A stretch of 64,000 nt of DNA. It comes from Octopus vulgaris. Lineage: Eukaryota. Where the stretch lies: assembly GCA_951406725.2 (NCBI GenBank), contig OX597818.1:102486001-102550000 (forward strand). Reading direction: 5' to 3'. The notes under the pieces are model-generated. The model had not been told where the DNA came from. It saw only the letters and a list, made by a program, of their open reading frames with translations, and ran no database searches. Positions 1 to 64,000 of the stretch are shown here, piece after piece. Every line of letters begins with the position of its first letter. Within the stretch, counting starts at the first letter, position 1. A program made the translations under genes and the position numbers.

Positions 1-77
1 GATATATTCTGTTCGTAGTTATTTGTTTTTGTAAAGAAAGACATCCGAGAATATTTACACATGTTGATATGTATGTA

Positions 78-79
78 TT

Positions 80-112
<33 letters not shown>

Positions 113-123
113 ATATATATATG

Positions 124-174
<51 letters not shown>

Positions 175-182
175 CATATTAT
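78..182. repeat. (TA)n/(TG)n compound microsatellite, representative of dozens in the window
   Basis: Direct dinucleotide runs; source of the IY/TH ORF artefacts. Confidence 0.95.
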
Positions 183-441
183 ACACGAACACATATATGC
201 GTGTTTTTGTATGTGTGCGCATGTGTCTGTATGTTTGTAAAAACAAATAAAGGAAAAAACCTTCAAACAATGTTATTTTTTACCTTTTACATGGACTTCG
301 ATATATGTGCAGGTGAATGGAAACATGCGTAATTGAAAGGAACATTCACATATATATACTTGCACACCTGTATATGTAAGCACTCAAACACACACAAACA
401 CACTCACACACACACATCCACACACACATATATATATATAT

Positions 442-475
<34 letters not shown>

Positions 476-1477
476 CATGTATGTATATACACATAATTGT
501 GTATGCGTGTGCGTATATTTTCTATTGTATTCCAATTTCTCTATCTCATTGTATTTTTAACAATCGGATTTCTGCAGCCCTATTGGCAAATCCGAAAAAT
601 ATTTTCTTTTTATGTTTTAATTTTTTATTGGGTAATGTTTTAATATTTTGTCCTCTAATTCATGTCTTTTTGTCACGTTATTTTTATTGGTAATATGACA
701 ACGCAAGGATGAAAAGAATCTGAACAGTATTGTTAGAAAGGCTGTATTGACTTGCAGTAACACTTTTACAAAGAAAAGATTTTAGGAATATGCGTTTATT
801 ATGTTCTCTTATATGATTCTCTGGGGGATATTAGAAATATATTTTCCTTATGGATGACATAGCTCGAAAGGGCATATTTCCCATATAGTCGGCAAACCTC
901 GCCTTTCTGAATAGGAAAGGAACGCATTGATATAAGCAGAAAGCTAGGAATCATTACACAAATACCTTTAATGATAGTAAAAATTAACGATACTTTGCTG
1001 GGTGGAGAAACCAGTAATGACAAATCCCACTTGATCTATAATGACAGTGTGAACAATATTGATTTTTAATAATAATTTGGTCAGATTTCACAAAACAGTT
1101 GACAATAGGATATCAGTGACAGAAGTAATACCTGCTCGAAATTTTTAACAATGGACACGGCTATTATGAGAAAACGGTTTGCAGCAAAGAATTATTTTTA
1201 CATGTTTCATTAGATAAAAAAATTAACCTGAATGCTGAAGAATATAGAAGCATTGCCTCAGGTGTGTTGAGAATCTAATAACACTTAAAAACCGAAGAAA
1301 ATGAATACAATTTAGTAACATCTACAGCCATTTTATAAATGATAACTCAGCCAGAGAAGGTTCAATGAAACTTACACTAGGTTTAAAATAAGGAAGACAT
1401 CAATCTAGTATCCAAACAGAGTTATAATAATCACAAAGGTTATTTAGTTGTATAAGTATGAATGCATAGTTTCAAAG

Positions 1478-1527
<50 letters not shown>

Positions 1528-4243
1528 GCACAGCATAATCGATAAAATGAAAATATAGAAGTTTATAGCGTAATATTGTCCTGATCATAGGTCCACAAAT
1601 AGATTTGGAAGAGTGCATAATACACGACTTCTCTTCTGGCATAAATGGTATGTATTATAAATTACGATAAATGTTATAGCAGAGTCTTTGGTGAGGAAGA
1701 TGAGCGATTTGGAGGTGATGATGATGAGGCGGAGAATAATAAGAAGGATGAAGGTGATGATGACGAAGGAGTTGAGGAATGATATTCTGCAATTGATGGC
1801 TGTACTGGTACTATCGAGTATATTCTTGATTCAGTGTGATGTCTTCATTTAAGCCGTATTTATATGCGTTTTAAATGACTTTGATGTGGAGCTCTGAATG
1901 AGATTGTTTAGTAATGAAAGATATCCATTGACATTCATCCTCTCTTACAAGTCTCTTAAGTGGATTTTTCTGTCACATTTGATGTTGCATTTGTAGGAAA
2001 TGCAACGGATTCTTAAAGAGGAAGAGATGTTGATTTTAAAGTTTAATGCACAATGAGGCAACTCACACTTAAAATATGTACATTCTGTTTGTACTTTTCT
2101 GCAAGTGGCAAACAGAATACTACATCGTTAGATTCATCATTCAAAATTTAAAAAACAGTGTATGTTTTTGACCTGAAAAAAAAAAGCCACGATAAATGTG
2201 CATTTCGAACGGTAATTTTCAATATATTTGTTATCGATAAAAGTGACATTAAAGTTTTATCTTTAAAACATATCGATTTTAAAATTCATTGTATTATAAT
2301 TTACAATCTTATACGCCAACCTAAATACTCACAGGAAGACACCCATGCCCACAGGATACATGACACTGAATGGGATTCACGACTTTTTATATTTGATATC
2401 ACTGCAATAGTTTCAACACCTTTAGTATGCAGGTGAGATGTTGTGCAATCATCTCCTTAATTCCTCTGTGTAAAATGCGTCTCCACGGGTGATTGTTAAA
2501 ATGAGCTATTCGTCAGATTTTCTCGCTATTTCGCTTAATGTGATAATGTATACCCAGCTTAATGTGTCGTTGCCAAAACATTAGAGGCAAAACTAAAACG
2601 ATAGATGCGATGTCTGACACAATTATAATGAAAATACAAAATCCATAAATAAAAAAAAATGCAAAAACCAAAAGGGCTAGGTTGACATAAATTACACAGT
2701 GTAAGAATATTTTTATTCTATTTTGTTTTTTCGTCAGTAAGTATAATTTCCTACTTGATTCTATCTAGAAACCAAAGGAAATTACTATTATTCCCTTCAT
2801 TTTTTTTTTTTTTACTTGGACATCGGTGTTTTGAATCTATCATTTTCCTTCAAATTTTAGAAAGATTCAGGACAGAGTTGCTGAAGCAGAATTTTCTAGA
2901 ACTTTCTACAAGTTTCCAGAAGTTCAATTTATAACTGCATTCGTCACAGATGCTACCAAGATGTTGCAAGTATCTAGCAGACCCATTTTGCTGTCTGTGG
3001 CAAATTTATGAAGAGAAGAGCGAAAATGTACTCTCTGCTAAAATTTATGAGGCCTAGAAGGCCTATTTCGACGTGCTTACGAGGATCAAAATGAACGCTT
3101 GCCACTTCAATTCAACCGCGAACCCTTCAGAAGAAGTCCAGAACGTAAGATGGAAAATTTTGCTTGCTTGGATAGTGGAATATTTAAGTGTAAAAGTGTG
3201 GGAATATATAAATAGTTTTACTGCACTTTTTAAAACCGGTGTTATTGAAACATATTTAGTATGTATTTTTCAAAAACACTGGATGAAATAGATTTCTATT
3301 TTTATCATCATATTTTCGTTTAGAACTTTTGATGGCTTGTACAGGGAAGAAATTAAGGCAGGGAATTCGCAATCCCACGAAATAGAAGGTAGCTATCTGA
3401 CTACATAAACAACAACATCCTGTACATGGTAGCCCTTCCAAACGTTGAACTGTCAAGTCGGGCAACAAAAATGTTCTTACCTATCTTGGATGATACTTGA
3501 AATGCGAATGTTGGGTTCACTCAAAAAACATTGCATTTGTAATACTTTTTCTTCGGTATATAACAACTATTTTAATCTGTGGTAAAGAATTATAGGTATA
3601 CTTATAATTAGTAATCAGATTAGCTACATTTTCCCATTTAGTTTCATATATTGCGCCATTTTATCTACTTCTTCGGTTGAAGCGATAACGTTTATGATTT
3701 CTTCTACCAAATGATTTAGTATGATTTAGTGTTATTATTGTGGCTATGTACATTAAAAAGACTATCAGTAGATACATATTTTATTTTCTGAGTAGAATCT
3801 GCTCTAGTAAATGCTACATCCTAATAAAACGCATACGAGTCAAATATCATTTGCTGGATGTTTACATATTCGATTGGTTATATTGTTTACAAGCCCTTTT
3901 AATATAGAAGGTGGATGATTAGACCACTTATATATATACCTTATGTTTTCGATCAGTTGATAGGAAGAAGGGGGAGTTGAGGGGGAGAAAGAAGAAGAGA
4001 CGAGAGTGTAAGGAGTAAAAGGGTAAGGAGCTAAAAGTGAGTAGTGGTGGTATGATAGAGCTGCATTAAGGGATGGGTATAGAAACGTTAGAGAGAAGTT
4101 AATGGTGGGGTGTTATATAAGTGGGTATTTAGTTTTGGTATTAAACATTGAGATGGAATGAAGAATATAAGGAAGTCAAGTTGCTATAAATAAACGTGTG
4201 TGATAGGTTAGTGATAAAGAGGAGAAAGAAAGAACGAATATTT

Positions 4244-4474
4244 GTGACCGGCTATCAGATGTTACTACACACCGCTGGTCACAATGCGCTTCGCATTGTT
4301 TTAGCCTTCAAATGACGCCACCCCGCTGGCTAAGTGACCAGGCCAACAGAAGAAAGAGTGAGATAAAGTTGTGGCGAAAAAGTACAGCAGGGATTCCCAA
4401 CAACCCCTGCCGGAGCCTCATGGAGCTTTAGGTGTTTTTGCTCAATAAACACTCACAACGCCCGGTCTGGGAAA
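4244..4474 (-). mobile_element. tRNA-derived SINE family 3, 5'-truncated
   Basis: Near-identical to 8608-8880 (gccttcaaatgacgcca...ttcgctcaataaac...cgcccggtctg); ends in a TA tract. Confidence 0.85.
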
Positions 4475-4951
4475 TATATATATATATATATAAATACATA
4501 TATAACCACATACCCATATATACATGTATCCGTTTGTATGTTAGTGGTTTTAGAGTCAAGTTTTTGCTGCTATTTCCACTATTGCGATGTTGATAAATTT
4601 AGAGTTACATCTAAATAGTAAGAAGTCTTGTGAGAATTGCCGAACGTGATAGACTGGTCTAGGTAAGAGATGAATTTGTGTACTCAACTTGTAGTTTTTT
4701 GTGAGGAGAATTTATTTATGCTTTTGGTAACTAGCAAGGTGCCATCTCTGTATAACCCCCCTTGATGTTAGGGGACTGTATATGGAGTTGGTGGTCAAAC
4801 AAGTTTGGGTACCTGGGCAGAATCATATGATCCCCAATTAATGTCAAATAAGTTGGTATGGTTATTGTTATGGTAACTGGCTCGGCACTATATATGTATG
4901 TATATATGTGTGTGTATGTGTGCGTGCATGTGTGCGTGTGTCTGTGTATAA

Positions 4952-5007
<56 letters not shown>

Positions 5008-5370
5008 GCGTAAATATAGATGCGTACACTTGTGTGTTTGTGTCTCTGTATGCCTGTCTGTGTCTGTGTTTATCTAGGTTTCTATATACCTAACTACTGA
5101 CTTTGCAACGACTCGCTAGTAACGTTGCGGTCAGTCATATTACTGCATATGGGATGCCAGTAGGAACTTCAGATGTAAACATCCAAATGAGGTGTATAAC
5201 ACAGGCTATTCATCAGACAAACGATATCTTGATTAAAAGGAAGTTTGCATTGCCGCATGGAGGTACATGATATCACATGGAAGATTCAATCAGATATTTA
5301 ACACTTCCGTTGTTCCGCTCGCTAAAAAACATATATTGCCCAGATCTTATCGAATCCATTCCTTTATACT

Positions 5371-5408
<38 letters not shown>

Positions 5409-5926
5409 CACACAATATGGGAAGTGTAGTATATGCGAACGAGTGCATAATTTTGTGAATATATATTGCACTGTAAATATAAACTCCATGTATATGTGTC
5501 TCTCTCATCTTACATCGAAGTAAATAACGGTGCGCCTGTACACACAGGCGCTTGAGGCATTAAAGCATACCAAGATCCTATATAAACATCATTTAGTTCT
5601 TGGTGAATTCTAATGCACCAAGAACGTACAATTTATTTTCACACAAGACTTTGTAGTAATTCACTGGGTTTCCTGCTGCGAGTGGAGAATATTGCACCTG
5701 TAAACATAGCAGTAAATCAATATTCCAGCACTTAAATATCTTTGTGCGAGATATGCAAGCTTTATAACTCTGAAGATGTGATTAATACCTACGAAAGATG
5801 TGATTAATAGCTATGAAAGCAAGAAGAATATTATGACATCTATAGAACATACAGACATCCAACTAACTAACCAACCAACCAACCAAACACACACACACAC
5901 ACGTACACACACGTACATACACACGT

Positions 5927-5963
<37 letters not shown>

Positions 5964-5967
5964 CGTG

Positions 5968-6042
<75 letters not shown>

Positions 6043-6159
6043 GAGATCTTGCTTATGTATGTGCAATCGTATTGACAGTTGACACTCCTCCGCATACAGA
6101 GCATATACATGCAGCTGCTCGCTCTCACATATCCAAACACCGAAACTCATTTACATTCC

Positions 6160-6213
<54 letters not shown>

Positions 6214-6505
6214 AGAATTAATCAAAGGACATGTTAAAGATGTCTACCTGCTGGAAATAACAGTCAAGACTGTTAAATCCCCCAAAATACACTGATAATA
6301 GCTACAGAAATCAACAATCCAAAGGCAAACGTACTAAGACGATCTCCCAACATACATTCAAGTATTTGGCTTTGCGTGGACTGGTTTCTGCACTGGCAAA
6401 CATCCTCAGGTTCTTCGGCAATTGTTATCATGTTGAAGTCTGCGTTGCAACTGATTCTTTTTGGCCGAAATTATAGTAGCCACTAGTGTGAAATTAACTT
6501 CAATA

Positions 6506-6718
6506 AGGTGCAAATTATTCACGTGAAAAAAAAAGATTCACGAAAAATAAAATTTCGAAGATACTATTGCGTTAGTATTTAATGTAGCAACCACCTAAAT
6601 TATTGATTCTGTTATTATCATTATTAAAATGTTACACTAGATAATAATAGAGCCAATAGTATTTTCCCAAATTATTTCTTCGTGAATGATATTTTTTTCT
6701 CGTGAATTTTTTGCACTG
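6506..6718. mobile_element. Decayed MITE, Tc1/mariner-like ends
   Basis: ~80-bp imperfect terminal inverted repeats (gtgcaaattattcacg... / ...cgtgaattttttgcactg); right end reads CAGTG on the minus strand next to TA. Confidence 0.6.
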
Positions 6719-6725
6719 TAATGAA

Positions 6726-7212
<487 letters not shown>

Positions 7213-8607
7213 TCAATATATATGAATATTCAGATGAATATGGTACTTAAGTTGAGGTACCAGAATTTAGTACTCTATTATCCATAAATTTTTAGAGTAA
7301 GGTGACTAAAATCAAAATTGAGCAACAACAATTTCTTTTCCTCTTTCTATTGTGGTAAAAGTTTGGTATATACTCAAAAGTATTCATGAATTTCTATACT
7401 TTTGTTATGATATTCTTCTTAATAATCCTTTGAAAAGCCCTAAACTTTAACTGTATACAAAATAGCAACACTGTTTAAAATATTTAAGTATAGTATACCA
7501 ACTATGATGCCTGTCTCCTCTCTCAGCCCTACCCCTAACAGATACTGCCCTTTGTTCTCTTAGGACTAGATATACAACTATTATATAGATATAAACTAGT
7601 CTATAACTTATAACTTACCCTATAAAAACAAAAAAATCAGTGACAGGTAGTGTCTGTACCAACGTATATCTTGGAAAAATTCACTAACTTCTAGACTGGA
7701 GTGAGACAGCATGTTTTTTGTGTATTTCAGTAACTTCTAGGAGATTTTACGTATAATTATACTAATGTGTCCATCTGTTCTAATTTAATTAAATTCTATC
7801 TTTGTGCAGTTGAAGATTGCTCTGCATTTTAAATTGATGTAATGAATGTATTGTTCAATTAAATGGAGTCGCATGAAACGATCACGCTGTATTACCTCTG
7901 GATATCCTTGTTGCTTATTTAGATATATATATAGAGAGAGAGAGAGATAAATTGAAATGCATATGGATATCCGTGTTTCTGTGTATTTGTGCGTATAGTG
8001 GCACATTTCAGTTCATAATACCTTATAGCTATATCTTAAAAATGATTGGAAGCTGCGTTTATTATTGAATTTAAATAAACTCTCCTCACAAAGTAGCCTC
8101 TATTTTGTTGTATGATTACTGACATTACTGGAAAAAGCTGCGAACACATTATGAACACAATGGATTTCATAGAACATATTAAACATTGTGAATATTATCA
8201 AGAGATACACTATTTTGATAAAGAGTGTATTGGTAATATTGATAATGTAGTCCTAAATATAATCTGAATGAACGTACGCAGCAACAGGATTGACGTATTT
8301 TTACTCCGAAAATAATTATACATCAATGTTCAGCAATAAATTTGGCAATAGCTTGCTATTCTTTTTAATTCTGAATTGTGTGATAAATTTGATTATGATC
8401 AAAGGATTTGTGGTGGAAACACTATTTTAAGATTTGAACATGTCTAAGAAAATAATTTCATAATTTATTCCTAACCGTCTAGAGGTGTACGTAATGTCAG
8501 TTAGAAGTAAATGGCTTGATTGTTTACAGTTTTCTTTCATGAGAAGGTCAACCCATAAGTTCGAAGTATATTATTGGCCTCCTCGATACATAATTTCCAA
8601 ACTTTCC

Positions 8608-8880
8608 AGCTACACATCGCTGGTCACAATGCTCTTCGCATTGTTTTAGCCTTCAAATGACGCCACTCCGCTGGCTAAGCGAGCAGGCCAACAGATGAAA
8701 GAGTGAGAGGAAGTTGCCGCGAAAGAGTACAGCAGTGATCGCCATCATCCCCTGCCGGAGAATCGTGGAGCTTTCGGTGTTTTCGCTCAATAAACATTCA
8801 CAACGCCCGGTCTGAGAATCAAAACCGCGATCCTACGACCGCGAGTTCGCTGCTCTAACCACTGGGCCATTGCGCCTCCA
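8608..8880 (-). mobile_element. tRNA-derived SINE family 3, with intact head
   Basis: Minus strand begins tggaggcgcaatggcccagtggttag (A box) with a ggtttTgattc B-box-like motif; homologous copies at 4244, 27500, 48860. Confidence 0.88.
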
Positions 8881-9379
8881 CGTATGAGTATTTAGTTATA
8901 ATGTATGAGTATCATAACGAGTGGATTCACATATAATAGACGTAAAACGTATTTGCTATTACTATTTTTAACTTATCGATATAAACAGCCAGAGCCGTTG
9001 GATTTTTAGATCTTTATTCATTTTACAAACGAGTTAAAATGCACCCTATACCTGACTCTGAAGTCAACAGTACTCTTTATGTATACTTCTCTGGTATCCT
9101 TTATGGTATTTATTTCGCATTTATATACGATGTCTCAGGTAGACACTGGCCGTTCAAAGCTCAGGTGTTTCGGGATCGACAGTTGCATCATTTTTTCCCG
9201 GTATACTAGCGTTATTATCAACGTTATTTCCCGATTTAAATCTATTGTTCGCTTCTATAATCGACCCCCAAATTTGGAGTCATATAATAGGATAATTTCA
9301 AAGATGATCTACTGAATAAAGAGTGAAACTTTGTGTCCTAAGGAGAAGTACCTATCAATTAACCTAAAAACATATTAGG

Positions 9380-9664
9380 AAGATTCTAAATTTGAAGGGA
9401 AAATTCAAGGGTAAAGCAGATTATATCCCGTTTTCGAGATGTTTTATTACTAGGATCTTTGCTAAAGTTTGATTTCCCTCCAATCCTATAATTCAAGTGA
9501 TTGCTATTTCTATTATATCTATATTTGAGTCTTAATTCAGGAGGGTAGGTATCATCAGGGACATCTATATTTAGATCGCCTAGATTTAAGGCGCTATGAT
9601 TCAACTTTATTTCAAATGGGGTATTTGCAATGTAAAAGATTATTTTTTTGAAGCCACTATTCAT
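9380..9664 (-). pseudogene. Decayed Penelope-like retroelement RT fragment
   Basis: Translation DTYPPELRLK...KRDIICF resembles the PLE RT motif YPPEL...YDKRDDF (recalled; weak match). Confidence 0.35.
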
Positions 9665-9953
9665 TAGAATTAGATTATAGGCATGTGTATGGTTGCTAAA
9701 GATCTGCTCGGTGCTGATAGGTAAGATATTGTAATTGATATTGATGGCACATTTTATTATCTTTTCGAAATGGGTGAAATATACCGTTATATGAATTTAG
9801 AGTATATAATACACACACTGACACACACACACACACACACATATATATATGTATATATATTCATATATATATGTGATATATACACACCACCCACATGTAT
9901 ACAATGTAGGCAATCATCGAATTTTTTGTTTGTCTTGTTGTCGAGAGAGGCTC

Positions 9954-10046
9954 CCTTTCTTTCCTGATGAGAAGATTACATAATGCACTCTTTATTCCTT
10001 TGGAATGAAAACATGCTGTCTTCGAAACATATGTCGAGAGTAAAGG
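9954..10046 (+). ncRNA. Type I hammerhead ribozyme with enlarged stem II
   Basis: ctttc-CTGATGA-gaaga...tcttc-GAAA-catatg-TC-gagag; stem I ctttc/gagag extended by ccttt/aaagg; palindromic stem III; GUC triplet. Confidence 0.8.
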
Positions 10047-11439
10047 AATTTTGTTAACATCTTCGTTCGACTCCATTCTTTCATTTATTCATATACAATA
10101 CACACATTTCTGCACATGAACCCGGAGTTTCTACCCTTGACAGGTCGCTTCAACCGTGTTTCTGGCGTGAATTTGCTACCCAGGTTTCGGTTAAACAAAT
10201 TTTCCATGCTGACGATAAACATAGGATAATTCATTCACCTACTTATATATATATATATATATATATATAAATATATATATATAAAGAAAAACGATGCTTA
10301 ATGATAACAGACGTCATTATCTTGATTTAAATGAAAATCAACGTGACTTATTTCTAATGATGTCACAAGTAATTCCAAGAGGTGGACCTAGAGCTCACAT
10401 TGCTATTGCTGCTCAAGATATGACTTAACTTTATGAGCATTACAAAATTGATTTTAAAGTTAAAACACCATAAGACAAAACGTAAAATCCAGGCCATATT
10501 TTAACTTTATCCAAACGTATGTAGGTACAAAAATGGAAAGCCGTTAACTGCAGAATAAAACTGGGTATATAAATCTCTGTTCTCCATAATTATTACTTAA
10601 TTAATTTATACTTTATTATACATGTGTGCGTGTGTGTGCACGCGCGTGCGCAAACTCATACGCGTGTGCGACTACATAAAGAGACTGAGAAACCTAGACA
10701 GAGAAAAATTGAGATTTGAACGGCATTTTCAGGTTTATTCTTTAGTTTAATACCTTATTAATGTTTGAAATCTGTCGTTGAGTGAAACCTAAGATGCACG
10801 ATCAGCATTAAAAATTTATAAATCTCTGCTGCCAGGTCAATATGATATCCCTCAGAGAGCGGAAGGGACGACTATTCTTATTGCATCCTTTCATTAGCGA
10901 CAATATATTTAACATTAACCACCTCAAACTACTTCACTGTTATTAATTGCCATACACATACGATAACATTTCTGCACAGCTGGAGAATGTTCTAAGCGTG
11001 TTTATAACAGGCATAATTAATTTGCGTATAAAATATGCTCAAAATTGGATATATACAAAGGCTCTCTCTAAAACAGGTTCTTTTAATTAGCGAAAATCAG
11101 CTAATTTCAAGAATCAGTATTAGTGGTTGAAGAAGTTAAGTTACTTGACCCTATCACTTGTTTAATAGACCTATGAATAAATAAAGCAAGAAGCTCCTTC
11201 AGTGTAACAAAATGAACATTATGACTGTACAATATACTCTATAAGTCATACAGCTTTCTGCTTCCCAGCGTCTTAATAAAGCTAGAAGTAGAATAACCAT
11301 AATGGGAAGGATTCTTCTTTGACTGTTTAACTTGTTCTCGTATCATAATGTATTCTTTCTAACGTTGCTCTGTATTCAGTGATATGCGCGGTTACACTTG
11401 CATAAAACTTTTATTGGGTCGGTTTTCCTTTCGATAAAG

Positions 11440-11560
11440 CCACCAAAAATCTTCTTCCTCTGTCTCTCCTAGATTGTTCCTGTTGTCACATTCCCTATTG
11501 TTACCATATATTCAAGGATATTTCTTCTTATATGAAGACCTGGGAACCAGACACGGTTAT
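11440..11560 (-). pseudogene. RTE-like LINE C-terminal fragment
   Basis: Translates to HIRRNILEYMVTIGNV...ERQRKKIFG, similar to the RTE motif GHVMRR..LEHLVTTGK.EG.R.RGR.R.K. Confidence 0.4.
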
Positions 11561-12715
11561 TGCGCTGTAGTATGGGATTATATGAACTTTTGGTAATTAT
11601 CAAATTACACAGTCACCAAAAAGCATTGCTTCTCTCTGACCAGATTAAAATGGACGGTTTTTACTTAAAGCAAACCGTACCTTCTTGAAATGCATCACAT
11701 TGAACCAGAGATGAGGACTATGCGATGATCTGTCATAAATACATCTTCCTTGTCAAGTGTTTTGTAAGCAATATACTAGATATATAAATTATGGATACCT
11801 GGTGGCTAACAGAATAAAGTATATAAAATAGAATAAAACCGAAAGCCGTTTTTGTATATTTCCGACGAACAATTCTAGACTATCCACCTTTATGTAAGAC
11901 AATCAACTCTCGAGGACGATCGCCTACGTGAAAAACATCACAGCCTTCGCTGTGTATACTGTCTTTAATTCAGTAAATTAACTCGTTTGAGAGTTAACGT
12001 AGAACGTAAAGTTGAATGCAATTCGATCGTTTACTTTGAAATTCTTTCTTTTCCTTACGGGCATTGTTCAGGAATATTCTGTGGTATCCTAACAACATAC
12101 ATCGTTCAATTGTTGTCACATACAAGAATTAGAACAAAGAAAGCACAAATTGATTAACAGTCAAGGAAATCGGTTATGAAGTTACAAGCTGTAGAATATC
12201 CTAGCGTAGAAGTTGAATACGAAAAGCATGGAATTTTAAAACTGATTGAGTGGACATAATTTGTTAAGTACAGGTTTCTGACATAATCTGTTAAGTACTT
12301 TGCTTTGCAAGTAAAGTTTAAGAGAGTTAATTTGACAGACAACGTTCGCAAGTTTGTTCGCTAATTTTGAATAACCTTTTCACGGTAGGGTATTTTATCG
12401 TTTTCATGCTGAGAGATGATTTGAAAACTTTTATGGATATCGGACCACATCATTGAAATTTAATGCATACCCACATACAAATAAACTTCAGATAGACCCA
12501 TTCATTAAGATTAAATGTATACTCATAGATAAATATACTTCAAATGAACCCACTCTGGCTCCATACACAAATATGATACGTGCATATATACATATCTAAA
12601 TAGATATACCTATACATTAATTCACCTGCACACACTCTCGTAGATAAGTATTTAAATTTATATTCATATTTCTACCTCTACCTATCTAGTCCCCTTCTGT
12701 TTCTCAGGGTATACA

Positions 12716-12797
<82 letters not shown>

Positions 12798-12851
12798 TGT
12801 ATGTACGTATGTATGTATGTATGTATGTATGTATGCATGTATGTATGTATA

Positions 12852-13742
12852 TAATCCTGAAAGATTGCGTTTCTCTCCGGAAACAGTTCTGCAACTATAT
12901 GATGAAATTAATCAGATAAAATGCTTTAAAATCCTTGACTATTAACTCTGAAATAAAGGGGGATCACTGGGCCGGCGGATTTCCAAGATGCATCACAGAT
13001 GCTCTTCCATTATTAACAGTTGGGATAAGGCAGTCTGGGTTAAATGCTTCTTTTGGCTATCTCCACACGTACACTCGGCTGGTGGACGAAAATAAGGTAA
13101 ATGATGACTCGTCCGAGAATATAACATTCTTCCACTGCTCTAAGGAACCAATTCTGTTGGATTTTACTTCACACTAAACGCTTTGCAGCGTTTGTTCTTG
13201 AAAGTAGTGATTTTCTGATTGCAGCCCTCCCGTGAAATCCGGCTCCCGCTGAACAGATTTTGTGGAAACTAGGTTCTCGAGGTGGCTATTAAGCTCTACA
13301 GTAATTTGGGGAACTGTACTTTTATGATCATTTCAAATAATTCACATAAGAGTCCGACGGACCTTCTCTGAAAGTACTGGTTTTCTTCCGGAGTTTCATT
13401 TCGACGAGTAGGTTTTTCGCTATTTCTCAGTCTGTCATTACTTTCGAGAAAGTACTTCTTGATACAACAAATATTTCGGTTGTTTTCGTTACGCTAGCGC
13501 CTGTCATGCGAGCACCCACAATTTGACCGGTTTGAAAGTTCGATAGATGCAATTTTAATGGATTTTAATTCCCTTTTTCTAATTATATCTGGAAAGAAAC
13601 ACCAATTTTAGCAAAACATATTAAGCAGCACTAATAATAAATCAAATAACATAAAAATAAACAAGCTTTTGACGATCTTATAGATATTTCTAAATGATGA
13701 TGCTATGATGCTAGATGTTTCCATTATTTTGTCCAACCCCTG
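12852..13742 (-). mobile_element. Tc1 DNA transposon remnant (5' TIR plus disrupted transposase)
   Basis: TIR CAGGGGTTGGACAAAATAATGGAAAC at 13742; translation LSNFQTGQIVGARMTGASVTKT...QWKNVIFSDESSFTLF...RVYVWR*PKEAFNPDCLIPTV...AIFQD with stops and frameshifts; truncated at a microsatellite. Confidence 0.9.
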
Positions 13743-13779
13743 GATATATATATGTGTGTGTGTGTGTGTATGTTGTGTT

Positions 13780-13843
<64 letters not shown>

Positions 13844-14003
13844 TAAAAATATATACAAACTGGGACAAGAACGTGAAACACCTAGAAGACGACACAAGAA
13901 CCACAGGACGGGACATTCGAAGCCCTAGTCATCAGTCATCATAATTTCGTCTGATTAATCTTGAACATATATATATATATATGTATGCATATGTATATAC
14001 ATA

Positions 14004-14089
<86 letters not shown>

Positions 14090-14092
<3 letters not shown>

Positions 14093-14560
14093 TAAAACCT
14101 CACTGTACGTGTTTAATTCGTTCCGTGATCAAGCTTGTCTTAAGGTTTACTCATTTTACAAATCAATTTTCCCCATTGAAATTAACAACAAATATTATTA
14201 ATCAGTTCCATCCACCACGAAACACTCCTAAATAATTGTTCATGTGTTTTAAAACAGGAAGGACGTAGTTACAACAACAATGACTATTTTTTAAAAAGAG
14301 AATGAAAAAATAATACGTAAACTGTTTTTATTAACTTAATTACCTTAAACACGAAACGATTTGTGCGGGAGGAAGACGATGACCCGGGGAGAAAGAGGAG
14401 GAAGACGATGACCCGGAGAGACAGAGGAGGAAGACGATGACCCGGGGAGGCAGAGGAGGAATACTCTTTGGGAAGAGATTCTCTTTTCAATTAAGACATC
14501 AGGAAGAACAAATTCTGGCGTCTTCTCTCTCACTTCGCTTAAGGCATTTAGACACATTAT
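14090..14560 (-). mobile_element. Tigger/pogo-like transposon 3' end
   Basis: TA|CAGTAAAACCTC terminus with tttccccattgaaat subterminal motif; minus-strand REKTPEFVLPDVLIE resembles Tigger transposase C-termini; internal 29-bp x3 repeat. Confidence 0.55.
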
Positions 14561-14565
14561 GCCAT

Positions 14566-14898
14566 TTTATTTGTTTCAGTCATTTGACTGCGGCCATGCT
14601 GGAGCACTGCCTTTAGTCGAGCAGTTCGACCTAAGACTTATTCTTTGTAAGCCTAGTAATTATTCTATCGGGTAATTTTTGCGGAACCGCTAAGTTACAG
14701 GGACGTAAAAACACCAGCATCGGTTGTCAAGCTATGGTCGGGGGACAAATACAGACACACAAACACATACGCATACACATACATATATACGACAGGCTTC
14801 TTTCAGTTTCCGTCTACGAGATCCACTCACAAGGCATTGGTCGGCCCGAGGTGCCACGCAGTGGGAATGAACGCGGAACCATGTGGTTGTTAAGCAAC
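14566..14898 (-). mobile_element. SINE family 1, partly deleted
   Basis: Homologous to 22109-22525 (gactgcggccatgctggagcac; gacaggcttctttcagtttccgtctac). Confidence 0.88.
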
Positions 14899-14902
14899 GT
14901 TT

Positions 14903-15023
<121 letters not shown>

Positions 15024-15507
15024 TACAAATGTATTTAAGTATGGATATGTGTATATATGTATACATACACACACACACATATATATATATATATTTGTAT
15101 TTTCATTCGCATACAGACATGTACATAATTTTGTGACTCATGGGCATGATAGTAAGTTGTGCTATGTGATAATTAGTCACTTTCCTGTACATTTTTGTAT
15201 TCACTTCCAATCGAAGCTGATTCTTTCCGTCATTGCAACAAGAAGAGTGAATAGAAGCCTCCACAGAAATGTGTATCAATAAATCGACATTCTTCCATTT
15301 AAACGAAGAACTTTAAAAAAGGTAATCAATATTAAAGAGGGTACTATCAATATTATATGTCAGAAATTTCATGTCACATCCTTTCTTCGACATTATCAAG
15401 TGTATTAGAGTTGTAGGTCGTATCTTTTGTAGAATTATTCAATAATTACAAAAATTAATCAGGCAAGTCTATCGGATATGTATGCATAAAACGAACATTT
15501 ATCTTAC

Positions 15508-15576
15508 CTTGACAGAGTTATAATGAGCTGTAAAGTATCAAGCAGACTTTAAATGCAAGTCCATTAAATGTCATCA
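15508..15576 (-). other. Candidate 69-nt spliced exon (stops in all three frames)
   Basis: Acceptor ttttcttcttctag| and donor AAG|gtaaga. Confidence 0.3.
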
Positions 15577-15977
15577 CTAGAAGAAGAAAACAAATAAACA
15601 TATAAAATAATCGATCAGCGGTAAAGAAAATATATATATGTAGTGCTTTCTATTCTTGACAACATCTAACAAATATAAGACTCCAACCCTATAACAACCT
15701 CCCTGTATTTCATTTGATGGCTTGTATGAATATAAATGTAAAGGAGTGTAGGAATCAATACCTTATTGATTTCTCAGACTAAACAAGATCGTAAATTTCG
15801 GAAGAAGGCGCAGTCGATTAAATCGAGTTCTGAATTTTATTGTTATTTATTTTAGCAATATTAGAATTTTGGAGAGAAACCTTAAAGTATCTTGGTTCGA
15901 ACTATCGATAATTTTGACCATAAAAAAATATGCAGTTCACGTTTCCACCATTGCACCACAAATACATGTATGCATAT

Positions 15978-16008
<31 letters not shown>

Positions 16009-16698
16009 CACACACATATTGGGTTACCGAAAATAGCAGGAAACGTTCACTGTAGTGTACGCCAGTCGTACGTAAATCTTCCGTGGCTAGAGTGCACTTG
16101 ATGTGACCCTCAGGCATCAGTCTGCCGACCGGCGTCCTCTGTTGGCGTCGTACTGCCCAGTGGAGTGTCATTGTTTTGCAGTGTCCCTTCCCATGTGTCC
16201 CTCCACTGTTTTGCGATGGCAGAAACGAAGGAAAATCCTGCTTCATTGAAAATCTGTTTTCTGATGGGGAAATAAATGGTAATTCTTACTTATTAACCTA
16301 CAACACTAATCAAATATATATCTGCTACAATGGCTCGAAAATTATTAGTAAGTAGGATATCTCGTTATGGTGTTCGTAAATCAATAACAACTGACTGAGA
16401 AGTATAATTTGAAGCTATACTTTTTTCTAAGTTTACAAAAACTATTGCGTTCACATAGAATTCGAACACCATCTTATCAACAACAGACTAATGGGATGAT
16501 TAAACCTTTTTCATCCACAATGAACATATTCTGATTCTAACATGGTTGGAAACTTTGCTGATTATATTATTGGGAATTCCGTCTACTGTTAAAACAGATT
16601 TAAAGTTTTCTCCATCGTAATGTTATTATGATTCTCCGTTGACCTTACCAATATATAGATTGATAGAGAGATAGAGAGATAGATAGAAAGATAGATAA

Positions 16699-16731
<33 letters not shown>

Positions 16732-16795
16732 AAGATAGATAAATAGATACATACATACATACATAATTGTGCGTGTTGTGTGCGTGTATATGTGT

Positions 16796-17031
16796 TATTT
16801 CTTTCTTTATTGCCCACAAGGGGCTAAACAAACGGGGACAAAGAAGGACAGACAAAAGGATTCAGTCGATTACATCGACTCGAGTGAGTAACTGGTACTT
16901 AATTTATCGACCCCGAGAGGATGAAAGGCAAAGTTGACCTCGGCGGAATTTGAACTCAGAAGGTAACAGCAGACGAAGTACCGCTAAGCATTTCATCCAG
17001 CATGCTAGCGTTTCTGGCAGCTCGCCGCCTT
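16796..17031 (-). mobile_element. tRNA-derived SINE family 2
   Basis: Head ggcggcgagctgccagaaacgctag, B box gagttcaaattcc, body ggggtcgataaattaagtaccag; many copies in the window. Confidence 0.88.
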
Positions 17032-17712
17032 ATGTGTGTATATGTATATAAAGGTACATATATATATGTATGCATCAAAAGAGTACATTGGAAAAGGTTG
17101 GTAAATATTTTATGCCATGTTACACTTGTTTCCATATAGCTTAGGTGCTACAAAGTTAAACATGTAGAAAAACATTCACGGAATCTCCTATTCCTAATCG
17201 TCTAGGTAACGATTCAGAATTAAAACAAAATTGCTCCGAATTCTGCTGTCAGTTTCAATCGAGAGCATGTTGAAAGTTAGAAGGGAAAGTTAGATAATAT
17301 GAAAGATAATAATTAAGAGACTGTATGAACGAACGAGAGAAACTACATATATAACACACATATATATATACATATATGTGTGCGTATGTATGTATGTATG
17401 TATGTATATCACATACATTTACACTTCCTTTCGTAAAACCTGATATCTCTCTCACTATTCTCTTCTCCGCATTAAGGCTACGTTCCATGTGAAACACACA
17501 AGACAACAGAAGTGATCTGTGACTAAGCGCATTAATACTTTGCCTTTACAAACTGTTGAAACGCAAACTGAGCCCTATATCAACTTGGACACTGCACTCA
17601 ACACTGTTGATATCAATGATGGCATGCTATATGCTTTTCCCAGCGACAAACCGTCGCTGATCTCGAAAAAAGGAGAAATAAATTATATTAAATCTCTGAG
17701 AAAGAGTAGCAA

Positions 17713-18030
17713 TACAGAATCGTAACATATAACTGCCAACCAAGCGTAGCGTCCCATGCGGAACAGTGCTACTGACATTTATAACCTCAGGAAGACATCT
17801 CTTCCAGCTGGCTAATGACACACATTTTGTGTCCGGTTAGTATTTTCAAGGGAGGTTATCACTCCCATTTCTAGCCTTGCGTGATTCACACGGACTCGAG
17901 TTTCAGGGTGGTTATCCGTCCTCAGCATGCGTTTAGCACAGGCTACTGATGAAAACTCACACTACTCGCAAAATACTATGTGAGAATTCATCACTAGCTG
18001 CTGATTAACTCATGCTGAGGACGGGTAATC
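17713..18030 (-). mobile_element. Old copy of the 353-bp HHR element, with decayed HHR at 17887-17931
   Basis: Colinear similarity to 43897-44125 including cacacggactcgagtttc; CTGAGGA/GAAA core on the minus strand; short inverted copy at 18011-18030. Confidence 0.75.
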
Positions 18031-19789
18031 ATATATGATATGCAGTTGATTATACAAGTCTATAATTTACAATATATACTTCGTATATATTTTAATTTTA
18101 CTTATCATAAACATAACATGAAATAATGAAAAACCAAAGATTACTTAAATAAGGGAATTCGTGTAACGACCTGGTGAAATGCATCTTGTATAGAACCGCC
18201 TGAAGAAAGAAAGTTTATCTTGAAATGACACTAACAGCTGGTTATGAAGCTCCCGTCTGAATAAAGAAAATATCATGCGGATATCTGGGTGTGGTGAACT
18301 GTCCTTATTTAGAGTGAAAGTGACCAGATAAGCAAGGACCCGTTCGCTACTTGTATCCCTGAATTCCTGACCGGTATTTTTTTTTTCGAATATCCTCCTC
18401 AGGGTTTTGTATAATATTTTACAAACCTAGACTGGGTTGAGAGAAGATAATTTTGAGCATTATGTCGTTGTCAATTGCATGTGAAACGAGTGGTGTGAAA
18501 TATAGATATATGAGTTTGTTTTCGTCCCAAGTCTGCAGCAGTGGAAAAGAAACCGAATCAGCTTCAATAGTGTACAACGTTTGTTCATACAAAAAAAAAT
18601 GTATTTTTAATGTATATTTACATAACGTATATTACAGTAATAAAATAAGAATAATAGATACATACTACATAAAGTAAATATTTTCTTAAGTCGAAAAGTA
18701 AATGACTGACGTCTGGGCAAGAGAATCCATCTGAATAAAATAAAAGGATGATTTCTGTTCGGACCAAACAAATATCAAAGTTATTTGTGAAATTTTGTGT
18801 GGAAGAAGGAAAGAAAGCGAGAGGGAGAGAGAGAGAGAGAAGGAGAGACGCTGAAGAAAGACTATAGTTGTAAAGATTTTACCAATAATTATTCTTTTAG
18901 CTATTGTGACTATGCTGCCTTTAACATTTAGTACTGAATTTACGAATTTGCGTAGTGTACATATATTGTGCTAATTCTTTCGTCTGAGTTACGATATACT
19001 GTGATTATAGTAATTATAGATTTTACCTACGATATTATTTTCTGTAAATAACGTTTTGTATTCAGATTAACTTTATTTGTGTGCATATTGAAAATATATC
19101 TACACACATTTAGATGGAACAATGCTGTGAATTGTATTACAAACTGAATTTCTGCAGTCTATATCATTATCCTTCGGAACGAATTCACTTTTCCCAGGCA
19201 TAAACTTAGTAGTTTAACATATAATTTTGCAAGTTAATAATAACATTAACAGTTAAGAGGTTAACGATGTAATATTCTAGTGCAACTTCCAATAATGACC
19301 TCTAACACTCCATGGGATATTTTGAGGATTATATCAATCTTAATATTGCGAGCTAGGTTTTATAGCTACAGGTACAACGTAATGAGCACCGAAACACTAT
19401 GAACCGTATGCCGCGCAGCTCGTTATCTTCTACATATTACTGGAGGACGTCTCATCTTCAGCACGTTATCTTTCAAACATACAAACGTTGAGAGGGACTT
19501 TAATTTTGTCAAAAACCTAACAAAGCGAAATTGCTCAAGAGCGTGATCTTCTCTTTTTCCCCTTTTCCTTTCGATGAAATTTATTTGCCACGATACCTCA
19601 CTACTTATTCTTCAACTGTTTAAAGAAAATTCACTTTTGGCATTACACTGCTACGACAATAACTATAAAACAGCAGAGGGAAAACCGAAAATCGCTTTCG
19701 TAATGTTATATAATACCTTTTGCTTGTAAGTGTTCGAGGTCACAGTATTCTCCTCTGAACAGGACGCCGGTCAGTTACAGTATTCACAT

Positions 19790-19972
19790 CCAGTACTTAT
19801 ATGGGGAGGGGAAGGTCGCTTACGTTGATAGCAGTAGTTCACTTCTACTTAATTTTATCGATCTGTGGAAATGGAGGGCAAAGTTGATCACGGCGGGATT
19901 CGAACACCGAATGGAAGATATAATGCTAAGCATTTTTTCCCAGCGTATTTAAGGTTCTGCCACCATGCCGCC
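19790..19972 (-). mobile_element. Decayed SINE family 2
   Basis: ttttatcgatc...ggcaaagttgatcacggcgggattcgaac...gctaagcatt motifs. Confidence 0.65.
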
Positions 19973-20029
19973 ATACTATTTAACGTCGCCTTGATCTAGT
20001 AATTCTATATTCAACCAGATGGATATTGC

Positions 20030-20990
20030 CACCTACTACATTTGTTTAGGCACCCAACAACATTAGAAAACCATTTTGCCGATCCACATAAGAAAACACC
20101 AACTTCTAAGTTGCTTAAAATATATCTGTTACTTGTCGACACTTAAAGTTTGGAATTGCCTAATCCAAATCAGAGAATTTACAAATGTCTACAATGAATG
20201 GGCTACTTATTGCAATACTGATAAAAGCTGGTATCAAAATTCCTGTCTAGCTCCGCACAAAATTACTATACGACCTGTTGAAATATGTTAAACACGTCCC
20301 AAATTTCATGAATTGCGGACACCTCCCCACAGTACAATTTTCAAGCATTTTTGTTTTTAATTGGTCTTACTTTTACATGCGAAATAACTTCAAACTAAAA
20401 CCGATTCAGATAATTTAATTTGGGCAGTTAAAATTTTGCACAGAAGTGTCTTTTTATTAGCAATCTACAAGGATGGAGGAAGATTATATCAGGAACAAGA
20501 AATATGGTATTTGTTGAAACTTCGTGAAACATATCAAATTCTACACCAAAGAAAATGCCTTTTACTCACACAAAATAACACTCAAAGGGTTCGCTTGAAA
20601 ATGGGTTTACTTGTCGTTTACTTTTTCACAACGCTAGAGGTGCATTTCGGGAGGGGTTTTGATATCTTTATTCAAGTGTCGAATACAAAAAAAAAGGTTA
20701 ATAAGTTTCACGGACTTCTTATATCATATAACTAAAGGAACATTCATATCAGTGTTAAAACCACGTTTAACAATCAGCTCCCAATGCCCGGTGTAGTTTT
20801 GTTAATCGTGCCACATGGTTTAATACATTCTCTTTTAACCAGTAGGATAATTCACTATTTTGATGGAATTACCGTTTCACACGGGCGGGTATGCCAACGC
20901 AAATACCTTCCAGTATCATTTATCTTCCAATAAATTTTAGCAATTCTCTGTCGTCGATAAAATTGGTGTAATTTTGGTTCAAATCTATAA
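20030..20990 (-). pseudogene. Decayed Penelope-like element (RT C-terminus to linker)
   Basis: KIYWKINDTGRYLRWHTRP resembles PLE IY.KPTDT..YL...S.HP; downstream Cys-containing segment near 20320. Confidence 0.45.
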
Positions 20991-21699
20991 TAGACAATGA
21001 AACGTACTATTAATACTCTTAATAACACACATTGTCTCAACTGCACATTTGCTTGTAGCATATTCTTGATCTTTAATATTCATTTGAATGTTTCATGTGA
21101 TAGATTCTACCCTGTGCCTACTTACTTATAATGAATTCTATTCCGTTCTTATAATCACACGCTGAAAGTTATAAGCATTTTATTTACTAAATACTACCTC
21201 CATCAGGCATGATAATGTGTTTACTTCATTTTCTGTAAGCATACAGATACTTGTTACAATTAAGCACTTTGCTAGTTATATTTATTCTAACACTTATTTC
21301 TCTAGTATACCTTAAGTTCCATTAACATACAGCTATTTCATTTAATTAGCCCAATTAATGAATCATTCGCAGGAACCTTTTGATGTTAACAGGTCGTTTA
21401 CATTCTAAATGCGCAGATATTCTATTAAATTTGGGACATGCGAGCTCCATGTTTATAATACATCATAATGTGAAATATATGCTTAAGTCAGTTTTCATAT
21501 CATACATCGAATAATAATACCTCTACTCCAATATATATAAATATATATATATATATATATTAATATTGTGATAAATAGATTGTTTGTTCTTTACCTATCT
21601 GTTACGAGCGAAAGTTCATAACAATGTTATTTATACAGTAAATTCTTAAAGTATTTAATATCTCTAATATGGTTATTTAACACCTAACTGAATTACTAT

Positions 21700-21740
<41 letters not shown>

Positions 21741-22108
21741 TTGTTGTTGAAAATACACCAAAATTTCAAAAACTCGTAATTGTTTAAAATACATTGATTT
21801 ACATATATACCAAACTAGTTTCAACAATAATTTTTGTTTATCAATTGTAAAAGTTTAAAATTATGAATTACAAAAAACATCTTTAAAAGTTTCAATTTTG
21901 ACAAATTCAAATGTTTCAATATGGACAAATTAACATGTTCAAAACAGATAAATTTAGCATTATGAATTCGGAGGACAGGTGTAAGTTCGAATGTTCATAA
22001 TACTGTATATCGATTTTTTTTAATGTAAAAAGTTCATTAATGCTAGTGGTGATCGACAAGTCATACTGAGTCATACTCATTAATGCTAGTGGTGATCGAC
22101 AAGTCATA

Positions 22109-22525
22109 GGCGCAGGAGTGGCTGTGTGGTAAGTAACTTGCTAAATAACCACATGGTTGCGGGTTCAGTCCCACTGCGTGGCATCTTGCGCAAGTGTCTT
22201 CTGCTATAGCCTCGGGCCGACCAATGCCTTGTGAGTGGATTTGGTAGACGGAAACTGAAAGAAGCCTGTCGTATATATGTATATATATATATATATATGT
22301 GTGCGTGTGTGTGTGTTTGTGTGTCTGTGTTTGTCCCCCTAGCATTGCTTGACAAGCGATGCTGGTGTGTTTACGTCCCCGTCACTTAGCGGTTCGGCAA
22401 AAGAGACCGATAGAATAAGTACTGGGCTTACAAAGAATAAGTCCCGGGGTCGATTTGCTCGACTAAATGCGGTGCTCCAGCATGGCCGCAGTCAAATGAC
22501 TGAAACGAGTAAAAGAGTAAAAGAG
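22109..22525 (+). mobile_element. Full-length SINE family 1 with internal (TA)(TG) microsatellite
   Basis: tRNA-like head ggcgcaggagtggctgtgtggtaag...gggttcagtccc; aagagtaa tail; near-identical to 45361-45793. Confidence 0.92.
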
Positions 22526-22818
22526 TTAAGCGGGGACAAAAGGGAGAGCTCAAAATATTTAAAAAAAAGGAATTTGGTTTACAGTTTCTCTGATCCTTTT
22601 CCCGTAGACATTTTCGCTTGTAGTGGTATGTTTTGGGATCAGATGTATTAACATTTATTTTACCGCGAGCGGATCTGATTTTGATTCGTTGAAATACTGG
22701 TGATATTTTTGTTGGTGATCGTTCTGCTTGGATGGGTTCCCTGTGGAGACGGCCATCAGTCGTTCTGGTTGGTTTGTTCTCTTAAAGGCTCATGTCGTTG
22801 TATTTGCTCGGTTCTTCA

Positions 22819-23020
22819 GGAATACGGAATAATTACCATACGATACAGGGTGGGAAAATTCCCAAATGACATTCCTGATCGAATCGGAAAAGAATTCATC
22901 GTTGAAGTAATAAAATTCCTCCTACAGAACATTTTCTTCAATTTCAACGAAAATACTTATTGACTGGTTTCTGGCAGGGTGATGGGAACGAAGGTAGCCC
23001 CTACTTCTGCCAACCGTTTT
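22819..23020 (+). pseudogene. Penelope-like reverse transcriptase fragment
   Basis: KFPNDIPDRIGKEFIVEVIKFLLQNIFFNFNENTY*LVSGRVMGTKVAPTSAN matches the PLE RT motif region (N.F.FN...Y.Q..G.AMGT..AP..AN). Confidence 0.8.
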
Positions 23021-23401
23021 TAATATTTTCAGTTCTCCCTCGTTATTCTTCCCACTTAACTCAGTATGACTTATTTATCAAAACTAACATTAATGAACTT
23101 TGTACATTCAAACGAATTGATATACAGTTTTAATATTATTGACTGCTATAAACATTCAAACGTTCAAATGTCCTAATTCATAATACTAAATTTATCTGTT
23201 TTGATCATGTTAATTTGTCAACATTGAAGCATTTTAATTTGTCAACATATTTTTAACTTTTACCATTGATACACACAAAATATATTGTTGAAACTAATTT
23301 GGTATGTATGAAAATAAATGTATTTTAAACAATTACGAGTCTTTCAAATATAAGTGCATTGTCAGTGGAAACACCCCTTCTTTTGTTATGTATGCATTAT
23401 A

Positions 23402-23467
<66 letters not shown>

Positions 23468-23485
23468 CATATATATATACACATG

Positions 23486-23543
<58 letters not shown>

Positions 23544-23552
23544 TATATATAA

Positions 23553-23607
<55 letters not shown>

Positions 23608-24285
23608 TTCTAATATGTCTCTTTCTATCACAATAAGCTTCCGAGAGAGCATTCACACATGTCGAATGAGAAATTTCTCACGTGATATCATTCGGTGGTA
23701 TTGCTATCGTTTGCTAACACTACAGCTCCTCGTGATATCCCTTGAATTACTCGGAAGCATTTCCTTCCGAATTCCCTAAAAAAGATCACAACAATCGTCA
23801 AACCCTCGCAAACTGTGATTTAATAATCACCGGTTTGTAAATACAAATATAACTGTAATATAAACCTTTCTGTGCTTTATAATAGGAATCGCAAATTTTA
23901 CTTATACACTCCTCATTTATATTCGAAATTCTACAAAATATGCCGAGAAGTCATTCTCTGAATATTTCCTGTGTAAATATATTATTCATGTCGCTACTCA
24001 TTGCTAAAGGTGGTGAAAAGCTAAGTATAATACATAGACTACATAAACAACAGGCTGTGTGTTGAATTGATATCTCTTTAATATCCATATTCACACATCT
24101 GCACACACGCGCAATTTCGAAAACACATACGCTCACGCACACCTATATTTAGAAGCATGAGTATATACGTGTGTGTCTATACGTATATTATATATATATT
24201 TATAAATTTAAATAAGTATATATATATATAAATATATATAAATATATATATATATATATAAATATAAAAATATATATAGATATAG

Positions 24286-24316
<31 letters not shown>

Positions 24317-24432
24317 TATATGTAGTTCCCGGGTTGATACGGGGTTAACCACAGTAAGTAAGGTACTCAATACTTCCTGAAGATTTCTCTTGAATGAAAC
24401 AGTACTAGTCCTGTAGAAGCTCCTTCTATATA

Positions 24433-24489
<57 letters not shown>

Positions 24490-26480
24490 CATGTATGTAT
24501 CTATGCATACATGTGTTAAATTATGTATATCTATATGTATATGCGTGTATGTATGTATGTGTGTGTCTGTGTGAAACAAAAGTCGGACGGTGAGTGATTG
24601 TCTTGTACAGGGAAAATCCAGCCCAGTAATGAAGAATAGCATAATACAGACCAAATTTTAAGTTTTGCAGACGAGGACAATTATTTAGTGGCACCAGTTT
24701 GCCAATCTATAGCCATACGACTCCGTAGTTATGGAATTTAATACTTGAAATATTAGTGACTATATTCAAATGTCTTGTAAACGTTATTATTCTTCGACAA
24801 TGTATATTAATAAGTGCCGTTAATGCTTATTCATATTTCTTGTCTGTTTAGTATGGGGATGTATTCTTAGGAATATGGTAATCGTATATATCATATTGTT
24901 TAATGAGCTTGTGAGGAATAATAATTGCCCAACAATAGGGTAGTTTCGCTTTTTATAATCTTTACAATTCTCGTATGAGAAAAACGTAATATAGGAAATA
25001 CGAAATAAAAATAGTGGTTGATATATGTAGACAAAACACAGCGGTTTATAACGATAGCAAAATTATAACACAGATGATGCTGCAATTAATCTGAGCGTTA
25101 GTACAGAAATATATTTTATTCATTGGAACTGAAGGGAGGAGCATCGCCCATGCTTTATGTACAACGTTGGAGTTGGTTGGGAACAGTGCTAACTGTCGTC
25201 TCAAATTGTCGCATGTTGATATCTGATACAATCGGATGGATTAATAGTTAGTGACAAAAGCTCGATGCTTTTTGCAGTGGTTAATGCATAATATTAGGTA
25301 ACATAGATGAGTTGAAAGTAATTTTCGAGTTACCTTATCTTAGTAGCAGGAGAGAAAGAGGAGAAAAAGGATGATTATGCTATCAGCGAATGGAAACAGA
25401 ACAAATATAATCCGTGGGCTAGAAGCTGCAGGAGAAATTTTGGAGGCTGGAAACGTAAAATTTGAGTTAATTAATAGTAGATATTTAGTGACGCGCACAG
25501 TCTTTATCTAAACGATTCAGTTTGTTTAAGCAAAATAAACACATATGCAACAATATATATACATCTGTATAAATCGAAGGTACCACACACACACGCACAC
25601 ACACACGAACACACATACAAAAACACACACAACACCGATGCATAAACAATATGAACTGAAAACTATTATCAGTCTTTGACACATTTTCGTGATATATATA
25701 CATATATATATCGAAAAGCTGTGTTATAACACTATTCCACATATACAAAAACAGCCATACCAACAATCTAACATAGCTCCATCATTAGCTGCCACACGGA
25801 TATCATTATGGTGTCGACACCTGAGCAGTACCATTCAATCCGGTGGTGTCAACGGAACTAAAATAAATGTTGTTTAGGAATAAACAAACCAAAGAAACCA
25901 TAACTTTCAAATACATTTACCGTGTGTACAACCGTATCGGTAATTAAATTCAATAAGTGACCAATCCTTTAAGACATGCAAATATTATAATCCCCACCAC
26001 CTTCCAGAGTATAATATAAACATGAAAGTTTCAATCGTTCTTAATGCTATATATAACAGCAGAAAGAGTCGCTTCACCCTCGATAAATAAGATAATAGCC
26101 ACTCACAGTCTATCAGACGCAACCAAAGGCTAAAACACAACCAAAAAGCCAAACGTTTGCGGTGATTTTCACCTTTCTTTTCACATATCTACTGAACATA
26201 AACTTCTTATGTGTCTGTGGCATGAAATCAAAACACGAAAAAGCTGCCGAAATGTAGTGGAAAATCTTCCGAAAATTCCTTGACTTTAACGTTAAAATCA
26301 CAAACAGATCAATCTGAGCGACATTTTCTCCGTTAAAACAAAAGATTGTTTAATCAACGGCCAGCGACGTCAACATTTGCAACAGAGCTAAACGTACCTA
26401 TTAAGTTACACTTTTAAAAAATCAATTAAAAGAGAAACCTGCTAAATACGTGTATTCACACGTGCGCACGTGCGCACCCT

Positions 26481-26628
26481 ATATGTGTGTGCCTGTGTTT
26501 GTCTATGTATCTATGTATGTATCTATTTATGTATACTTATTCATATACATAAATATATATATATATATGAATAAGTACACATAAATAATTACACACATAG
26601 ATACATAGACAAACACAGGCACACACAC

Positions 26629-26632
<4 letters not shown>
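26481..26632. repeat. Imperfect palindrome centred on a TA run
   Basis: tgtgtgcctgtgtttgtctatgtatctatgt / acatagatacatagacaaacacaggcacaca. Confidence 0.85.
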
Positions 26633-26659
<27 letters not shown>

Positions 26660-27430
26660 TGTATGTATGAATGCATGCATGTATAGCTGATTATTCAATC
26701 CATTAAGAAATTGTATTGTGTATTGCTCTGTATCTTATACTCAATTCATTTTAATTTCTCTTCTCTAAAGATTAATTCCCGAAATGAAAGCTTGTATTCT
26801 CGTTCTCCTTTCACATATTTAGCTTCATAATACTAGTAAGTTGAACATTGTAGAATTGTAAATTTGTTACAGGACACACTCATAATTTTACAATCTCTGT
26901 GAAACAAATATTGCTATTTGAAAGTGTCTGTAGGATCAGTATTGCGCTGGAAAATTTTCCTTGTGACATTTAGATATAAATCCGAAACTTATGTGCATGA
27001 GTGCATGGCAACACCGTCACTATTTGATTTAAATAAAAAAAAGAGAACAAGAGATATATGCTCTTTGGTATATTTCTTCACTTCTATGTAATACAGAAAT
27101 TCTAAACTTTAAATGATTACATAGTTTTACGATAATGGTGTTTGTAACTAAATTGCTGCAGATTACGTAAAAGAGACTATAATCCCAGGAATATTGATGT
27201 TCATGAGCAATAACAACTATATCTAATTTAGTATTCTTTGATTCATTCTATGCCTTCGAAAATAATATTCTTTTCGTTGCTGAATTAAGCATCTGCTAAA
27301 ATTTTAATGTAAACAAATGGTCGTTATTTTTCTTAGCCTTAAAACACATTTGTTCTACATTGCAGAAGGCTCACTATAAATTTACACATGTGCATGCATG
27401 CATAAATACATACATACATACATACATACA

Positions 27431-27485
<55 letters not shown>

Positions 27486-27497
27486 CATATTCATAAA

Positions 27498-27819
27498 TAA
27501 CACAACGGTACCCCGTCGGTTACGGCGATGAGGATTCCAGTTGATCCAATCAATGTAATAGCCCTCTCGTGAAGTTAATGTGCAAGTGGCTGAGGGTTCG
27601 ACTGACACGTGTACCCTTAACGTAGTTCTCGGGGAGCTTCAGCTCGATACAGAGTGTGACATGACTAGTCCTTTGAAATACAGTCACAATAGAACAAGAA
27701 GAAAGGGTGAGAGAATGTTGCGGCGAAAGAGTACAGCAGGTCTCGCCTCCAGCTCTTCCTGGAGCCTCGTACAGATTTAAGTGTTTTCGCTCAATAAACA
27801 TAACACCCGGGAATCGAAA
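27498..27819 (-). mobile_element. SINE family 3 variant with a different 3' region
   Basis: Shares gcgaaagagtacagcagg...gtgttttcgctcaataaac with the 8608 copy. Confidence 0.75.
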
Positions 27820-27927
27820 GGTATATATATATATATATATACATATATATGTGTGTGTGTGTGTGTATGTGTGTGGCAGTATATATATATATATATACAT
27901 ATACACACGCACACACATATGTGTGTG

Positions 27928-27964
<37 letters not shown>

Positions 27965-28363
27965 AAGTGTGTGTATGTGTGTGTCTGTGATGGATAATAA
28001 AATGAATGGCTTACACCTGGTAATTTACTGGTATAGCAGGGTCACTTTTAATACTTTTCTTGCTGGATTGCGTGTTTATTTCTCTTTTTGCCGTATGTAA
28101 TTTTATTTTTGATCCTCTGCATAAATGTAAATATTTCCTCAGTCCGTTTTTTCTTTCTCTTTACAAAACGGAATGTTACATTGCGGAATAGTCCTTTTAA
28201 AGAGCTACATTTATTTATTACTCGACCAGATACATCTGCACCACTAGCTGCTCCTGAACAATTTCCTGAGAGTCCCACCCAAGAGGAATCAATGCTGGAT
28301 ATGTCGAAACAATTGTCGTGATTAATAATAAATTCTCGCATGTTCCCTCTTCTGTCTTTTATT

Positions 28364-28627
<264 letters not shown>

Positions 28628-29292
28628 CCACGTGTACGCTTGTACGTGTGTGAATGTGTTTGCATTTGTTAAAATTTGCATGTGGTATGAATGTGTGCAT
28701 TGTTATATTATTGCAGGTGAAAAGTATTACGTAAGACATTTATCAATTACTTACCAACAATGCATTTATTGTTATATTTTGTCAAAAACGGATATTGGTA
28801 ATGGAATATTTTGTGCAATTACGTTTTTTTTATGTAACATGCCATGATATTCTTCTGGTTTTTAATTGCGCAAACTAATGTCTAGCGTGACAAAAGTGAG
28901 ATATTTGTTTCTTATACATTCTCATACATTTGTGCAGGCAATAAAATTCAGAAAAGTATTTCAAAACACACAAGTAGTTGCAGAATATTCTTTGCTCAGA
29001 TACGTACACATGCATGTGTCTATGCATATTATATATATATATATATGTAAAAATAAAGTGAGAGAGGGGATAGATAGAATGAGAGGGAGAGAGAGCGGAA
29101 TAGAGAGAATGTAACATGTGCACACTCACACTTATGTATATATATATATATAATATATATATTATATATATATTTATATTTATATATATATATCATATAT
29201 TATATATACATATATATATATATTATATATTATATATATATATATATATATAAAATACACATACACACACATATATGCATATATGTATGTTC

Positions 29293-29341
<49 letters not shown>

Positions 29342-30043
29342 GGTGGGTGTGTGTCTGTGTATATATATATTCGCACGCATGCAGATATGCATAAAAGGAT
29401 GCATAGACAGATACATAGAGAAATAATTATATGGATGTGTAACTAGAGGGAGAGATAGGCGCCAGTGGAGTCTGCAAAATATATTCGTATTATACCTAAC
29501 TTTATTACGAAACTTTAGACAATATTCCTTGAAATGACATATAAAGTTATGAAAAAAAAACTGGAGCTAACTAGTAATATTCACAAAGGGAAAGAAAACA
29601 GGAAAACAATACCCCTAACGGTTTTTTCGTGATATATTACTGTATTTTCTCTTCACAATGCATTTCTTGTCGGACTCATTTCTTTTAGCCACATACATAA
29701 TTATAGAATATTGTTTTCCTTTCTCTTCAAAACATTTCCTCCACTAAAATGCACTTAATGTAATCAAATACTATTTTATTTGCTTATTGAATCAAACATC
29801 ATCGTATTTCCGACATACAGTATTATATTTTTGTTCGAAATATGTGTATGTAGACAGGTTGAAATAGTAAAGCAAACTATTTCCTTCTGCTACGACTGAT
29901 GGCGACGCCTTTCCCTCGTCCCGTGCGTTCCTTTTACTTATGTCTGCTATCACGAGGTAGATACGATTTACTGATATTACGTACAAAGCACATCCGGTGC
30001 CTGAGTTTCCAGCGAATATGTGATCATATATTGCAACAATTCT

Positions 30044-30102
<59 letters not shown>

Positions 30103-30177
30103 GGTGTATAACTCCAAACTTCCAGGGAAAATACATTCAATTTAGTATTATATCAAATTTCACAATATAAATATATA

Positions 30178-30495
30178 AAATATAAATTAGAGATAAAACC
30201 ACAATTATGCAATTCAAACAATGATAGACATAAACCAAAACATAAATACCAAATAAAATATATTTTTTATAAAACATATAACTAGATCACAAAAAGTATA
30301 AAAATGAATATTCAATATATAATAAGTAATAAGTATACTTATACTTATTATTACTTACTATATATTGAATATTCCTTTTCATACGTTTTTGTGATCTAGT
30401 TATGTTTTATAAAGATATATTTTATTTATTTATGTTTTATATCTATCATTGCTTGAATTTCACAATAGTGGTTTTATCTCTACTTCATATTATAT
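30178..30495. repeat. ~155-bp-arm imperfect palindrome between TA tracts
   Basis: tagagataaaaccac / gtggttttatctcta and taactagatcacaaaaa / tttttgtgatctagtta; centre near 30340. Confidence 0.88.
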
Positions 30496-30520
30496 TATAT
30501 TATATTATATTATATTATAT

Positions 30521-30570
<50 letters not shown>

Positions 30571-30734
30571 TATGCATGTTTAGCAAACTATCTTTCATAA
30601 AATCGCCAAGTCTGCAAGGTTGCCGATGTTTAGTTTACACTGTTTTCATACCAGTTCCTTCGCACCCAACGCTCTCATCTCTTGTATTCGGCTGATTTAT
30701 TTATTTCCAATTGTTAAAATAGGTATTCATTTAT

Positions 30735-31515
30735 TTTCTCTTGCTTCAGTCATTTGTCTATAACGATGCTGGAATACATCCCTTGACAGTTTTAGTGGAA
30801 CAGATGAAACCCAGTATTAATTTATTTAGTCAGGAATTTATTTAACTGTACAAACTTACGCGGACGTAAACAAACCAGCACTGGTTTTCAAGTGATGTGG
30901 GTGCAGAAATACACTAACATACACACCACACACTCACACATATGTAAATGTAGCGGCTTCCAAAGAGTTTTCATCTACAAAATTCAATCAAATGGTATAC
31001 GTCGGTACGAAGGTATAGTATGAGACACATGCTGAAAAGGCCGAACAGCGGAACTGAACCTGGAACCACACGTTTCTAAAGAAAGCTTCTTTATCGCACA
31101 GCCATACCCACAAATGTGTTTCCCTTATATATTTAAACGTCGAAATATATTAAATGAATTTCAGCCACGTCGATTTCAATATCGTTTGTCTTTCAGCTCT
31201 TACTTCTTTCAGTCATTAGACTACAGCCATACTGGGCCACAACCTTCAAGAATTTTAGTCGAATGAATCGAGCCCAGTACGTATATTTATTTTTCGCCTT
31301 GCCTTCATTCTATCGGCTACGTCTACCGAACCGCTACTTTAAGGAGACGTAAATATAGCAAGCTTTGATGGGGGACAAACACAGACAGAAAAACACACAC
31401 ACACAAATAATCGGCGAGACAGTATTATAAAAGACAACTGCCCAAGGTGCAGGTAGTGAGAGTGAACCCGGAACCATGAAGTTGGCCCAGCCACGTTTTC
31501 GCCAACACAGACATA
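30735..31515 (-). mobile_element. Two decayed SINE family 1 copies
   Basis: cttcagtcatttg...ggacgtaaacaaaccagc...gaacctggaacc motifs occur twice. Confidence 0.65.
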
Positions 31516-31899
31516 TCTGTATAAGTCTGCGGTTACTGTCTTTCTTCTTTGAACTAATTGTTTTTAACTTGAATGTATTGCTTGAATATATACGCACGTT
31601 TAGATCGGCTTGTTTTTATGTTGTAAATATAACGCAATGAATTATGAGAGGTGTTGTCATATCGTCTGGAAATACTAGAGGTGTCCGCCCAGCAATTCAA
31701 CAGACAACGTAATTTCGATATTTCATGAATGTACAGTCTGAAGCTTTTATCGACTGATTCTTTTGTTAATACTTGGTAAGGTTTTTAAATGTATGCTTAC
31801 GACTGATATATCCTAACTGTAGTAAACCTTGTCGCGAGTTGTGAAATAATGAAAACATTATTAACGTTTGACTGAGACAATTAGAATATGTGTGTACTG

Positions 31900-31942
<43 letters not shown>

Positions 31943-33169
31943 TTGTGAGTAGAACACCGCAAGAGTTTATAGTGCTAGTAATCTACAGTTATTTATTGAA
32001 AATAAATAGCTATAGAAACTTTCAGACTTGTGATTGACTTGAGAAAACTTTTGAGGAGTCAGCCCCGACGGCAAATCGAGGAATAGGCATATTAAGGCTG
32101 GCCGTTAATTTCTTTGAAATGTTTTCTGAGGTGTTTGGGACCACCTGCTATCCACTATTTCACCTGGGTCTACTCTGACCCAGAGCTGTAGCACCTGTCA
32201 GGATCCCACCCATGGGAATATACATGTGTGCGTAGGCACGCAAAAATATCTGGGATTGTCAGCCCTTAGCTATTGTCATATCATCTGTGAAGGAGAGGGA
32301 GGCCCTAATGTAAAATCTGCAGTTTCAAGTGTCTACTGGTCAAAAAGGTTTGGCCTATCACTAGATATTATTACGGAGGCTCAGAGATTGACCTATCACT
32401 AGATGTTATCACGTAGACTCAGGGAGTGGTGCTCTAACGACATTCATGTTATCTCTCTATCGTAACCTCATTTCCAATTCCATTTACTTAAACCCTACGG
32501 CAATGGAAGAAGGGGGACATATGCAGACCTAACCACTTAGAAGCATACAGTAAGTTACAATATTCGCTTGATGCTCATGCTTCAATTTATGTAGATCTGA
32601 AACGGAATTGAATAGTAATCTAATAGATCATGAACAGGATGCCCGAAATGCCATTAATATCAAACAAGCACTGAGACAGGGCAGTCACGTGTGAAGAGGA
32701 TGCAATCACCATGTGCGCATCCCTTTTTGCCATCGTACGCTACCACTGTTGCTAACAAGCACAGGCGCATTTCAATGACTGAAATTGTAAGATATATGAT
32801 GTGTATACATGGTGGCGCATGAATATGCATGGGAGGACATCATTGTGACACCAAACCATATTAAGTGCAAACTTTGTGCGTTTTTTTTAGGGAATGCGTG
32901 GATTAATAGTAGTAAATATGAGTTAAAAAATTTGATATTCAAGAAAGTATACATAAATGCATAAAGGGTACTGAATATGCTGACCTGTGCTGCGTTGTGA
33001 GATATGATGTTGGAAACGTAGCCTAAAGTGTAATGCACTTCGTGTTTTGTATTGATTTCATCATCATTTCTGGTGAAGAACAATTCTAACAATACGAACG
33101 GACAATCATTCTTTTCAACAACATAATGCATTTGGCAGGGGAATGCTACATATTCACATGCATATATAT

Positions 33170-33240
<71 letters not shown>

Positions 33241-33270
33241 CATATATATATGTATGTATATATATATATA

Positions 33271-33306
<36 letters not shown>

Positions 33307-33515
33307 TATATACATATATACATATATGATTACATATGTATGTAAATGTGTGTATGTATGAGTCTGTATCCGTTTGGATGCGTGTGCTTGTACATGCGCG
33401 TATATATATGCATATATATATGTGTACATGTATGTAAAATATTTGCCCCTTCACTCCTTTCTGTAAATGCTTGCATGCATGTGTATATACGTTATTTTAT
33501 GAGCGGTGCGTTTGT

Positions 33516-33602
<87 letters not shown>

Positions 33603-33656
33603 GTATATATATAATATATATATATATACTTATATATGCGTGTATGTTTGTGTACG

Positions 33657-33688
<32 letters not shown>

Positions 33689-34663
33689 TATTTTATATTT
33701 GTATATATGCGCGTGTGTGTGTGTTTGTATATATAGTTATATATGGATACATTGTTGTTTCCAGTCTTTGCTCATTTTTATTATCGTTATTTTGTTGCTA
33801 TTCATTCGTCTTTGGGAACAATACAGCTATAAAGAATATAACAAGGAACCATTTTGAGAATGTATAATCAATGCTAACCGAAATTATTGAAGCAGATGTA
33901 ATATTTGCTAGGAGGTAGCGAGAAATGTAAGAAACATAATGATAGTTATGTAACAATATTATAAAATATCCACCAAAGAAATAATGATTTATAAAATATA
34001 GAAAAGGCGCAGTGAGGTAAAAATAGACAAAATAAAGAATTGTATATCATTTGAATAATACCTTATTGTTTGTAATGATTGCAACCGTTACGTAATAATA
34101 AAATTCTCCATCTCCGCTCCTTCTATTTCGGTAGGAAAATAAGTATAATAATTTAGATTTGCCTGCAGCTTTGGATTGCGTCAACTGATATATAGGTATA
34201 TTACGTTAAAGGGATAGTTTCACCACTATGTATCGTAGTATCATCTTTTGAGTGATCGAAGGTTCTGCTTTGAAATAAAATGGCATAACGATTCTGCGGA
34301 TTGTATCTGAATCAGTTTCTAGAAAATTTGGATGGCATTTTAATGACCTACCCGTCTTCTTTAGTACATTATCGATTTATTTACTCCGGGAAGGAGGGTA
34401 TACCTAATGTGAAAGATGAATATCTCACTGAAAATGGTGTTATTTTGTAAAATTCAAACTCTTCCCAGACGATGTGAAAAATCTCACATTCTACTATATT
34501 TCTACCTATGAAAAGATTCATCTCAAAGTAGCTATATATGATCATGCAAATGTAAATATACAGATTCCGCATCGAAATAATGTCAGGCCAAATCAACTAC
34601 ATTTTAAAATAACGTACCAGTGAATCTCAGTATTCTGTTGACACTAATACGTTTCCATTCTTC

Positions 34664-34792
34664 CCCGAGGTCGACTTAGCCTTTCATCCTTTCGGGGTCT
34701 ATAAATTCAGTATCAGTTTTATACTGGGGTCGATCTAATCGACTGGACCTCTCATCCAAAATTTCGAGCCTTGTGCCTAGAGTAGAAAATAA
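34664..34792 (+). mobile_element. SINE family 2 fragment
   Basis: ccgaggtcgacttagcctttcatcctttcggggtc...ctggggtcgatctaatcgact. Confidence 0.8.
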
Positions 34793-35439
34793 TGAGTTTC
34801 CCTTCTTATTTCAAAGTTATCTGTTATCAGAGACGATTTGGACTCAGAGCAGGAGATTTAAAGCAATAGATTCTTACTGTGCCTGCTTGTTTTTATATTG
34901 ATGTGTATGTAAACGTAAATATATTCTTAGATCATATATGTTCATTTGAAACAGTAGAAATCCAATTAATATTGAAAATTGCTCCATAACTTCCATTTAT
35001 GCACTGATGGTCTGTCTCAGACTATCCATAAACAGCGGGAACCAATTAAAATAGCAGAAACACATGCGAGTTGCAACTGTTAACGTGCCCAGTATGCGAT
35101 ATACTGTCACACATACAACGTGGTGAAAATATGCTTACCCCAACAAGCAGCAAAATTATAATTTTGCACTCTTTTACAGAAAAATATACTGCTTTTTACC
35201 AATGCTAATTCTGTACAGCACTAAGGACTTTATCCGTATATTTAGCCAATCCTGTACAGACATAAGGCTTTCATCTGTATATTTAGCAATTTTTTTAGCC
35301 ACTTTCATAGTATTAATTGTTTGGTAAGAAACATTTTTTTCGACTGCATTTATTTTTACTCAACTGAACTTGCTATTTATACGGCCTTCGTATTCCCATC
35401 CATCACATCCTTATCATCACGTCCCTAGTAACCACTACT

Positions 35440-35910
35440 GACTAATCTTCTCTTATTAGAATACCGCCATTTTAGAATTCAATATTCGCCCTTAAAAAGC
35501 CACCTTCAAACATTCATTTTCAACATTAATCTCTCTGCTGTTACCCAGGCAACAATAAACTTCTGACGGTGAGCTTTAGAGATCACACAAATATCACTGA
35601 ACAAAAATATGCACAATTAATTTGTAAGACAGGTACAATTCTCAATTATCTCATCCATGGCAGAAGCAAGTTACAGAACCCATTATGCGGATTATAATAA
35701 TAACAATATATTCACGAAAAATCGAAGAAAAATCGAATCAAATACTGATAAACCCAAAACTTTCATAATAAATTTACTGACATTGAAATACAAAAGCTTT
35801 ACAAGGCACGTATATTGGCGATCCCATGTTAAAAATTGGAACTCTCAATTTCTTTACACAATCTTGCTGATTAGTTTGCATCCAACATGAAACAGAACTA
35901 AAATATTCAT
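35440..35910 (+). pseudogene. Decayed Penelope-like GIY-YIG endonuclease region
   Basis: MAEASYRTHYADY...KTFIINL..KYKSFT resembles PLE GMTE.SFKTRYANH...LSKFIWNL (recalled; weak match). Confidence 0.4.
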
Positions 35911-36095
35911 GTAAAAGATACACACACACACACACATGAATACACTCACACACACATTCACATATATCTATTGACAAAATTGCAATAGCAACGAAAATTT
36001 TGGAAATTATAAAAGAATAAAAAAAAAAATTAAAATAAGTAGAAATTGAACCCGCGAGTGTGCTGGATATTAAAGCATTATTAGACACCCCAGAC

Positions 36096-36194
<99 letters not shown>

Positions 36195-36247
36195 TATATA
36201 CATATGTATATGTATATATATATGTATATATATACATGTATATATAC

Positions 36248-36283
<36 letters not shown>

Positions 36284-36499
36284 AGTCACCAACATAATAC
36301 ACGAAAACTCATTATAATTCTATCATCATTTATGTACTAAATAACCCCATTCACAAATTGCAAGATTGTTAGCCGTATTCAAATCATCAGGAAGAAAGAA
36401 TATGCTCAGCACTGACATTATAAGATACACAGTGTCTGTCACATAATAACATCTTTGATAAACACATACTTATCGGCCGAGATTTATAGGCGTAGATAC

Positions 36500-37015
36500 A
36501 TGGGCACAAGTGTATCTGTGGCGTAAGCAGATCGCTCTCCAGCATCATGGTTCCAGGTTCAGTCCCACTGCGTGACAGTTTACCCAGATGCCATGTTCTG
36601 TAGCCCGACACCGTCCAAAGCTTTGTGGGTAAATTTGGTAGACGGAAATTGAGTGAAACCCGTCGTAATTATATACATATTCATGTGTGCATGCATGTAT
36701 GTATTTATCTATGTATACACGCATATACACACACACACATGTATATATATATATATACATATACACATTTATATATATATATTTGTATTTGCATGCATGT
36801 AGTTATGACTCTATGTGCATGAGAATGTCTTTGTGTTGGTGTTCGTTTCCCATTACTCCTCGACAAACGGGCCTACTTTGTTTACATCCCTGTAACATAG
36901 CATTTCAGCAAAATAGACGGATGCATTAAGAACCAGTTTTCAAAAACATGATTTAAATACTGGTGTTTATTTCTCTGATTAAGCCCTAAAAACGTGGCGT
37001 CCCAATATGGGCGCA
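36500..37015 (+). mobile_element. Decayed SINE family 1
   Basis: catggttccaggttcagtcccactgcgtg...tttggtagacggaaa. Confidence 0.7.
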
Positions 37016-37049
37016 ATCTAATTAATGAAGTAAGCAACACACGCGTCTC

Positions 37050-37275
37050 TGCCCTCTTCAATCCACATTTTTCACTCTGCCAATTATGTGTCAAACCGGC
37101 GTCACTCGGAATGCTTCGCTCTATTTCAGAATTGACTGGGAAAATTGTGAGAAGATCGGACCAGTTGTATTGGGACGTCTGGGGTGCAAATAGCACCACA
37201 CCCTCCTTGGATGGCAGACTTTATCTGTAACGATATTTAATGCTATCACCAGACACTGGGTTTTTTGCAGGTCCT
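37050..37275 (+). pseudogene. Ty1/copia integrase fragment
   Basis: CQLC...DQLYWDVWGANSTTPSLDGRLY, then after a frameshift VTIFNAITRHWVF, similar to copia CxxC...LVHSDVWGP..SLGG.RY.VTFIDD.TR..WV. Confidence 0.55.
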
Positions 37276-37443
37276 GTTTTTTGCAGGTATTTGGGGTAGT
37301 TTCTGGTTTCAGTAGACATCTCCTCCACCCTCTCACAGATTTCGGAGGCGCTTCAGTGGACCATGTTCCTACTGCTGTTGCTGCTATGCTGCTGCTGCTG
37401 CTATGCTGCTGCTGCTATGCTGCTGATGATGATGACGATGATG

Positions 37444-37644
37444 ATCCTTTCTACTTGAGGTACAGGGCCTCAAATTTGTGGAGAGGGGATTCTCGATTAC
37501 ATCGACCTAGTACTTAATTTAGCGACACCGAAAGGATGAAAGAAAAAGTTGACCTCTGTGGAATATGAACTCAGAAAAAAGAAGGCCGAAATACCGCTAA
37601 GCATTTAGCCCGCCAAGCTAACCGTTCTGCAAGCTCGTCGCCTT
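37444..37644 (-). mobile_element. SINE family 2
   Basis: gaaataccgctaagcattt...agctcgtcgcctt. Confidence 0.8.
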
Positions 37645-37809
37645 AAGATGATGAGGATAATAATGATACGAAGGAAAGATGGTGACCGTCGACACTTACA
37701 ATTTGAATTCACAATGAAGTTTGTCACAAATGGCCTTAAACGCTTATCGGAAAATTTCCGAAGACTGATTGCTAAAACTTGTCTTAAACCACGAAATCAA
37801 GATAACCAC

Positions 37810-38170
37810 ATAAATAACAAAACAAACGGGTAAATAGCTAAGTGCATTCCAAATACAGCAACTTACAGAATTAGACGTACTGGAAACAAGAACAGAAAAG
37901 GCCAAGTGTATGAAAACCCTTGCTAACACTGCTGCCTTAGATATTCTTACTAATAAATAGCACAGAAACCTCTCAATGGCGAATACCCAAAGACTGCTAA
38001 TAATGTTGATGTTGAAAGAGACTTTACCCATAAATGGTTAGCATCTTCAGGCTTAAAATTGGAGACAGAAGAGTTTATCATAGCAGCCCATGATCAATGC
38101 CTACCTACAAGAAACTTCCAGGACAACATCTTAAAGAGCGGCAGTAGATCAATATATCGTGTATATAAAC
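37810..38170 (+). pseudogene. Dong/R4-type non-LTR retrotransposon fragment
   Basis: KWLASSGLKLETEEFIIAAHDQCLPTRNFQDNILK matches the R4/Dong motif WL...GLK.ETEG.IIAAQDQ.L.TRNY; lies beside (TAA)n, the known Dong target. Confidence 0.85.
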
Positions 38171-38347
38171 ACGCAGACGAGTATTGATGTTGAGTAAACT
38201 TTACCCCGGTGTCACTTTGATGGTATGCACTGCTCTCTCAAAAACAACAACAACAATAATAATAATAATAATATTTTTTTAATAACCACAAGGGGCTAAA
38301 CACAGAAGGGACAAACAAGGACAGACAAACGGATTAAGTCGATTATA

Positions 38348-38370
38348 TAATAATAATAATAAAGATGATG

Positions 38371-38424
<54 letters not shown>

Positions 38425-38610
38425 GTTTTAAATTTTGCCACAAGGGTAGCTAATTTGGGGGACGGGGTGGGTCGATAATAATGACCCCAATGTTCAACTG
38501 CTACTTATTTTATCGGCGGAATTTGAATTCAGGTCATGAAGACGAATAAAATGCCGCTGACCATTTTGCCCCGTGTTCTAACGACTCTGCCAGCTCACCT
38601 CCTTAAAGCC

Positions 38611-38668
<58 letters not shown>

Positions 38669-38725
38669 GGAGAAGAAGAAGAAGAAGAAGAAGAAGAAGA
38701 AGAAGAAGAAGATGAAGAAGAAGAA
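38348..38725. repeat. (TAA)n and (GAA)n microsatellites flanking a SINE family 2 copy (38425-38605, minus)
   Basis: Direct repeats plus SINE motifs. Confidence 0.85.
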
Positions 38726-40721
38726 CGATGTTTAAGATGATGATGGTGATGAGAGGTGAATGATGATGAGGGGAGTATATGGGTCATTCAACGAGTACTA
38801 ATTTAAATGCAATATCGTTACGTATGGTGTAGGAAATGCAACACGGCACAAGGCTTAGTACCACCTGTTAAGTGTTAACCGGGACCATCATGCATCCGTT
38901 TTGTCTCAAGGACACATTTTTTTCAAATTGTACCTGCAATCAAATTCCGTGCAGCAAGCATGATTGTATTCGAAAAACTTATTGCAACAATTGCCATATA
39001 TAGTGTCCAAAATCCATGGCCTCTCGTCTCTTATTCTGATTTCAACAGTAAGCATTTGCAGATATTCTGACATAAATTCTACGAGTTATTCCTTTATATA
39101 TCCGTTCCTTGATTAAGTACATGTAGCTCAGATCAGCCCTCACCAATCCCATCGTAAACTGTGATATCAGGGATTACTTATTCTAGATTTCATATTTATT
39201 TACACCGATATTTCTAGTAATGAAATCGAAATTTTTCCAAACATGGTCTATGTAATATCCTGCAACTATCTGCAAGCGCCATACACGTACTCCAACACCG
39301 TTTATCACTTTTAATTTTTTAAAAACGGTTACATACTAATACACTGTAATAGCACGTACAAATGAATACGCATATATGTAAACTATGATTCAAAGTAATA
39401 TTTATCAACGACTTAGTCTGCATAGATGGGTATTTTTTTCTGCATTTTAAAATCTAATATTGAAATAATGATAAAAGAAGATAATATAGATAACGTAGAA
39501 ACTACATTTGTTCTAGCCTAAATACAACATACATTTCCCTTTTCATTCTCGCAAATGTACAAGTATCTTATGCTTCTATATACATACACATATTCCTAGG
39601 CACTTTCAAACATTCAAAAACACATGCGTGTGTAGTTATACGCATGTATCTATATGTGTAGGAATAATAAAGAAAGTAATAACTATAAAAATATTTCCAA
39701 AATACCAAACTATTAATATGATTGCATACTTCTGTTTGCCCTTCTAATTCCATTTCTGCTGTTCTTTTATTCTTCATGTTGATTCTGTTTTCTTTTTTAA
39801 TCCCAAAGTACATGAAACAATTCATTTCACTTAATGCTAACTACTTTACAGTTAATATATTTACCTATTGACGGACATGTTTTAAGCTATTGATTTACGT
39901 GGGGTTTTTTTTGTTTTAGTTCGGAGGTTGTTGTTTTGTTTGTTTGTTTGTTTTTGATAAAATTCTATTATTTTCCAAAAGAAATTTCTCATAAAACAAC
40001 AAAATGAAAATATATCAAAACAGATATAAAGGTAAGCCATAAAAAAGAATACAGTTTCATATCAAATATATCACGCAAATTTATTGCTAATTATTATATG
40101 GCAAGGGAATAATTACATTAAAAAGAAACTTACTTTTTTTCCTTCGGTCAATTTCACTAATGGGAAATAACCAAACTACATTAGTATTACCGTTTTAATG
40201 AATATCAATTATCTCTTTCCTTTAATCTCTTTATTTTTGCTTACTCCTTCACTATATTTTAAATCCGGTTTCCCTCTATTTAAGCTTTTCGCTTCTGCAT
40301 CTCTTTCGTGATCCATACAACTTAAAACTTAAAGTAAGTAAAGAAATATCAATAAAGAAGTAAATAAAAGTAGGTCATAAGTAAAATTTCATAAAATAAA
40401 CTGAATATCAGCAATCATGACTGCACATAATTGCAAATAGAAGTAGTTATCTCGAAGTATGCAGAAGAAAAATTCACATTATATAACAACAACAGACTAG
40501 ACAGTACATCTTATAATGTTTTCTGTCACGCAATTCTGGCAAATACGTATTATGACAGTCTACAGAAAGTTTTGACTTTTAGTAGTAACACTGTAGAGCA
40601 ATTGGAAATATTTGAAATTTGACGAGATCGAGAAATTGGCATACCATACAAAGTGGGTCATGTGACAGGAAAATAAGCGAAACAACTTAAGAACCAAACT
40701 ATATTGAACTACGTCAAATTC

Positions 40722-40762
<41 letters not shown>

Positions 40763-40892
40763 TGATAACGTGCACATAAACACATGCCTTTGAAATATAT
40801 AAATACATAAAATAGCTATATGCGCATGGATGTCTATATCTATATGTATATACGCATATATTCTTATGAAGACAGTAGTTTTTAAGAGTATA

Positions 40893-41129
40893 CTCTTTTT
40901 ACTCATTTTACTTCTTTCAGTCATTTGACTGCGACCATGTTGGAGCACCACCTTTAGTCGAGCAAATCAATCCCAGGACTTATTCTTTGTATGCCTAGTA
41001 CTTATTCTATCGGTCTCTTTTGCAGAACCGCTGAGTTATGAGAACATAAACACACCAGCATCTGTTGTCCAAGGGATGTTTACGGAGGGGACAAACACAG
41101 ACACACAAAAATTAACACACAAACATACA

Positions 41130-41168
<39 letters not shown>

Positions 41169-41329
41169 GACGGGCTTCTTTCAGTTTCTGTCTGCCCAAT
41201 CTACTCACAAATCTTTGGTCAGCCCGAGGCTATACTAGAAGACACTTGCCCAAAGTGCCACGCAGTGGGACTCGACCCGGAACCTTGTGGTTCGTAAGCA
41301 AGCTACTTACCACACAGCCACTCCTACGC
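40893..41329 (-). mobile_element. Full-length SINE family 1
   Basis: Reverse-complement match to 22109-22525. Confidence 0.9.
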
Positions 41330-41355
41330 TTATATATCTATACATACATACATAC

Positions 41356-41428
<73 letters not shown>

Positions 41429-42106
41429 GTGTGTGTGTATGTATAATATTTCTTGTATGTACGGACCACAACTAGCAACACCATCCGCACGACTTCCAGT
41501 AAAACGGTGCAGTTACTTGTGTACTTGGCAGCATTACCGGCTATCATATACATTACAAATGTAGGTAAAAGATCGATCAATTCAAAACGCATTGATCTAG
41601 GTAGACATGATTTAATAGAGTGTTCTCCTAAAGAATTGTTATAATTCTGCATTCAGCTGCAGTTAGTAAACACAGTAGGGAAGGAGGTAAATAATCACAA
41701 ATGCAAAAGCGACATAAGGAATTAAAGATATAATGTGCATCTTGTGATTATAATAATTTCCCTACCTTTTCTATATCTACCTCTAACTGAAAACAACTTC
41801 CCCTCTATCTTTTGACTTTTGCATAATGTCAGCGATATGTATGTATGTATGTATGTATGTATATGTGTATGTATGTTTACATACACTCACTTATACACAT
41901 AAATAATCCAAATAAGAAAAAAAGGGAAAGAGAAAAGCACAGAATACCAGTTACAATTAACTGTGTTGGTTTTATTTTTACGCCATTGTACGCAAATGTG
42001 GTGAGGAAAGATCTCATAGCCACACAGGGAATAGCTCGAATGGTGTGGAACAAACACAAATACAAACACGCGATTTTGAAGAATGTAGTGCCTTGAAAGC
42101 TAACGG

Positions 42107-42148
<42 letters not shown>

Positions 42149-42175
42149 CATACACACACACATATATATATATAT

Positions 42176-42224
<49 letters not shown>

Positions 42225-42253
42225 TGTATATATATATATATATATATATTAAT

Positions 42254-42303
<50 letters not shown>

Positions 42304-42538
42304 AATTCATAATTAATCAATATAGGGTGGCAAAAAAATTTTGTAGAATCTTATTGCCACCAGCGGCCTAGTGGGAAAAAAATTAAATAGTCATAAACCA
42401 TTTTTAAGTTCAACATCACAATCAAGGAACGGCCATAATAGGCCATTCACCCACTAGAAATAACAGCCAAAAGCTTCAACCGCAAAATAACATCAATTCC
42501 GTAAACCAGGAGAAAATTAAAAAAACATTTACCCTGTA

Positions 42539-42645
42539 ATTTCTTATACGATGCACCGTTTCGTCTACTGTTTAATGGTAAACTAACCTGATTAAATTAA
42601 ATCAAGCCAATCTACCATAGGCCCTTAGATTCATCAGTAAGAAAT
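42539..42645 (-). ncRNA. Type I hammerhead ribozyme, element A copy 1
   Basis: Reverse complement of 43112-43218. Confidence 0.72.
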
Positions 42646-43111
42646 AGCCAAGTCGGAACAGATATTTTTCACGAGGCAAACTCGTCCCTGCCTCGGCAAT
42701 ATCTGACCTAAAATTTTCAAATCATCGCACTCGCGCCAAATTTATCGGCAGCAAATAAATATAAGCCGCCGATTCCATTACGGAACTAACCAGAAAATTC
42801 ATAATTAATCAATATAGGGTGGCAAAAAAATTTTGTAGAATCTTATTGCCACCAGCGGCCTAGTGGGAAAAAATTAAATAGTCATAAACCATTTTTAAGT
42901 TCAACATCACAATCAAGGAACGGCCATAATAGGCCATTCACCCACTAGAAATAACAGCCAAAAGCTTCAACCGCAAAATAACATCAATTCCGTAAACCAG
43001 GAGAAAATTAAAAAAATTTGGCGCGAGTGCGATGATTTGAAAATTTTAGGTCAGATATTGCCGAGGCAGGGACGAGTTTGCCTCGTGAAAAATATCTGTT
43101 CCGACTTGGCT

Positions 43112-43218
43112 ATTTCTTACTGATGAATCTAAGGGCCTATGGTAGATTGGCTTGATTTAATTTAATCAGGTTAGTTTACCATTAAACAGTAGACGAAACG
43201 GTGCATCGTATAAGAAAT
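43112..43218 (+). ncRNA. Type I hammerhead ribozyme, element A copy 2
   Basis: atttctta-CTGATGA-(68 nt, tcta/taga)-GAAA-cggtgcatcg-TA-taagaaat; 8-bp stem I, GUA triplet; A-C mismatch at the base of stem II. Confidence 0.72.
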
Positions 43219-43601
43219 TACAGGGTAAATGTTTTTTTAATTTTCTCCTGGTTTACGGAATTGATGTTATTTTGCGGTTGAAGATTTTGGCTGTTATTTC
43301 TAGTGGGTGAATGGCCTATTATGGCCGTTCCTTGATTGTGATGTTGAACTTAAAAATGGTTTATGACTATTTAATTTTTTCCCACTAGGTCGCTGGTGGC
43401 AATAAGATTCTACAAAATTTTTTGCCACCCTATATTGATTAATTATGAATTTTCTGGTTAGTTCCGTAATGGAATCGGCGGCTTATATTTATTTGCTGCC
43501 GATAAATTTGGCGCGAGTGCGATGATTTGAAAATTTTAGGTCAGATATTGCCGAGGCAGGGACGAGTTTGCCTCGTGAAAAATATCTGTTCCGACTTGGC
43601 T

Positions 43602-43708
43602 ATTTCTTACTGATGAATCTAAGGGCCTATGGTAGATTGGCTTGATTTAATATAATCAGGTTAGTTTACCATTAAACAGTAGACGAAACGGTGCATCGTA
43701 TAAGAAAT
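43602..43708 (+). ncRNA. Type I hammerhead ribozyme, element A copy 3
   Basis: Same motif 490 nt downstream of copy 2, with one substitution in a loop. Confidence 0.72.
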
Positions 43709-43827
43709 TACAGGGTAAATGTTTTTTTAATTTTCTCCTGGTTTATGGAATTGATGTTATTTTGCGGTTGAAGCTTTTGGCTGTTATTTCTAGTGGGTGA
43801 ATGGCCTATTATGGCCGTTCCTTGATT

Positions 43828-43868
<41 letters not shown>

Positions 43869-44080
43869 CAATGATAAATATCAAAGTGAGTTATATACAG
43901 TAGCGGTAACACATCGTGACGTATTTTTGCCATTTCAATATGGCTAACCCCTAAGGGTGGATGCTACTGTAGTTTTTAGCCCCAGGAGGACACACTCCTC
44001 CAGCTGGCCATAGACACACTATCTGTGTCCTGTCAGTATTTGCAAAGGGAAGTCATCCTTCCCGTCTTCAACTTATGATA

Positions 44081-44125
44081 CACACGGACTCGAGTTTCGA
44101 GGTATTGACCTCTCGTCAGCGTGTG
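44081..44125 (-). ncRNA. Canonical minimal type I hammerhead ribozyme
   Basis: cacacg-CTGACGA-gagg tcaata cctc-GAAA-ctcgag-TC-cgtgtg: perfect core, 6-bp stem I, palindromic stem III, GUC. Confidence 0.92.
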
Positions 44126-44423
44126 ACAATCATAGTTGTCGCCGAGAATTAGATTTCCTTCACAAATACTTATACTTTTTCCAGCGTCCACTGTCGCTGA
44201 TATTGAAAAAGTGAAATCAAACAATGATAAATATCAAAGTGAGTTATATACAGTAGCGGTAACACATCGTGACGTATTTTTGCCATTTCAATATGGCTAA
44301 CCCCTAAGGGTGGATGCTACTGTAATTTTTAGCCCCAGGAGGACACACTCCTCCAGCTGGCCATAGACACACTATCTGTGTCCTGTCAGTATTTGCAAAG
44401 GGAAGTCATCCTTCCCGTCTTCC

Positions 44424-44464
44424 CGCTGACGAGAGGTCAATACCTCGAAACTCGAGTCCGTGTG
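44424..44464 (+). ncRNA. HHR copy with the 5' strand of stem I truncated by the inversion
   Basis: cg-CTGACGA-gaggtcaatacctc-GAAA-ctcgag-TC-cgtgtg. Confidence 0.75.
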
Positions 44465-44630
44465 TATCATAAGTTGAAGACGGGAAGGATGACTTCCCTT
44501 TGCAAATACTGACAGGACACAGATAGTGTGTCTATGGCCAGCTGGAGGAGTGTGTCCTCCTGGGGCTAAAAACTACAGTAGCATCCACCCTTAGGGATTA
44601 GCCATATTGAAATGGCAAAAATACGTCACG

Positions 44631-44661
<31 letters not shown>

Positions 44662-44824
44662 ATGGGAGAAAGCGCTAATAATCTGAATCATATGATCTGA
44701 ATGATATGATATATATATGTAAAAAATGTTATATATAAATAAATATCTATAAATATGAACCATCCGATCTTCTGATTACCTCATTTCTTCTTTCTAATAC
44801 ATATATACATATATATATACATAT

Positions 44825-44878
<54 letters not shown>

Positions 44879-45360
44879 GTACATATGTAGGTACGTATGT
44901 CAAGGGATCCAAGTGCAGAAAGTTTGTAAGCTTCGAACTTTTTTGCTGCTATTATAGACGACAAAAACATGGCGATATAGTATAAAACGATTTTATGAAC
45001 AAATAATTATTTGCGACAGAAGCAGAAATAATATGTAATAAAAGTTAACATTATTCCAACTTAAAAGAGGATGCTATGGTAGGACATAGAATACTACCAT
45101 AGTTACTATGATGGCTGAAATCACGTTATCTGATAACTATCGTAGTGTATTAACATCGTAATTTACACATCGTATGGCATATTGAAATCAGAAGAAATTT
45201 CGATAACCTCATTTTGAACGCACGCTAGCAAAGTAATGATTGTTCCATACTTGGTAACATACATAGAAGTAGCCTTCCTAATCTCCAGTTCTTATATTCA
45301 TAACATCTTTCAATTTGTCAAATATATCTTTACGTCATCGAGCGTGCGTGTATATATATA

Positions 45361-45571
45361 CTCTCTTTTACTCTTTTACTTGTTTCACTCATTTGACTGC
45401 GGCCATGCTGGAGCACCGCCTTTAGTCGAGCAAATCGACCCCAGAACTTATTCTTTGTAAGCCCAGTACTTATTCTATCGGTTTCTTTTGCCGAACCGCT
45501 AAGTGACGGGGACGTAAACACACCAGCATCGGTTGTCAAGCAATGCTAGGGGGACAAACACAGACACACAG

Positions 45572-45634
<63 letters not shown>

Positions 45635-45793
45635 TACGACAGGCTTCTTTCAGTTTCCGTCTACCAAATCCACTCACAAGGCATTGCTCGGCCCGGAGCT
45701 ATAGCAGAAGACACTTGCCCAAGATGACACGCAGTGGGTCTGAAGCCGGAACCATGTGGTTGGTTAGCAAGCTACTTACCACACAGCCACTCC
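45361..45793 (-). mobile_element. Full-length SINE family 1
   Basis: Near-identical reverse complement of 22109-22525. Confidence 0.92.
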
Positions 45794-47088
45794 TTTTTAA
45801 ATATCTTTATGGGATTTTTTCGGAAGCTTCGTAATGCTTGGAAATAAATTTTCCTCGTCTTATATTTAATTTTGGTTTCAAATGATTTTGGAATTTTACT
45901 ACTATAAAAAAAAATATCTTGTAATGCGTATATATAGCTTTCATATATAGTGTTTAAAGCGTTTTGTTTCTAATTATTGATATTGGTTCAGGTATGCTTA
46001 GTTTTACTTTAATTTAATCCGATTTATCTATCACTATATATAATTCAAAACTAATTGTACAATTTCTCACATACAAAATTAGACGTTCTCATAAAAAATA
46101 TAACGCATTTAGCATTCTTGCGTATAAATGTCTCAAAAGATTCTATAATCATGTATAATCTATGTTAATCTTCTTGTCTTCACATTATTTCTTTCATTCA
46201 TATATATTCTTTTTATAAACTATATCTTGTAATCTTATAATCTACATAGTTGACGCTTATACTTGTCTGTAAATACTCTGAAGACGTGACTCATCAACAT
46301 ATCAGACCTTTGAAGAATTACACTCACATATTAAGTCGTTGAAAGCAGATTCCTGAATCTAATATAATTCATGCATATTTAATGTAATGAAGACTTACAT
46401 TAAATGTGTATGTGAAGCTAAGTAATATATCTCTCATTCTATCTATTTAAGCATTTATGAATATAACAAACAATCTATTCATCTATTTATTCAACTATGC
46501 ATATATATATATATATATATAAAACTTCAAATGCTTGCCTCGCTTTAAAGTTTGTTGGCCTCTTTAACAATTATATATTATATATTCGCTACATCGGAAA
46601 TATGCAATAGCTCCAGAACTACCGTCTCGGCTAAACTATGGAGCCCTAGTAATCCGTTATAGCACTTAACTAATCGTTTAGATCACCTACGAACTACACA
46701 CCCATAAGTTGTACATATATATATATATATCATAAAAAGTCAAAACAACATTTAGTTCCAAGCATTACGAAGCTTCCGAAAAATCCCATAAATACTCGCG
46801 ATTGAAAGCTGGGTAATGAGAAGATATTTAAAAAGACTCGACATGAATTGCGAATTAGATGATTTGAAGATGAAAATCTTAAATATATTTTCTTCTATCT
46901 TCAGCGCAATATATATCAAATATGTACTAAGCAGTGTTTATAACAAAGCAGTGTCCATAACAAAGCGATTTTGCACGTCTATACACAAACACTTGCAAGT
47001 ATAGATTCGAAAGAGTCAGTACTTGTGGAGGTTTTTTGTAGCTTCGTAATGCTTGGACATTAAATCAGTATGTAGGTATGTATGTACG

Positions 47089-47142
<54 letters not shown>

Positions 47143-47269
47143 CATGTATATATATATATATATATATATATATTTAACAATGAGGGAGATAAATTAATAT
47201 TAATTTTAATATCAATTTAAAACCAGTAGTCCAGCATACAAAAATCTGAGAAATCAGAGAAAATTCTAA

Positions 47270-47518
47270 TATATGTGTATATTGGCAGGGCTTACTGCTA
47301 GGGAGTCGGCCGTATGCTAGAAATAGACCATCAACGATCAAACTACAAGGAAATTCTCTAGAGGAAAAATACAGCGAACACCAGAACCAACTTTGGCGGG
47401 CATGACAGATGAAAATTTATATTAAAAACAGAATTTCCTCTAGAGAATGTCCTTGTAGTTTGATCGTTGATGGTCTATTTCTAGCATACGGCCGACTCCC
47501 TAGCAGTAAGCCCTGCCA

Positions 47519-47530
<12 letters not shown>
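47270..47530. repeat. ~97-bp near-perfect inverted repeat with ~65-bp spacer, within a TA-flanked insert (47175-47530)
   Basis: attggcagggcttactgctagggagtcggccgtatgctagaaatagacc... and its reverse complement at 47433-47530. Confidence 0.92.
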
Positions 47531-47572
<42 letters not shown>

Positions 47573-48853
47573 AAATTCGTATTGAAAAGTAACTAAAACT
47601 TGTGGCGCATATACACTATTCTTTGATTTGACCTATATGAATAGCTCGTTGAAAATTAATAAATGTATCCTATGTAAACGCATTAGTGATATATTCAAAC
47701 ACATTTAGCGATACCCTATTGATTAAGAGATTCAGATTGTTATCTACTCCTTCCACTGGCAGCGTTGCAATATCGTTTTGAAAGGTTTTATGCAAGTGTT
47801 GTTATTGCTGAGCAGTATTTCTGCTATAGAGGTCAGCGTCCAGATGTTCATTGCCGAGGAAGTTTACCATGATAAAATGTTGAATAAATTGAGAGACATT
47901 ACGACATGTTTACCATTCTCATGTTTTATGCAACATTTTAGCAAGGATATACTGTGGTTTCTACAGGCCGGAAGATGGCTTCAAATCAAAACTAATTTAT
48001 CGATATTGCAACAAACAAGCCGTGTAGTGCTTCTTAATTTTATTTACACTGACAGGTCATAGTTCACAAGTAATAAAATCAAAATAGGGAAAAGTTCTAA
48101 TTGCGTTTCGAGGCTACTCTGCAAAGTATAGTGTACAGAATATATTTTTTATCGAAGATATATGTACAAGCAGAAACCAAGTACGAACAACAATGAAATG
48201 AGAAAAGTCCTCGACGCAAAGAAACGGAAATGATCGGTGGAATACGGAAATATGAAAATACAATAGAACGTTACTATCTATACATAAGGAAGTCATAATC
48301 TGCAACGTGGAAATTACACCCGAGGAAGTCAAATTAGATAATGTCAAAGCAACAGGAAAATCTTACAAATAATAAATTTCAAATAGAAAGCAGAATAATG
48401 AAAGAACAAATGGTGAGAAACCCAATCCGCTGCCTATAGAAGGCAAGACTTTACGGAGAAATATTAAAGCAGAAAGTAATCTGATGATTAGTCAAAAAAC
48501 CCAAACTAAAATTATGATTACTAATTATAATTAGTACAATTTTGAGTATATGCTCTATATTTTAGTTACAGTAATTCCAATCTTCATGCATAATAATTCT
48601 TCGACCAAATTTCGGGAATATTTTCTTAAGAAAAGTTGGACTGTGAATAATTTCACAGGCGTTATTTTCTTCCTGATGCTAATTATGTATTTGAACATGC
48701 TTTACTTCAGATCTACTTTTTAGCAAAGAGGAACCGGGTCTTGATATATATCATTATGGGTGCATGAAAATATTACTTGTTTACTGCATACGCAGTGTTG
48801 TTCAATGGCAATAGTTAACCACATGATCCTGTCCATACATATTCACATTATTA

Positions 48854-49391
48854 AAAATAAAATAAATGCGCCATTTTAAAGCCTAGACTGGCTCATGGGT
48901 CCGGTTTCCCGGTTTCTATGGCGTACGTATTCTACCCAGCTGGACGGGACGCCAGACCATTGCAGCGTTACTCAAAGATCAGGAAGAAAGAGTGAGAGTA
49001 CAGCAGGAGTCACCACCACCCCTGTCGGAGCTTTAGGTGTTTTCGCCCAACAAACACACACAACGCCCAGTCTAGGAAGCGAAATCGCGATCCTCCCACC
49101 GCGAGTTCGCTGCCCTAATCAGTGGACCATTGCGCCTCCACATCGCCCTTTTAAAGCCTAGCCAGGCTCATGGGTCCGGTTTCGCGATTTCTATGGCGTA
49201 TGCGTTCCCCAGCTGGACGGGATGCCAGTCCATTGCAGCGTTACTTATTTTTGCCAGCTGAGGGGACTGGAGTAACGTGAAATGAAGTGTTTTGCTCAAG
49301 AACACGACGCGTCAGCCAGTCCGGGAATTGAAACCACAATATTACGATCATGATGCTGACACCCTATCCACTAAGCCACTGGCCTCCACTG
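48854..49391 (-). mobile_element. Composite of two tRNA-headed SINEs sharing a 3' tail, with a 12-bp TSD
   Basis: Heads end at ~49390 and ~49140; tail ttttaaagcctag...ggctcatgggtccggtttc occurs twice; ttcacattatta at 48842 and 49392. Confidence 0.8.
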
Positions 49392-49489
49392 TTCACATTA
49401 TTAGCAAATACTAAACAATCAGAAATGATGTGATCAATTGTTTTGTTTTATAGAGATAGAAGAAAATGTATGATTCTTAGATACTAGGT

Positions 49490-49620
49490 GTAGAACCACA
49501 AAATTACAATTACAACATAATAATAACAAGTTGCAGACAATACTTCTGACATGAGATAGTGATCATGTTTACATCTGTCCTAGCCTTTTCACCTTTGAAT
49601 ATAAATACAGAAAATATTGA
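49490..49620 (+). pseudogene. Very decayed Dong/R4 CCHC-region fragment
   Basis: DHVYICPSLFTFEYKYR-like translation, similar to DH..SGCP.LA..EY..RH. Confidence 0.3.
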
Positions 49621-52149
49621 TACGGCAGCTATCTGCGTTGCAGGTGCCTGGTGTATATTTACCAGACGAGTAGTCATGATCTGTATAATGAGCTCCGGAT
49701 ATTTCTAACCCAGTGAGACTTTGATGGCTTGTGCTAATCTTTCATGATAACAATATTTCACAGTTTAGCACAAGGCCTGCAATGTCGGCTGACGACGTAA
49801 ATCGATTACTTCGACTGCAGTGCATAACTTGTACGTCTTTCATCGTCTCTGGAAGGATGAATGGTAAAATCGACCTTGACGAAGCTTTTTAATACGTAAA
49901 GACCTCGATGTAAAATATATACTAAATGATATAAACAAGTAACAGCTACACAAAAACCTCCACACCATCATCAGGCGTCTCTAGATTTAAGGTAATATAG
50001 CAGCAAATCATGCAAGTAAAGTCAATAAGCATTGTTAGATAATCCATCATTTCCACACAAAGCTTTTATTTGTAAGAACATCCAAAGCAATATGTTTTAG
50101 AGGCAGCGTTTGAAGTCTGAGCGGAAACATAGACGACGTGCCGCTAAACGCCAGCTCGCCACCTTACTAATAATAACAATAATAATGATAATAATAATAA
50201 TGATGATAATAATAATAATAATAAGCATTGGAGGGAACTTAAGGAAGAGAAGAGCTCATCGGTTCTGTACCAGCACACCGAGCTGGAACACGGGCTGACT
50301 CAGCAACATAGAAGTTAAAATCTTGTTCACACATAGAAGAGGCGCAACGCTTAGGCAAATTACAGAAGCTACACACAAAATAGAAGATAATTCTAGCCTG
50401 AATAGGAAACTGGTATAGAACACTAGCACACACCCCAACACACCACAACATATGACAGAATAAGATCCACGTAAACTGATAACAATACGCACAAAATATA
50501 ATACAATATACAAACAAATGTAATTAAATAACTATATATGTTACAAAATTAAATCAAATTTTAAAAAATGAAAGAATAGAAAAAAAGAAAGAAATAATAA
50601 TAATACGTAGGTATAAACACATGAACAAAATAAACAAAAATCAAATTAAAAGAACGTGTATAAACAGGGGATACAGATAATACAGGTATCTCCCCACACA
50701 CACGTGCACTTACTAAACATAAACACACATAGGGGTATACGCATGCACAAATATAGACACGTACAATAGGAATACAAAATACAAATTGGTTGATCGTTAG
50801 TAAGGAAAGACACACAAATAAGAAAGAAGAAAGCAAAGAACCACTGATGAGGTCACAGAAGTGTGACGTAAGAACACTGGCTGAAATACGATTAATGTAA
50901 AAAATAAAATAAAGCTGAAGCATGTTAACACCAAATACATAGTGCGTCTGTTTTTATTGTCTAAACTGGCAACATAAACATCCCAGAATACAACAGTATC
51001 TATTTCAACACACAATTTCGCATCAAGAATCTTGCAAAACGAATATATAAATATAATGACATACTTTTGTTTTTAATTGAGTTATGATCCACTGGGTAAA
51101 TATACCTCGTTTCATTAAACTATAACACACAAAATATTGCCATCTTTCGTCGATACTCTTCTGTAAGCAATAAAATAATTTTTACTGCAAATACATTTGG
51201 AAAATAGCGAAGATATTGCGTCATAATAAAAAGTTACTATATAAATATATTTGTGTCCCAATTTCTAAGTTAGCATCTTATCTTAGATGCCCTGGTCGTT
51301 ATTATATTGCGTCAGTAACATAAATTTAAATCCTAGGTTGAAATCAATATAACCGGCGAGACGTTTACTTCAAACTAATATTTCTTGAACAACTTGCTTC
51401 GAACAAAAGTTATTATATTTCTACGTAAAATTATTCCATAAACTCAGCAGACATCATTATTCGAAATTATTAAATTTACTCTTAGGTGTGGTGTTTATTG
51501 GTATGATAAAAAAAATTGCGATATTCTTTATCGGTACAGTCATGTTTGAAAGCGCTCTCACTTCATTTTAAAATTGCTGTATGAAATGAAATTTTAAATT
51601 AAATCACTAGCGAACGATAGTGAGAAATTAAAATGTAGTTTATGAAAGTTCGAATCTAATCGGCAATGAACCATCAATGACCTACATGAAAAATTAATAA
51701 ACCTTTTATATTTCGCTTAAAAGAAAAACGTTGTATTAAAACCTCGATAGACATTCTTATAGTTCATTACCTTCCGGATAGACCATTTCACATAAGATGA
51801 CGTTATTAACTTCTTTATTCACAAATTAATTTTCCTACTCATATTTCCTAGGAGAGCAAAAGTATATTATCCTATCTCACATGTATGCATTTGCATCATA
51901 TATATATAAGATGTTCTTATTTATTTTACATGGTGTCATGCTGTTTTAAAAACTCCTTCTCCAATGGAATTTAATGCCGTGAAAATATGAAGACTGCTAT
52001 ATTGGAATCTTGTTTAGTCTACCTTCTAAAATTATGATTCTCGCATCCTATCAAATGGGGCTACAGCATATTCTAATTCAGACAGTCAACACTGGCAAGT
52101 CAAAAACGTTTAGGTGCTGTGAGATTCGGGGGTATCGTAAAAGCAGGAA

Positions 52150-52420
52150 GGTATCTGGTCAAATCATAATGTTATTTTAGAAGTAGTGACGAAAGTGGTA
52201 ATGAAGGAGCATGTAAACTCTGAACGGTCAGTTGAATGGCAAGCTGATAGTCATCAGTTCGATTTCGCAACGGACAGAGACACAGGCCTAATGTGAACAC
52301 TGTCACATGGAGTAATGTAAATGTTCATGTAGGCGTCTTTTAGAGAACAGCATACAGATTCAATGCACCTGTTATGCATGCAGTTGTCGGGAATAATATT
52401 CCATTTGCTTCATTTGGCTT
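52150..52420 (-). pseudogene. Possible BEL/Pao integrase remnant
   Basis: KWNIIPDNCMHNRCIESVCCSLKDA resembles W.F.P...PH.NG..E..V.S.K.A. Confidence 0.3.
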
Positions 52421-52423
52421 TTC

Positions 52424-53106
52424 ATGTTTTCTTCGACTCTCTTAACGAAACAAGAAAAACACAGATGGAATTTTTCCTTTAAGAAGATATTATGTTTTCG
52501 ATGCCATCTTCATGCATTCTGGGATTTCCATGGCCCGTCCATCATAGTATCAACGATGTCAGCTCATACCATAGTCCCTCTCCCTCCTGTTGGCGTCTCA
52601 AATCATGAGGACGGTTCACGCTGATTGACACCCAACATTTGCTCCAATAATTTGGTTCGTCAAGAGTAACACAGCATTTGTCAGTGAATAGAACTGCTGA
52701 AAAACATATTTTGTTGTATTCCTCTACCCGTTTCAGTCTCTTTTACTTATGAACACCCTTCAGAGGGAGCATTGTAACATGTTTAATATTCCTGGCTACC
52801 TGCTTCAAGAGACATCTAGTAGTTTTCGATATGTCTTCCTTGTCACAACGTTAAAAGACCGATAGTTGTAGGACATGGGTTGCACACAACTTCCCTTTTC
52901 ACACGTAAGAAAGTACTAGTTAAATCAGCTTTTGACTTACCCTTATTTTCCCTGAACCGGACGGAATGTGGGGATTGCACAAATATCTTCACTGTTCTGG
53001 GATCTCTTTCCAGTATTTCTGATATTTCGATGGTTGTTTTTCCTTATCCAAGCTCTGACACGATGGTATACTTCTCGTCCGAGGTAAGATCACATTTTGG
53101 ACCCAT
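52424..53106 (-). mobile_element. TRT-like (DD37E-type) Tc1/mariner transposase pseudogene
   Basis: MGPKCDLTSDEKYTIVSELG*GKTTIEISEILERDPRTVK...VLFTDKCCVTLDEPNYWSKCW...LRRQQEGEG matches MG.K.DL...RDHRT.K / TDE.R.TLDGPDGW / LRRQQGGGG. Confidence 0.85.
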
Positions 53107-54714
53107 AATGACATTTAAATTAGGTACCTGCCTAATAATTTGGGTCAGCAGAAATGTCGCTGCTACACGAGAGTGGCCGCCATTTGTTTTCGCCTGATCA
53201 GATCCGATTTATTCTAACAGAATGTGAGCAGATAAGTGGTGCCAACAGTCAGTGGGAAAAGAACTGGTGTTAAATGAATATACATTCAAAACAGGGGACT
53301 AAGAGTTTGGAATTAGGTTACTATTTTCAGTAAGTTGAGTAACCCGGAGCTGCTTCCTTATTGGATCTTATTTAAAGAGAAATACTACTTTCTGGTAATT
53401 GAACTTTACTTTGAGTTGCAACTAATTCAGATTCCTATTCTATAACATAGAGTGTATTAAATTCATTTACATTCTTACGTTTTGTAATATTACGAATTTT
53501 GTAACATAAAATCCCTAATTTCCGACATTATTTCGAACATGAATTGCTTCAATGAAATGTGACATGCTAACATTAAGCTTGAGTTACCAACTTCACGGTT
53601 TGGTGTTTGACTCTCACTCTGCTACGTACGCCATTATAAAGGTGAGGTATACAATGGAATTCTTTCAGTCATGTAGAAAAATGCCAGCCTGTTTTCCATA
53701 TTCTATACTTTATAAAGAAAATCTAGATTAATATTTTCCCTAATAAATGGACTATCTGATTATGAACGAAAAAATATATATCATTAGTAGCACTTCAACA
53801 AATCATTAATTAAAATCGTATTCCGCAGGCGCGAATCCAACGAAAACAAAAGCATTAGAACAATTATGAAATACTGGAAAATAATTATACATATCAGAAT
53901 TCTATTATAGATATATATTTTCAAAGCGCCACATTATTTCTCAAAGTTACATTTGACATGAAAAGTTAATTATCATATTTCTCTGTTTATCGCCTTTAGC
54001 TATAGAAATTTCACTTAATATTTTTTAAAGCAAAACCAACCTAATGGAATGAATATTAATTCTGATTTTCAGAGATAGTTTAATTTTCTCTTGTAAATTA
54101 TTTCTTTAATTTTGTCATTAACATTCATCATGAATGATTATTATTAAATATATAGGTGGAGGCAATCAATTGCTAAATGATTGCTTCAACAGAGCGAAAT
54201 TTTAATTTTCCGTTTTCAAAATTCACTTCTTTACGATACAGTCAAAAACGTAACCCATAATGGAAGTTTAAACTCGGAAACTTAGATTATTTTAATTAAC
54301 ACGAAGAATTGATTAAATCGGTTCAGAGCTTGTTTGCCCAGTGGATATTCCTGATTTTAGCTACTTTATATCCCAAATAAACAAGATGTGTGATGAACAC
54401 ATTTAATTTCCTCCTTTCTCAAACTATTTCCTTCGCCAAAGCTCCGCTAAACTGATACTCAGTGTAAGGGCAACAAAACCTTGTTGCATTTAGTAAGAGG
54501 TCATCACATTTAGGAGTCAACTATCACAAAATTGAGATGTATAGTAGTGAGCCAGGAAGGAATGAGATGCAGACATTCAAAAGTATGTGCAGTACAAGTT
54601 AAAATATGAAGAGAAAGTTTTTCCTATAATTTATAATTACCTAACTAACATTGATTTTTCAATACAAACTGAACATTTGCTGACAAATTTTTACATAAAT
54701 TCAATTGAAACTAC

Positions 54715-54830
54715 CTGCCTTGCCTGAAATGAATCATTTGAAAATCCTTTAAAAACAAACATTTTCCCTCTCTTTGAAATAAACATTTTACAAATTTCTG
54801 ATCGCATTCCAAGATCTCTGACATAAGTTT
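54715..54830 (-). other. Candidate 116-nt spliced exon
   Basis: Acceptor ttttctttttacag| and donor CAG|gtagtt; two frames open; no recognisable product. Confidence 0.25.
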
Positions 54831-55989
54831 CTGTAAAAAGAAAAATACGGAGTAAAATTACCGATGCCGAATCCACTGAGAAGTAGAGAGATAAATATAG
54901 AGACCTATAGAAACGGTGCCCGATGGGATAGAAAGGCTGGGATAGAGGCATCGGTGTGTAATTGAAATGATTTTTCTTGTTGCTGTTGGTCGTTTTCACC
55001 TGAATTATTGTTGCCGTGTACGCGACTCATGTGAGATTTAGATTATGATTTTCATTGTGTGCGATGTGAATAGACACACTTAAGTGTCTTGTGTCAACAA
55101 CTAAACAATACTATGTTGGATCTATTGAACTTGGGACTTATTTGTTACCCCAGATTGTGAGCGGTAATTGTGATTGGTGCTACAACTATATGTTTTTAAT
55201 TGTAGGTTGGATATTATAAGATCGTGCAAAGAATGGCATTGATTGCATATTAATCAGACGATCGCGAACGTATAGATATAGTAATTGTTTCATGGCTTTA
55301 AATATAGTGATTGATTCATAACGTCCGTGTTAGGAGGTAATAAATTAAACGGGTGTGTTTTGAACGTATATATCGAGGAGAGGCTAGTAAGAAGCATCAG
55401 CGTATTGCTCTGGATGAAATAACTGAAAATAAGATAAATATATAAATGGAAATAGAAGAAATGGTCGTGTGCAAATGTTAGAAATCAATATATAGTATAT
55501 AATGAGTAAATTCAAGTGCTGCATGGTTTCACATATGAATATTTACTACAGGAACTTTTTTTCCTATCTCATATTACTTTTGGAGACAAAACTGTAAATA
55601 AATGAAAAATATAAACATGAAATCATTGTAAATAAATATTTCTACAAAAACGAAAGATACGAGATAAATTGAAAAACAAAACATCAAAATAATAAAATAT
55701 CCAAAATAATGTTTCTTCATAAATATTATATATACGTAGAATTATAATTCATTTATATTGAATATTTCTAAAACAGAATTGAATATATATATATATTTTG
55801 AACAGACCAGATATTTCCAAGCATTTCTATATATTTAGAAGGCATTATTACGTTTAATTTCATTAAAACGAAATATAGCAAAAACATACGAATTAAGTAA
55901 AAATATTCGTATAAAATCTTCATATTGATCTCGCTTGCACTTGTCTTCCAATTCTGTTATATTGAGAAGAGATGCTTTTAACCATATAT

Positions 55990-56165
55990 CATTATAATTG
56001 TTTTCTATATCTGCATCAATATCCTCAACATAAGCACCAGTAGCATTACCATCATAACCATCACCATGATTTACACTACCGCGTTTATGATCATTATCCT
56101 CAACATCATCATCATCGTCGTAGTCACCGCAGCTATCGTCGTCGTCATCATCATCAATATGATGG
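55990..56165. repeat. Degenerate (ATC)n trinucleotide repeat
   Basis: Gives the Asp-rich ORF 55835-56200. Confidence 0.7.
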
Positions 56166-57207
56166 CTATTGAAATAATTCTCAGAAGCACCACCTACCAA
56201 TATGGATGAATATATATATTTTTTTTATATTAATACTAGTTATTAATATTTAACAAATGCCATATTTTGTTGGTATTATTATCATCACAATATCAATACA
56301 AGTGTATCGAGCTACATAAAGTATCGGTCACGCCTTCAGCTAAAAGAGGGGAAATTATACTGAGAAAATTGAGAGGCAAAGAGGAGAGTAGTGTTACTAG
56401 AGGAAGTTGGTAATGGCCAGAGAAAGAGGAGAACCGAACGCTCATATATATGGATATATTTCTGAGTGCGTGTGTATACGCGTGTGTACATATACATGTT
56501 GGTATGTATGTATGCTTTGTATGTGTGTGTGTGTGAACATGTATGCGTGCATACGTGTATGAATGAGGTGAATTTGTAATAGTTAGTTCTTACATAGGAG
56601 CTATTGTTTGAAATATCGTTCAATGGAGACTGAAGACGTTATTGTTGTAGCGGTTATATAGCAGTTACAAGTATTTTAGTTATTTGGCATTGGGCAAGAA
56701 TTCGTATATTTTAAAACCATCGACAATTCAAAGCACATGTGTGCATGTAACTTGTGTGATGTAGACAACGAAAACTGAAAATGGTACTACCATTCATAAA
56801 AGCAATCATTCAAATTGCCACTGCTACATTTCAATTCTCTCTTTAATTAAACTTGCCAATGAATTGCTGTTCTAGCAGATAACAACACACACACACATAC
56901 ACGTATGAGATCCATGTACACTGTGCTCATTTTTATAGTGATGCTCTGAATATCGGCGGTGAACATGATGACATGGATCACAGTGAATGACATTTGAGAG
57001 AGGGATATCAGGTGTAGTAGGAGGTGGAGGATGAGTAACAAATGCTAGTTGTGCAAATGGTGAGTATATGAACATCAATGAACAGCGCTATACGCGGCTG
57101 TACTTGGGAACAGACAAATACATACACAGACACACAAACACACATATATATATATATATATGCTTAAATTTCTGTGCGTGCGTGTGAGTATGTGTGTTGA
57201 TGACTCT

Positions 57208-57344
<137 letters not shown>

Positions 57345-59893
57345 ATAAGGGTGTGTGGATATGTCCAAATCTGAACATTATTTTCGCAAACCTCGGTATT
57401 GAAAATTGATTGCTTCACTCTATACTGTGTCTATTATAGCTTTAATAAAGCGTTTTTTTTTTCCTTTTTGGCGCTTCAGTGCAATGTTTGTGCGTATGCG
57501 TATTCATACAATACTTGACTATGTTAGAATAAGATAACAAATTACTGTTTCAATAGAAGAGAAAACGACCAAAAAATCCAGTAAGAACAGAGTGAATGCA
57601 TAAAACACAGAGAGATGTAGAGAAATAATACCATCAATGTTCGTTGAATCAGGTTGAGGAAAACCAACTTGACATAGTCAGGAGAGAGGAAATAGGCATG
57701 ATACCATAGAGAATCAGTGATGCTAATATGTGGAACGAATAAGAAATATTTAATGAAGTCAGTATGGTAAAATTGAGTGCTGAAGAAAGAATTATCGTTT
57801 AGAAATAGATACAAAAGGGAAACTACGGGTTGAAAGATAACGGCAGTGCATATGGGAAGTGATACTACAAGACAAGAAATACAGCTGTCAGACGAATGTG
57901 AAAAGAATGGAGTAAATGTGAATTATGCAAAGACAAAGAAGTTCAGCTGTTCGGTATTGCATTCTTCTCTGTCATGCTGAGAGACATCATGAACGACAAG
58001 ATGTCAGTTTTAAGATTCTATAACCGGAAATTTCTTGTGATTCTTCCTTCGCATCTCTAATTACAAACATTATAAATCTAACACAACAACGTAGTACTCT
58101 TTCTGCATTCAACGACAAGTATACCGCTGCAAGTTGAATATTTACCTCCAATAAAATCTTTAGCAAAATTATAGGAACCTTTGCATCAAAGAGAAAGCAA
58201 AAACCATGTGAACACTGGTGGATATGCGAGAAATTCCTCATTGTTTTGATTCATTGCTGAAACAAATCCAACAAAATATGACTGAGGCCCGAAATCAATG
58301 TTATAGTATATGAAGCCGTGCGATTGACAAAAGAAAGAGGATAATTCATCTCTGTTAACTACAAAGAACAGCTATGAAACTGATTTCAATGATGGATACC
58401 AGATGTTCTTGCAGTATTGGTTACAGATGAGCGATCACTACCACAGAACTGAAGCGGAGTGGTCATCCCATGGAATGCAGAGTGGCATCCCATTTCTTCT
58501 AATTCGGCCAATATTTGCTCATGGTTTCCTACACACTTGAGAGTAGTGATAATTACAAAAAACAAAAATACTTGAAAATAGTATCAACTGAGAAACAATA
58601 AATATTTTCAAGGAACTTCAGAAAAAAAAATACTTCACAAAATATTCGTTGGTATCCATCTTACCGGAGAAAGATTAGTTCGAGTGGATAACAGGTATAT
58701 TTCAAATTTCAACGAGTATCTTCCAATGAAGTAAAGAATACACAGTAACTGAAAGACCTTTATTTGCTAAAGAATATAAAGTGCATCTGAAATCACGTGC
58801 ACAAATATCAATGCTGTGTTTATGTGATGATGAAAAACATTGGTAATGTGGACGTTAATGATGCATACCGCAATCACAATAGCGAAAGCAAATACGCTCC
58901 TTTAGATAACAGCAGACCTCTGGAAGGAAAATGGCCCTTACGATCCAGGCGTGGCTCGAGAAGGAACAAACAATAGACATAGATGTGTTTGTGTGTCCCA
59001 GTGCATATATTTCTGTATGTGTATGTGTTCGTGTCTGTGCTTATTTATGTATATCATTGAAATGATACATGCTGAATTAGTTATATGCCGAAACAACTTG
59101 AATTATCTACGATTTGTACATATATAGACATTGTATATCATACAGTGTTGGGTGTAATTTCAGGTTAACGCCTACATACCACTGGCAAAACATTTTATTA
59201 GTGACAATTAACGAGTCGTCGAAGAAACTAGCACGATAAAAACAAACAAAGAAAACAAAATTTCTAGATTTAGGTAATTTTGTAAATTATTGCCTATGTA
59301 TGAGTTTGTATATCAGCAAAAGAATGTTATATAGGCTTTTTTTTTAATTTAAAGATATTATTCTCTAAGCTGCAAGATATTTCCTGGATTTCGGCGAATG
59401 CTTATCCATAGCATAAAGGCACCACCTGAAATCCAAATTTCAACTTATACCAAATTATTCCCATTTTACTCGACATTCCGTTTGAACGATCGTTGCCGTC
59501 ACTATTACATCTATACACACGGCCTCGAACTTCCACACAACCAATCTCTATAGTGTCACTATTTCCACTAATCTATTCCTGATTCTTATTGACACCACTA
59601 ATCATACTAATGTTTGAAGTTGGTATTACCATGTCTGGTATTGTTTGCTATTCCTGTACCTAATATACCAACCATATTTCTGTTTCACACATATATGTTT
59701 ATTTATTTCTTAGTTTACATCGTTATTTACCAATCTCACCATCTCCTATATATTGGTCCTATATCTGTGCAGCCAGTACATTTTTCCTCACTATTAGGAA
59801 TATGTATATATGTTTGTGTATATATGTGTGTGTGTGAAATATACACATATATATATATATATAAATATATTTATATATATATATATATATTTG

Positions 59894-59938
<45 letters not shown>

Positions 59939-60144
59939 GTTTGTATATGTAACTCTTTTGATGCTTATGCATGTTCTCTAATATTATTCCAGATTCATAT
60001 ATTCCCCTTTTCCTTTTTTCAGTGCAATAGTGTGCAATCGGTGATAATGGATGCCTGAAGCAAGACATGAGGAAAAGAAAACTATATCATTCATAATTTC
60101 AAAACTGGCAACGATTCTCATATGTATAAATTTATTATTAATAA

Positions 60145-60812
60145 TTATTTCCCATTTTTGCCACAAAGGCAGCTTGGGGGAGATGGGGGAGATGGGAGAG
60201 ATGGGGCGAATCCATTACATCACCACAAGTGTTCAACTGGTATTTATTTTATCGACATCTAAAGGATGAATGTTAAAGTCCGCCTGGTTGGAATTTGAAT
60301 TCAGACTGGGCGTAATGACGCTAAGCATTTCGTCCGGCGCGCTAACGGTTCTGTCAGCTCACCGCCTTATTTATTATTGATAATCCTTTCTATTATAGAC
60401 ACAAAGCGTTAAATTGTGCGGAGGGGGAATAGTCGATTACATCGACCCTAGTGTGTCACTGGTACTTAATTTATCGATCCCGAAATGATGAAAGGGAAAA
60501 TCGACCTTGGCGGAATTTGAACTGAGAACGTAGCGACGAGAGAAATACCGCTAATAATTTTGCCCGTCTTGCTAACGATTCTTATTTCTTTATTGTCCAC
60601 AAGAAGCTAAACATAGAGGGGACAAGCAAGGACAGACAAAGGAATACAATCGATAACATCGACCCCAGTGCGTAACTGGTAATTAATTTATCGACCCCGA
60701 AAGGATGAAAGTCAATGTGGACCTCGGCGGATTTTGAACTCAGAACTTAAGGACTGACGAAATACCGCTAAGCATTTCGCTCGGCTTGCTAATCATTCTG
60801 CCAGCTCGCTAC
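60145..60812 (-). mobile_element. Three head-to-tail SINE family 2 copies
   Basis: ttatcga...ggatgaa...tttgaa(c/t)tcag...gctaa motif block occurs three times. Confidence 0.85.
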
Positions 60813-61099
60813 CTATATTATGGTTTGCATGCTCATTTTACCACATTTGTTCAGCTTTAATCTCGATATCTTGTTAGCTTTTTATTTATTATCAGAATTT
60901 CAAAGTAGTGTTCAATATGTTGGCGCCTTGAAGAAAGAATTCAATATATTATTTTATTTGTATTTGCATTTATAAAATCCTTTGCAAGGTGCACCTTTTT
61001 TTTTTAGCCGGACAGTGTGCATTTTACTGTAGTTTTCTAGGTAGATAATGCACTTCGCTCCCTTGATAAATATAATATTTCTCTCAGACTTTGTATGGT

Positions 61100-62200
61100 G
61101 CACTGTAAATACATCATTACTTTTCCTTGTCTGATGTTTCAAAAATTCATCGTTCGATCACATTCACGTGACGATATTGTAAATATAGCAAATAACTGCG
61201 AACACACTATTACTAATTTTGTTATTCCTGTCTTTCAATCACCTTTCCGTTGATATCCTGCTGGGATCGTGTTGCGAGGTATGATCTATACTGCAAACTT
61301 TGGCATCTATCACCTTAACTGTAGCCCCTGCTGCGCCCAGCACACAATCTTTCTGCAGAATAAGCAAATTCGTTTATATGCTCTTCAACATCAACCAGCC
61401 ATGTACACTTCTGGACATTTTTCTTTAGATTCTTCTTACAACGTTCTTGCTAACCTGTTAATGCTTCTAGATTCTTGAAAGTTCGATTTTTACTGTTCTA
61501 GTACTTTCCTGCTTTATTATGATACATGTCTGCAAGTCCTGTATCACGCATTGTGAAATATTGAATTGGCGGTATGGTAATTGTTCCTGCTCTGTGTACT
61601 ACAATATATGGTCGCGAATTATTTTTTTGCATCTACGTTTGAAATATCGTACCCAGAACTAATTTTAAATGGTAGTTTTCAAGGACTTGATCCATTTTGT
61701 GGTTACACAAATATTTTACGTACTCAAGATCATATATTTCCAAAGTACTTTTGTAACAAATCCATTATGCCTTAACTTGTTATAAACTTTCTAAGCAAAT
61801 ATCTTACATTCAAAGACAATATCCAATCCACCACAGCTCTTTCAACACAATCCTACAAGCAGATGAATTGTCTCCCTTTCTGTATATTTTTCCTGATATA
61901 TCTTATTCCGATTGTCTACATCATTCCATTTCGAGTATGCTTTCTATGAATTTCTTCAAAACTCTCTGATTTACCAAGTGAAATGGCATCCGATCTGATC
62001 ACTATTGAATACTTTGAAAAAAGAAATGGAAATATTTTCAAAATATTCTTTTTATATTTTTCTTCGTATTGTTCATTTGCAATTGAGACCTGCATTGTTT
62101 CCATCCTTCAAGTAATATCACTTCTCTTACTGCTGTCAAAAGCATGCTCTCGATTCATGTGAAACTGCACCTACTTCCAGATAGTTTTCAAGACTGGTCT
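61100..62200 (-). pseudogene. Possible highly decayed RTE-like LINE
   Basis: Only short motif-like translations such as QDINGKVIERQE. Confidence 0.25.
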
Positions 62201-64000
62201 ATTGAAATATAATGCTAGCAATTACATGTGGTGTAATACTCTGCGCAATGTCAGCATTCTTCCAATGTTCAGAAACCTTCCATTATTTCTCTGATAATTC
62301 CCCCCTCTGTTAACGAATATATCCCTTGAGTTTTCGCAGTAATAACTTCCAGATTAGTTTCTACAACACTCTATTCTATTACAATTCTTCTGTTGCTTTA
62401 TGTATTGCATACTTACATTCATAAAATGTTTGGTTGTTTCCAACCTCCTCTTTCCTGAGGATCGAATGCTGAAACGGCCGTATTACTGTATCAAAACTTA
62501 CATTTTTATCATCCAATTATTTTCCTTGTCTCCTTTTATTCGTAAATATGGTAGCAATATACTTAAACGTTTATAATAAAGATATTATATGTATGTGTAT
62601 AATGCAATACAACTTGTACTAGATTGCATGCTGATTTAGTTATTGACAAATAAATTAACAACCAATCCATGCTGGAGATCCTGGTAAATTGGGAAACCAA
62701 GAAAAATCAAGTCCCCGCGAGAGATGAAAACTTCCTAGTGTGTAATCGGTGCATATCCAAATATGTTTCTGAAGGACATATTAAGAATCAAGATGACTAC
62801 GGCGTATGATTATTAGCGAAAGCAGGTCCCTGAAATATAAACATAAAAATACGGTCGGAAATCCCATAAAGTCTTCGATTACATGTATTTTAATGCACAA
62901 CAGTCTTTGCGTGAACTTTCTTCTCATCATCTTTACGTCTACCCACGTAGCTATAAGGAAGCTATTTCATTATTTTATAGGGGATATCATAGATGTTACC
63001 GAGGCTAAGTGCGGATTAATAAAAAAAGGACTGGATTCAAATACTTATTTACAGTAATATATTTATTTTTTGCATGTATTGTATAATCATGTATGGATTA
63101 TTTGTTTGGGTGTTCTTGGCTAGCCTTAGATAAAGATCACGCAGATAGAAATCAAAGTATAATGAATTTCTAACATATAATATTAGATTTAGATTCTCAT
63201 AAACACTTCTCTTATTGTAAGGCTGACACAGAAAAGCAGAATTTTAAAATGCATTCTAACAACTCAGATAATAATAATGGAACACTTAACGCTTTTAATA
63301 AGTTCATTTCCATTTCATTATTTGACGAGACATTCTGTAACTATGCTGTTCATTATCGAAACAATGCCTTCTAGAAATTAGCTAATTGTGCAAAATACGC
63401 TGCGTACAGAACAGTGTCAACACTAAAAGAAAATGCAGAAATAGCAAACGACATAAGGCATAATATATTATCATTTCAGTATAACAAGTTCTTGAATTTC
63501 ATGTATTAAAATATTTAAAATATGCGCTGCACCAAAAGCATTGCTCTTTTTCATAAGCAGTGTAACCAAAAGTTCCACGACTAACATATAAAACGCTGAC
63601 CCTACATACAAGTTCAGTAGCACTAAGTACAAACTTACCGAATAAATTTCTATTTTTATTAAATTAGTTTATAGTAAAACTCATCTGGCAAGCAGGAGGA
63701 ACGCAAAGACTATATATAATTCATACTGAACGTACTTTCAACAATGTTTCTTTCGAAATATGCGTATGTTGTGGCACTTATAAAGAACTACCAACTTAAT
63801 AGCGATAGTTCCTTTAGTTCAAAAGAGAATATTATAATTACGAAATCGATTGCACTATTATAACATACGTTCTTTCACATTAACATAAATTACTCCCGAA
63901 GGTGTGATACTTGCCTTCAAACCTACGACATCCTATAACACTGTTTATAATGTACTAACAAAACGTTGTGTCTGGGGAATTGAACAGTCACTCTCATCCA

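Follow-up and report, generated by a model that had tools for sequence, protein, structure and literature searches.

A young, two-ended insertion of a hammerhead-bearing tandem element in the Octopus vulgaris genome, probably of the non-LTR retrozyme kind

Introduction

What process builds a short array of a non-coding, hammerhead-bearing unit whose tandem copies are joined head to head to an inverted arm of the same sequence? The question is raised by element A, which lies in the window, the whole 64-kb stretch of Octopus vulgaris DNA analysed here (C5:102486001-102550000 of genome G000). The DNA of the window is AT-rich, and its SINEs look octopus-like. A preliminary description of this stretch took element A for a young array able to release a 490-nt ribozyme-bounded RNA that could circularise, as retrozymes do. 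The reading favoured here, to which we give a probability of about two in three, is that of a young non-LTR retrozyme insertion in (TA)n, for which a Penelope-type RT/GIY-YIG enzyme acting in trans would have primed once per target strand, each time at a different site of the RNA.

Results

Two arms of a 490-nt unit joined head to head

Self-BLAST of the window showed that 42303-42525 recurs at 42795-43016, that 43014-43342 recurs at 43504-43832 with a spacing of 490, and that 42415-43016 is inverted relative to 43232-43832 (602 nt, 99.2%), so that the coordinates and anatomy first given for the tandem-plus-inverted array were right. Unit positions are numbered from 43211, the first base after the predicted cut. 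The features are as follows.

42111..42302, no strand: left (TA)n-rich target microsatellite
42303..43016, minus strand: arm X, 714 nt, unit 22-490 then 1-242
42539..42645, minus strand: hammerhead 3, within arm X; C3 at 42637, predicted cut between 42547 and 42546
43014..43016, no strand: head-to-head joint of arms X and Y, a 3-nt overlap (AAA)
43014..43832, plus strand: arm Y, 819 nt, unit 294-490, 1-490 and 1-132
43112..43218, plus strand: hammerhead 1 (type I); CUGAUGA at 43120, GAAA at 43195, predicted cut after 43210 (GUA)
43211..43700, plus strand: predicted cut-to-cut monomer, 490 nt, 36.5% GC
43313..43342, plus strand: hairpin, then putative proximal start site Y (unit 132, ending in TTGATTGTGAT)
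43395..43446, plus strand: hairpin, then putative distal start site X (unit 236, ending in TTGATTAATTAT)
43602..43708, plus strand: hammerhead 2, motif as in hammerhead 1; CTGATGA at 43610, predicted cut after 43700
43833..43866, no strand: right (TA)n target microsatellite, common to element A and the neighbouring element B

The 3' end of arm X meets (TA)n at the family's distal fixed end (usually unit 236), and on the 5' side arm X stops 21 nt downstream of the cut site; the 3' end of arm Y meets (TA)n at the proximal fixed end (unit 132). The two plus-strand hammerheads are 490 nt apart, as had been claimed, and the 5' ends predicted at 43211 and 43701 agree with cuts after 43210 and 43700. 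The monomer is non-coding: the longest ATG frame in the plus arm is 26 aa and no RT or GIY-YIG ORF was found in the element, nor any convincing long ORF in the whole 64-kb window. It is also rich in hairpins, and each of the hairpin words originally named was located (ggtggcaa at 43395 with ttgccacc at 43422, cagatatt at 43542 with aatatctg at 43581, and ggcc..ggcc at 43313). The fold of the monomer has a z of -5.97, and folding is far more stable for the sense strand (-148.5 kcal/mol) than for the antisense (-95.8 kcal/mol). Because its copies show only 4 substitutions (43284, 43390, 43652, 43746), besides homopolymer indels, in ~1530 nt, the insertion appears to be young; the bases private to this locus in the monomer are 43284 A, 43390 T and 43652 A. 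In an alignment of the family, unit 335-372 (window 43545-43582) is hypervariable between lineages within an invariant stem (CAGATAT/ATATCTG), and the rest of the unit is ~95% conserved.

A variant hammerhead

All three hammerheads share an 8-bp stem I, CUGAUGA, GAAA and a GUA cut triplet. Stem II holds 68 nt between A9 and G12, its 4 bp being extended by a 19-bp G·U-rich hairpin (43139-43182 in hammerhead 1), and stem III has only 3 bp, with a palindromic stem III/loop at 43199-43208 in hammerhead 1. At the base of stem II the window copies carry an A10.1·C11.1 mismatch. A motif scan gave 5 hammerhead matches in the window, where 40 shuffled versions averaged 0.025; with stem I required to be 8 bp or longer, the figures were 3 and 0. 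An Rfam scan of the whole window found no family at gathering score, the hammerheads of element A included. A solitary type I hammerhead-like motif at 9955-10045 has C3 at 9964, G10.1-C11.1, a 53-nt stem II, a palindromic CATATG in stem III and a GUC triplet.

Across about 230-256 family copies the strict core positions are each at least 99% invariant, whereas each of the four bases is found at N7, and A or C at H17, as hammerhead rules permit. Taken alone, the invariance of the 11 strict core columns is borderline (p = 0.052 against 114/490 variable columns). Covariation is thin, with a two-sided change in 3/138 pairs, one in stem II and one in stem I. Among 234 copies the pair 10.1-11.1 is A-U in 143, A·C in 60, G·U in 30, G·A in 1 and G-C in 0; by loci of the X set (defined below), it is A-U in 48, A·C in 4, G·U in 9 and G·A in 1. 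G10.1-C11.1 is termed highly conserved in the available part of Cervera and de la Pena (2014, PMC4209133), where dimeric cleavage is also explained, and its occurrence in 0/234 copies means that cleavage activity may be low. The canonical geometry of G10.1-C11.1, a 4-bp stem II and a short loop 2 is thus not that of the family. Since accepted retrozymes such as axolotl Amex2 also have atypical stem II bases (PMC7229834, as far as its text was available), the departure from it marks a variant.

In one group of lineages TGCA in loop III is replaced by TATA, with the palindrome kept (36+ crossings). As an intermolecular duplex the stem III palindrome is predicted at -17.5 kcal/mol, against -0.2 for the hairpin. 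For the plus arm the predicted energies are -253.1 for a double hammerhead, -244.6 for two single hammerheads and -253.9 kcal/mol for the MFE, and the unconstrained fold already pairs both stem III palindromes. In these models, then, the palindrome favours a double hammerhead. Given the A·C mismatch at the base of stem II and the 3-bp stem III, the window hammerhead would likely cut weakly and as a dimer.

The opposite arm had been expected to turn any read-through transcript into a long dsRNA. Such a duplex is indeed predicted, but it conflicts with release of the monomer from the same transcript. In the full fold of a plus transcript entering from the left, 106/107 nt of hammerhead 2 are paired in the long duplex, and in the nascent form of that transcript hammerhead 1 is fully paired; the minus transcript has a single hammerhead, which is paired in its predicted full fold. 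Since left read-through pairs one hammerhead with its antisense copy, release of the 490-nt monomer would need a start inside the plus arm. The window locus is more likely a product than a source.

A dispersed family with two fixed ends

A DNA search of the genome (2.8 Gb, 227 contigs) with element A returned at least 207 matches, 40 of 1584 candidates having been scored. In exact pattern searches that required ATAT directly after the end, unit 236 (X ends) gave 820 matches and unit 132 (Y ends) gave 260 + 445 (most hits in the reverse count of 445 are listed twice), with 0 in the controls of both. The exact hammerhead motif has 636 matches in the genome, many of them in runs. A hand count on contig C1 (60 X, 38 Y, 15 in both listings) gave about 150 loci, which extrapolates, as a rough estimate, to some 1,900 loci genome-wide. 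Clustering of 109 full units from 57 loci yielded 20 clusters, with divergence of 1% or less within and 5.5% between them.

Element A sequence is also present in 23 sequencing runs from 8 studies under three organism labels, none of the runs being labelled as RNA, and contigs of three presumed-RNA runs and one large unlabelled run span all 29 bins of 43020-43503. Contigs start at 43211, 43212 and 43210 in X1, X2 and X6, among 8 pieces per run; since other pieces of X1 and X6 cross the cut, these starts are taken as no evidence. The private bases 43284 A and 43390 T are absent from the three presumed-RNA runs, which is uninformative, as the individuals differ and contigs drop rare variants.

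The X set comprises the first 100 of the 820 X ends and was selected on ATAT at one end. An inverted arm adjoins the X arm in 78/100 of these loci, and a short Y remnant was seen by eye in 4 more. The partner arm ends at unit 124-137 in 69/78, elsewhere in 9 and at 236 in 0/78. Reciprocally, in a Y-selected set of 27 elements, which come from 26 of the 38 places on C1 and share 7 members with the X set, the partner ends at 231-241 in 21/27, elsewhere in 2 and is lacking in 4, and a second Y end occurs in 0/27. In the window's own lineage, all 27 loci of which were scored, the combination X+Y was found 20 times, X+X 0 times and Y+Y 0 times. The two fixed ends (236 and 132) are 104 nt apart. (TA)n flanks the copies at the far end too, and does so in the unselected DNA-search and lineage sets. 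Arms reach 3019 and 3524 nt, and arrays contain up to 6-7 units.

These data suggest that the inverted arm is likely a regular by-product, or scar, of insertion; adjoining as it does in 78/100 loci, it is no evidence of a designed dsRNA. They also support the view that the family as a whole is a non-LTR retrozyme in kind, being non-coding, hammerhead-bearing, tandem and, to judge from its insertions, mobile through RNA. The original retrozyme-like label therefore holds at the level of the family, but sits less easily on the window motif with its A·C mismatch and 3-bp stem III. Searches of the main texts of papers turned up none that deals with this family or with retrozymes inserted from two ends.

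Arm 5' ends accumulate at the predicted cut

In the X set, 42/169 arm 5' ends fall in unit 1-30, which makes up 7.2% of the exposure (p 8e-13, hazard ratio 4.3; the interval 1-30 was picked after the data had been seen). The pile-up is repeated in the lineage set, with 7/40 at first pass (p 0.004) and 4/18 later. When the sets were pooled, 43/178 arms stopped in unit 1-30 at first pass and 10/81 did so later (p 0.008), against a background of 5%, the first-pass stops exceeding the later ones (Fisher 0.03). Both arms stop in unit 1-45 in 15/69 loci (Fisher 2e-7); when this joint test was redone to allow for a general tendency of arms to end together, 15/28 of the pairs lying within 30 nt of each other were in unit 1-45.

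Such a pile-up is what an RNA with its 5' end at the cut would leave, and so hints at hammerhead cleavage in vivo. RT stalling at stem I could yield a similar pattern; hairpins stronger than stem I show a smaller 5'-end excess. The excess on later passes is compatible with partly cut linear multimers and also with circles.

A second, smaller cluster of 5' ends (16/206, p 0.015; L073, L098, L103, L107, L113, L134, L144, L162, L260, L261) coincides with the foot of stem II, upstream of the cut by 2-30 nt, and possibly reflects RT stalling on uncut or circular RNA. At junctions where both arms stop near the cut (L074, L094, L116, L136, L142) there are often short T/A-run repeats of 18-44 nt, which resemble templated insertions of end joining.

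Homogeneous arrays favour passage through a single unit

No ligation or template-jump scar was found at the cut, 254/254 crossings being without an indel. Divergence is 0.44% between units within an arm, 0.65% between opposite arms and 5.3% between loci. The nearest other locus lies at a median of 0.27%, against 0.48% for opposite arms, and the opposite arm is the closer of the two in only 18/60 loci; with lineages this nearly identical inside, matched arms do not prove a single RNA molecule. In 647 cases a lineage allele is shared by every copy at its locus, and in 85 the copies are mixed, a count that keeps the 39/85 mixed cases from L101, L132, L111 and L130, each of which has a second, separate insertion. 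Locus-private alleles are fixed in all copies in 16 cases, 11 of them across both arms, and occur in some copies only in 123; the fixed ones are carried by up to 5 copies, on both arms. As patterns of sequence, the fixed alleles and homogeneous arrays favour passage through a single unit, as on a circle, without proving it.

The foremost alternative is Penelope-type insertion from linear RNA only, that is, from uncut or partly cut multimers with no circle and with a hammerhead that is weak or nearly vestigial. It would account for the enrichment near the cut on later passes (10/81) and for the absence of G10.1-C11.1 from all copies. It would also agree with the dispensability in vitro of the PAc hammerhead, where the main substrate is unprocessed RNA (PMC11167929, available text), and with the 8/9 Xenopus dimers without cleavage in the accessible part of bioRxiv 10.64898/2026.07.22.740005. 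We nevertheless consider it unlikely, since arrays of 6-7 units are homogeneous (0.44% within arms) though lineages differ by 5.5%, linear copying alone is unable to lengthen arrays, the fixation of private alleles in as many as 5 copies, both arms included, suggests a one-unit bottleneck, and the first-pass ends outnumber the later ones.

Priming at two sites and the candidate enzyme

Under the favoured reading, retrozyme insertion by a Penelope-type enzyme in trans, both target strands would be nicked and extended, one from site X and the other from site Y, the two sites being used probably on one RNA molecule. Joining of the two cDNAs at their far ends would give the inverted arm. The hammerhead would cut in vivo, weakly and as a dimer through its stem III palindrome. 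About a fifth of arms, beyond background, would have run off the RNA 5' end at the cut, and arms reading through cut sites would have come at least partly from religated circles, which would explain the homogeneous multi-unit arrays.

The choice of enzyme follows from the shared layout of insertions. Penelope-like element (PLE) insertions have partial tandems, an inverted 5'-truncated copy, a (TA)n bias and a one-sided 30-40 bp tail (Craig 2021, PMC8557442). In vitro the tail corresponds to the distance from one internal RT start site to the other, cleavage and extension take place on both target strands, and a protein dimer is predicted (Frangieh 2024, PMC11167929; both sources as far as available). 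The RT-GIY-YIG element L215 (C5:102478000-102486000, 3-5 kb to the left of the window) is itself inserted as back-to-back arms, whose ends are separated by about 38 nt. As these insertions and L215 share the layout of element A, we infer that element A used an enzyme of the PLE kind.

A search for GIY-YIG partners gave at least 148 matches (150 of 6136 candidates scored), and 50 loci were examined. BLAST of the plus arm against these 50 loci returned only an inserted family fragment and hits at E 0.48, and local alignments of the plus arm and of the 45-55 nt before either end were no better than shuffles. A pattern that combined a short stem II with the stem III palindrome of element A matched once, in a family fragment. 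L204 (91-3794) and L215 belong to one young two-ORF Penelope-like family with a 479-aa ORF1 without convincing Pfam match, a 781-aa RT-GIY-YIG ORF2 that is intact in many copies, a long repeat-rich 3' region and a non-canonical hammerhead-like motif.

The right (TA)n run is also occupied by element B (window 43867-44632), which belongs to a different, younger family with a 353-nt unit; many copies are 99-100% identical (at least 171 matches, with 40 of 2612 candidates scored). Its layout is back-to-back like that of element A, with ends 46 nt apart, and its hammerhead is compact, with G10.1-C11.1 (minus strand, 44119; a truncated copy at 44426 on the plus strand). Older or shorter inverted repeats lie in the window at 21702-23433 (411 nt at 71% identity) and 47269-47532 (99-nt arms at 98%).

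Mobilisation of the RNA by a LINE-type enzyme, with the inverted arm arising by classical twin priming on AT microhomology, is improbable. It could draw on the ends, both of which finish in AT able to pair with (TA)n, and on the failure to find a PLE partner by sequence among the 50 GIY-YIG loci. In L1 twin priming there is one fixed 3' end, and the second priming site is variable and lies upstream of the breakpoint. Here, by contrast, both ends are fixed and the arms overlap in sequence, the element has no poly(A) or simple-repeat tail of its own, and an RT-GIY-YIG element of the same genome (L215) has a layout of this kind.

A DNA-level origin, in which a satellite-like or fold-back repeat spread by duplication and hairpin repair with an incidental hammerhead, is very improbable. 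Some junctions do have both 5' ends at one position (163/163, 294/294, 57/57), as fold-back gives. Yet the Y arm holds sequence that the X arm could not have templated in 40/69 loci, the window copy included, and more than 100 nt of it in 26; this largely refutes a DNA-level origin, and fold-back of one arm as the source of the other was rejected for most loci. Also against it, only the RNA-sense 3' side has fixed ends, those of the 5' side being variable; the sense strand is the better folded; and variation spares the catalytic core but hits N7.

Finally, an assembly artefact from collapsed or chimeric reads at a TA run, which the TA runs on both sides might invite and which the preliminary description had already argued against, is practically negligible: the layout recurs at dozens of loci on many chromosome-scale contigs, copies carry private substitutions, and the tandem joint is present in 8 contigs of the independent run X19.

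Discussion

PLE hammerheads proved dispensable in vitro (Frangieh 2024, PMC11167929), and the case for PLEs as mobilisers of animal retrozymes has been built on co-occurrence and pLTR similarity. The window locus alone adds little beyond one clean example of its family. With its copies estimated at well over a thousand, the family constrains the insertion process in three ways: each putative start site gives a single arm, the two sites are offset by 104 nt, and 5' ends cluster at the cut. The model is testable in the existing in vitro assay, as the template measures 490 nt and the genome also contains a young RT-GIY-YIG gene that is intact.

A more specific version, which we put forward tentatively and hold to be possible rather than probable, is that a Penelope RT dimer binds one retrozyme RNA molecule, circular or newly cut to a monomer, at two sites that are marked by hairpins and separated by 104 nt, and extends one strand, giving one arm, from each. 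A single reaction with two ends, running on a rolling template, would then account for the inverted repeats, tails and tandems of PLEs. The hammerhead would be kept weak (dimer-only, never G10.1-C11.1) so that circles persist, and genomic copies would record germ-line cleavage. The origin of the tandem and inverted structures of PLEs is stated as open in the available part of Craig 2021 (PMC8557442).

Among known systems, element A resembles the metazoan non-LTR retrozymes, for which PLEs have been proposed as the mobiliser (PMC7229834; bioRxiv 10.64898/2026.07.22.740005; here and below, comparisons refer to the portions of the cited papers that were available). Both have a tandem unit that is non-coding, low in GC and provided with a single type I hammerhead, a short palindromic stem III suited to dimeric cleavage, and copies dispersed as monomers to multimers. 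The 490-nt unit is above the 150-450 of Cervera (PMC7229834) and within the 51-972 of Li (bioRxiv 10.64898/2026.07.22.740005). Element A differs in its 68-nt stem II and lack of G10.1-C11.1, in its back-to-back arms with two fixed ends, which those portions do not describe for retrozymes, and in that no pLTR homology was found among the 50 GIY-YIG loci examined.

With EN+ PLEs (PMC8557442, PMC11167929, PMC4209133) element A shares partial tandems, an inverted 5'-truncated copy and (TA)n targets. Its two fixed ends, both downstream of the hammerhead cut, may correspond to the pair of RT start sites whose separation sets the one-end tail of PLEs. Unlike them it has no RT or endonuclease ORF, and its putative tail is 104 nt rather than 30-40 bp. 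Compared with PAc, which showed no strand difference in vitro, element A pairs one arm with each site strictly; and whereas its 5' ends are enriched at the cut, the PAc RNA-seq in the accessible text shows no reads ending there, cleavage not being needed in vitro (PMC11167929).

The non-autonomous Chlamys elements such as MRC1 (PMC8557442) are likewise non-coding PLE dependants with multicopy head-to-tail insertions. Those elements resemble their autonomous partner at the 3' end, whereas element A matched none of the 50 GIY-YIG loci, and a hammerhead is not mentioned for them in the part of that paper available. On the sequence evidence as a whole, element A would seem to work like a non-LTR retrozyme and to insert like a PLE.

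Follow-up and report, generated by a model that had tools for sequence, protein, structure and literature searches.

Long and short ends are paired in head-to-head insertions of two hammerhead retrozyme families of Octopus vulgaris and point to a Penelope-like enzyme

The two repeats described here, A and B, are new families of a known class, the non-LTR retrozymes, and a Penelope-like enzyme likely copied them, priming from each of the two ends of a target break and starting at two internal sites on the RNA. This reading is carried by a pairing rule at the outer ends of the insertions. Each family has two fixed 3′ end sites (+132 and +236 in A, +171/174 and +217/220 in B, +1 being the first unit base 3′ of the predicted hammerhead cut), and a long end was found together with a short end in 55 of 56 classifiable head-to-head insertions of A and in 43 of 43 of B (98/99; p < 1e-12 against independent choice). 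Two fixed ends, one of each per insertion, are the tail of Penelope insertions, which identifies the enzyme class. The Penelope-like insertion footprint is present in A and B both as an inverted, 5′-truncated head-to-head copy and as two fixed 3′ ends with a one-sided tail. Inverted arm, one-sided tail and two start sites are already published features of such elements.

The analyzed window is a stretch of 64,000 nt (G000:C5:102486001-102550000), in which AT microsatellites are plentiful. A (42303-43832, period 490) and B (43867-44632, period 353) are unrelated, adjoining repeats between (TA)n tracts (Table 1). The first-pass annotation had described both as head-to-head pairs whose left arms begin 21 nt (A) and 17 nt (B) after the predicted cut. 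Our mapping agrees, placing these starts at +22 and +18, and the AAA overlap of 3 nt at the A junction leaves a range of +22 to +25 for the former. The four 3′ ends were said to meet (TA)n, the right-hand ones reading GAT/ATAT, and all of them do, the left end of A via 3 extra bases. Three of the four arms exceed one unit (714, 819 and 556 nt, against 209 nt), and the start of the B right arm lies 35 nt before the predicted cut, inside the 5′ strand of hammerhead stem I. Both insertions have one short and one long outer end and are ordinary members of their families; they would represent independent events in neighbouring TA tracts. Elsewhere in the window, at 17620-18030, the minus strand contains an old relative of B that matches its unit at 77% over 140 nt; it has a core resembling a hammerhead, CUGAGGA...GAAACUCGAGUC, and near 18005-18025 a short inverted stretch. 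At 45380-45780, (CA)/(TA) tracts are surrounded by two abundant short interspersed repeats that stand back to back; they also flank loci L013, L015 and L183.

Table 1. Features of insertions A and B (window positions) and loci of the third tandem family (positions within each locus)
Feature	Position	Strand	Details
(TA)n tract, left target of insertion A	42110-42302		
Family A left arm, 714 nt (1.46 units)	42303-43016	-	start +22; long 3′ end +242 (usual +236)
Type I hammerhead motif, A left arm	42539-42645	-	predicted cut 42547/42546; long stem II, A.C at stem II base
A inversion junction, 3-nt overlap	43014-43016
Family A right arm, 819 nt (1.67 units)	43014-43832	+	start +294; short 3′ end +132 (GTGAT/ATAT)
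First type I hammerhead motif, A right arm	43112-43218	+	predicted cut 43210/43211; no Rfam match
Second hammerhead motif, A right arm	43602-43708	+	predicted cut 43700/43701
(AT)18 tract common to A right end and B left end	43831-43867
Family B left arm, 556 nt (1.58 units)	43867-44422	-	start +18; long 3′ end +220
Type I hammerhead of B, palindromic short stem III	44081-44125	-	predicted cut 44087/44086; RF00163 32.2 bits, E 1.5e-5, gathering 34
B inversion junction, 1-nt filler	44423-44423
Family B right arm, 209 nt	44424-44632	+	start +319; short 3′ end +174 (ACGAT/ATAT); predicted cut 44458/44459
(AT)n tract, right target of insertion B	44631-44653
Third tandem family, loci	L205 2047-2592; L242 3492-4676; L179 5215-5750

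The hammerhead of B matches Rfam RF00163 just under the gathering score, and a search of the window at the gathering threshold returned no match; the hammerhead of A had no Rfam match. The latter motif reads CUGAUGA, then about 60 nt of stem II, then GAAA; its stem III has 4 bp and its stem I 8 bp. Hammerhead cores were read in the sampled loci (205 of A, 157 of B). Among those of A, the base of stem II is A.C, A-U or G.U in the common types (A.C in the window copy), and none of the 9 commonest core types has the conserved G10.1-C11.1 pair. Of the two hammerheads, a strict motif script picked up that of B and missed that of A by its stem II rule; its match at window 9964-10035 (+), with a 53-nt stem II region, may be a chance one. 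The short palindromic stem III of B is of the kind described in PMC4209133, where it is reported to require a dimer. Units of A and B fold far better than shuffles (z -4.9 and -5.7), and their minimum-energy folds did not cleanly recover the hammerhead fold. The longest ATG/GTG/TTG open reading frame in 42300-44640 has 63 aa: A and B have no coding capacity and lack a frame for reverse transcriptase and GIY-YIG. A 20-mer of A has 1900 exact matches in the genome and a 24-mer of B has 319, which are counts of unit matches and not of insertions. The top copies of both families are 95-100% identical, dispersed and recently mobile. Four runs guessed to be RNA contain contigs of units, with no joints or ends readable in them, and were left out of the evidence.

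We scanned the 2.8-Gb assembly (227 contigs) and read 162 loci, 91 of A and 71 of B, the window's own included. They came from the 40 best full-unit matches per family, which are biased to long arms, from short-query searches, and from every cluster among the exact matches that come first in genome order, 100 of the 1900 of A (44 loci) and 100 of the 319 of B (41 loci). Arms were mapped by blastn on the repeated unit, those below 28 nt or 85% identity being dropped, and plus-then-minus neighbours more than 5 nt apart were split as separate clusters. The segmental duplicate L162/L163 (B) was counted twice for orientation and end pairing and once in later counts. The 93 clusters of family A comprise 64 head-to-head insertions, 28 copies in a single orientation and 1 cluster with a tail-to-tail junction; the 74 of family B comprise 46 head-to-head, 28 single-orientation and no tail-to-tail. 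Over all clusters this gives 110 head-to-head insertions against 1 tail-to-tail junction, with 56/167 in a single orientation. Over these loci the head-to-head arrangement noticed in the window is far beyond chance, and tail-to-tail arrangements, which if equally common would have spoken against the proposal of two reverse transcriptions, are not. Because mini arms fall below the mapping cut-off, some single copies hide one (L145, L180, L184); this applies also to single-armed copies with TA on both sides, of which B has 14 with a short and 1 with a long end, and A 7 and 7. A stretch of (TA)4 or longer lies within 24 nt of 205 of the 218 outer ends (120/128 in A, 85/90 in B). An assembly artefact was rejected, the same anatomy being present at more than 100 loci, and so was a chance repeat.

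The pairing of ends also holds for the genome-order loci alone, where long and short ends were combined in 23 of 23 insertions of A and 21 of 21 of B. The exceptions in A are one insertion with two short ends and 8 with a non-standard end, and in B 3 with a non-standard end (12/110 together). The last two bases of most outer ends are AT and match the target over 2 nt, which is not the case for the +220 end of B. The short sites of both families are predicted to lie in a hairpin loop within a multibranch stem. In contrast to the fixed 3′ ends, the 5′ starts of the arms are variable, and the pairing rule at the outer ends is stronger than any clustering of these starts behind the cut.

The first-pass annotation had placed both inversions just behind the ribozyme cut. 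An inversion has two breakpoints, and the right arms start elsewhere (+294 in A, +319 in B); hence, the statement holds for the left arms only, that is, for one of the two arms per insertion. Over the sampled loci, the tabulation of breakpoints gave a different answer for each family. In A, the interval +1..+45 contains 28 of 124 arm starts, where 11.4 were expected (p = 7e-6), mostly those of short arms, with 4 starts in the preceding interval (-45..-1) and 8 in the following one (+46..+90). The densest 45-nt window of A starts begins at the cut (scan p = 0.001), the genome-order loci alone give 13/56 (p = 0.0014), and both arms start in +1..+45 in 8 of 62 insertions. In B, +1..+45 holds 7 of 84 starts, where 10.7 were expected (6/46 in genome order), and the peak is at +110..+154, on the 5′ side of a predicted multibranch stem (30/84; 16/46 in genome order). 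Arms longer than one unit are not enriched behind the cut in either family (A 8/65, p = 0.24; B 5/60, p = 0.89). Both left arms of the window belong to this class, and the cut-linked start is probably a coincidence for the window's B insertion and indistinguishable from one for A. The clustering is thus real for short A arms and no general rule; general clustering at the cut was rejected by its absence in B. A second pile of A starts (24/124) was observed at +181..+225, on a perfect hairpin, and breakpoints there are ambiguous because the hairpin is self-complementary.

The proposal of a self-cleaved template shares this divided outcome. In the 33 A loci not chosen for full units, 19 of 52 arms reaching the first cut upstream stop within 45 nt of it; the values to compare are 2 of 24 arms for later passes (p = 0.013) and 1 of 33 for the next 45 nt beyond (p = 0.0002); in all 64 A loci the figures are 19/110 on the first pass and 8/102 on later passes (p = 0.06). 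This fits a share of linear, cut templates in family A, although the region is AT-rich. B gave no such signal, and most breakpoints lie elsewhere in both families. One could go further and suppose that the cut sets the inversion breakpoint in general, both cDNAs running to the 5′ end of a self-cleaved RNA. Apart from the A peak, the first-pass stops and the insertions with both starts behind the cut, this would accommodate the hybrid arms at L080 (+19/+10) and L205 (+3). As a general rule it is refuted by family B, with no peak at the cut and its peak elsewhere; even in A, 96 of 124 starts are outside +1..+45 and arms pass up to seven cut sites, and the AT-rich peak region could itself favour joining. 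Moreover, hammerhead cleavage is described as dispensable for insertion in vitro in the part of PMC11167929 available to us. We regard this explanation as quite improbable.

Variants of the units inform on the template. Arms at one locus differ by 0.46% in A, against 2.1% to other loci (55 loci), and by 0.6% in B, against 1.1% (40 loci). Subfamily variants were present in both arms rather than one in 238 versus 12 cases for A and in 23 versus 7 for B. Among 44 multi-unit A loci, 217 variants were in every unit, 170 in one unit and 24 in between; the corresponding counts for 35 multi-unit B loci are 32, 100 and 6. Shared variants being mostly in all units, arrays of up to 7.9 units would descend from one unit sequence, in support of a template that repeats one unit; the first-pass annotation had suggested a circular or multimeric one. 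The spectrum speaks for a circle, or for a monomer jumped on repeatedly, more than for transcripts of aged arrays. Shared variants could also result from gene conversion, from expansion at the DNA level or from one dominant source locus, and loci L095 and L192 look mosaic, with variants in some units only.

The junctions between arms differ between families. Ungapped B junctions overlap by at least 1 nt in 26 of 29 cases and by at least 3 nt in 13 of 29, against random values of 46% and 6%, and 13 of 42 B junctions have a gap. The corresponding excess in A was not significant (15/26, p = 0.09; 36/62 with gap or filler), a measure affected by copies that differ from the window unit. Together with the 110 head-to-head insertions and the outer ends at (TA)n, the microhomology at B junctions upholds the idea that the two ends of a break in a TA tract each primed a reverse transcription. 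Identical B junctions were seen at unrelated loci, L014/L024 (two strands of a natural stem) and L068/L069, in which the units per arm differ; recurrent joining or a re-mobilised inverted structure may account for them.

Three insertions are head-to-head hybrids. At L080, an A arm stands head-to-head with a B-like arm, with a 3-nt overlap, both ends long and starts at +19 and +10. In L205, the partner of A belongs to a third hammerhead family (start +3, short-type end). L241 places a B arm, with a non-standard 3′ end (+270), head-to-head with an autonomous Penelope-like element. In L174, A continues into the third family. Such hybrids join two RNAs and are rare; a nested insertion followed by a deletion may be an alternative. 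The third tandem family has a unit of about 360 nt related to B, a CCGAUGA core, TA targets and an end at +174/176. Also, one TA tract at L080 (2235-4888) holds a B-like head-to-head insertion, the A/B-like hybrid and a further A arm.

The joining of different families in L080, L205 and L241 speaks against self-priming, in which a single target end is primed and the cDNA, or an antisense RNA, folds back and extends. Self-priming on an antisense template has been put forward for head-to-head Penelope repeats with palindromes (PMC3846280, in the part available to us); it would account for variants common to both arms and for some junctions that coincide with natural hairpins (A +185/+210; B +116/+183, the latter in two unrelated loci). 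However, the two 5′ starts are mostly at unrelated and not at mirror positions, no systematic difference in length between the arms was seen (Wilcoxon p = 0.32 and 0.98), and a fold-back does not explain why the second arm should end at the other fixed site; we hold this origin to be quite improbable. Two independent, opposite insertions into one TA tract, or a later inversion or tandem expansion at the DNA level, are very improbable and largely refuted: TA tracts do collect insertions (A beside B here; L074, L080, L178, those at L074 and L178 being separate plus/minus neighbours 500-700 nt apart) and a few arrays have variants in some units (L095, L192), but no TA tract lies between the arms, rare variants are common to both arms, and the predicted tail-to-tail and same-length pairs were seen 1 and 1 times.

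Copying from both ends of a break by a Penelope-like enzyme could proceed as follows. Both target strands would be nicked within the TA tract by the reverse transcriptase/GIY-YIG endonuclease, and each target 3′ end would pair, by AU microhomology or none, at an internal RNA start site, one arm beginning at the short site and the other at the long one (+132/+236 in A; +171/174 and +217/220 in B). The cDNAs would run until stalled at a structure, until the RNA 5′ end is reached or until they are joined. Their 3′ ends would then be joined via 1-9 nt of complementarity or a short filler, and repair would complete the insertion. The template would normally be one unit sequence read repeatedly, in the form of a circle or of a monomer that is jumped on anew; some of the family A templates may be linear, ribozyme-cut RNA that stops arms just behind the cut. 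The mechanism is inferred from the in vitro data of PMC11167929, where, in the part available to us, a Penelope-like protein is described to cut both strands and to extend them, the tail being bounded by two internal start sites. More tentatively, Penelope integration may be asymmetric, a dimer opening the TA tract with its halves obliged to start at different RNA sites, usually on one circular or self-cleaved monomer, read several times over, and sometimes on two RNAs. If this were true, the tail would be the constant distance between the two active sites along the RNA, retrozymes would mimic the double start site in structure rather than sequence, and the proportion of cut-stopped arms would measure, for each family, linear versus circular germ-line RNA.

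The partner of B in L241 is a 5′-truncated copy of an abundant resident family, a candidate helper, of which 150 of 21,327 candidates were scored. This family has many open frames of about 784 aa with RVT_1 plus GIY-YIG at the C-terminus, a C-x4-C-xx-C linker, CxxC inside the GIY-YIG, and a U3-A8 hammerhead (48 identical cores), a variant described in the part of PMC4209133 available to us. Such a linker motif (CX2-5CxxC) is described for Neptune and Nematis in the available part of PMC8557442; GIY-YIG at the C-terminus, a CCHH motif and a hammerhead in the repeat are further marks of that clade. Based on domain order and motifs we call the family Neptune-like. It forms tandems of 4433 bp at (TA)n targets, with ends near +56/60 and +90/94, and long and short ends were paired in 11 of 11 resolved head-to-head pairs, 2 more having an odd end and 1 being ambiguous; 8 pairs were picked as visible opposite-strand neighbours. 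A comparison of A and B with its pseudo-LTR (blastn, word 7) gave no match for B and one at chance level for A (E 0.41). Since the repeat of this one family compared lacks similarity to A and B, the enzyme class is well supported and the helper family is not. Tandem copies of the Neptune-like element (period 4433) at L276 (G000:C9:10669500-10679400) have a 3′ region rich in (CTT)n, and a second frame, starting just after the long end, lies upstream of a 717-aa Met-to-stop frame, from which an intron or a frameshift seems to separate it.

The dependence of animal retrozymes on Penelope-like elements has so far been argued from distribution and phylogeny. Young, short retrozyme copies offer hundreds of complete events in which ends, junction and template identity are readable, and the pairing rule, the one-unit template, the hybrids and the family-specific stop are concrete predictions for an existing in vitro system. 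The literature searched, with most subscription papers and supplements outside it, showed no counted pairing rule, hybrid arms or cut-linked stop. As far as the available parts of these papers go, the formation of Penelope-like tandem and inverted insertions and of the tail is called undefined (PMC8557442), and the steps after first priming are left open (PMC11167929).

A and B resemble metazoan non-LTR retrozymes, as described in the portions of PMC7229834 and 10.64898/2026.07.22.740005 available to us, in being non-coding and tandemly repeated, with units of a few hundred nt that each contain a single type I hammerhead, in their dispersed copies and in their stable predicted fold (z about -5). 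Mobilisation by Penelope-like elements is proposed in the same portions, in which neither inverted arms nor paired fixed ends are mentioned for retrozymes; the term "inverted" is absent from PMC7229834 and "tail" from the preprint. Cleavage and circular RNA are shown there, whereas for A and B the cut is predicted and a circle is a candidate template, and the 490-nt unit of A differs in its very long stem II and the lack of the G10.1-C11.1 pair. The inverted, 5′-truncated head-to-head copy, the one-ended tail and the hammerhead in the repeat are shared with endonuclease-bearing Penelope-like insertions (PMC3846280, PMC8557442, in their accessible parts), where a (TA)n bias is noted in clades with the linker zinc-finger motif. 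Unlike these elements, A and B have no open reading frame, and the length of their tails is about 104 nt in A and 46 nt in B, compared with 30-40 nt. Also, the tail is optional or "often" one-sided in these accounts, whereas in A and B the rule is near-strict and counted.

The PAc element, a Poseidon of Anolis, likewise has two internal starts delimiting the tail, AT-rich cleavage and both strands cut and extended, and a dimer is predicted for it, according to the part of PMC11167929 available to us. In that in vitro account no start-site difference between strands was observed, whereas the arms of one A or B event use different sites; the PAc start is not homologous to the cut DNA, whereas most A and B ends show a 2-nt AT microhomology; and hammerhead cleavage is dispensable, whereas family A has a cut-linked stop. 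Finally, A and B are like L1 twin priming, as presented in the accessible text of 10.1101/2024.08.27.596794, in that both target ends prime on RNA and head-to-head joining occurs by microcomplementarity. In L1, however, the second priming occurs at an internal site given by chance and the two arms represent different stretches of the RNA, whereas A and B have fixed sites and overlapping arms.

Follow-up and report, generated by a model that had tools for sequence, protein, structure and literature searches.

How a protein-free, ribozyme-bearing sequence comes to lie within a TA microsatellite of the Octopus vulgaris genome, and whether it should be regarded as a retrozyme, as the product of a Penelope-like element (PLE), or as both, is the question raised by element B. 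The element lies in a window of 64,000 nucleotides (assembly GCA_951406725.2, contig OX597818.1, forward-strand positions 102,486,001 to 102,550,000), whose first letter is position 1 in all coordinates given here. It is a 766-base non-coding insert (43867-44632) with both outer ends in (TA)n: the target tract on the left (43831-43867) separates B from its neighbour, element A, while that on the right (44631-44653) has its first AT in common with the end of the insert. A target-site duplication is not readable within (TA)n. Positions within the unit are counted from the predicted ribozyme cut, with +1 at 44086. The long arm of the insert (43867-44422, minus strand) measures 556 bp, or 1.58 head-to-tail units, and runs from +18, across the cut site, to +220. 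It is composed of one complete 353-bp unit (43867-44219, minus strand) followed by a 5'-cut second unit of 203 bp (44220-44422, minus strand, +18 to +220), a pseudo-LTR-like direct repeat without a ribozyme. The 353-bp period that was originally proposed is real, as 43867-44069 and 44220-44422 are copies that differ at a single one of 203 bp (G at 43972, A at 44325), but the tandem holds 1.58 copies and not two or more. The span first assigned to B also contains an extra structure, an inverted arm of 209 bp (44424-44632, plus strand), which, read in reverse complement, equals 43913-44121 apart from a single mismatch (44597), runs from +319 across the cut site to +174 and is itself 5'-cut. A single untemplated base at 44423 joins the direct and inverted arms head to head; the RNA 5' ends of the two arms meet at this junction and the 3' ends point to the TA tracts. 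The outer ends of the arms differ by 46 nt, a 'tail' (43867-43912, minus strand, +175 to +220) that is found at the outer end of the long arm and not at that of the inverted arm. Overall, the copies within B are 99.5% alike.

The feature that gives the unit its identity is a hammerhead ribozyme. A strict type I descriptor run over both strands of the 64 kb returned a single match, on the minus strand at 44125-44081, with C3 at 44119, C17 at 44087 and the predicted cut between 44087 and 44086. All 12 core bases are present, helix I has 6 bp and helix II 5 bp, and in helix III a tetraloop caps a stem of 2 bp, the two together making an exact 8-nt palindrome. Helix I continues past a 3x1 internal loop into a distal stem of 10 bp, and the extended helix (44069-44138, minus strand, 6+6+4 bp) has +1 to +18 as its 3' strand; the inner end of the long arm, at +18, is the foot of this helix. 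A relaxed descriptor that admits a helix II of up to 40 nt found no match in any of 30 block-shuffled windows. The Rfam model Hammerhead_1 aligns with the B site over its full length (1-45 of 45) at 32.2 bits and an E-value of 1.6e-5, which is 1.8 bits short of the gathering score of 34, and at gathering level the 64-kb window has no Rfam match. In the hammerhead of the inverted arm (44424-44464) little is left of helix I's 5' strand, and Rfam matches it at 44424-44460 with 25.2 bits. Searches with the sequence pattern of the B motif gave no matches in metagenome contigs, viral contigs and prokaryote genomes. One hit obtained with a looser pattern (L001) was set aside as chance: it falls within a GC-rich bacterial coding region and is without helix I. 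In the window itself, the relaxed scan also picked up a loose hammerhead-like sequence at 9959-10040 (helix I of 5 bp with wobbles, helix II region of 53 nt) that is probably fortuitous.

By the definitions set out by Cervera and de la Pena (2014, PMC4209133), the B hammerhead is of the canonical animal type I form. The earlier label of a minimal hammerhead has to be given up, because B possesses both helix III and its loop. The minimal hammerheads of PLE pseudo-LTRs described in that source resemble B in being type I, in having a palindrome at 15.2-16.2 and in the dimeric cutting proposed for them. They are characterised there by the lack of helix III and loop 3, a helix II of 7-8 bp, a helix I of 4-5 bp and an extra base after A9, whereas B has helix III with a tetraloop, a helix II of 5 bp, a helix I of 6 bp with its distal stem, and no extra base.

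The unit shows a number of retrozyme properties: a whole-core hammerhead, a length between 150 and 450 bp, no protein coding (the longest ATG frame has 38 codons), a GC content below 50% (42.5%) and a strongly self-paired circle. The predicted circle of the 353-nt unit folds at -115.8 kcal/mol with a z-score of -6.0 against 100 dinucleotide shuffles, the antisense circle having a z-score of -4.1. That B carries a retrozyme-sized, non-coding unit with a whole-core type I hammerhead is thus borne out, and so is the placing of its size within the range of animal non-LTR retrozymes (353 bp against 150-450 bp in PMC7229834). The metazoan non-LTR retrozymes of that study (Cervera and de la Pena 2020) are likewise non-coding units of 150-450 bp with type I hammerheads and a GC content below 50%, arranged as head-to-tail copies with a strongly self-paired predicted circle; published examples from coral, mussel and axolotl span 170-400 nt, with sizes of about 350-390 in the mussel and of 331 and 353 in the axolotl. 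B differs from them in that its locus holds a single whole ribozyme, and hence a daughter copy rather than a source array; its inverted arm and tail have no counterpart in the passages of PMC7229834 compared with it, and the likeness of B to these elements is one of architecture. B is most likely a retrozyme of a kind already known from many animals. The words 'octopus' and 'cephalopod' do not occur in the main text of PMC7229834, and no report of a cephalopod retrozyme was found in the literature searched, a body that excludes Repbase, subscription journals and supplements, any of which may hold the family. B would extend retrozymes to a cephalopod, with no earlier report in that literature.

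The anatomy of its insertion matches that of a PLE. The layout published for PLEs consists of a partial tandem, an inverted 5'-truncated copy, an optional tail of 30-40 bp at one end and a bias towards microsatellites (PMC8557442), and copies are most often head to head, with pLTRs sufficing in trans (PMC3846280). B displays the partial tandem (pseudo-LTR), the inverted 5'-truncated head-to-head copy, the tail and the TA target; its tail of 46 nt, like that of element A (110 nt), exceeds the published length. EN-bearing PLEs (Penelope/Poseidon, Neptune, Nematis and Hydra), as portrayed in PMC8557442, PMC3846280 and PMC11167929, share with B two direct repeats and one inverted repeat in head-to-head order, a tail at one end, an AT-rich or (TA)n target, and a hammerhead upstream of the RT start sites. 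B differs from these elements in having no RT or GIY-YIG ORF, a body of less than 200 bp and a tail of 46 nt. Among other PLEs, the Naiads are said in the text of PMC8557442 to prefer (TA)n, to be without canonical hammerheads and to be dead in cephalopods, and the same source mentions non-autonomous PLEs with pseudo-LTRs and head-to-tail copies in algae. Consistent with the absence of an RT or GIY-YIG ORF from B, a Pfam search of 150 of the 237 stop-free frames of the window (at least 62 aa, microsatellite frames removed) found RT or GIY-YIG families in none of the 150; its two weak matches both fell below the cut-offs. The 38-codon frame, which starts at +154, was considered as the remnant of a PLE ORF and dismissed, as it has no Pfam match and its ATG is not kept in an older relative of the unit. 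No tRNA genes were found in the 64-kb window.

By its anatomy, element B is both a retrozyme and a PLE-type insertion without an ORF. The original prediction had set the two against each other, in that a unit occurring only in attachment to PLE ORFs was to count against a retrozyme; the freedom from ORFs holds for B, the opposition does not. A similar origin was argued by Li, Clavereau and Pollet (2026, bioRxiv 10.64898/2026.07.22.740005), who hold animal retrozymes to be non-autonomous PLEs and who, in a further parallel with B, describe monomeric 'offspring' copies. Their evidence consists of co-occurrence and pLTR homology in vertebrates (the invertebrates being three insects and one coral), unlike the evidence from B, which is insertion anatomy (tail, inversion and TA target). 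PLE insertion hallmarks on a non-coding hammerhead unit accordingly provide a separate line of support for PLE-driven mobilisation. By the definition of an 'active' retrozyme in Li et al., namely a run of no fewer than two consecutive units that carry whole hammerheads, B falls outside the class; having one whole ribozyme, a second that is cut and lies on the other strand, it is filed as a daughter copy.

Would the ribozyme of B act alone or in pairs? The lowest-energy fold of the monomeric hammerhead is inactive (-24.2 kcal/mol, against -18.3 kcal/mol for the active fold, a gap of about 6 kcal/mol), and the pair probability of helix III is 0.0 in the monomer, whether alone or within the circle. 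When two copies are folded together, the lowest-energy structure (-53.1) is the catalytically arranged dimer. These predictions, made with a nearest-neighbour model that leaves out tertiary contacts and magnesium, suggest that the B ribozyme would favour dimeric cleavage. The earlier claim that the palindromic stem implies cutting as a dimer therefore finds in silico backing, but 'implies' is too strong a word, since single-ribozyme constructs of the coral and mussel hammerheads cleave well (PMC7229834). Of nine predicted dimers of Xenopus retrozymes, one cut in vitro and eight remained uncut (bioRxiv 10.64898/2026.07.22.740005). With its one whole ribozyme, the B locus is predicted to release neither a monomer nor a circle, and in the modelled read-through transcript the whole ribozyme would be buried in a hairpin with the inverted arm.

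Beyond the window, unit B belongs to a family that can be traced in public sequencing runs. Of the 24 runs listed, 20 (from 11 studies and under nine coded organism labels) contain 87-95% of the sampled unit-B words; all 24 are contigs, carrying no read starts, ends or strand, and none is on record as RNA. Four of the 20 (X1, X6, X8 and X20) were compared in detail with one period of the unit (43990-44342). The two DNA-like runs hold 3620 and 2779 unit-B contigs in all identity bands down to 85%, and the summed depth of unit-B contigs reaches 10^5-10^6 against 40-60 for many single contigs, a sum that is not to be read as a copy number. Unit B is a large and diverse repeat family in these four runs. 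Near-identical sequence occurs under nine organism labels, two of them within one study, for which related species, mixed samples or carry-over, including carry-over of an abundant RNA, are possible sources. In 23 contigs of X6 and 38 of X20 the sequence leaves the unit at 44269 (+171) for an AT-rich flank, and the short end of B (+172 to +174) is therefore the common end of the family. The 20 loose-end rows listed, beside which 301 further rows exist, include none at +220. For the four runs 11 joints are listed, and the inversion junction of B is none of them, although contigs testify to presence and not to absence. Joints that go back by 353 were given no weight as signs of tandems, the aligned stretch being exactly one period.

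Sequence variation within the family bears on whether the ribozyme matters. Seven positions vary over the 33 nt from C3 to C17, all of them outside the 12 core bases (p 0.027); the count is restricted to variants that exceed 8%, in contigs of 85% likeness or more, and misses rare and strongly diverged ones. The variable sites are N7, loop II, loop III and three positions of helix II, two of the helix II variants being partners of one pair (A-U to G-C if they sit on the same molecule); in the extended helix I the bulged base is the only variant listed. An older relative of unit B, element C, lies elsewhere in the window (17624-17929, minus strand). It aligns with 217 of 298 bases identical and a score of 203, against a maximum of 40 in 200 shuffles, is about 27% diverged, and retains homology to about +274, beyond the tail. 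Its hammerhead has kept the core and helix III, while helix II and distal helix I have changed and still fold. The ribozyme motif thus looks selected, as the variants spare the core and so distant a relative keeps it.

Several smaller observations belong to the family. A subfamily in X8, X6 and X20 has a different distal helix I, which is clipped as loose ends at 44067-44069, and an A of loop III changed to G; its palindrome would still pair by way of G-U. Relative C has a fold-back at 17908-18032 (within 17624-18032), where the 5' half of the hammerhead appears again on the other strand; helix II is mismatched at its base. Weak matches of 24-29 nt to the tail end of unit B, on opposite strands and near TA tracts at 30211-30234 and 30435-30463, may be due to chance. 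In run X1 a single contig of 383 nt (353 + 30) closes as a loop round the whole unit with one difference from it, and is without the variants that, in the other three runs, account for about 15-70% of summed depth at positions 44021, 44028, 44032 and 44053. The loop fits a circular RNA, a tandem transcript, or the DNA of a species with a simpler family; the RNA status of X1 is a guess, and a tandem DNA array gives a like loop.

The two insertions that share the TA tract offer a comparison. Element A (42303-43832) is built head to head from a unit of 490-492 bp, with arms of 714 and 819 bp whose ends lie 110 nt apart. Its three whole type I hammerheads (C3 at 42637 on the minus strand and at 43120 and 43610 on the plus strand) have a helix II of 68 nt, on account of which Rfam misses them. 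One arm runs from +22 to +242 and crosses one cut site, the other from +294 to +132 and crosses two. As the right arm has two whole ribozymes in tandem, A, unlike B, may be able to release a 490-nt monomer. Aligned with each other, A and B yield nothing longer than a 9-nt chance word, and the description of two sequences unrelated to one another, of similar architecture, in one TA tract and separated by about 35 bp of (TA)n (43831-43867) is upheld. The short ends of A and B seemed to have a motif in common, but it was discarded, as 625 of 10947 random window pairs score equally well. The tailed arms of both elements stop some 20 nt behind the cut site, A at 43232 (+22) and B at 44422 (+18), a coincidence noticed after the fact in two cases and put forward here as a hypothesis. 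Of the pure (TA)n in the window, 3036 bp in all, 214 bp lie in the tract that holds A and B. The probability of two TA-biased insertions in one tract is about 0.03, but the pair was chosen after the fact. PLEs are reported to insert in or beside earlier PLE copies (PMC6765202). Given this habit and the post hoc selection, no special hotspot of insertion, such as had been suggested, needs to be invoked.

Taken together, B is most likely a recent, protein-free daughter copy of a retrozyme family, that is, of a non-autonomous PLE, and would have been inserted by a PLE RT-endonuclease supplied in trans. Tandem source arrays elsewhere would be transcribed into multimers, in which neighbouring hammerheads would pair by way of the palindromic helix III and cut as dimers, yielding 353-nt monomers that a host ligase can close; a lone monomer would tend to misfold and stay uncut. 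The PLE protein may then nick both strands of AT-rich DNA and prime one cDNA from each of two start points inside the RNA, +174 and +220; the distance between them would be the tail. Both cDNAs would read across an intact cut site, and repair would join their two ends head to head. Frangieh et al. (2024, PMC11167929) showed that in vitro a PLE protein cleaves AT-rich DNA on both strands and extends the two, and that it uses uncut RNA with two internal start sites, the spacing of which equals the tail. At every step B agrees with this model, apart from having no ORF.

Since both arms of B cross the cut site, the template would have been either a religated circle or a multimer that was uncut or cut in part; a cut linear monomer could not have served without a jump. 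We give an uncut or partly cut multimer an even chance of having been the template, and a religated circle copied past one round close to an even one. The difference at +115 between the direct copies leans slightly towards a multimer with unlike units, as the X1 loop agrees with the inner copy, showing no differences from it over 44299-44342 (a stretch that includes +115 and is one table entry). Classic L1 twin priming served as a comparison for the inverted arm and was rejected, as the second priming site is the fixed end of the family and does not lie beside the stop of the first cDNA.

How far the ribozyme contributes to this cycle is where the alternatives diverge. It is possible, if doubtful, that the unit is a non-autonomous PLE with the ribozyme as a passenger that rarely cuts, linear multimers being the sole template and stable circles never forming. 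As a passenger ribozyme would have it, all four arms of A and B pass over uncut sites, misfolding is predicted for the monomer, and the direct copies that differ at +115, with X1 equal to the inner one, hint at a template of unlike units; mutating the hammerhead leaves PLE insertion in vitro unimpaired, and the text of PMC11167929 reports no RNA reads that ended at the cut site. Set against this are a core spared by the variants and kept in a relative about 27% diverged, the abundant circles made by coral and mussel units of like kind (PMC7229834), and the one clean loop of X1 without the variants common in the other three runs. The contrary extreme strikes us as rather unlikely. It supposes an active, very high-copy retrozyme family, present as an abundant 353-nt RNA circle, whose insertions would be a record of the mechanism as a whole. 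On the circle the PLE enzyme would start at the fixed sites +174 and +220, roll past the religated bond and halt on reaching the foot of the ribozyme's long helix I, at +18 in B and at about +22 in the unrelated A, such that the hammerhead fold, and not only the cut, would set the length of the copy. If this were true, two unrelated families side by side would constitute a direct genomic test of retrozyme mobilisation and of the circle template.

A reading that denies the unit any independent 353-nt existence, and sees in B the debris of an autonomous PLE, namely pseudo-LTRs remaining from an element that had lost its ORF no later than insertion, is improbable. It draws on known pLTRs of about 190-220 bp with hammerheads (PMC4209133, PMC3846280), on the start of the 38-codon frame inside the repeat, as in PLE ORFs, and on the summed contig depth in X6 and X20, which over +1 to +170 exceeds that of the remaining unit about 2- to 5-fold, from which it would follow that this half is common to other elements, perhaps an autonomous one. 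However, the unit closes on itself without coding sequence both in the window and in one contig of an independent run, the frame lacks a Pfam match and has lost its ATG in C, and the homology of C reaches past the tail. It is more improbable still that a fold-back artefact of assembly or library produced the inverted arm, or all of the A+B block, or that A and B stem from one chimeric event. The near-identity of the copies, the 35 bp between A and B and the junction missing from the joints listed for the four runs are what such an origin would lead one to expect. Yet every copy has a difference of its own, the arm ends exactly at the common end of the family and in (TA)n, A and the older C have head-to-head inversions with other breakpoints, and pure (TA)n separates A from B, each with its own two outward ends. 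The family to which B belongs, young, fixed at its ends and represented by thousands of variant contigs, provides good material on circles versus uncut multimers and on the role of the ribozyme.

The surrounding window is rich in other repeats. A two-part SINE-like repeat with a microsatellite in its middle is present in at least five copies (14565-14897, 22114-22525, 36493-36680, 40889-41333 and 45357-45794); this repeat (e.g. 45363-45794) and the microsatellite load we take to be typical of octopus genomes. A second dispersed family occurs at 16799-17030, 34661-34745, 37446-37645 and 60209-60809, including a tandem run with a period of about 220 bp near 60200-60800, and a third at 4265-4473, 8610-8881, 27697-27801 and 48869-49245. 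Finally, a 260-bp imperfect inverted repeat beside TA tracts at 47269-47532 is possibly a MITE.
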